From contig OZ231126.1 of assembly GCA_965153355.1 (NCBI GenBank), positions 15,314,001-15,378,000 on the forward strand: a stretch of DNA of 64,000 nt, read 5' to 3'. How positions within the stretch are numbered: position 1 is the first letter of the stretch; the number at the start of each line of letters is the position of its first letter. The position numbers and the translations under genes were made by a program. This document shows positions 1 through 64,000 of this stretch, piece after piece. The DNA is from Flaccisagitta enflata (Eukaryota). A model generated the notes under the pieces. That model searched no databases. It was not told the origin of the DNA and saw only the letters and a program-made list of their open reading frames with translations.

Positions 1-310
1 TCGTCCTCTTGATCAATGATTTTCTCTTAATCGATCATATCCTCACTATCGATAATTGCCTCACTATCGATAAGTGCTTCACTATTGAGTGCTTGATTAT
101 CGATGATTGCTTGATTATCGACGATTGCTTGACGCTTGACTCGTCCTCTTAAACATCCGATCCAATCCAATCTTGATCAATGATTTTCTCTTAATCGATC
201 GTATCCTCACTATCGATGATTGCCTCACTATCGGTGATTGCATCACTATCGATGATGGCCTCACTGTCGATGATTGCCTCACTACCGATGATGGCCTCAT
301 TATCGCCACT
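1..310. repeat. Degenerate ~18-nt minisatellite (cctcactatcgatgattg), probably intronic
   Basis: Unit recurs many times in 1-310; the overlapping ORFs are translations of the repeat. Confidence 0.75.
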
Positions 311-378
311 TTAGTTGTAATTTTATTCCTATCAGTGATTCCAAGGTCAAGTTGATTCCCTTTATCTTTCCACATCAG

Positions 379-639
379 GCGCTGGTGCGAGTGAAGGTGG
401 TGGGCGGAGGAGCGGTGGTGACCGCCTCTCTTCAGAATCCGATTGAATATCAGGTCAAAGACGGTTGTCCGGCGCTGATCGTCGGCCATCTGGATAACCC
501 CAATCGGATCACCGACGCCGTTTGCGCCTCACCGCCCGCCGACGTCGAAGTCGAGACGCCTTTCAACGAGGACCTGTTCACGCGAGCAGTCCAGGCTTAT
601 TCGCGGTTCCCTCAGATGTTCAAATCCTCGCCTCCATGA
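379..639 (+). CDS. Terminal exon of a probable replication protein A 14-kDa subunit (RPA3-like OB fold); upstream exons outside the window
   Basis: Acceptor ...cacatcag|GCG at 378/379, GC-rich coding-like sequence, TGA at 637-639, AATAAA near 652. PFNEDLFTRAVQAYSRFPQMF resembles the RPA3 C-terminal helix as I recall it ([21 protein letters not shown]). Confidence 0.55.
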   Translation, partial: ALVRVKVVGGGAVVTASLQNPIEYQVKDGCPALIVGHLDNPNRITDAVCASPPADVEVETPFNEDLFTRAVQAYSRFPQMFKSSPP

Positions 640-1253
640 AAGTGTTAAAAAAATAAAACTTGTGGAAGATGAAAGCGTTTTGATGATAAACAAGGATTGG
701 ATCTGCTAGCATTCCGGCCATTCCAAGAATGGAAACCTTGTATGAGCTGTCTGTCAATTTATTTTATCCTCTAGCTATCGACAAGCATGCGACCTGGAGG
801 AGATACAATTTCGTTTTGTTGCTTATTGTTTCTTTATATGGAATATTATCATACTCTCGTATTCGTATTGACCCTATGTTGAAAATTTCTTCTCATCCGA
901 AGTTGTTTACTTTTACAGCACAAATGATCCAAGGGCAGCTTAGATGCCACGACTGACTTGTTAAATTTGGTCGTTTGTAACTTTTGGATCGAATGTAAAA
1001 CTTTAGGAGGCACTGATGTTGACGTGACAATTTTTCGCGCGGTATCTCTTTCTATTACCATCGAGGGGCGCAGTTCTGTAGTTCATGGCTCCACCCGTCG
1101 GGTTTCCATCAATAACAGGTGCATTTTACATCACTCAGGCTTTATGAGATGAGTTGTTGCTGCTATCGTTGTTGTTGTTGTTGTTGTTGTTGTTGAACCA
1201 ATATGGAATTGTTAGAGAGATATGAACTCGATTCTTGTTCCTTAGGTTCTCCC

Positions 1254-16008
<14,755 letters not shown>

Positions 16009-16799
16009 ACAAAACCGATAAACTGATGAACATTCCTCACCCAACGCGGATGATATGAAGCCATAATTGCTCGATACATACCATTCATTCTAGTCTCTGT
16101 TCTTATCCCCTCCCGGGCAAAACTATTCATTATCATATGAAATGTACACGTGATTTATGCACGGTTCTTTAATTGTCTTCTCGTTTCTTCCAATGTTGAA
16201 ATCGAGTGTCACATCGCGGCCCTTCGCGCATAATTCTGATCTACTCATGAATGTGAACTTTCAAATGTCTTTGCAAATCAAAGTGGAACTGTTTTTTTGT
16301 TTTTTTCATTTCAGTCTGGGAAAATTTCAGTGGATAACATTTTATGCAATTTCGCCTTAAAGCAGTTCTGTTTCAGACGAAAAAATATCAATGGGTTGCA
16401 CGTGACTAATTTTTTTCTCGATTTATCGCCTCACCAGTTCTGACTTGATTTCATGGTTGTTATTTACTTCACCATGTTACGATAGTAGTATTATTTAAAG
16501 GCGAAGTAAATCCTCGAAGGGTCCAGTTAATGTTTTTTGCAAAATTTGCTTGTTTTTTTTTTCCAATTTATAAAATTGCATCGCATCAAAGTTTGCCATG
16601 GATTCTTTTTTTTCCTTTTTACAGGTTCAAGTAGATTGTATATTTGTAGACACGCATATAAAACAGCTTGCCGCTTGATTGATGTCAATCCGGAGAAAAA
16701 CCAGTATGACGTGCGCCTGGCGCTTGCTTCGCATGGCATAGACTAATTAAAACTAAGGCGCGCCGTAGTTTTTAGGTATCCCCTGTCAAGTAAAAAGAA

Positions 16800-19700
16800 A
16801 TGACATTCCATGCGCGTCTCGAGGCGACGATCGTCGGCCTGCTCTATACCGTGCTGTTGGTGGTGACATCGATAAATTGCGCGGTTGTCAACGAGACCGC
16901 GGTGAGCCTCGGCTCCACCATTCATCTGCCTTGCGCCGTCGCCGACGACGCCAATGATGAAGCCAACCATGTAATCGCCAACAACCAAGTCACCTGCATG
17001 GCTTGGTATAAGAAGCGATCACCCATATGGAAAGATCGCACTTACTTCGCGTCCGAGTCGTGGAGCAGCGCCAAATATGACCTCGTCGGCGCCTACGATT
17101 TGCTTCTCAACAACGTCTCGTTTCAGGACGCCGGAGAATACGTTTGCGTGAAAACCGTCAAAATTCTCGAACCAGATCAGCTCTGCGAAGATGAAGAGGC
17201 GGTGGTTAAGTCGCGAGAGAGGAATAAGTGGTCTGTGTACGTCCTCGATCGCCCCAATTGCTTCGTGAAGAGCGCCGGCAAGGCGGATAAGTCTTACGTG
17301 CGTATCGGCAATAACGTTACGATGGACTGCGAAATGAGATTCGCCGGCAGCGCGAGAAATCCGCCCAACGTTACGTGGAGATCTACGGCTTTGCCGGATG
17401 CGACGTTGGGAGACCAACCGTCGAAACCCGTCGATAACTTGGCGCAAAGCCAGCTCATCATTACAGTGTTACAGTCGGATAAAGATCAAGAGTAAGTCAA
17501 TTTGTGCAGCCGTTTTTGCTTATTGATGGCCTATCTTCTCATCTTGTTTGTCATTTCGTTTAAATTTTTTTTTCTTTCTTTCTTTCTTTTCTTCCATCCT
17601 TTTCTTTCTTATCTTTCTTTTCTTCCATCCTTTTCTTTCTTATCTTTCTTTTCTTCCATCCTTTTCTTTCTTATCTCTTTTTTTCTTTCTTTGCCTTCTT
17701 TTCTTTCTTTCCTTTGAAATCCTTTCTTTTCTTTTCTTTTTTTCCTCTTTTTTTCCTTTCTTTGGACTTTCTCTTTTCTTTTCTTTTTTTTTCTTTTTTT
17801 TTTTGTCTATTCTTTTCTTTGGTCTTTTTTCTTTTCTTTGTTTCTTTGGTCTTTCTTTTCCTTGGTCTTTTTGCTTTTCCATGGTCTTTTTCTTTTTCTT
17901 GGTCTTTTTTCTTTTTCTTGGATCAATTTCTTTTCCTTGGTCTTTTTTGTCCCCGACGAATAGTTTTCGTCGGTGACTATGTGATGGACCTGATCGTGTA
18001 GTCTGTCGTCGTTGTTCGTTTGTTTAAAACCTTCTCATATCTTTTGAACCAGACCTCAGAAGTTCATGAAACTTTACCAGTGGTATTTTTATGTCAATGG
18101 GAGCTTGTGTACTAATTTTCAGAAAAATTCATAAACTTTTACTACCTTTTGCCTATTATTTTTGTAGTAATATTTTACTAGACTTAGGTGATTTCCATAG
18201 GTAGAGGGTATTAAATCTATGTGAATTTTTTTTTAATTTAGTATACAAGCAAAGGGTATTAAACAAACAACCCCTGCAAAATTTGAATTAAATCTGAGGT
18301 CTGGTTCATGAGATATTAGCTTATTAAAGTAATAATATGTTGCTAGGCAGTTTAAATAGGCAAAGGGTAGTAAAGGTGTGTGAATTTTTTTTCAATTTGG
18401 TATACAGGTAAAGGATTTTAATTGAACAGCCCTTGCAAAATTCGAATTATATTTGCAGTCTGGTTTATGAGATATTAGCTTATTTATGTATTAATGTTAC
18501 TATTACCTAGGCAATTTATATAAAGGTTTCGAGTTGATGAATTTTTTTACTTGCTCATTCATTACAATTTGATTTTTCTTAAGATTTGCCAACATGGATT
18601 TCAAGATTCATCTTCATTCTTCAACTACAGTCATCATCTTCAACTACAGTCATCATCTTCAACTACAGTCATCATCTTCAACTACTGTCATCATCTTCTG
18701 TCATCATCTTCAACTACTGTCATCATCTTCAACTACTGTCATCATCTTCAACTACTGTCATCATCTTCAACTACTGTCATCATCTTCAACTACTGTCATC
18801 ATCTTCAACTACTGTCATCACCTTCAACTACTGTCATCACCTTCAACTACTGTCATCACCTTCAACTACTGTCATCACTTCAACTACTGTCATCACCTTC
18901 AACTACTGTCATCACCTTCAACTTCTGTCATCACCTTCAACTACAGTCATCACCTTCAACTGTCATCACCTTCAACTACTGTTATCACCTTCAACTACTG
19001 TCATCACCTTCAACTACTGTCATCATTAACTGTCATCACCTTCAACTACTGTCATCACCTTCAACTACTGTCATCACCCTCAATTCTGTCATCACCCTCA
19101 ACTACTGTCATCACCTTCAACTACTGTCATCACCTTCAACTACTGTCATCACCTTCAACTACTGTCATCACCTTCAACTACTGTCATCACCAACTACTGT
19201 CATCACCTTCAACTACTGTCATCACCTTCAACTACTGTCATCACCTTCAACTACTGTCATCACCTTCAACAACTGTCACCTTCAACTACTGTCATCACCT
19301 TCTTCTGTCATCACCTTCAACTACTGTCATCACCTTCAACTACTGTCATCACCTTCAACTACTGTCATCACCTTCAACTACTGTCATCACCTTCAACTAC
19401 TGTCATCACCTTCAACTACTGTCATCACCTTCAACTACTGTCATCACCTTCAACTACTGTCATCACCTTCAACTACTGTCATCACCTTCAACTACTGTCA
19501 TCAACTTGAAAAATTTGTTTGTAATTAACTACAGGCCTGTATATTGTTCTACATTCCCCCCCCGGTGGGGGGGGGAAAATAATCAAAGGGTTTGGAGATT
19601 GGGGAAAAAATTCAAGGGGAGAAAAAGAGAAAAAAAGAAAATTTGGGGAAAATAAAACTTTTGACTGTACCAAATCATAAAAAATGATTAGTAAAACACA

Positions 19701-21782
19701 ATTTAACACTGTTTAAACCATAAAAACACTGTTTTATTGCTACATGGGGCAGAAAATCATACATTTTGTAACGCGACGCGACGCGTCGCGGGAAAGAAAA
19801 TCAAAGGCAGGGGGGGGGGAAACTAATCAAAGATCATAGAACTATATACATCCCTGATTAACTACTGTCATCATCTTCAACTACTGTCATCATCTTCATC
19901 TACTATAATCATCCTCCACATCTTCGACTACTTAATTTTTTTGAAAAAAATTTTTGAAAATATTTTTTAAAAATTTTTGAAATTTTTTTTTGAAATTTTT
20001 TTTTGAAAATTTTTTGAAGTTTTTTTTAAAATTTTTTTTTGAAAATTTTTTGAAAATTTTTTTTTGAAAATTTTATGAAAAATTTTTTTTTATCAATCTT
20101 TTTTTTGAAAATTTTTTTAAATATTTTTTTAAAGATTTTTGTTGTCATTATCATTCATTGTTATCATCATCATCCACTATTGTTATCATTATCAAGTTAT
20201 GTCATCATTAAAGCAATAATGAATATTTTTTTGCTTGAAATTGCTGTCTTGTCGTGTATCTCATCGAGTTGCGTTTACGCAACGAGAAAGCTTCAAAAAT
20301 TACAGTCCCCAGTCGGGGACTGAAATTTTTTTCTTTTTAGTTTTTTTTTCTTTTCCCAGTCTTTTTTTTTCTTTTCCTCGTCTTTTTTTTCCTTTCCTTG
20401 GTCTTTTTTTCTTCTCTTTGGTTTCTTTTCTTCTCTTTGGTTTCTTTTCTTCTCTGTGGTCTTTTTTCTTTTGTCTTTTTGCTTTTCTTTCTTTTATATT
20501 GTCTGTATTTTCCTCTACTTCCTTTTCTTCTGTCTACTTTCTTTTCTTCTTTCTCCTCTCTTTATTTCTTTTCTGCATAACGTCCTATCGTCCATTTCAA
20601 TTTTCTTTCATTCTTTCCATCTTCTCGTTCTTCTTTCTTCAATCCTCAATCGATCTCTAAAACTTCTCCTTCCCCTCCCCCCCCCCCCCCTTGTTCAGAT
20701 ACGTTTGTGAAGGTACGCACTCAAGTTGGAACATGACCTTGGACCCGATTCCGATATGTCCCCAAGTCCTTCGTCCTATCGTCGTGGGCTGGTTCCGAGA
20801 CCCTCCATCGTGGATCGTTTGCGCCGCCGTCGTGGCTCTGTTGAGCGCCGTCGGCACGTGCGCCTGGTGCGTCCGATGCTGCAAGAAACGCAGTCTAAAG
20901 AAAGAAAAAGAAAAGGATGCTGCGGCCGCCTCCGCCATGGCCTCTGCGCCGCCGTCGGTGTCAGTGGACGGCGGTGGCAGCAATATCCCTTTCGTCTACG
21001 GAATGGGCGGCCCTTCTCTCAAGGATTTTCAAGCTCAAGTCTCGACGGTGGTCCGACTGCAGAATGCCAAGAGGAACGCCGAACTCGGAGCGGCTGGGAA
21101 GAATTTAGATTCGGTAGATGGCGGCAGAGTGGAGACGGTCAAGAACGACCCGCGGCAACAGAATGGATCGGTGGTGAATCAGCTCGAAAATGACGCCGCA
21201 TTCGCTGCCAAAGGCCAGCCGCTGTCTCAACATTCGACCCAACAGAAGCAGCGTGATCCGCAAGAGTCGCCACTCATACCGCAGCAACGGCTCATGCCGC
21301 AACATCAACAGTCGATGCCACAGTCAATGCCGCAATACCAATCTTTCAACAACTCAACCTCCGCTACACCCAATTTGTACGTCTCGTCGCCATCCCAGGC
21401 CAAAGATGTCGATGGAAGCGACACTTCAACCGCCGATCCCATCACATATGGCGATGGAGGGAGAATCGACGATCAACCAGCGTCTGCCGTTCGGAAAAAT
21501 GGAGTCAACGACGGTGGTGTAACTAGGACGACGACGACAACGCAGCAGAGTTCTGAAAATGCCCCGACGCTCACCAGGTTCGGACGTCGACCTCCACCGG
21601 CACCTCCTTTTGAAAAGCCTCCTCGTGTGGGCCCACGAGGCAGAGGGTCTCACCGTTCCAACACCCTTGGTGGACCCGTGTCCATTGCACAACAACAACA
21701 GCAGCAGCAGCAGCAGCAGCAGCAGTCTATTAGGCAGGTCACGTTTAAAACCCAGTCTTTGTCTTCCGAGGGGCGGCAGTGA
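16800..21782 (+). CDS. Type I transmembrane immunoglobulin-superfamily protein (signal peptide, two Ig domains, TM helix, low-complexity cytoplasmic tail), 591 aa to the first stop
   Basis: Exon 16800-17491 (GA|gtaagt) joins exon 20699-21782 (ttcag|A) in frame. Ig1: LPC...WYKK...YDLLLNNVSFQDAGEYVC. Ig2: VTMDC...NVTW...DQEYVC, spanning the intron. TM WIVCAAVVALLSAVGTCAW followed by CVRCCKKRSLKK. Confidence 0.85.
17949..20321 (+). mobile_element. Family A copy 3, carrying a ~900-nt 19-mer minisatellite (tcatcaccttcaactactg)
   Basis: GTCCCCGAC...GTCGGGGAC termini; array at about 18610-19505, interrupted at about 19530-19857 by another repeat also present at 55877-56600. Confidence 0.75.
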
Positions 21783-23582
21783 TCATCCGAGAGTGCGGGA
21801 GACCATCATCCGTGGGCGACCACCCATCGTGGAGGACGACCAAACGTGGACGACCAACCGAGTCCTCCTGCCGTCTATCTGGGGAAGCTCCCTCGACCGC
21901 CGAGAGCCAGAAACCCATCTTTAGGATCGTTAGGGAAACGCCGCCAGGGCGGCAGCAGCAGCAACAGTGGTCACCACTTCAACAACAACAACCGCAGCTT
22001 CGACGACGGCTTCGGTCCGAGAGCTAGAGATTACCCAGTTTCCACGGCGGGAAGACGCGGAGGCGGGATGGGTCACAAACCGCAGCACCATGGATGGACA
22101 AAGCCGCCAATGACAACGGGAAGAGGAGGAATGACGGTTACCATGCATCATCCTCCAGGAGGCGTGGGCGCGGGTAACGGTGAGCCGTCCATGTCCACCG
22201 TTACCATAACGCAAGTGAAAAAGAGTTATCCCATGGAAACAACGAGCGCGCCGTCTGACCGACGTGACTGGGGGGAACAACAACTACAACAACAACAGCG
22301 GCACTACCAACAACAGCACCATCGCGGAATCGACGACGCGGACGATAGTTTCCACTTTCCATCGAGGATTTCGGAAGAAATGCTGGCGGCTGACATAAGA
22401 GAAACCACCATTAATTGCGACGACTACGGCGACCACGATGGAAGCGGCGAGACGAGCGGACGGAACCCTCTGATCGACAGCGTCAATGAGCAGCTCGTCA
22501 GTATCGAGGAACTGCTCAACGTGCAAAGTAGTAAAATCGGTCACGCGAAGAAGTTTGGCGACGACAAATCCGTCGAAGCTAGAGCCCAGGATAACGACGA
22601 TGACGATGATGACTGTCTATCAGAGGTGGTTTCCATGCGCGACGCGGGCACGACCCCGCCACCGCAATCTCCATCGGGGGAGCATCTGACGGAAAACGAC
22701 GCCATCGTCCTGCCCACGATCATTCCTCGATCACTATCCGATGATAATTTGTACTACTCGACTCATACGATCGCTTCAAACACTCGCGAACGTGACGGAA
22801 TGACCGCTTTTGACCACCAACAACGACAGGAATTGGCTCGTTTCGAGCTAGACTTTGATCAGACAAGCGATGAAGACGACGACGACGACGATGATGATTA
22901 TTACCGACGTGGTGGCACTACGCCGCCCTTTCCACTACGCTTAGACTTTGACGACGACGGACGCGGGAATCAAAACAACGAATTGTCGAGATACGACGAC
23001 CCTCTGACTTCCGCCGACCATACGGATGACGAAATGGCTATGTCAACGCCCGAGGATGACTTGAGGGAAGACTTGGAAGCTTTAAGGAGGACCAAAGCGA
23101 GGTACGACGCCTTTTTTCAAGAAATTAGCCAATCGCTCAACGACAGCGGCAATTTATCGTTGAGGGGCAGCAATTCCCTTATCTCCAACGACGACGAACT
23201 GGCCAGTCGTTACAGCAGCGAGACGCGCACGAGCAGTAGTTTGAACAACACATTGGACAGCGGCACCTACGACTACGAAAGACGCCAATTGAAAACCAAC
23301 GCCGGCTACAGATACGACAGGCGAGAACCGTCTTCCTCTTCTTCTTCCTCTTCCTCGCAGAGAGCGCGAGCTGGAAGAATTATGCAGACGAGGACCGGAA
23401 GTTACGACGAGGAGAAATTCAAAAGGGACGAAGCCGATGCGATCCAAGTTTCGGCCGATGCCGCGAAACGGAATTCGTTAGAGATGAAGTACAAGCTGCC
23501 TGGTTTTTGTCCGGACGCCCATGTGACTACCGGATCGCTTCCGGTCAACGCCTCGGAATTTTTTTTCGATAGTCAATTTTGA
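21783..23582 (+). CDS. In-frame 599-codon continuation of the Ig receptor past a single TGA (candidate readthrough extension)
   Basis: Same frame as ORF 20691-21782; the 21 codons between the TGA and ORF 21846 contain no stop; GC-rich coding-like composition drops abruptly to AT-rich after 23582. Confidence 0.65.
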   Translation, partial: SSESAGDHHPWATTHRGGRPNVDDQPSPPAVYLGKLPRPPRARNPSLGSLGKRRQGGSSSNSGHHFNNNNRSFDDGFGPRARDYPVSTAGRRGGGMGHKPQHHGWTKPPMTTGRGGMTVTMHHPPGGVGAGNGEPSMSTVTITQVKKSYPMETTSAPSDRRDWGEQQLQQQQRHYQQQHHRGIDDADDSFHFPSRISEEMLAADIRETTINCDDYGDHDGSGETSGRNPLIDSVNEQLVSIEELLNVQSSKIGHAKKFGDDKSVEARAQDNDDDDDDCLSEVVSMRDAGTTPPPQSPSGEHLTENDAIVLPTIIPRSLSDDNLYYSTHTIASNTRERDGMTAFDHQQRQELARFELDFDQTSDEDDDDDDDDYYRRGGTTPPFPLRLDFDDDGRGNQNNELSRYDDPLTSADHTDDEMAMSTPEDDLREDLEALRRTKARYDAFFQEISQSLNDSGNLSLRGSNSLISNDDELASRYSSETRTSSSLNNTLDSGTYDYERRQLKTNAGYRYDRREPSSSSSSSSSQRARAGRIMQTRTGSYDEEKFKRDEADAIQVSADAAKRNSLEMKYKLPGFCPDAHVTTGSLPVNASEFFFDSQF

Positions 23583-25202
23583 TACTTATGATGCTTTTTG
23601 TCGCAGATAGTTTTTTTCAATGAAATTAACTCTTGGCCAATGTTACTTAGGTGATATTATATAGGTGTGGGCCGTACACCTTTTTTTCTCATTAACATTT
23701 TGATTATTCTGATTATTTCCAAGTAAATCCAAACCCTGCTACATGGTGCTTTTTTTTCAATTTTCACTCTGGACACAAAATTTACAAGAATTTTACAGCC
23801 AGCGCTTGGTTTTCGCTTTGCGTCTAATCGTAGGTGAGGCATTGTTGTGCCGTTTAGTGACAAACGTGACTTATTCAGTAGTGCATTGTCCCCTTTTCTT
23901 ACTACATTCCTAGGTGCTCTTCCTCTGTACTGGACGACTGACTTGATACTATATAGTTGTAAATTTTTAACTTGTTTCGTTACTGAAGAAACGAACAATT
24001 AGGCAGTGCCCATTTTCATTCGATCTCATTTTTTTGGATCTTTTGTCAGTTATCACATGCTACATTTATTTATGATGGTTAATAACAAGTTGCTCTAGAA
24101 CCATAATTATTCCCATGTGGCATTTACCAGTTTTTTGCCGCGTACCATTAGACCGCTTATTAACTGACCAACACTTCCACTTTTCGTCAAAACCGGCGCA
24201 GTGTGGATTTTCTGAATAGCTGTTTAAGGTTTTTTCTTCCACCTCTCTTAGTATGTACTCATGTATAAGCCTTATTTATAACTACCGATTTTTTATCTCA
24301 AACATGGGGAAAAAGCCTTATCTTGCGCTCTTTATTATATGATCATCCTCATGTGCGATCAGAAAATCCTTATTTGTCAATCCAAACGTTTCAGATAATA
24401 AGCTTTAACAGAACCAATTTGGACATTCATTTGAGATAGTTTTACGAGGCTATTGATTATTTTAATTTTACGATTGATTCGTATTTTGGACGATGCATAG
24501 CTGAACTCTCAGGAATAAAAAATAATTTTCATAGAGTATCCTGGTAGTTCAGTAGTTCAGATAGTTTCTTTTCCGAGATTGACGTCTCGTTTCTTTAGCT
24601 CTCCTTTTTGAGTAATAAATCCGCTTTTTCATGATCTCAAAGTTGTTACTTTTCCCCCATTTTTCATACCGATGGATAATTATTCGGCCGTTTCAATTTT
24701 TCAAATAAGACCTTTTGTATACATTTTATGTTGTCTATTACATTTTGTTACAAAAACGTATGTTAAATGGAACTGTTTATACAGCAAATTATATGGCTCT
24801 CTCGCTAATTTTCACGTTCATATATGGTAAAAAGTTTTACCCGATTTTTTCGCCTACTAATCGTCGGTTACGGTAGCTCGGAGTATCCGTGGTCTACTTG
24901 TAAACATAATGGCGATATGGTGAACGTGAGCGAAGAAACTGTAATCTCTACTCCTTGATACTCATTATACATTTTACAACGACAATTCTCTCATAAATTT
25001 CTTTTTACGCGATTGCAAACGGATAGGTTTCTCACGATAGCAAGTAGTGGTTCCGGTATTCATTTACTTTTCTTTTCTTTTTTATAACGCCGACTGCTTC
25101 GTCATGATAAAGAAAACAAAATTATTTATTTTGCTCATTAACAGATGTAAACTCTTGACTTGATTGTAAACACACAAAAGAATTCAAAATCCCTCGTCCA
25201 TT

Positions 25203-28200
25203 ATGGCCGATCCACTGCCGTTAGACCAGCTCAAAGTGGCACGTGGTTCAGCTTCTGGTTCACGATCTTCCGGCGTTGACGATTCGTTACCGGCGCTTCA
25301 CACGGATTGGAAGAAACCCATCCAATTTGTCGTCTATCTTCCACCTCCAGAGCTCAATGTTAGATTGACCGATCCAGGGAAATGGGAAGCGTGGCAGGTG
25401 ATCCTTAAGAGAGCTGTTGCGTCAGTTCGCGTAAAGCTTCGGCGATAGAACTATGATTAATCATCTGTCCTCATGTCCCGCAGGAGCGAATCACATTTAT
25501 CGAGGACGACTTGCATTGGCTCCTGAGGCTGCCTCACCACAAGTTTTGGTCTCAAGTTATATACGACGAGACGCTTCAAAAGTGTCTCGATTCATATTTG
25601 CGGTACGCTCCTCGATCATTCGACAAGGACCTCGATCTCACCGGCGAGTTTGCCGATCGACACAAAAATGTCCACAAGATGGTTTTCCTCGTTTGCCTTC
25701 GATTGTCCACGCACAAGGAGTCGAAGGATCACTTCATTTCTCCCGCCGTTTTTGGTCAACTGCTTTACGACAATTTCCTATTCGACGTCCCAAAACTTAT
25801 GGACATCGCGGTGTTGTATGGCGGCGATAACAAACCAATTGTCACGGTGAGAACTTTGCAGGTTTGAACTCATATGTCATTTTCCCTGCGTCGAGTTGAC
25901 GTTAGCCAATTTGCACAGACTCCCTGAATATATCATTCCCCATTTCCTCTTTCACTCGCACCGTGCAGAAAATGATCGAGAATGTGTTCAAGCAGCAGCC
26001 AAAATACGTTGACGACATGCGTTCTTCCGTTCCAACGATGGTCAACGTGTTCAAGACGCTGAAGGAGAAATGCGGTTTGGATCCCGCGTCTCCGGCCGCG
26101 CCACTGACGACGCGAGGAGGCGGCGGATCTTCCACGCGGCCCCGGGCGCAGCACCCGCTAGACGCCATGACGGAATCAGAAATCAGAGACGTCGTCCTGT
26201 ATCTCACCGATATCGCTTTTAGTCTACACGCGTTCCTCGATTGTTACGACGCCGCCGCAACGCCGCTTTTCGAAGCCGACTTTCATTTAGAATTGCCTAG
26301 TTTCTACGAGAGCCTCATTCCGGCGTTGAAAGAGAGCCATCTTAAACGACGTTGGGAAGATCCAGAGTTGAGGGACTTTTTACGCGAGAAACTCACGCGC
26401 GCTCATTTGTTATTGCCGGGCGTCTTCAAACAGATCTGCCACGCTTACTGCGTCAAACCCATCCTGGAAATGGCATCGAGAGAGAATATGGAACCGACTA
26501 AAGTCGCCAATTTGATAGAATGCTTTTTGCAGGTTTTTAAGTTCGCCTAGTGTTGGTTTTCAATAAGCGTGTATGTGTGTGTGTGTGTGTGTTTGTGTAT
26601 CTGTGTGTCTCTGTGTGTGTGTTTTGTATGTGTGTGTGTGTGTGTTTTGTTTGTGTGTGTGTTTTGTTTGTGTGTGTGTTTGTGTGTGTGTTAGTGTGTG
26701 TGTTTTTTGTGTGTGTTTTTTGTTTGTGTATGTTTTCTGTGTGTGTTTTTTGTGTATGTTTTATGTGTGTGTGTTTTGTGTGTGTTTTTGTTTGTGTGTG
26801 TGTGTGTTTGTTGTGTGTGTGTGTGTGTTTGTGTGTGTTTTTTTTGTGTGTGTGTTTTTGTGTGTTTTTTTTGTGTGTTTTTTTTGTGTGCTTTTCGTTT
26901 GTGTGTTTTTTTGTTTGTGTGTGTGTTTGTGTGTGTGTTTTTGTGTGTGAGTGTTTGTGTGTGAGTGTTTGTGTGTGTGTGTGTGTGTGTTTTTGTATGT
27001 GTTTTTTGTGTGTGTGTGTGTGTTTTTTTTTGGTGTGTTTTTTTTGTGTGTGTGTGTGTTTTTGTGTGTGTGTGTGTTTTTTGTGTGTATGTGTGTGTGT
27101 GTTTTTGTGTGTATGTGTGTGGGTGTTTTTTTTTGTGTGTGTGTGTGTGTTATTGTGTGTGTGTGTGTGTGTGTTTTTTGTGTGTGTCTGTCTGTCTTTC
27201 CGTGTCTCTTTCTGTCTCTTTTTGTCTCTGTCTGTCTCTTTTGTCTGTCTGTCTTTTTGTCTGTCTGGCTGTATGTGTCTCTTTCTATATTTATCTGCCT
27301 GTATATTTGTTTTCTCCACATAGATCTTCTTTGTTGCTTGGTTGTTCGTTAGGCGGCTGAGTCCCTGAACCGTTCTTTTTAGATGCGTCCTCGCATCTCT
27401 ATAAGAGGGTCTGTCCGTCCGTCCGTCCGTCGGTCCGTCCGTCCGTCCGTCCGTCGGTCGGTCCGTTACGCCTCCTTGAAAATCGCAGTTTTCGGCCCTT
27501 TTCAGCCGCAAAGATGTCAAGGATCAAGTCAAACACTCGTTAGAATGTTCTGAGAGCCTCTTTTGATCTGATAATAAATCCGTCAGTCAGTCAGTCAGTC
27601 AGTCAAACCAAATCTAGTGCCGAAGTCGCTACGCACAGATATACAGTCAGGACGCATCGTTGCCCGATCGGGCTTGTTCAATTTCGTTCTAGGCCTACAC
27701 GACGTGCCTCAATTACCGGAAGTTCGTCGCATCATACGAGAATCAATTTCCCATCAGCGACGACGTGGATCTCATCTCGCAATTTGCAGGTCAGCATGAA
27801 TTATTTGCTTCAAGCCTTTCTATAACAACCTCCCGTCGTCGATTGAATAAAATGATTTTTTTTCTCTGATGTCGCTCTCATCGCTTTTGTCGTCATGATC
27901 ATCGTTGTCTTCATCGAAATCGTGGATGATAATTGCATCGTCCCTCTCAATCACTGTCGTTCGGTTTTCGCGACCCCGTCACCGTTATTCAACTTTTTAG
28001 TCCACTTTCATCGTTATCTGCATCGTTGCGGCTCCATGTCTTTATTTTCTCCGTCTCATCCAGGGTCATTTTGCGACGAGACGCAGATAAATTTCGTGGT
28101 GGATGGATTCCGTTCCACCGTATCGGATGCCAACGACGTGAAAGCCTCTCACTCACTCGGCCAACTCTTCAAGTCCAACGTGACGACGACGACGACGACG

Positions 28201-30484
28201 ACAAACAGCGACGATTCTTCCATTGACGTCGTCGCTAACGCCAATCGGGTATCCTCTTCTTCCACCGGCGCTTCGTCCTCGGCGACGTCCAGAGAACCCA
28301 CCGGCGTCGAATTGGAGTCTCTCATTTCCAACGTCCGTGACATTTTCCCCGATTTGGGCGAAGGTTTCATTGAATCGGCGCTCGAAGAATACGGCTTCAG
28401 TTCCGAATCGGTCATCAACGCTTTACTAGAGGACAATTTGTCGCCGAAGTTGAGATCCATGGATCGCGCCAACGCCGTTCGCAAGCCGAAAAGGAAGTCG
28501 CCGCCTCCTCCTCCGTCTTCTTCTCAGAAAAGTGCTTTTGAAGAAGAACATAGAAATATTTACGACGACGTCGGGTTTCAGGGTTTGCGCGATCTACATG
28601 TAGGTAAAAAGGAAACGGCGAAGAACGCCAAAATTATGTTGGACGATAAAAGTCACGTGGATAAGGCCAAATACATCGCCTACGCTAACGCGGACGTTGG
28701 GAGTGGGTCGATATATGATCAGGTTGGTTTTATCTTCTGTTTTATCCACTTCCTCCTCATCACTCTGCCCCTCTTCATCAATCATCAGTCTCCATCACTC
28801 TCTAACTCTTCATTATTCTCTTCCTCTTCATTACCGTTACTCTCCTCCCTCTCCATCACTGTTCCTCTCCATCATCTTCATCACTCTTCCTCCTTATCAC
28901 TCTCTTCCTCCTTATCACTCTCCTCCCCCACTCCTCACTCCTTCCTCCTCATCACTCTTTTACACCTCACAACTTTCTTCCTTTTCCTCGTCATAACTCG
29001 CTTTTTTTTCCTCCTCATAACTCTCAAAACTCTCATAACTCTCATTGCTCGTTCCACCTCATAACTCCTCCACCCCATAACTCTTCCACCCCATAACTCT
29101 TCCACCTCATAACTCTTCCTGCTCATCACTCTTTCTTTTTATCACTTTTCTACCTTATCTTTCTCTTCCCCCTCATTGCTCCTTCCTCCTCATAACTCTT
29201 CCTCCTCATAACTCTTCCTCCTCATAACTCTTCCTCCTCATAACTCTTCCTCCTCATCACTCTTTTCCTCATAACTCTTTCTTTTCATCACTTTTCTACC
29301 TTATCTTTCTCTTCCCCCTCATCGCTCCTTCCTCCTCATCACTCTTCCTCCTCATAAATCTTCCTCCCCATAAATCTTCCTCCTCAAAACTTCTTCATCA
29401 CTCTCAGCCCCATTGCTCTCTTCCTTCTCATCACTTTCTTCCTTCTCATCTCATTCTTCCTTCTCATCACTCTCTTCCTCCTTAATACTCCTTCTCCCCA
29501 TCACTCTCTTCCTCCTAATCACTCTTTCCTCGTCGCTCTCTTCCTCAGCACTCTGCCTCCTCATCACTTCGATCGGTCAATTAGAATTTCTTTCTTATCA
29601 TTTTCCATCATAACCCGAGCTTTCCTTTGATCTTCCGTTACACTCCTCTTCATCATCCTCTCCTCATTGTCTACCTCTCGCCACCGACCGCCCATCATCG
29701 CCATCCTCATCAAAATGCGAATCTTCTTACTCCTCATCATTATTCTCTTTCCCATCTATCTTTTGCTCCTCGTTACCCTTCTTCCTCATTATTATCCTCA
29801 TCGTCATCATTGTCCTTTCTTAACAAGCTATTCCGCCTTATCCCCCCTTTCCTCTTTGTTTTCCATAAATCCATGCCGAGAGGGAAATTTACTTGGCAAT
29901 TGACATTTAGATAATGTTAAAAAGAAAAGAGATAAAATTTATTATTTCTTCCTACACAGGAGAAGAGTTATATGTACGATGATGAGTACGACGACACCTA
30001 CGATGACAATCGCGTTGGCGCCGAAGACGCCGATGACGTGGACGAACTCGGCGATGAAACTGGAAGAAATTTCGTCCTGCCACGCATTTTGCAACAAAAC
30101 CAGAATGAGCCGAGGGACAGACGGGAGGACGACGACGGCAACGACGACGATGAAGGCGAAGAGGAACTACCACCGTGGAAGAGACCCGGCAACAGTCTGG
30201 GAATTGAGGACCCCTCCGTTCTTCGAGAAAGGGCCGCCCAAAGGCGCGCGACAAGAGGTGGTCATCGGGGTGGTGGTAGTGGAGGCGGCGGCGGAGGAGG
30301 AGGAGGTGGCGGCGGAGGCGGCGGTGGTGGCTCTAATAGCAATGTCGTTGGTAACCCCAAAGGACAAGGACAAGACAAAAGTACCGAAATTGCTCGGAAA
30401 CGGAAAGACGCCAACAAGGCCGCGCGGGCGAACCATAACCGGAAATCCCAGGCCGGAAGGAAGCAGGCTAGGGGCATGTTCTGA
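25203..30484 (+). CDS. ASCC2: Activating signal cointegrator 1 complex subunit 2 (CUE domain)
   Basis: Exons 25203-25397, 25484-25846, 25969-26532, 27693-27789, 28064-28722, 29960-30484, all phase-consistent. Motifs: LHWLLRLPHHKFWSQV, LYDNFLFDVPKLMD, CUE ISNVRDIFPDLGEGFIESALEEY..VINALLE, YDDEYDDTYD, KAARANHNRK. Confidence 0.95.
26570..27290. repeat. Degenerate (TG)n/T-rich microsatellite
   Basis: Directly visible simple repeat in ASCC2 intron 3. Confidence 0.9.
27376..27678 (+). mobile_element. Short interspersed repeat family C (5' hairpin, (ccgt)n microsatellite, 3' ...ggcttgtt)
   Basis: ttttagatgcgtcctcgcatct hairpin; similar layout at 46343-46512, 50632-51034 and 54796-54928, and more loosely at 14298-14494 and 60185-60640. 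Confidence 0.55.
28750..29560. repeat. CT-rich minisatellite (cataactcttcctcct-like)
   Basis: Visible degenerate tandem repeat in ASCC2 intron 5. Confidence 0.8.
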
Positions 30485-30815
30485 AAAGCATAGAACGCCG
30501 AAATATATAATTTGATCATCTTAATCCGACTCACTATGTGCCTCTGATGCTCTTGATTTATATTTGGATAAGGTCAATCCAAATGATATTTTATGCTGAG
30601 GTTTCAGTGTTACGTTTTTGTTTTTCCATCTCCTGATGATCGCCATTGTTCTTTTCAGGTTTATACACCCTTAACCAAAAAAAAATGGGACCTTGAGAAA
30701 ATGCGCAAACTTGATAAAACTAAGAAACACGTCGATGCAATCTTGGAACTGAAACGAAAAGGAAAAAAACTTGTCTGAGATCATATAGTCTTTTTAATCG
30801 GTCGGGGTGGAAAAA

Positions 30816-33800
30816 ATGCCCCTGTTCGGGAAAGGGAAATCAAAGAATCCACCGCCACCGCCGCCAAAACCCGACTACACGCCTCAAAATGTGGATTCTG
30901 ACGAGAATCCAACTTATCAGCCTCCGGAGCTGCTCCAGTCGTATTTGGAACCCCCCGTGATGTCGCAAAGCGTGCGCCATTCGGCCTCGGACATTCATAC
31001 AACTAATTTCGTGCCCCCACCCGCCCATCAACTGAAGGCGTCTGAATCGTGCTCTTTCATTCAAAACAATCTCTCCTACGAGGTTGACGGAAATCTAGTC
31101 AAGCAACTTCAAAATTCAAGCGTAAGCACGAGTCCTACTTCGAACGGGCGTCCCAGGTGATTGTTTTATCTGCAATTAATGTACATGTTTCGCAAATTGG
31201 CAGTAAATTAGGAATTAAAGGACATCCTGCAATATTGCGATCATATCCTTTCCGATCCTTTCAACTTCAACTTCAACTTCAATTAAACCGGTTAAGGAAA
31301 GCCAATGGCTTGTAGCTCCGGTGCATAAGGTCAGACATCTCCATTCATGCTATCCATTTCTACAGATATCACTTATCCATTTCAATAAAGACATCAATTG
31401 GTATGAGATACCAACAAACTGATTAAAACATTCCACCTTACCATTGCATAAATTGGTATTTTTACCAAAGTGCAACCGTCCCGTATCCCGTAACAGTGAG
31501 GGATATTGTAAAAACTCGTATCAATCAGTCTTCATAAGTCGGTCGTCCAATCTGTTCTTGAATGAGTCAAGGGAAGGCGCCATCTTTATCTCTCCTGGGA
31601 GAAGATTCCATTTTTGAATCACCCTGTATGAGAAGAAACCGTGCCTCTGTTTTCGGCCATTAACTGCCATCTCTTTTACTAGTCGGGGTCCACCTCTTGC
31701 TTCTCGGACTTCCCAAAATTGATTTGGGTTGATTCTAGTCAATCCTTTGAGCATCTTGAACACTTCAATCATATCTCCCCGATCTCGCCTTTGTTCAAGC
31801 GTCATTAGCTCCAGTTTCTTCCTCCTTTCTTCTGAATTCAGTTTTTTCAATCCATAAACCATGGCTGTTGCCTTTGACTGAACTGCTTCTAGCAGCTTGG
31901 AGTCCGCCGACGATCCAGGTGGGCAGGCGGCCATTCCATAATCCAAGTGTGGGCGGATCCTTTGATTGTATAAGACACAGAATGCCCTCTTGTCAATGTA
32001 CGTAAAGTTTCTCCGAATTCGTGCAATTTCCGCTAGAGCTTTGCATCTTGCCTTGTTTACATGGGTCGAGGTGGACAGATCATCTGTGACCCAGAAGCCA
32101 ATATCCTTTTCAACTTTGACCGTTTCAATCAATGATCCATTCATTGTGTATGGCAAATGAGGGTTCTCTTTTCCAATGTGCATCACTTTTGACTTTTTAG
32201 GATTTATCTCCATTTTCCAATTTTTGGCCCATTGCGCAATGCAGTCAATTCGCTTTTGCAGACATGCTTGGTCCTCCTCATTGCATCTCTCTTCTTTTCT
32301 TATCTCCTGGTAGCACTTTGTGTCATCGGCAAGTAACATAACCAAGGACTGTTCTTCCGGGCTGCATGCCTCAGGAAGATCGTTGATAAATAAAAGAAAG
32401 AGGAGAAAGCCAAGAACAGTCCCCTGGGTGGTCCCACTGACCACCTCCAGCCAATCGGACAGTGCATTGCCCACAGCCACTCTTTGCTGTCGATTTTCCA
32501 AATAGGCCTTCAACCATTGCAAGAGCTTGCCATCAATCCCATAAGCTTGCAGCTTAATGAGAAGCAGCCTGTGAGAAACTTTATCAAAGGCTTTAGCATA
32601 GTCAAAGTAGGCAACATCAACGGCATTTCCACCATCAAGGATTTCTGTCCATCTTTCAAGGCAAAGCAATATGTTGGTCTGGCATGACCTCCCACGGACA
32701 AAGCCATGCTGCTGCTCTGATAGCAGGCCATTAGTCATCAAAAAACTCATTATTGCAGAGCATATCATTCTCTCAAGGACTTTACACAGGACTGATGTAA
32801 GTGCCACTGGTCTGAAATTTGCCATTATTGCTTTGGAGCCAGATTTGTGTATCGGGATAATATTGGCCTCCTTCCACAGTTGTGGTACCTCCCCTTTATC
32901 TAGGGATTTCCGATAGATCTTGTACAACAGTGGGGCCAGTTCTTTTGAGCATTCCTTCAGGATTCGGCTTTCCACACCATCTGGACCTGCCGCCTTGTTA
33001 GGGTTCAACCCTTGGAGAACTTCTTCGACCCCTTCCACTGAGAGGTACACATCTTGGATTCTCTCACTTGTCTGCTCTGAAAAAGCTGGGGGAGGAGTTA
33101 GTCCATCGTCGTATGTAAACACCGAGTGGTAATAGGTATTGAGGGCTGTAGCTGCCTCCTCTTCAGTTTCTGTAAGTTTCCCATCAGCGTCAATCACATT
33201 TGAAACTCCTTGTTTCGTATTCAAGGACCGGCGACAGTGACCATGAAAAAGATTTGGATTCTCTTTCATGTCTGCAATAAGACCTTTTTCATAGTTGGCC
33301 TTTGCTGATCTGATCATGTCACCCAACTTGTTCCTTTCTATCTTGTATGCATCATAGTCTCGTGGCAAGTCAGACTGCTTGAATCTCTTCCAGGTCTTCC
33401 ATTTCAAGAACCTCTGCTTCTTAATTGCTGCGCCTTTCATCCATGGGAGCCGATTCTTGTTACTTTTTGGCCGACAGAGTGGGATATGCTTTGTTTTCAG
33501 CTCGTTGATCTTTTCAACCAAAATCCTATTCATTTCATCAGGTGAATCATCCGAGTTGAGTTCAAAAGTGCTCAAATCCTTTTTCATTGCTTCCCAGTTA
33601 GCATTTTTAAAGTTATGTCTCAATTTTGTTGTATTTTTGAAAATTGGTTCACTCACCACCAATCTCCATTTCTGACACAGATGATCGCTCTTCCCAAGTG
33701 GCGGCAATTCTTGAATATCATTCACCATATTCTCTTCATTGGTGAAGATGAGGTCCAGGCAGGAATTTTGTGATCCCCGGAATCTTGTTGAATTCTGCAC

Positions 33801-35906
33801 ATGCTGGAACAGGTCCAGATCCTCCACCATTTCCAGGAAGCAGCTTGATAATGAGCTTTCCGAATCTGCGCTTTGGTGAGAGCTCCAGTTAATCAGTGGC
33901 AGGTTGAAATCACCACAGATCATGAGGTATTCATGTTTCACAGTAGCAGCCCGTCTTATCATCTCCAGCAATAACTGGTTGTTATCTGCACTCGAGTTTG
34001 GACTGCGATATACTGCCCCAAGAAGCAAAGATTTGTTGTCTCTCAGCTTGATCACACTCCATGTAGAACAATCAAAGCTTCCATTCTCTAGCATTGGGCA
34101 AGCTGAGTGGTTGAGTGAGTCATGAACATACATACCAACTCCTCTTCCTAACCCACCTTTTCCGTCCGAATGGTCACCTCGATATAACGTGTAGCCTTCA
34201 ATACCAAGTTCATTATCCTTAACTGATGTAGCAGCTCCAAACTCCGTGAGAGCCAATACATGAGGATTATGGGCATCAATAAAATCACGTATTTCACTTT
34301 TTTTGTTCATGGCCGACTGGCAGTTAGTGTGCAAAATAGTAAGTTCATTAAGAGATGTCATAGGCAAAGACTCATGCCTACTGTTCAAGTTATCAATACT
34401 ACTTCTAGGTTCACCATTGCTGGTGTTGCCGTTTACACGGTCACAACAAATCAAAAATCATTGCTCCCTCCTGCTGTGGCACTGAGGGGTTGTTGCTGCA
34501 TTGGATGCGGAGTCGCCGGACGTGTATCTGTCCCTTGCAGGGTGCGAGTTGGTGTCTGATCAGGGCCAGTACCTGGTGACTGACCTCCGGTGTCATTATC
34601 ATTGGCAACTGGGCTAGTTCTCTGTCTTTTTGCTGCATCATCCTCCACACTATTTTTTCTCTTTCGGGAATAAGGCCTTCTATCTCCTTGTGGCCACCTG
34701 GCTGCTCTGGTTGCTGTTGCACCTCTTCCTCGTACTGATCCATTCCCTCTGCCAGGTGGACGTCCTCTTCTTTTTCCTCTTCCTCTCTCTGCTTCCGTAG
34801 TGACATTTCCAGCATTTTCCGCATTTTCTTCTCTCTCCCTTTCTAGGCGAAAGAGACGAGCCTCCTCTCTCTGGTTATATGTCCTATCACGCATGATGAA
34901 GACATCATTTGCCAGCTTCACCGATTCAGCCTTCTCAAGAATTCTCTCGCAATCTTCAACCAGAGTGAAAATTGCCAAGGCTTTCCGAGGATATCTTCCT
35001 TTCTGACCAACCCTGATGACTTTGGTTGGTTTCACATCAATTCCCAGCTCTCTCAATATTTCATCCACTTTCTCTTCATCCTGCTTTTTCCGATCTTCAG
35101 CTTCATTTTGAGTTGGTTCTGGGATGTTGCCAAAGATGAGGTTCTTTTCCCGCTTTTCAATCTCCCGGATGTCTCTTATAACTGCATTTGTTTGTCGGAC
35201 ATTTGGGGTCTCTCCGTCCATATTTTTTAGCCGCTTTTCCATCTCATCATTCTTCTTTTCCATTTCCTTCATCTTTTCACTATTCTTTTTGATGGCTTCA
35301 TCATGAGCATCAAGTCTCCCCTTATTCTCTGTTTGGACCGCTTCAATCTGTTCAATTCTTTGGGCAACACCATCAATTTGCTTCAGCCCCTCCAACACCT
35401 TCTGTCGTTCGGCCTGTTGGTCTTCCTGACCTTTTTTGATTGTGGTCATATCCTGCTGAAGAGACTCCAATACCGACTGCAGATTTTTGCTCTTCTCTTC
35501 ACATGTTTTGCACTTCCACATGCTTTTTCCCATTTCTCTCATCATTTCACAGAACTTTGCAGGCAGCTCTGCGCATGTGAAGCAGTACTCCACTTGACAT
35601 TCTTGGCATTTGACTCCGGGTCTGCCTTCATTCTTTCTGTTGACAACAATTGTACACTTTGAACATTTGTCAACCATCTTGCTTTTATTTCTCAGCCGTT
35701 TGTTTCTTTCAAAAACCAAGTCTTTTCGTTCACTTTTCACAAAGAGCCAGCAAGCGTGCAGATGTTCCACATGCGCGGCTACAATGAGTTTCAGAGAGAA
35801 TGAGAGAGATCGAGAGAGAGATCGAGAGAGAGATCGAGAGAGAGATCGAGAGAGAGATCGAGAGAGAGATCGAGAGAGAGATCGAGAGAGAGAGAGAGAG
35901 AGAGAG

Positions 35907-35946
<40 letters not shown>

Positions 35947-36162
35947 TGTCAAAAGTCGTCGTAGAGGTCGAAAGGCAATGCCTGCTCGAAAGGCAATGGC
36001 TGCTCGGTTACGTCCGGGTGAACAATTGTTCACCTAGCACCTCAGTTTGCTGTCTTTGTAATTTCCGCCGTTCGGTTTTCAATCATCAACTTCAATTTTC
36101 TTGCGCTTTTTCACTTCAGCTTTTTCTTTCTTTTTCATCCGGCTTTTTCACTTCCAATCAAC

Positions 36163-36220
<58 letters not shown>

Positions 36221-39200
36221 CCCTTCTTTGGGGTCAATCACAATTCAATTCCACCGGGTTGCCTTGCACCACTCTTCTTGAGTGGCACCCCGTTCTCATC
36301 AGCTTTCAATACGGGTTGTCTTGCACCACTCCACTTGAGTGGCACCCCGTTCTCAACAATCAACTTTCCTTTTCAAACGATCGATTTTCTTCTTTTCTCC
36401 AGATTTGTTGTTTCCGTATCGTAATTCCCAATTGATTCTCGAATTATTCTCCGTCAATGTTAAATGTTTTTCATATATTATATAGCGTTCATGGCCCTTT
36501 CTTTGACGGCGGGCAGCATCGCACTTTTAAGCATTTATGGCAAGTCCGTATCCAATTTAAAAGAAGCACAATATCTGAAAAGAAATCGCTTGACCAAGCG
36601 CGATTTTAAACAAGTGAAGTAGTAGAAATTAGCTTTGCGATCACTCCTTTCCCTTGTCCTCAGATCGGGTGGCGCAACATCGTATTTGGACTCAAGTCAC
36701 GCTCAATTGCAATTAAGGCTTTCTAACGGCGCAAACAATCATAACAATAACAATGAAAACAACAATCAATCGACCATTAGCGTAAAAGCTAATGACAGCT
36801 TCATTTTCGATGGTTTCCACGCTCAGCCTAGTCAGCGCCAAGTGCATCAGCCCAAGCAACCATATCCTCCTCCGCCTCCTTCGCAATCACAAGTCTTCTC
36901 TCATCCATCGCCTTCCGCGCAACAGTTTTTATCCAATGGGCAAATCAAAACGGCGTCTTCCTTGCATTCACAGTTGGATCAACTGACGCAGCTTCACTTA
37001 CAGCATCAACAAATCAACTTGCCAACCTCGTCGGTTCAAGCTCAAATACAGCAGCTGCAACAACAGCAACAAGCGCAACAAAGCCATCCTACTCTCGACG
37101 CCAATTATAGCGATCCGAAGGACGCTTGTCAATTGCGTGACATGGCGCCGGCTGCACATGGACCGCTGTCTCATTCTCAGTCTTATCCTTTGCAGATGGG
37201 TATGTTGAAATGATTTATAAAGAAGTGGCAACTGATGAATGAATTCCCTGGCCAAAATTATTCACAGGCCAATTTTATAACACGTTGCCAAATTTATCTC
37301 CTTTGGCCAAATTCATCTCCTGTGGCCAATTTTTTTTTCCTGTGGCCAAATCTATCTCCTGCGTTCAAAAATAATTTATGTGCTTGTGGCCAAATTTATT
37401 TCCTGTGGCTTGGTTTATCACATGTGGCCAAGTTTAACTCATGGGTCGTGTCACCTTATACATCGCATCTTTCGTCAACATTTATGTCCAGCCTTAATCC
37501 TACTTTAATCTTTAATCCTACTTTAATACCTTAATCCTACTCTAAACGCCTTACAGGTGGCAGTCAGAAATTTTTGATGGACTCGAGCGGAATGTTTCGT
37601 GGCGGTCCTGAAGGACTGACGGTCAGCGATCCCGAAAGCGGAGTTTTCTCCACTCACGAACTGGAAAACATGGGTTGCGACGACGAGGACGACGAGTACT
37701 CGAGTAAGAAGATTTTCTTTTCAATGAAATTTGAATGTTTGCGTGGTATCTTATTTCTCTGATAACGGACGCGTTCAGATATATATTCACTTTCAAATCC
37801 ATTGTCTTCAGAGCCGTACGAGCCTCAAATCCTACGCGACTTTCTACGTAAAGTTCAACGTGACGACGAGATTGAACTCGCTTCCGCCTCCGCTTCTGTC
37901 GCGGCGTCCAACGTCACCTCGCCGCAAAGTCCACCGCCCGCCGTTTCCTCCTTCCTCGCGCCCGGAGTTCATCATGGACTCTCTCATGGTGTTGCTTACC
38001 CGACCAATTCTGCATCCACGCCTGTTATTCCCACGGCGAATTCTATCCTCGAAGACGACCCTGAAAACGCCGAGTATTGCGATCCCGCCGCCGCTTTCAG
38101 TAAGCCTCCAGTGTTTCATCACGGCCCTCCTGCAGCCTCTTCGGCATCAACCGTGACGGCGCGGGAAGCTGGTTCCTCGCACGGATTCTCTAACCCTCTG
38201 CATTTTAGCGCTTATCAGATACCTGGCAACCTTCCATCGAACTCTGGTGTTAATTCCTCATCGTTTGTCGCGGAGCAACATCATTTCGATCCAAAGGCAC
38301 TGGGAATCCGACCAAGGAATGAACGTGAACCGGCTGGTAGGTTACGGATCACTTTGTCAGGACAGTATCTTTTCAAAATATGAATTCTGGTACAGTAGAT
38401 GTCATCTAGACTTGGAAATACGGGGGCCCTCATATCCTAACTACCATTTGCGCCAATAAAATGAAACTGTGTCTGTATAATGCTTATGTCCTATAGGGTT
38501 GACGATGGGGTATGGCAACTCTGTGGATAGAAAATTCTTTTGAATATACTAAAACAAATTTGCTCTGCCCAAACAGCCGCCAGAATTGGTCTAGTGGTTA
38601 ACTCACTTGACTTCATATCCCTCTTAATCAATTTATTTCTTTATATTACACTAGTAAAATATCAGTCCCCTCACTGTACTGATGCTGAGGTTATGAGCTC
38701 CCCCGTATTTCCAAGTCTAGACGACATCTACTGTACCAGTTGACTGACGCAGTTTGTATTACATGAACAATTTCAAAAACCCTTAGTGCTTTTGGATCAC
38801 CATAGACATTCTACAGATTCAATGATAATACAATGAGAGGGGCAGCAAAATCGCTAGCACCCCTACCCACAGCTAAGATGGGTAATGTCACAAAGACAAC
38901 TAAGGTGGCAGCTGGAAGCTTATCCCAAAACAATTCCCGCCATCGAGGCATTTCTCGAATTTCCTTCTCATTCCATAGAAAATGGTCATAAAAGGGCTAA
39001 ATCCAACACTTCTGAAAATGGCCGATTTTCACCCTAAAAAGAGCTGTATCTCTAAAAGTAGGTTGAGATTACAAAATCGCCTCGATGGCGGGAATTGAAT
39101 TGAGATAAGCTATCGGCCACCACCTTTGATACCCTTGTAGTATTGATCATCTGAGCTACAGGTAGGGGTGCAAGCGATTTCGATTACCCCTCTCACTGTA

Positions 39201-42200
39201 ATATCATTGCTTCTGTAAGCATTGTTTTACATCCTGAATGATTTGATCGCAGTTACGAACGGATCCCCACCATGTACGTGCGACGAGGCTTCCACTTCCT
39301 CCTGCTCCGATTCGACCCACGAAGCAGCTCCCGCCGCCGCTTCACCCGCCGCCTTTCATCCGTCCAATTCCAGTATTCCCTCTTCTCAAACCCCCTCATC
39401 ACCAATCATCGGTCTCGGGGCTTCCCGGCAGTCTCCTACGCTCCCCGATTACGAACAAGCGTGGGATATTCGTCTGTCTGCCCGGGATCCAGTCGGCATT
39501 ATGACAGCGGCAATCGATAACCTCAACAACGCCAACAATGTTGCTCCGAGCAAAGTGCCCACGCCTGCGCCTGTTAATAAATACAGCGTTCGAACTTCCG
39601 AAAGTGAATCGTCGTCGTCCAATCGTGATGTCGGCGGCGTGGTGTTGAATGCCGCCCCGCCGATGGCAAGAGACAAACCCACGCCGGCGCCGCGATTTTC
39701 CATTCTCGCCAATCCGGAAGTGGAAGCGATTAAAGGGAGCGTGGGTGCCACCGGAAGTCCGCTATCTTCTCGTTATTCTACTCCATCCGGCGACTCGCAG
39801 GCCGGCAGTCAGATGTACGAAGATCCCTGGGATTCAGGCGCCAAGCAAAGGGAGTTGGAGGAAAAATTGAGCAAGCGTGCCACGGCGCTAGCAAGTGCCT
39901 GCGAAAGAGTCAGTCCGTCTGGTGAGTAGCGAGAGCATCTCTTTTTGTGTCGAGAGATTATCGTTTGGGCGAGGGTCAGGGTGCGGCATATATCAAAACT
40001 ACGAGAATGATGTACAAACATTTGCTTTGTAGCTGATTGATACCAGAGCATTTCTGTACAAACTAACCAGAAACGTTGTCTTGTCGTTGGTTATTTTGAT
40101 CTTATGAAATAGTTGGGGCAGCAGCCCCAAAGGGGCCAAGTCCTGTAGAACACAGGGACTTTCGTTTGTCCATTAGTTTGTCCGTTCGCTCATCCCCCAA
40201 GCCCTCACAGGCCTGAAATCTGTCCTCTCAGGCCTTGAGTCTGCCCTCTCAGGCCTGAAATCTGCCCTCTCAGGCCTGAAATATACCCTATCAGGCCTGA
40301 ATTCTGCCCTCTCGGGCCTGAAATCTGCCCTCAGACCTGAAATCTGCCCTCTTAGGCCTGAAATCTGCCCTCTTTCTTAGGCCTGAAATCTGCCCTCTTA
40401 GGCCTGAAATCTGCCCTCTCAGGCCTGAAATCTGCCCTCTCAGGCCTGAAATCTGCCCTCTCAGGCCTGAAATCTGCCGTCTCAGGCCTGAAATCTGCCC
40501 TCTCAGGCCTGAAATCTGCCCTCTCAGGCCTGAAATCTGCCCTCTCAGGCCTGAAATCTGCCCTCTCAAGCCTGAAATCTGTCCTTTCAGGCCTGAAATC
40601 TGCCCTTTCAGGCCTGAAATCTGCCCTCTCAGGCCTGAAATCTGTCCTCTCAGGCCTGAAATCTGCCCTCACAGACCTGAAATCTGCCCTCCCAGGCCTG
40701 AAATCTGATCAGATTTCAGGTCGGTGAGGGCCTGGGGGTGGACGGATGGACAGACAAATGGATGGATGAACGAAAGTCTCCCTGATCTACAGGACCTCCT
40801 CCCCTTTGGGGCTACTTCACTGCGTCCTCTCACAATTAACAATCATGCAAAGCAGGGCAACGGGTATCGCTGACCACATATTGCCCTTGGGCAACCTATT
40901 CCCCCCTTTACTCTCCTCTTTCAGGCGAGAGCGAGACTTCTTGTCATCGAACGTCAGTTGGCAGTGAGATGACCGACTCCACCGTGTCAACAGGATCCGC
41001 TTTTCATTCCCCAGCCAAGTTTACGTCGGCTTTTTCTTCCTCATCGTCCGCCGTCACCGTGACGGCCTTTGACGCCCGCTTCTCGCCGCCACCCACCACC
41101 ACACACGCCGATCCGTTCATCAATGCCACGTCGCCTGTTTTAGCGCCACCAAACCTCGATTTCCCTCTTAATCACGTTGTTGTTGATGCACCGAATCGTC
41201 CGTCTGAACCACAAGCTACAAGTGCGCCTGGCGCTAGTAATGGTATGTCTCCGCTTTCATGACTATGTCAATGACAGATAACCATAAGTTGAATTGGTTC
41301 TTGGTCTCAGTATCGTGATTTCATAACCTACATCGCTAATCAACCAGTTTCTTCTCCTGACCGAACGTACAAAATTGATCATCAATATCTTCATCGTTGG
41401 TGATTATCTTTTGTTGCGAACATCGCCTCCGCGATCTGTTTTTTGTAATCTATGATCAGCGATCCTCCCGACTGAATCTCCATTCTCCCTCCAATCCAAT
41501 CCAGATTCATTCTCGTATCAAACACCGAGACCGGTCGTCAATCCCTCTGTTGTCACAAATCTTCCAATTTTCTACCCAAACTCGTCGGCGCATGCCCTAA
41601 GCTCCTCAAGCACTCCTACCGACGGTTCTGCCAAGTGAGAAATTTTGGATTTGAATACAGTTGAACCCCGCAATAACGGAGTGATGCTCTGGCGCACCAC
41701 GCCCTGACAATGAAGCATTCACTGTGGTGTCAAGTTGTTTCCGGGAAGGCCTGGAAACAGTCTCGACCTCAGTGATGAATTTTTGTGAATTAATATCAAG
41801 GAGCTGCATAATTATGCATGCGCCATATCGAAGGCCAAGCTGAAAAGTATCGCTCTCTAGATGTAGGAGAACACCACACCATCATACCTTCAATTGCTTT
41901 ACAAAAGCATACCAAGGGGCATGAAAGCTTAAGATGATGCCTAAGAAGGTCACACAAAGTGAAAGTCGTATTTTACAAATGTTATATGCATTAATTGATA
42001 AAAGATTGAACTGTATTGTATCTTGTCGATATACTTTTTAGCAAGATAGTATTAGAGGTGGATATCTATTATTACCAATATAGGAAGTATATCAAACATT
42101 GTCAAGGAACTTCGGTTTCATAATTGTCATTGGCGGATTTTCGTTACTCTCGGATACGTTATGGCGATGTGTAACTGTAGGGCTAACCTCTGTTTCTCTA

Positions 42201-45200
42201 AGGAACATATTGTCTGAGCTGATTTTCTTTCTCGCTTTCTCTTTCTTTTACTTGTCAGTATTTTTATCCCTATTTGTCTTTCTGTTCTGTATTTGTTTCT
42301 GCCTTGTGTCTGTCGTTTTTCTCTAGGTCTGTCTTTCTTTGTCTTTAAATCTTTTGTGTTTGTCTTTCTTTGTTTTTTGGTCTTTCATCTTGTCCTTCAT
42401 TTTATTTTTTTCTTGTTGACTGCCTTTCAAGATTTTCCTGATGGTAAACTTTTGTTTCCCTGCAGTTATCAAACGCCGCGTATTCCCGCTTCTCGCTCGG
42501 CGCAATCCCACCTCACTCTTCTCACACAAATTCCGCTGCCTGATTCGGACAAAGCGTCTCGATCGACGGAAGTGGTGACGCACGCCGAGATTCACCGCGA
42601 CGACATCCGCGACACGCCGACGAGATCCCCTCTCAATCACCACACCAAGTTGGGCTTCTCCAATCCGCTCTTCCACCAGAATGGTAACCAGAACAACCAC
42701 AACAATAATAACTTGAGTCACATGAACAACAACGGCAAGTCAAGGAACGACGTCATAAGCAATCAGCCATCATCAGCCGTTGAACTAGAATTTAAATCGC
42801 CGGGAGCGACACCGTCACAAAACGCAGCTTCGGCCAGTCCCGTCATCCCATCTGCGCCGCTTGAAGAAAAACATTCAGAGGGGGCGTCTTCATTTGATAA
42901 TTCCGGCGCTGCTAAACCATGTAAGTTATATCGCTGTTGGTTTATTCGTGCTGTATTTTCATGGTCGGAAATCATGAATCATCAAATGATTGGTTTATTG
43001 AGGATGTCTTTTTGGGTAGCGGTCCCAAAGGGCCGATGTCCTGTAGAACACAGGGGGTAATTTCCTGACGTCCGTCCTTCCGTACTTCCATCCTTCCGTC
43101 TGTCCCCCCTTAATTGGCCATCAAGGCTTCAAATTTGTCCTCCCAGCCCTCTATTTAGCCCTCCAGGCCTCAAATCAGCCTTCCAGGCCTTATATCAGCC
43201 TTCCAGGCTTCAAATCAGCCCCCCCCCTCAGATCTGATCTCCATACCTTAAATCTGCTCTCCAGTAAGGCCTTGCGGGTTTGGCCGTGAGAAGGCCGGGG
43301 CTCGGTTTTGAGGCCAAACCCGAAATTCGGTTTTGCCTCCAGACCCGACTTTTTGTCCGCGACGGAATATCATTCCGACGCGGACTATAATTCAAGGCGG
43401 GTGGGTGTCGTCGTCGTTGTCGTCGTCGTTGTCGTCGTAACGGATTTTAAAAAATGGATAACTTTTTTATGCTTTGACCGATTTGGTTCATATTTGGTGG
43501 GAAGTTGTGCTAGGGTAAGGCGCTTTACATCCTATCCGATTTTTGTGATCCGACCAACCCAACCGGCCCAACCAGCCTACCGGCCTAAAAGTGAAAAACG
43601 TGCATAACTTTGGCATTTTTCAACCGATTTGGCTGAAATTTGGTATGGAGTCTCTAAATAGAAGGCCTCAACATATGTATATGATTTATATGCATTTGAG
43701 CATGCTAACCGGCCAAACCGACCTACCACCCAACCAGCCAACCGGCCTAAAAGTGAAAAACTTGCGTAACTTTGTCATTTTTCAACTGATTTGGTTGAAA
43801 CTTGGTATGGAGTCTCTAAATGGAAGGACTCAGCATATGCAAACTATTTATCCTGTTAAACCAGCCTACCACCCAACCAGCCTACTGGCCTAAAAGTGAA
43901 AAACGTGCATAACTTTGGCATTTTTCAACCGATTTGGCTGAAATTTGGTATGGAGTCTCTAAATGGAAGGCCTCAACATATGTATATGATTTATATGCAT
44001 TTGAGCATGCTAACCGGCCAAACCGACCTACCACCCAACCAGCCAACCGGCCTTAAAGTGAAAAACTTGCGTAACTTTGTCATTTTTCAACTGATTTGGT
44101 TGAAACTTGGTATGGAGTCTCTAAATGGAAGGACTCAACATATGCAAAATATTTATCCTGTTAAACCAGCCTACCACCCAACCAGCCTACCAGCCAAAAA
44201 GTGATAAATATGCATATCTTTGGCGTTTTTCAACCAATTTGGTTGAAATTTGGTATGGAGTCTCTAAATGGAAGGACTCAACACATATATGTGATTTTTT
44301 AATGGTTGAGCATGCTAACCGGCCAAACCAACCTACCCCCCAACCAGCTTACCGGCCTAAAAGTAAAAACTTACATAAATTGGACATTTTTCAACCAAAT
44401 TGGTTGAAACTTGGTATGGAGTCTCTAAATGGAAGAACTCAACAAACGCACGCTATTTATCTAAACCAGCCTACCACCCAACCACCCTACTAGCCTAAAA
44501 GTGAAAAATGTGCATAACTTTGTCATTTTTCAACGGATTTGCATGAAACTTTGTATGGTGGCTCTAAATGTAAATACTTATAGTTTTAGCAAACTTACAG
44601 GGTTAGCGATCTTTCGGTCATAGCGATCTTACGGAATTAGTGATCTTTAACCCCCTTCCGTCGCGGACCCAGATACTGTTCAGATTTTTTTTTAGATATT
44701 TTTGCATTTATGTTATTGTGTTCCACGATAGTGGAACACTAAATTCCCACAGTTTTCTCCGTTAGTACGTACGTGTGTCACAACCCATTAATCTCCATTG
44801 TATGTCACATAGCCCAGAATTCTCCAATGTATGTCACAACACCCAGTTTTTTCCAATGTATGTCACACAGCCTAGAATTCTTTGATGTATGTCACACCAC
44901 CCAGTTTTCTCCGATGTATGTCACACAGCCCAGAATTCTCCGATGTATGTCACACCACCCAGTTTTCTCCAATGTATGCCACACAGCCCAGAATTCTCCA
45001 GTGTATGTCACACCACCTAGTTTTCTCCAATATATGTCACACAGCCCAGAATTTTCCGATGTATGTCACACCACCCAGTTTTCTCCAATGTATATCACAT
45101 AGCCCATAATTCTCTGATGTATGTCACACCACCCAGTTTTCTCCGATGTAAGTCACACAGCCCAGAATTATCCGATGTATGTCACACCACCCAGTTTTCT

Positions 45201-47883
45201 CCGATGTAAGTCACACAGCTCAGAATTCTCCAATGTATGTCACACCACCCAGTTTTCTCCAATGTATGTCACACCACCCAGTTTTCTCTGATGTATGTCA
45301 CACAGCCCAGAATTCTCCAATGTATGTCACAACACCCAGTTTTCTCCAATGTATGTCACACCATCTAGTTTTCTCCAATGTATGTCACACAGCCTAGAAT
45401 TCTCGGATGTATGTCACACCATCCAGTTTTCTCCGATATTTGTCACACATACCCTAAAGTTCTCCAATGTATGTCACACCACCCAGTTTTCTCCGATGTA
45501 TGTCACACAGCCCAGAATTCTCCATTGTATGTCACACCACCTGGTTTTCTCCAATGTATGTCACACCACCCAGTTTTCTCCAATGTATGTCACACAGCCT
45601 AGAATTCTCTGATGTATGTCACACCATCCAGTTTTCTCCAATGTATGTCACACATACCCTAAAGTTCTCCAATGTATGTCACACCACCCAGTTTTCTCCA
45701 ATGTATGTCACACAGCCCAGAATTCTCCAATGTATGTCACACCACTCAGTTTTCTCTGATGTCACACAGCCCAGAATTCTCCGACGTATTTCACATTACC
45801 CAATTTTCTCCGATGTATATCACACAGCCCAGAATTCTTCTATGTATGTCAAACCACCCAGTTTTCTCCGATGTATGTCACACAGCCCAGAATTCTCCTA
45901 TGTATGTCACACCACCCAGTTTTCTCCGATGTATGTCACACAGCCCAGAATTCTTGGATGTATGTCACACTATCCAGTTTTCTCCGATGTATGTCACTTA
46001 TACCCTGAAGTTCTCCAATGTATGAAAGTTGGACAACATTACTACTCAACCCTCACAATAAATGTCACACCATATGTCAGTTTTTCCAATATTCTGTCAT
46101 GTACCAGAATTTACAGTCCAGATCACCCAGTTTTCTCTGATGTATGTCACACATACCCAAGTTCTCTCAATGCATGCATTCCAGTTTTCTTCATGCATGT
46201 CACACCCCAGTCACTTATATGTGTCCCAGTTTTCTTCGATGTAAGTCACATGAGAATTCTCTGATGTATGTCACACCATCCAGTTTTCTCCGATGTATGT
46301 CTCACAGCCCAGAATTCTCCGATGTATGTCACACCAACTAGTTTTTAGTCGCGGACACGCGACTCTACACCTTGCCGTGTCGGTTGGTAGGTTGGTTGGT
46401 AGGTTGGTCAGTAGGTTGGTTGGTAAGTCACATTTTTTAATTCCGAGTGATTTTTGCATTACTGCTCCTGCCCAACCGTCCGCGACTGGATTGCCGTGTA
46501 TCCGGCCTTGTTTCTGATGCATATCACACAGCCCAGAATTCTCCATTGTATGTGACACCACCCAGTTTTCTCTGATGTATGTCACACAGCCCAGAATTCT
46601 GTGATGTATGTCACACTACCCAGTTTTCCCCAATGTATGTCACACAGCCTAGAATTCTCCAATATATGTCACACAGCCAAGAATTCTCCGATGTATGTCA
46701 CACCACCCAGTTTTCTCCGATGTATGTCACACAGCCCAGAATTCTCCGATGTATGTGACACCACCCAGTTTTGTCCAATGTATGTCACAAAGCCCAGAAT
46801 TCTCTGATGTATGTCACAGAACCCAGTTTTCTCTAATGTATGTCACACAGCCCAGAATTCTCCAATGTATGTCACACCCCTCAGTTTTTTCAGTTGTATG
46901 TCACACAGCCCAGAATTCTCTGATGTATGTCACACCATCCAGTTTTTTTCTGATGTATGTCTTACAGCCCAGAATTCTCCAATGTATGTCACACCACCCA
47001 GTTTTCTCCAATGTATGTCACACAGATCAGAAATCTCCGATGTATATCATGCCCAGAATTCTCCGATGTTTGTCACACCACCCAGTTTTTTCCAATGCAA
47101 TTCACACAAATCAGAAATCTCCTATGTATGTCATGCCCAGAATTCTCCGATGTATGTCACACCACCCAGTTTTCTCCAATGTATGTCACACAGCCCAGAA
47201 TTCTCTGGTGTATATCACACTGTGGGACCGCCCACAGGCGGCAGTTGGACTGCCCACAGGCGGCAGTTGGACCACCTACAGGTGGCAGTTGGACCGCCCA
47301 CAGGCGGCAGTTGAACCACCCACAGGCGGCAGTTGGACCACCTACAGGTGGCAGTTGAACCACTCACAGGCGGCAGTGGAGCCGCCTACAGGCGGCAGTA
47401 GAGCCGCCTACAGGCGGCAGTTGGATTGCCCACAGGCGGCAATGGGACCGCCCATAGGCGGCAATGAGGCCACCCATAGGCGGCATTGAGGTCGCCTACT
47501 GGTGGTAGTTAGGCCGCCCACAGGCGGCCATTATCTTTGACACCAATTTGTCTGATTATTATTATTAGAAATGTTTTATGAATTATTGCATTTCTTCACC
47601 TCATGCTAAATCAAGTTTTCGTGGAACACAATATGGCAAACGCCACTAGTTCTTTCTATCTTTAACTCAAGTTATTTTTGTAATTTTTTTCTAACCTTTT
47701 TGATGGTATTATGTGTGTGTGTCTGTCTCTCTCTTTCCTTTTTTTCTATTTCTTTCTCTTTATTTCCCTTTCTTTCTCTTTCATTCTCTTTCTCTCATTC
47801 TCATTCTCATTCTCTTTTCTCTTTTTTTCTCTTTCTTTCTTTCTTTTATCCTTTCTTTCTCTCTTTCTTTCTTTCTTTTTTTG

Positions 47884-47963
<80 letters not shown>

Positions 47964-49209
47964 AGTTGCATTTTTTCCTTGTTTTTTTACTTATTATGCT
48001 ATATTTTTTCTTCGTTTTTGCTTACCTTTTTTCTCTTCTTCATTGCGGTTTCAGTGTGTGTGTGTGTGTCTGTGTCTGTTTGTTTTTTTCCTTTATATCT
48101 TATTTTTTCTCTTCCTCTTTCTTTTGCTTTCTTTTTTTTCTTTTTATCATTTTTTTTTCTTATTTTTTTCTCTCTGGCAAATACCAAGACATATTTTTTT
48201 GTTACTATATTTACTAAAACAACCAACATAAACCCGTCACAAACCCGAGGAAAGGTTTTGAGGTATTCTGAACCCGAACCGAAACCGCAGAAAAAACCGC
48301 CATACGCAAGGCCTTACTCTCCAGGTCCTTGAATTAGCATCAAATCAGCCCTCCATGGCTCAGATTTTTCCCTCTAAACCTCAAAATTGCTCTCCCAGCC
48401 TTAATTTTGCCCTCCAGCTTTCAAATATGCCTCCTTTGGCCTAAATCAATCATCTAAAAACTAAATATGCCTTCTCAGGACGTCTGAAAATCCCCCCTGT
48501 GTTCTACATGCTACAGGACATCGGCCCTTTGGGGCCGCTGCCCTGCTCTCACTCCACTTCTTCACTGGGTTACTCCTAGCACACTCCTAGCTTACTCCAC
48601 ACACACAGAGAGACACACAGAGACACACAGAGACACACACTCTCTCTCTCACATTCTCTATTGCAGCCCCGTCGACGCGGTCGCCACGGAAGCCACCCAA
48701 CCTACACCTGGATTTAGGATGTAGCGCGCTGAATGCCAAAGCAGAACGAGTCGATTCCGCTCTGCCACTTCGCCAGCAACCTTGGTTCCATGGAAATATC
48801 AGCAGAACCGAGGCGGAAAGACTCCTAAGCTCCCAGAAAGAAGGCAGTTATCTTGTGCGGCAAAGCGAGAGCAAGAAAGAGGTTTGTTCCGTGCTCTAGT
48901 TTTTTCCCACTTGTCTAGTAATCCGATTTGTGGGATTGACAAGGATGTATTCACTATACCAATCGGTCGTTATTCATCGCTGATGTGATACAATCATCTT
49001 TTTAGGATTATTCTCTTTCGCTTCGGAGCGCCAAAGGCTTTATGCACATGAAAATCGTGCGTCAAAGTGATAAGTACATCTTGGGCCAATTCAGTCAACC
49101 CTACGCTAGCATTCCGGAGATGATAAACCACTACGCCAAAAACAAACTTCCGATTAAGGGCGCCACGCACATGTCTTTGTTATTTCCCGTGAAAGAAGAG
49201 TTGTTATAA
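30816..49209 (+). CDS. SH2-domain adaptor of the SHB/SHD/SHE/SHF family
   Basis: Exons 30816-31156, 36664-37199, 37557-37703, 37812-38336, 39253-39921, 40925-41242, 41505-41634, 42466-42920, 48667-48881, 49006-49209, all phase-consistent. C-terminal SH2 ERVDSALPLRQQPWFHGNISRTEAE...GSYLVRQSES..DYSLSLRSAKGFMHMKI...KLPIKGATHMSLLFPV; many YxxP motifs (YSDP, YCDP, YEDPWD). Confidence 0.9.
31521..34361 (-). CDS. LINE ORF2: APE-type endonuclease plus reverse transcriptase
   Basis: EN motifs HTNCQS, ALTE, VYRSP, GDFNLP, LDLIF, SDH; RT motifs KAAGPDG, FRPVALTS, QHGF, YFDYAKAFDKV, GTTQGTVLG, LADD. First ATG at 34361; the frame opens at about 34457. Confidence 0.95.
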   Translation of the reverse strand: MTSLNELTILHTNCQSAMNKKSEIRDFIDAHNPHVLALTEFGAATSVKDNELGIEGYTLYRGDHSDGKGGLGRGVGMYVHDSLNHSACPMLENGSFDCSTWSVIKLRDNKSLLLGAVYRSPNSSADNNQLLLEMIRRAATVKHEYLMICGDFNLPLINWSSHQSADSESSLSSCFLEMVEDLDLFQHVQNSTRFRGSQNSCLDLIFTNEENMVNDIQELPPLGKSDHLCQKWRLVVSEPIFKNTTKLRHNFKNANWEAMKKDLSTFELNSDDSPDEMNRILVEKINELKTKHIPLCRPKSNKNRLPWMKGAAIKKQRFLKWKTWKRFKQSDLPRDYDAYKIERNKLGDMIRSAKANYEKGLIADMKENPNLFHGHCRRSLNTKQGVSNVIDADGKLTETEEEAATALNTYYHSVFTYDDGLTPPPAFSEQTSERIQDVYLSVEGVEEVLQGLNPNKAAGPDGVESRILKECSKELAPLLYKIYRKSLDKGEVPQLWKEANIIPIHKSGSKAIMANFRPVALTSVLCKVLERMICSAIMSFLMTNGLLSEQQHGFVRGRSCQTNILLCLERWTEILDGGNAVDVAYFDYAKAFDKVSHRLLLIKLQAYGIDGKLLQWLKAYLENRQQRVAVGNALSDWLEVVSGTTQGTVLGFLLFLLFINDLPEACSPEEQSLVMLLADDTKCYQEIRKEERCNEEDQACLQKRIDCIAQWAKNWKMEINPKKSKVMHIGKENPHLPYTMNGSLIETVKVEKDIGFWVTDDLSTSTHVNKARCKALAEIARIRRNFTYIDKRAFCVLYNQRIRPHLDYGMAACPPGSSADSKLLEAVQSKATAMVYGLKKLNSEERRKKLELMTLEQRRDRGDMIEVFKMLKGLTRINPNQFWEVREARGGPRLVKEMAVNGRKQRHGFFSYRVIQKWNLLPGEIKMAPSLDSFKNRLDDRLMKTD
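34451..35677 (-). CDS. LINE ORF1: PHD-type zinc finger, coiled coil, RRM-like region
   Basis: CSKC...CQEC....CFTC...WKCKTC, a heptad-rich middle region, REKNLIFGNIPE, IRVG, DRTYNQRE; ATG at 35677. Confidence 0.85.
   Translation of the reverse strand: MVDKCSKCTIVVNRKNEGRPGVKCQECQVEYCFTCAELPAKFCEMMREMGKSMWKCKTCEEKSKNLQSVLESLQQDMTTIKKGQEDQQAERQKVLEGLKQIDGVAQRIEQIEAVQTENKGRLDAHDEAIKKNSEKMKEMEKKNDEMEKRLKNMDGETPNVRQTNAVIRDIREIEKREKNLIFGNIPEPTQNEAEDRKKQDEEKVDEILRELGIDVKPTKVIRVGQKGRYPRKALAIFTLVEDCERILEKAESVKLANDVFIMRDRTYNQREEARLFRLEREREENAENAGNVTTEAERGRGKRRGRPPGRGNGSVRGRGATATRAARWPQGDRRPYSRKRKNSVEDDAAKRQRTSPVANDNDTGGQSPGTGPDQTPTRTLQGTDTRPATPHPMQQQPLSATAGGSNDF
38393..38733. mobile_element. MITE with CAGTAGATGTC TIR and TA flanks
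   Basis: ta|cagtagatgtcatctagacttggaaatacgggg ... ccccgtatttccaagtctagacgacatctactg|ta; a degenerate relative spans about 49750-51185. Confidence 0.8.
38831..39198. mobile_element. Degenerate foldback MITE
   Basis: caatgagagggg..aatcgctagcacccctacc and ggtaggggtgcaagcgattt..cccctctcactg; inner arms aattcccgccatcgaggc / gcctcgatggcgggaatt. Confidence 0.65.
40115..40895 (+). mobile_element. Family B repeat with an expanded 21-mer array (tcaggcctgaaatctgccctc)
   Basis: More than 20 tandem units at about 40205-40707 between family B subterminal inverted repeats. Confidence 0.75.
43355..44680 (+). mobile_element. Helentron/DINE-1-like element with ~305-nt internal tandem repeats
   Basis: 5' GTCCGCGACGGAA with a hairpin, (gtc)n, repeats starting at about 43591, 43896 and 44200, and 3' TTCCGTCGCGGAC at 44656-44668. 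Confidence 0.7.
44716..47651 (+). mobile_element. Element with subterminal IR carrying a 29-nt satellite (58-nt dimer) and a 22-mer array
   Basis: TTGTGTTCCACGA at 44716 and TCGTGGAACACAA at 47619, then a tggcaaacgcca hairpin; arrays at about 44790-47220 and 47225-47530. Confidence 0.7.
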
Positions 49210-50699
49210 TAGTGCTTGACTTAGCGGTTTGACAATGTACCCATATCAACTTTATCGTACCAATAGTTCACGTAATCATAACCAGTATCTAACAAGTTAC
49301 TTCTTGCGATAATCATGTAAAGATGACTTGTTATCGACTTAATTATATTCGTTTTAAAAAAGAAAATCGTGCATGATGAGGTTGATTGTAGAAATCCAAT
49401 CGAATTGTATTTTTTCCGCTTTTTATTCGAAACTCATAAATACTCCTAGTCTAACCTCTAATCTTCCCAATATTCACCGTCAATCAAATAGTCTTTGTCT
49501 TAGCCTGGTGCTTTACAGGATGCAAGTGGTTATTGGGTCGCTTCGAGGCGATGGACGTCATAGCGTGGGTATTTACGGTGTTAACATGCGTAGAATGCAA
49601 TCAAACCGCCACTTTATCCCCCGAGCCGCGTTCTCAACTCATGACTTTCCCATAGGTCAATTACTGTAGTCTATCCGTGTTGTCCCTCGATAATGTTTCA
49701 TTATTCTGCCGTATCTCTGGTTTGCCAGGTAAGAAGCATAAATTATTGTAGTCACGTCGTCTAGACTTGGAAATACAGGGAGCTCATATCCTGTTTATGT
49801 TTAACTATATGCCATGCTGTATAACCGTATGCTACTGTAAACTGAAATATTTGAAAAAACATGCGTTCGTCACATTTTGTATCAACCCAATTTCCCCCAG
49901 TCTACGGAAGGAAAGATTAAGGAAGGAAGGAGGAAAGATTAGGGTCTCATCTGATACGGTGTGGTTTGTGGAAAAACCGCCTAGAGGAAGGTGTTTTTAT
50001 TTTACTTGACAAACTTCATATTTGAAATATACATTGTTCAATTGATGTTTTTGTTGCGCAGTTTTTTTTGGTTGGTATGGAAACAAAAATTTTTTTTCAT
50101 GAATGTTTATAATTACTAGTATATCAATATTTTGACAGATATAATTAGGTAACATTGCTCAAAATTGAATTTGCTACATCTTTCTCAGACTCAGTATGTT
50201 CTGTGAGAATATCTTTTGTTTGGCTCTTGCTTGGGGGCATCACACCTAGCAACAGCTAAATGATTCTCCCTAGCAACAGCTTAAACAGCGATATTCTTAC
50301 ACGACATACTGTGGGTCAGTTGTTGTAAATTTAATTTTGAGCAATTTTCACTCATTACATGAATACATTGATGTTTCAGCAGTTATTGATTGAAAAAAAT
50401 AATTTTGGTGAAAAACTCAGGAATGCAAGTATCAATTAAACAACTTGTATTTCAAAAATTAAGTTTGTTCAATGAAATTATTACACTTATATACCTTCCT
50501 CCAGCTATCCAGTTTAGGCCGTTTCCTCGAACCCCACTGTAGCTATTGTCTGTACCAATGGTGCTATCAGCGTGTTTGAGTTTTATCCCCTGAGTGTAGT
50601 TATGGCCCTTAAAATGAGTAAAATTGTGCATTTTTAGTCGCGTGCACGCGTCTCTACAACCTACTTTACGTTTTTTATCACTTTTATTTCTTTAAGTCA

Positions 50700-50963
50700 T
50701 TTTTAGTCATTTTAAGTAATGTAAAGGCATTCTGAGTCATCCTAAGTCATCCTAAGTCATTCTAAGTCATTCTAAGTCATTCTAGGTCATTCTAAGTCAT
50801 TCTAAGTCATGCTAAGTCATGCTAAGTCATGCTAAGTCATGCTAAGTCATGCTAAGTCATGCTAAGTCATGCTAAGTCATGCTAAGTCATGCTAAGTCAT
50901 GCTAAGTCATGCTAAGTCATGCTAAGGCATGCTAAGGCATGCTAAGGCATGCTAAGGCATGCT
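50700..50963. repeat. 10-nt minisatellite (gctaagtcat)n inside a family C repeat
   Basis: Directly visible, with a gradient of variants tctaagtcat > gctaagtcat > gctaaggcat. Confidence 0.9.
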
Positions 50964-52351
50964 CATGATCTCAGTCTTTCTAAGTCATTTTAAGTCAGAA
51001 AGTCTCACACGCAACTTATAGGTGTTGGCCTTGTTTCGTAAAGAAGAGCTGTGTATGACTCTTTGAACAGCCATTATTTCAGATAAAGGACATGACTCGG
51101 AAAACGCTCTGATGGCGCTATTTCTATTAGCAGCAGCACTCTATGATCACCCCACATTTCTACGTCTAGACGATATCAATTGTATTTTGATTCAAGATGG
51201 TATTCCACCATTTCCATGATTAAATGAATTAGAGACATCGTCTGATCTTAGCCTCGCGTTCAAGCTGGAAATGGAAAGAAATCAATACTGGTCATGAAAC
51301 GAGGTCATGAAAAGCCTGCTCTTTACCTGGGCAAGGCAAAGTAGCAGTTGAGTTGCGCGAAACGCTGCGATTTGGGCAGACCCGTTTTAGTATTAAAGTG
51401 GTTTGTACGCTTTTAATCTGTCATATGGGTGGTCTAGGTGTAAACGTAAAACCCGTTTGATAACATAGTTGATAGTACGAAACGTTGTTCATTCGTTTTT
51501 CCTTTAGCTTGTAGTCATTCTCTACATCAGTGTTTTTCCTTTTAAATAGTTTTTGAAAATGTTATGACTTGGTTAGCTGTTTTTTTTTTACGTGGGTGGG
51601 ATGGCCGCGTCGTCGTGTTTGTTCGTGTGAACGGATTCTTATCTACGCGCGCTTTCGAAGTTGTTGTTGAATGTTGATCTTTTTCGCGTGATGTTGGCGT
51701 CTCACCCGTTTGCGACTTTCTTATTTTGGATGGTCTAGTCGTCCATCTTAGTTTACCCTTTTTATTAGCTCAATTCACAAAAAGAAGTCGCTTTAGGCGT
51801 CATAAATCTGTAAGTCACTAACTAGAATTCATATCGCTCATTTCTGCCACAGGGATGCTCTTTGTAAGTTTTTGTAGGACTAAAAAAGACTTATTCAAAG
51901 CATCCCTGTTGCAAAAATGAGCACCAGTGCTAAAAACAGCTAGAAAATATGATTTTTAACGCCCCAAACGATTTCAAATATTGTGAACAAAGCCATTATC
52001 ATTTGTACTTAGTCTCTCTCCTAGCTCCCCCCTCTCTCTCTCTCTCAAGTGTTTTTTAAGGAAAAATGTTAGATTTCATGATGATTGCTTTTTTTGATAC
52101 TCACCCGTTGTCCAGATAAGATGAAAACCTCGGCATGTTTCTTGCTGTTGTTTTTTCCTTACGTTTGTTACCTATTGCCTTTCTTGGATTTACCCATTGG
52201 TTATTACTTTAAAGAAAAGATTAATCGGTACCTTTCTCTGGTGTTGGCATTGTTAAACTTTTTTTGTATTTTTGCTCTTTTTGCGACCTTTTTCCTTGCA
52301 GATAATTACTACGAAGCGATTCCGCGTTTCCTCGCTCGCCGTTTACTAACC

Positions 52352-52873
52352 ATGAGTGACTCTGAGAATGATCTTCCCTCCGATGAAGAGGAGGATGACG
52401 ACTACGTTCCATCGGGGGAAGAAGTTCAGGAAGAGGCAAGGGAAACTATTGGTCGTGCTTTTCTCATACTGAAAGGAGACTGTTCCATTCAGGGGCGTAT
52501 TTGAGCTCAAATTTTTGGGGCAGCAAGCCAAAATCTGTGTCCCAACGAGTCTTGTGTCCTGATGATTTTTCTATTACCTATGTAGCTAATTATGCAACTT
52601 ATATTACTAATTAGTATTGCTTTTTAATGTTTTAATATTTCCCTCTTGGGGGAAAAGTGGAATCGTTTTCCATCGGAGATTACTAAAGAGAACTTTGACT
52701 TTTTGGTGAAAACTTGGAATTGAGAGTGATTCAGGTGGATTTTGTTGATGAAGAAGGTAAAGGCCAACAACCTAGACAACTAAATGAATAGCCGAGGGGA
52801 TGAATAGGCTCGGTAGATCGATCCCATAAAACTCCATTGTATTACAGCTGGAAACATTTTGAACCTCCCTCTC

Positions 52874-52963
<90 letters not shown>

Positions 52964-54950
52964 GTGTCCCGATGGAGATTGTGCCCCAACAGAAAGGGCA
53001 GCAGCTGCTGCCCCTGACGCCCCGTCAAATACGCCCCTGGTTCCATTGGCAGTCGAACTGTGTAATGTAATCAACTAATGTTGAATATGTCCCATTCGCA
53101 CAGGCGTCGGAACCAGATGATTCCGAGCCGTCGGACGAGGAAGACGAGGAAGGAGATTCCGGCGAAAAGCGACGGGTGGGCGAGAGGCAAAGCGCCAGAT
53201 TAAAGGTAAGCAGGACTTTCCGAACTTATTTAGACAGAACCAAGCGTTCTTATTTGTTCTTATTTGTAGACGCATCTCGAGTATCGACTCTGTGCCACAC
53301 TGATGCACATGTATGCACATGCATATGTTCCCGTCGCCTATTTTCATTGAGATTTCGAAATTGGGATTTCCTTTGAATTTTCGTTTCACAGAAAAACGAG
53401 AAGAAAGCGGCTAAGGCGAGCAGCCTGAAGAGAGGTGAGCAGGTGTGATACGCAGCGCAAGAAACTTATTCTAATCCCCCATCAAACGATTGCGTATTGA
53501 AATTTCATGAAACAAATCCATGTAGGCCGAACGCGGAGAGGAGTTCCGTTTGGGGGTGAAGAATCAAATGGAAGTGAATCCACAGAAACTCCCTCGAAGA
53601 AAGCAAAGCCGGGTCCCCAGGTCATCTTCCTTCGTCGATTAATTTGTTGATTAATTGGTTCTTATCCACTGACGGAACGACCGAACTACCAATTGATCGA
53701 AAAATATTATGTCTCGGGGATCAATGGTACCGGTAATGGCGACTGTCGCCGTAAGGAAAAAAGTCGAAGATTTTGTCACTTTTTATTAAGTTTTTGTTTT
53801 TGGTTACTGTAAATTTTTTTACTTGTTAGATCAAATCAAGGGCAATTGTATGTATTGATTGCACTGAAAATCGGGGAAAAATAGAACTGATCCAGATGGG
53901 CTGAAATGCTCAAAATCATTCAATCAGACAACCAGCTACGCTCACTGATATGCTTTCTTGTATTTGCATGCTCAAATTAAAACATTTGTTTATTTATCCT
54001 ATTTAAAATCAGAAAAGGGGACTGAGCTAAATGGGCTAGAATATTTAAAAAACATCTTTAGAGATGAGCAACCATGCTCACTGACATGCTTTCTCGTATT
54101 TGTTTGTTTAAACATGTATGAAATTATTATTTGTTAATCATATTTGAAATCAGAAAAAAAATGAGCGGGATCAGCAAAATAAGTTAAAATGCTCAAAAAT
54201 ACCCTCACAGATGAGCAGCTATGCTCATAAACATGTTTTCATTTGTTTGCATGCTCAAAAAAATATGAATACACTCGTGTATTGATCCTACTTAAAATGA
54301 TGAAAAATCCAAAGAAATTCAATTTGAAGTTTTTGTGGATAAATCTTTAAAGAATTCTAACGCCAAAAATATTTGTTAAAAAGCATTCTGCTTGGCGCCA
54401 AATGAAAGAGAATCATCAAATTTACTTACCTTACTAATTTTGTCCGAGGGACCAATCGCACGATAAAGTTCTGCTAGGCGCCAAATGAAAAAGAATTATC
54501 AAATTTACTTACTTTACTAATTTCGTCCGAGGGACCAATCGCTCGATAAAGTCTTCAAACTTATTCATGAGAAAATAAAAAAAAAACATGTTTTTCTGGA
54601 ATATAATAAAAAGTCGAAGACTGACTTCGACTTTTTTTCCCGATCATTCATTTGATTGGCATTGATTACAGACGGAAGAAGAAGAGAAGAAACGCGTCGA
54701 CGATTTGTGGGCGTCTTTCCTCTCGGACGTGAACCAGCCTAAAGCCAAACCCACTTCAAAAGTCCTCGTTCAGAAAGGTGATAATCTCACTGCCTTTTTA
54801 GGTGCGACAAAGCACCTCTATAACTGGCTGTGTCCGTCGGTTGGTCTGTCTGTCTGTCGGTCGGTTGGTCTGTAACGCATTTGTTCGACGATCCACACGT
54901 CGCACCTTTTGGCCTACTTGGCCTTGTTCTGTGTGTGTGTGTGTGTGTGT

Positions 54951-55043
<93 letters not shown>

Positions 55044-57047
55044 CCTCCGTTGTTTGACGGAATGATTGATGATTTTGCTCCTGGTCGGTTTCTTCATAAC
55101 CTAATTATTTTTTACCCTCGGCAATTCGTTCTGGCTTACAGGGACGAAAGTCGAAGTGGAGGGTGGGGACTCCTCGAGTTCAGACTTGGTCGCCGGGCCC
55201 ACCAGCAACAACTCCTCAACCGGGCAGCAGCAATCGACCTCATCGGCCTCGTCCTCCCCGACAAAATCTTCCAACACATCGGAGAAAATCACCATAACAA
55301 AAGTCTTTGACTTCGCCGGGGAAGAGATCAAAGGTGCCGTCTGCGGGTGATTGAACATCATGCATGGGCCGAATTGTGTGCATTGTGTGTCGCCTTATGG
55401 GGCCTGTGCGTTGTTGGTTAAGACTCACTGGGCATAGGTGCAAGAGTGTGTGATTACTGCGTGACGTGTGAAGTGTTTTGTGTGTTGGCAGTGCGACTGT
55501 ATTAATCGCCTCTCCCGAAAATGCAGTGACGAAGGAAGTATCATTGGACTCGGAGGAGGCTAAGGAAGAGCTCGCAAAGCGTGAGGCGGACACTGCGAAA
55601 ACTTCTTCAACATCGACGTCAGCCATGACCACGGAGGCCGACTCGCCATCCTCACCAGCCACTCCGGCGGCCGCTGCCCCATCTCCCTCTGCGACCGCAT
55701 CGCCAACACCGTCCGCGAAACCCGCATCACTGAAGACCGCGGTTCTATCTGGCCCAAGCGGTAGTAGCGCCGTCGATAAAATCCTCAATCTCGGGAAGCA
55801 GAAGGCGTCGGCCGCGTCTGGTACATATTGAGTTTGATATACACCGGCAGTGATTCATGTTAGATGACAATTTTACCGGCCTATATATAGTTCTACATCC
55901 CCCCCGGGGGGGGGGGGGGAAATTACAGACAAAAGTGAAATACAAGAAGTTAACCCCTCAAAAACTGTAGCACCCCCCCCTACAGCCGCAACCGCTGAAT
56001 AAAGAAACGCATATAAGATAAGGAATAGAAGCTTATATCAATACAATTAGCCTCATCAGAGCGATTTTGGAATTTCTATCCCAATAAAAAGTTATAGCTA
56101 AAAAACTATCCAAAATTAACATTTTTTAAATAATGCTAAAAGTACAATTTTTCACTAGTTTTTTTGCTATAATTCTTCATTGGGAATGAAATTCCAAAAA
56201 CGCTCTGATGAGGCTAATTGTATTGATGTAAGCTTCCATTCCCTACCTTATATGTCTTTCTTCATTTGGTGGTTTAAGCTGTAGGGGGGGGTGCTACAGT
56301 TTTTGGGGGGTTAACTTCTTGTATTTCACTTTCGTCTGTAATCAAAGGGTTTGGAGATGGGGAAGGAAACTTCAGGGGAAAAAAAAAAGAAAAAAAGAAA
56401 ATTTAAAGAAAATAACACTTTTGGCAATACCAAATCATAAAAACTGATTAGTAAAACACAAATTAACATTATTTGAACCTCAATAACACTTATATTGCTA
56501 TATTGGGAAAAAAATCTTAGATTTTGTAACGCGATGTGGGGAAGAAAATCAAAGGCCAGGGGAGGGGGAAATTAAAGGTCATGGAACTGAAAACATCCCT
56601 GCAATTTTATGATTGTCGCTTTGCAGTAAATGTAAATGGACCATATGCATATACAAATCCGTTTTCAATGCGTCTGCTTACATATGCAGTTGAGCCATTG
56701 CGAATATCTTCATTTAAGTGTGTACATACTATTTTAGGCATGTATCTGCTTTTTCGTACAACGGTTGACAACCACGCGCCCTTTATATTGTTCACGCCAT
56801 AGGTTCGCCGAAGGCTGGTCTCTCCAACATCATGGACAAAATCTCCGGGGGTCCCAAGAAGAAAATGAGCGTCTTGGATAAAACTGCTTTAGACTGGAAA
56901 AACTTTAAGGATAAAGAAGGTATTTCCGAAGAGTTGGCCACGTTTAACAAAGGGAAAGGTGGCTACTTGGAAAAGCAGAAGTTCCTTCAACAAACCGATT
57001 ACAGGCAGTATGAGGCCGAAAGAGATATGCGACTCGGCAAGAGATGA
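52352..57047 (+). CDS. CFDP1: Craniofacial development protein 1 / BCNT (Swc5/Yeti orthologue)
   Basis: Exons 52352-52435, 53104-53205, 53392-53434, 53526-53620, 54672-54777, 55142-55333, 55527-55820, 56803-57047. Acidic N-terminus DEEEDDDYVPSG, DDLWASFLSDV, KITITKVFDFAGEEIKVTKEV, BCNT-C domain KMSVLDKTALDWKNFK...GYLEKQKFLQQTDYRQYEAERD. Confidence 0.95.
55926..56338. mobile_element. Foldback MITE with TA TSD inserted into another repeat
   Basis: ta|cagacaaaagtgaaatacaagaagttaaccc ... gttaacttcttgtatttcactttcgtctg|ta; the uninterrupted host site (aaaataatcaaaggg) is visible at about 19576. Confidence 0.8.
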
Positions 57048-57497
57048 CTGCTGCCCATATTATCCGAACTTTGGTTTGTCTTAAGACCCTTTTTTTCACG
57101 CGTGCTGATTGGATCATTGGTAATGGTACACATGATCGACATGCATTATGATGAATTGCCGTTGCAATTCCCCAAGATCGTTGTAACTTCTCTCCGATAT
57201 TGTCTTATGCAATGTATGGGCTTTTGCAAGCCCTTGCACAATACACTGTTGCCATCCTGTTTGAGACTGCATTGGGAGAAAATTGGTCCTCTCTCTGGTT
57301 TTATCAAACCACTTGTATCATCGTTTTTGCGCTTTAACCTGTTGCATTATGATTATGTTAACCAGAAATTTCTTACAGTTTTGATGTTTTAGGGTTGATC
57401 GTAGAATTTGCGTTCGCTCAGGATTACTTCACTCAAGTTTCATGAAGGCAGCTAGTTAGCTTGCTCTCTTACATTCCTGTATACGAACTATGAAGAT

Positions 57498-58795
57498 TTG
57501 ACGGTATGTTTTCCCTCTCATGTGCTCAAAACCCATGTACCCGATCCTTTTTTATTACTTTTATAATATTACTACCTAGAACTAAAGAGATTTGGGATTT
57601 TTGATCCATTTTAGGGACCGCGAGTTCCATTTATTTATCACCACTCCAAGGTGGTTGTGGTGAAAATGTTGAAATTTGGTCACTTTGGGCTAAAAATTGG
57701 GCCACTTTGGTTTGGAAATTTGACCCAAAATCTGTGAGATTATGAAACTAGAGCTCAAGAGCTAACCAGTGGTGCAATCCGCATGTTGCCATCATTTTTT
57801 GTTAAGATTTGAGAGCTTTTCAAAGATGGAAGGGTATGAGGGTTATTTTTACCAATTGAATTTGGTGGTCAATTTTGACATTTTTTACATTTTTTGTGAT
57901 ATCTCCACTTTGGATAGACAAATCTGGATGAAATTGGTGACCAAATTGAAGAGTTTTTGATGCTCTAACTGAATCTGGTAAAATTTTTGATCAATACGAC
58001 CCTCAAAATTTTGGGGGGACTCTAGAAGCAGGTGCTAAAAAGTGATTTTTTTCGCCATTTTGGCTACTTTGGTCAAAAAATTTGGACACTTCCGAGATAG
58101 AAAATGACAAAAAATCAGTGGGCAAATTAAACTACTGTTCAAGATCTAACCAATGGTGCAATCGGCATGTTGATATGTTGAAGCATATAGATTTGGCAGA
58201 GCTTTTAGGCTGATATTGACCAAAAAATGTCATTTTATTATACCCACTGATCTTTGAAGCTTTGCCAAATGTATATGCTTTAACCTATTGACATGCCGAT
58301 TGCACCAATGGTTAGATCTTGAACAGTAGTTTAATTTGCCCACTGATTTTTTGTCATTTTCTATCTCAGAAGTGCCCAATTTTTTGACCAAAAGCCAAAA
58401 TGGTGAAAAAACAACTTTTAACCTGCTAAGTCTCCCAAAAATTTCGTCAAAATTTTACCAGATTCATCAAGTATCAAAAACTCTTCAATTTTCATTTTCA
58501 TCAGATTAATCATCAAAGATATAAAATGTAAAAATGTAAAGTTGCAATTAGTAAAAATCGTTGATTCATCAAATGTACAATCTGCATATGTGAGGTTGCA
58601 ATTAGATCTTGTAATTGATGTCTCATGATTTTTTTCAAGTTCAGAATCAAGCCATCCTAACCATCCAAAATTTCTTCTGGTTCCCACGTAGAGTGATAAA
58701 TGGAATTATGATAAATCAAATCTTAGTTCTATGTTTTTTATCAGAACGGGATCAGGTACGGTTTTGAGCACATGAGGGGGAAAACATACCGTCAA
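57498..58795. mobile_element. 1.3-kb foldback element with 8-bp TSD (ATGAAGAT)
   Basis: atgaagat|TTGACGGTATGTTTTCCCTCTCATGTGCTCAAAACC ... GGTTTTGAGCACATGAGGGGGAAAACATACCGTCAA|atgaagat; inner arms at about 58050-58175 and 58290-58410. Confidence 0.8.
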
Positions 58796-59344
58796 ATGAA
58801 GATGCCTGACTCGCAACGTTCGATCAAAGAAAATGCGCATGTCGGTAGAAAAGATATATTCCGTCGGTAGGATTCATCTGGGGCGATAACAACGGGAAGC
58901 AAAATTTCGATAAGGTAATTTCGTATGGAGTTTGCGTCAGGTCACGTGATCTTGAGACATGATCTCGTGAGTCATTGAACAAGTTGTATGAGACAGCGGT
59001 ATTATTGCACGGCTGCGCAGTAAAAAAATGTTGCATAACATAATACTAGTCATAACAAAAAAAAATATGGAAGGACCGGTTGCCTCATCGCGGTGAGATT
59101 TAATATAAACGAAGGGGAAAATGACAAAACGGCGAACTAGGTCTATATAACTCGAGAATGCGAACGGGATACGTCAATTGCTCAAATGCAAGTGGAAAAG
59201 ATAAATGTCCTCGCCATCGAATGAGATTCCTCAAAAGGCGAAAATCTTGGTAAATGAGACTAGATTGGAAAGATGTTTGGTAATAAGAATAGCTAGTTCT
59301 CGGATGTGATTCAGAGTAGTTTCACCCCGCGCAGTCACAGGCCG

Positions 59345-63814
<4,470 letters not shown>

Positions 63815-64000
63815 CTGAGCAGTGAGAAAAAATGATTGTCAGACGACCTTTTCCACTTTTGCATGCTCCAATCTCCGTCTCCGTCTAATAATTAAGAGGC
63901 TTTGTGTGTAGCTGAAAGTTGGTTTACAGAGTGTAAATGAATAGATAAACTATGCAGGAAATGGGGACGTTGACGCGGTATGATGTACTTTTTCTGACCA

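Follow-up and report, generated by a model that had tools for sequence, protein, structure and literature searches.

An in-frame UGA between two constrained coding stretches suggests stop codon readthrough of a putative Ig-domain receptor

Gene structure at the locus

The window analysed here is a 64-kb stretch of DNA, and the gene described below lies on its forward strand (Table 1). Joining two coding exons gives 591 codons up to the first in-frame TGA. This gene model holds: the intron phase fits, with GA and A on the two sides of the junction forming one codon, and the joined ...DQE-YVCEG completes the Y-x-C motif of an Ig domain. The intron is rich in repeats and includes a tandem array of a 19-nt unit in 48 copies. 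A Pfam search of exon 1 returned Ig_3 at 35.4 bits (cut-off 30; E 1.6e-8) and three further families above their cut-offs: ig (33.1 bits, cut-off 21.8), Ig_2 (31.4, cut-off 27) and I-set (24.9, cut-off 23.7). The matches fell on two stretches. Within exon 2, we read by eye a hydrophobic stretch of 21 residues, WIVCAAVVALLSAVGTCAWCV, followed by CCKKRSLKKEKEK. The tail between this stretch and the stop gave nothing in Pfam but noise below threshold. Database fragments matched the pre-stop part of exon 2 at 99% (P0001), 61% (P0003) and 52% (P0006).

The best explanation of these features is a single two-exon gene predicted to encode a type I membrane protein that carries two Ig-like domains; the signal peptide and membrane span were assigned by eye. 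We found no paralogues within the window, and all relatives map to this one locus. A preliminary description of this DNA had proposed an Ig-domain protein of 591 aa that ends at the TGA and is followed by 599 open codons, and our reading of the open reading frames (ORFs) confirmed it.

Table 1. Coordinates of the features in the window
Feature	Position	Strand	Observation
Coding exon 1	16800..17491	+	ATG at 16800; ORF and splice donor read from sequence
Content of exon 1		+	Hydrophobic, signal-peptide-like N-terminus, Ig domain 1 and the greater part of Ig domain 2 (Pfam)
Intron	17492..20698	+	GTAAGT donor at 17492; CAG end, acceptor AG at 20697-20698
Exon 2, pre-stop part	20699..21779	+	End of second Ig domain, putative membrane-spanning stretch and cytoplasmic tail of ~310 aa
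Last 16 codons before the stop, RQVTFKTQSLSSEGRQ	21732..21779	+	15/16 identical in the 61%-identical relative
First in-frame stop, TGA	21780..21782	+	Followed by T (UGA-U); ends the predicted 591-aa Ig-domain membrane protein
Extension, 599 codons	21783..23579	+	Open, in the same frame as the pre-stop part
Predicted helix, ...EDDLREDLEALRRTKARYDAFFQEISQSLND...	23049..23144	+	Extension residues 423-454; confident, 10-residue blocks at pLDDT 84-93
Conserved C-terminal block of the extension, KRNSLEMKYKLPGFCPDAHVTTGSLPVNASEFFFDSQF	23466..23579	+	Identical in P0002, close in P0005
Second stop, TGA	23580..23582	+	Coding character ends after it

An open frame and coding composition past the stop

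No stop interrupts the extension in the frame of the receptor, whereas the two remaining forward frames hold 21 and 30 and the reverse frames 16, 23 and 19. At this base composition, a run of 599 open codons has a chance probability of approximately 1.6e-11. The preliminary description had also noted a coding-like composition that continues across the first stop and is lost after position 23582, and the measurements agree with it: exon 2 has a GC content of 0.57 up to the stop and the extension one of 0.54, as against 0.39 in 23583-26000, where each frame holds 29-39 stops. GC at the first, second and third codon positions is similar on either side of the stop (0.58/0.47/0.63 before and 0.56/0.47/0.59 after). 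The codon-usage score of the first 116 extension codons is only weakly coding. TGA does act as a terminator in this gene: it also closes the extension, and the ORFs of relatives end at the same residue; P0002 and P0005 both finish after ...D(S/G)QF.

Most of the extension is predicted to be disordered. AlphaFold gave it a mean pLDDT of 42.5, with 502 of the 599 residues below 50; the confidently predicted helix is nearly identical in the aligned relatives. Pfam returned nothing above threshold for the extension, and a Protein Atlas search of it (best score 0.82) yielded no usable lead. A candidate internal repeat, GGR..[IV]DDQP, on either side of the stop was not significant (BLASTP E 0.17).

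Conservation and constraint on both sides of the stop

An exhaustive phmmer search returned six matches, all of them ORF fragments from metagenomes, three falling before the stop and three in the extension. None of the six ORFs spans the stop. A fused form did not appear either: no protein of 528-1680 aa matched across the stop, though contigs of 4.0-4.7 kb carry the extension ORF. Both matches that reach the stop site, P0001 from the same species and P0003 from another, end exactly there, and P0006 breaks off before it. P0001 and P0008, both members of P0001's cluster and further assemblies of the species, end in ...EGRQ, and P0003 ends in ...RQVTFQTQSLSSEGRQ in the alignment; its stop is placed from where its ORF ends. 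The TGA is also present in the X1 contig, whose two differences from the window lie elsewhere. The X2 and X3 contigs cover the stop as well, with three differences in each that carry no assigned position.

In the extension, phmmer aligned P0002 at 78% (query 478-960), P0004 at 65% and P0005 at 64%. The first 116 extension codons have no cross-species match among these, the ORF calls of the relatives beginning at query residue 478. Two scans of JGI metagenome contigs, made with smaller alignments, did not find the relatives' DNA; DNA of the organism itself occurs in marine metagenome runs, and two metatranscriptome runs (X15 and X17) hold small shares of it. A homologue search with an ORF neighbouring the gene returned no match, and a LINE ORF submitted to Protein Atlas was uninformative about the taxon.

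Polymorphism points to coding constraint in both parts of the frame. We counted the differences listed against other contigs, beyond which there are 36 further ones. Among those listed, 12 of 18 in the pre-stop part of exon 2 are synonymous (P 1.6e-4), as are 9 of 12 in the extension (expected fraction 0.22, P 1.4e-4), where the other two frames give 2 and 0. The coding range has no indel among the differences listed, and all seven indels listed past 23582 have lengths that are not multiples of three; the gaps unaccounted for in the covering contigs come to 12, a multiple of three. These patterns indicate that the extension is real coding sequence.

According to the preliminary description, a TGA kept in other individuals and species, with coding constraint before and after it, would support readthrough. 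The stop is indeed retained, both by further assemblies of the species and by the 61%-identical relative, and both the relatives' matches and the polymorphisms carry signs of constraint on the two sides. The same description had cautioned that a CGA>TGA nonsense allele or an assembly error would look the same, and in one assembly a one-base change from CGA or TGG to TGA would do so. However, the window, the X1 contig, P0001 and P0008 all have the stop, and the 61%-identical relative ends at the matching residue. Because its position is kept and both sides are constrained, a nonsense allele or an assembly error is very unlikely. The same applies to a gene in decay that has ceased to make the tail, as the frame of the extension is intact, its sequence is conserved and synonymous changes are in excess among its polymorphisms.

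Possible splicing or a separate product

A long isoform could also arise with no recoding if an intron containing the TGA were removed, either as an exitron or through an alternative acceptor past the stop. A crude scan found frame-preserving GT...AG pairs that cross the stop, the least bad of which is also the shortest (21738 to 21887; 150 nt). The first 35 codons past the stop, which hold one listed polymorphism, are open within chance expectation (P 0.23). Intron gain and loss also appears to occur in this gene, because P0004 and P0006 run into unrelated sequence within the alignment of this exon and seem to have introns elsewhere in it. The candidate splice sites are poor, however: donors reach at most 4.1 bits, compared with 7.2 for the gene's real donor (using an untrained weight matrix), and acceptors have a pyrimidine fraction of at most 0.74, compared with 0.95 for the real acceptor. 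All eight candidate introns would remove the near-invariant block before the stop, wholly or partly. The shortest would leave only the first two codons of the block, and longer ones would also take out the invariant FGRRPPPAPPFEKPPR or cut into the constrained beginning of the extension. Over the first 35 codons past the stop, frame 0 also scores best by codon usage (+5.2, compared with -1.2 and -5.6). We consider splicing across the stop unlikely; if it does occur, the locus would be an ordinary gene with two isoforms.

Alternatively, the extension could be a product in its own right. It could have a transcript to itself, its translation could start internally or at a non-AUG codon, or an exon from upstream could be spliced to it past the stop; its in-frame position behind the receptor would then be a coincidence. 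Gene calling yields two separate ORFs for this locus in each assembly, and the relatives' extension ORFs are called from a Met that three species share (MT[VI]T, at query residue 478). Exon 1 ends in phase 2 and would join in frame to an AG at 21792-21793. That acceptor, however, is not preceded by a pyrimidine tract, and its use would cut the second Ig domain and lose the membrane anchor. The stretch that runs from the TGA to position 22068, where the frame has its first ATG, also speaks against a separate product: its 95 codons are free of stops (P 0.02), and 6 of its 8 listed differences are synonymous (P 0.002). This constraint lies upstream of the first ATG, and therefore a product started at a downstream AUG does not explain it. 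Because the stretch before the ATG is both constrained and free of stops, translation appears to enter the frame upstream of any AUG. The extension and the pre-stop tail have also diverged about equally from the relatives (60-62% and 60%). Together, these observations make a separate product improbable.

Probable readthrough and other forms of recoding

Because the stop is kept in relatives between two conserved halves of the gene, occasional readthrough is probable. Programmed readthrough of the UGA, of the kind known from kelch and Ptp10D and giving isoforms of 591 and 1191 aa, is our preferred reading of the locus, with a probability of roughly 0.55. We infer that one mRNA carries both parts. 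Most ribosomes would obey the UGA and release a 591-aa receptor ending in ...SLSSEGRQ. A fraction would decode it through a near-cognate tRNA, which other systems suggest by analogy to be that for Trp, Arg or Cys, and run on for 599 codons to the second UGA, producing the 1191-aa isoform with a cytoplasmic tail about three times as long. The tryptic peptide of the long isoform that spans the stop would read Q-X-SSESAGDHHPWATTHR, where X is W, R or C. Since the added part is predicted to be mostly disordered with a few conserved helices and short motifs, its most likely role would be to add binding sites for intracellular partners.

The sequence around the stop differs from familiar leaky contexts. 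The base at +4 is U, as the preliminary description had stated (UGA-UCAUCC), with C at both +5 and +9, and the leaky UGA-C or UGA-CUAG signature is absent. We found no unusually stable RNA structure in the 160 nt from 21771 to 21930 (z +0.96; 168 of 200 shuffled sequences folded at least as well). To our knowledge, neither a leaky context nor a 3' structure accompanies every known readthrough case. With neither a C at +4 nor a predicted stem-loop past the stop, but with 15 of the 16 codons before the UGA conserved in a relative of 61% overall identity, this locus might carry a readthrough signal of a new kind in the near-invariant block itself, acting at the RNA level or as a nascent peptide inside the exit tunnel. 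We regard this idea as doubtful. In a poly(A) RNA run of this organism (X22), read at about 6 in 100, 33 reads were placed, 32 of them fitting partly; they fell in 6 of 30 bins, with most depth on repeat-rich bins and no read on the gene or over the stop.

Besides plain readthrough, the preliminary description had listed A-to-I editing and selenocysteine as ways of recoding the UGA. Editing of UGA to UGG (Trp) in part of the transcripts would give the long isoform and would be expected to leave the same genomic signature, a conserved TGA with constraint on both sides. ADAR enzymes least favour a target with a 5' G and a 3' U. The A at 21782 has exactly these neighbours, and the local structure is, as noted above, not unusually stable, which makes editing decidedly improbable.

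As UGA can encode selenocysteine and here stands in a frame that stays open past it, we also looked for a SECIS element. An Rfam scan of 20600-26000 with E up to 10 returned four weak and irrelevant matches and no SECIS. A loose SECIS core pattern likewise gave none on the forward strand in 22767-25971 among the matches listed, which run to about 29400 and leave out 79 of the 279; with that many matches, however, the pattern is too permissive to mean much. A tRNA scan of the window found one tRNA-His and no suppressor or selenocysteine tRNA. The site falls within a cytoplasmic tail that is predicted to be disordered and holds no redox motif. Cys is seen at this position in no relative, and the ORF of the sole relative that reaches it ends there. 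Selenocysteine is thus barely credible here, and of the recoding routes first proposed, plain readthrough is the one we retain as the best reading.

Significance and comparison with known systems

If this reading is correct, a single stop codon would decide whether the receptor has a cytoplasmic tail of ~310 or ~910 residues, and the extension would be among the largest readthrough extensions known. An annotation that takes the first TGA as the end of the gene would miss half of the protein. Readthrough would then act on a receptor of a marine planktonic animal that annotated genomes do not include, all six database relatives being metagenome fragments. Because its context is unusual, combining UGA-U, no predicted structure and a near-invariant upstream block, the locus is a useful test case for stop codon leakiness outside Drosophila.

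Eukaryotic selenoprotein genes resemble this locus in having an in-frame UGA followed by conserved coding sequence, but differ in that here no SECIS was found, the site lacks a redox context and no homologue with Cys is known. Readthrough genes of the fly are described as having UGA stops and long, GC-rich, disordered extensions (PMC13278127). The present locus shares the UGA stop with that description, and its extension the length, GC richness and predicted disorder; the extension is far longer than is usual. By contrast, the fly signature given in the same source, C at +4, A at +5 and G at +9, is replaced here by U, C and C.

Jungreis et al. (PMC5100048) describe abundant readthrough for Pancrustacea only. 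The candidates in their account have a conserved stop and a coding signature that runs to the next in-frame stop, with alternatives weighed. The evidence presented here is of the same class, although theirs comes from genome alignments of many species and ours from protein fragments of two or three relatives together with polymorphism within the species. We found no literature pairing stop codon readthrough with a copepod. If the animal stands outside Pancrustacea, the locus would represent conserved readthrough on the kelch scale, over 599 codons, where abundant readthrough has not been described in that account.

The closest parallels are two fly genes in a study of UGA readthrough (bioRxiv 10.1101/2020.06.22.165522). 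Ptp10D is reported there as a membrane receptor that is read through at UGA. It is a single-pass protein whose cytoplasmic C-terminus is extended past the stop, as is proposed for the putative receptor described here, although neither it nor the other neuronal readthrough genes of the fly have any sequence relationship to this locus. In both kelch and Ptp10D, a stem-loop begins 8 nt past the stop, and that of kelch is reported to be conserved and to stimulate readthrough, whereas no stable structure is predicted here. Kelch is also an unrelated protein, a cytoplasmic ubiquitin-ligase adaptor rather than an Ig-domain membrane protein, and its readthrough has been demonstrated experimentally, whereas at the present locus it is proposed from sequence. 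The architecture is nevertheless the same in outline: according to that study, readthrough at a UGA doubles the kelch protein from 77 to 160 kDa, and at both loci the UGA stands between two long conserved ORFs in the same frame, which here would take the protein from 591 to 1191 aa.

Receptor gene and open reading frame

The joined coding sequence of the receptor gene, a two-exon gene for a putative Ig-domain membrane protein, comprises 591 codons and ends at a TGA (21780-21782) in the sequence ...GGG CGG CAG TGA TCA TCC GAG.... Past this first stop the same frame remains open for 599 codons (the extension, 21783-23579), and reading through would give a product of 591 + 1 + 599 = 1191 residues. 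The extension contains no in-frame stop, whereas the remaining forward frames hold 21 and 30 and the reverse frames 16-23 each, and the probability of 599 open codons arising by chance is about 1.6e-11. GC content and the codon-position GC pattern are alike before and after the first stop; beyond 23582, GC is 0.39. These results confirmed the preliminary description: an in-frame TGA followed by an open frame to a second TGA at 23580-23582, composition unchanged across the stop and falling after the second TGA, and a doubling of the reading frame from 591 to about 1191 aa.

Features of the locus and its surroundings, with phmmer matches numbered by residue of exon 2 translated through the first stop
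Feature	Position	Strand	Description
Start codon ATG	16800	+	in-frame TAA precedes
Exon 1 end	17491	+	donor GTAAGT at 17492
Acceptor ...CCCCCTTGTTCAG	end 20698	+	exon 2 from 20699
P0002	query residues 478-960		78% identity; phmmer match in extension
P0004	query residues 478-765		65% identity; phmmer match in extension
P0005	query residues 781-960		64% identity; phmmer match in extension
PH-domain exon of neighbour gene	1468-1704	+	domain match
Neighbour gene with CUE domain	27856-29064	+	domain match
Uninterrupted 978-aa ORF	31521-34457	-	endonuclease and reverse-transcriptase domains
518-aa ORF	34451-36007	-	no Pfam match; upstream of 978-aa ORF, same strand

Four Ig families scored above Pfam cut-offs in exon 1. 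Exon 2 completes a Y-x-C motif and continues with a 21-residue hydrophobic stretch and CCKKRSLKKEKEK, after which a tail some 310 residues long follows; read by eye, the hydrophobic stretch and CCKKRSLKKEKEK form a putative membrane span. In structure predictions from an alignment with only 8 rows, the extension was mostly disordered (mean pLDDT 42.5, 502 of 599 residues below 50), with predicted helices at residues 423-454 (confident) and 229-252 (moderate). The receptor intron holds about 48 copies of a 19-nt unit (CTTCAACTACTGTCATCAC, 92% match) at 18619-19507, an array that leaves three frames free of stops and so gives rise to long, spurious ORFs. Elsewhere in the window, the 978-aa ORF looks like a LINE-type retroelement, and the PH-domain exon may belong to a ceramide-transfer-protein type gene.

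Coding constraint in the extension

We took exon 2, translated across the stop, as the phmmer query and searched 1.84 billion representative proteins exhaustively. Only six proteins matched, all ORF fragments called on metagenome contigs; three of them lie within the extension. Their alignment revealed near-identical long blocks (FHFPSRISEEMLAADIRETTINCD, TENDAI[VI]LPTIIPRSLSDDNLYY and the helix ...EDDLREDLEALRRTKARYDAFFQEIS...) and a conserved C terminus, KRNSLEMKYKLPGF...NASEF[FY]FD[SG]QF, with the relatives' ORFs finishing at the same last residue. Past ...NELSR(Y), P0004 carries unrelated sequence, while P0005 resumes at MSTPEDE...; P0006, also a relative's fragment, enters unrelated sequence past ...RIDDQPASS. 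Judged from these ORF ends, the P0004 break and the P0005 restart suggest an intron inside the extension of the more distant relative, and the breaks in P0004 and P0006 suggest introns where exon 2 of the window runs continuous.

Polymorphisms were taken from contigs of three DNA runs, with 40 of 76 differences listed. Among those listed, 9 of 12 in the extension were synonymous in its frame (expected fraction 0.22, P 1.4e-4), against 2 and 0 of the same 12 in the other two frames; in the coding part before the stop, 12 of 18 listed were synonymous (P 1.6e-4). None of the seven indels listed past 23582 has a length divisible by 3, and no indel is listed within the coding range. The only unaccounted gaps in the covering contigs came to 12, which is divisible by 3; these gaps may fall in the skipped CAG repeat. 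The check for coding constraint proposed in the preliminary description returned both a synonymous excess and conservation in relatives, the latter beginning past the first 116 codons of the extension, and these comparisons show that the extension is coding.

We also considered that the extension might be a separate product, translated from a downstream AUG. From the TGA to the first in-frame ATG (22068), however, 6 of the 8 differences listed were synonymous (P 0.002) and the 95 codons contain no stop (P 0.02). This constraint upstream of the first AUG contradicts such a product, which we regard as improbable, and implies that ribosomes must already be in the extension frame before they reach an AUG.

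At 21824 and 21899 the window's C and G are replaced by T and A in all three runs; both changes are synonymous. The poly-Q and poly-D tracts (runs of CAA/CAG and of GAC/GAT codons) at 22276-22315, 22590-22613 and 22867-22900 drew extreme depth and numerous false joints with other loci, whichever run was used; poly-D length differs among haplotypes. The motif GGR..[IV]DDQP[AS] occurs on both sides of the stop, at 21447-21470 and 21831-21860 (17 residues past it), a repetition that is suggestive only (BLASTP E 0.17); all three relatives with sequence at the pre-stop copy keep RIDDQPAS there.

Conservation of the first stop codon

The contig of DNA run X1 across 21734-21938 has two differences, 21824 and 21899, and because both are listed elsewhere than at the stop, its TGA is intact; X1 may be the source animal. 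Contigs of runs X2 and X3 cover the stop, and none of the differences listed falls there (in each, 3 differences, out of totals of 12 and 33, lie outside those listed, and those in the repeat at 21684-21733 were dropped). Two same-species ORFs, P0001 (343 aa, contig 3201 nt) and P0008 (344 aa, contig 2824 nt), carry a haplotype unlike the window's and both finish ...SLSSEGRQ. P0003, from another species (identity 61% according to phmmer and 60% when aligned), ends in ...RQVTFQTQSLSSEGRQ at the exact residue homologous to the receptor end before the TGA. It shares 15 of the 16 residues preceding the stop, whereas the stretch just upstream is variable. None of the six phmmer matches spans the stop, and no protein of 528-1680 aa matching across it was found in the databases searched. 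The extension ORF of this species lies on contigs of 4022-4725 nt, and that of the 78% relative on a contig of 4565 nt.

Given the DNA runs, the other assemblies, the P0003 end and the lack of a fused form, an assembly error or private nonsense allele (CGA>TGA), against which the preliminary description had cautioned, is very unlikely: the stop is kept in X1, P0001, P0008 and P0003. These ORF ends also bear on its call to inspect other individuals and species, and indicate that the first stop is conserved, as judged in P0003 from where the ORF finishes.

Candidate mechanisms

The main rivals to readthrough are unseen splicing and a separate product. Splicing across the stop could yield the long form, and a candidate 150-nt 'exitron' runs from 21738 to 21887; the openness of the first 35 codons past the stop is within chance (P 0.23), with one listed polymorphism. 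Codon usage there nevertheless modestly favours frame 0 (+5.2, reached by 5% of non-coding windows). In a simple scan based on an untrained weight matrix, donors reached at most 4.1 bits versus 7.2 for the real donor and acceptor tracts at most 0.74 pyrimidines versus 0.95, and all eight frame-preserving site pairs across the stop would remove conserved sequence. We consider splicing unlikely, though less so than a separate product. From a poly(A) RNA run of this organism, sampled at about 6 in 100, 33 reads could be placed, 32 with only a partial fit; they occupied 6 of 30 bins, depth fell mostly on repeat-rich bins and no read covered the stop.

The preliminary description also allowed for A-to-I editing of the UGA, for which a 5' G is unfavourable to ADAR, and for selenocysteine. 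The SECIS element it had proposed to look for downstream of the second stop did not appear in an Rfam scan of 20600-26000; among the matches listed for a loose SECIS core pattern (200 of 279, to about 29400), none lies on the + strand from the second stop to 25971. Global TGA reassignment is unlikely because the extension itself terminates at TGA, as the relatives' ORF ends confirm.

Programmed UGA readthrough at 21780-21782, which would produce the 1191-residue form, is in our estimate the best explanation of the sequence data (probability roughly 0.55). Three defining features of conserved readthrough genes were found: a frame that stays open for longer than chance would allow, conservation of the stop, and coding constraint past it. 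All comparative signatures used to recognise such genes in the excerpted text of PMC5100048 fit the locus, which also matches the properties of fly readthrough genes excerpted from PMC13278127 (UGA; long, GC-rich, disordered extensions; conserved stops). The leaky-context or structure feature was absent. The stop context is UGA-U (the +4 U, not C, had been flagged as a caveat, which holds), with C at +5 and +9, whereas the fly signature in the same excerpt is C, A and G at +4, +5 and +9. The 160 nt around the stop folded no better than shuffles (z +0.96). The earlier recoding proposal stands in part: the conserved stop and constraint fit readthrough, context and structure speak against it, and no SECIS was found for the selenocysteine route.

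The most intriguing pointer to a new kind of signal is the near-invariant stretch of 16 codons that leads up to the stop. Directly ahead of the stop, the 8 nt at 21772-21779 (GGCGGCAG) could form pairs with CUGCCGUC at 21868-21875, about 90 nt downstream; this pairing encloses the stop in the minimum-energy fold, the whole of which is no better than shuffles. A weak direct repeat of 17 nt x 2.7 (CGTGGACGACCACCAAA-like, 75% match) at 21811-21856 starts 29 nt past the stop. Since 17 is not divisible by 3, successive copies fall in different frames; the repeat could have arisen by chance in GC-rich sequence or could act at the RNA level.

Comparison with known systems

Abundant readthrough is described only for Pancrustacea in the excerpt of PMC5100048, and no paper dealing with both stop codon readthrough and copepods turned up in the literature searched. 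DNA of this organism is present in marine metagenome runs from several studies. In kelch and Ptp10D, a stem-loop lies 8 nt after the stop (bioRxiv 10.1101/2020.06.22.165522, in excerpt), whereas no stable fold is predicted at the receptor stop. The locus, where readthrough is our proposal, is most like Drosophila kelch, in which, according to the same excerpt, two long frames are joined through UGA and the protein is doubled, and it resembles Ptp10D, a membrane receptor lengthened at its cytoplasmic end; the receptor has no sequence relationship to either. What makes the locus notable is how large the extension is, together with the receptor context and the atypical stop context.
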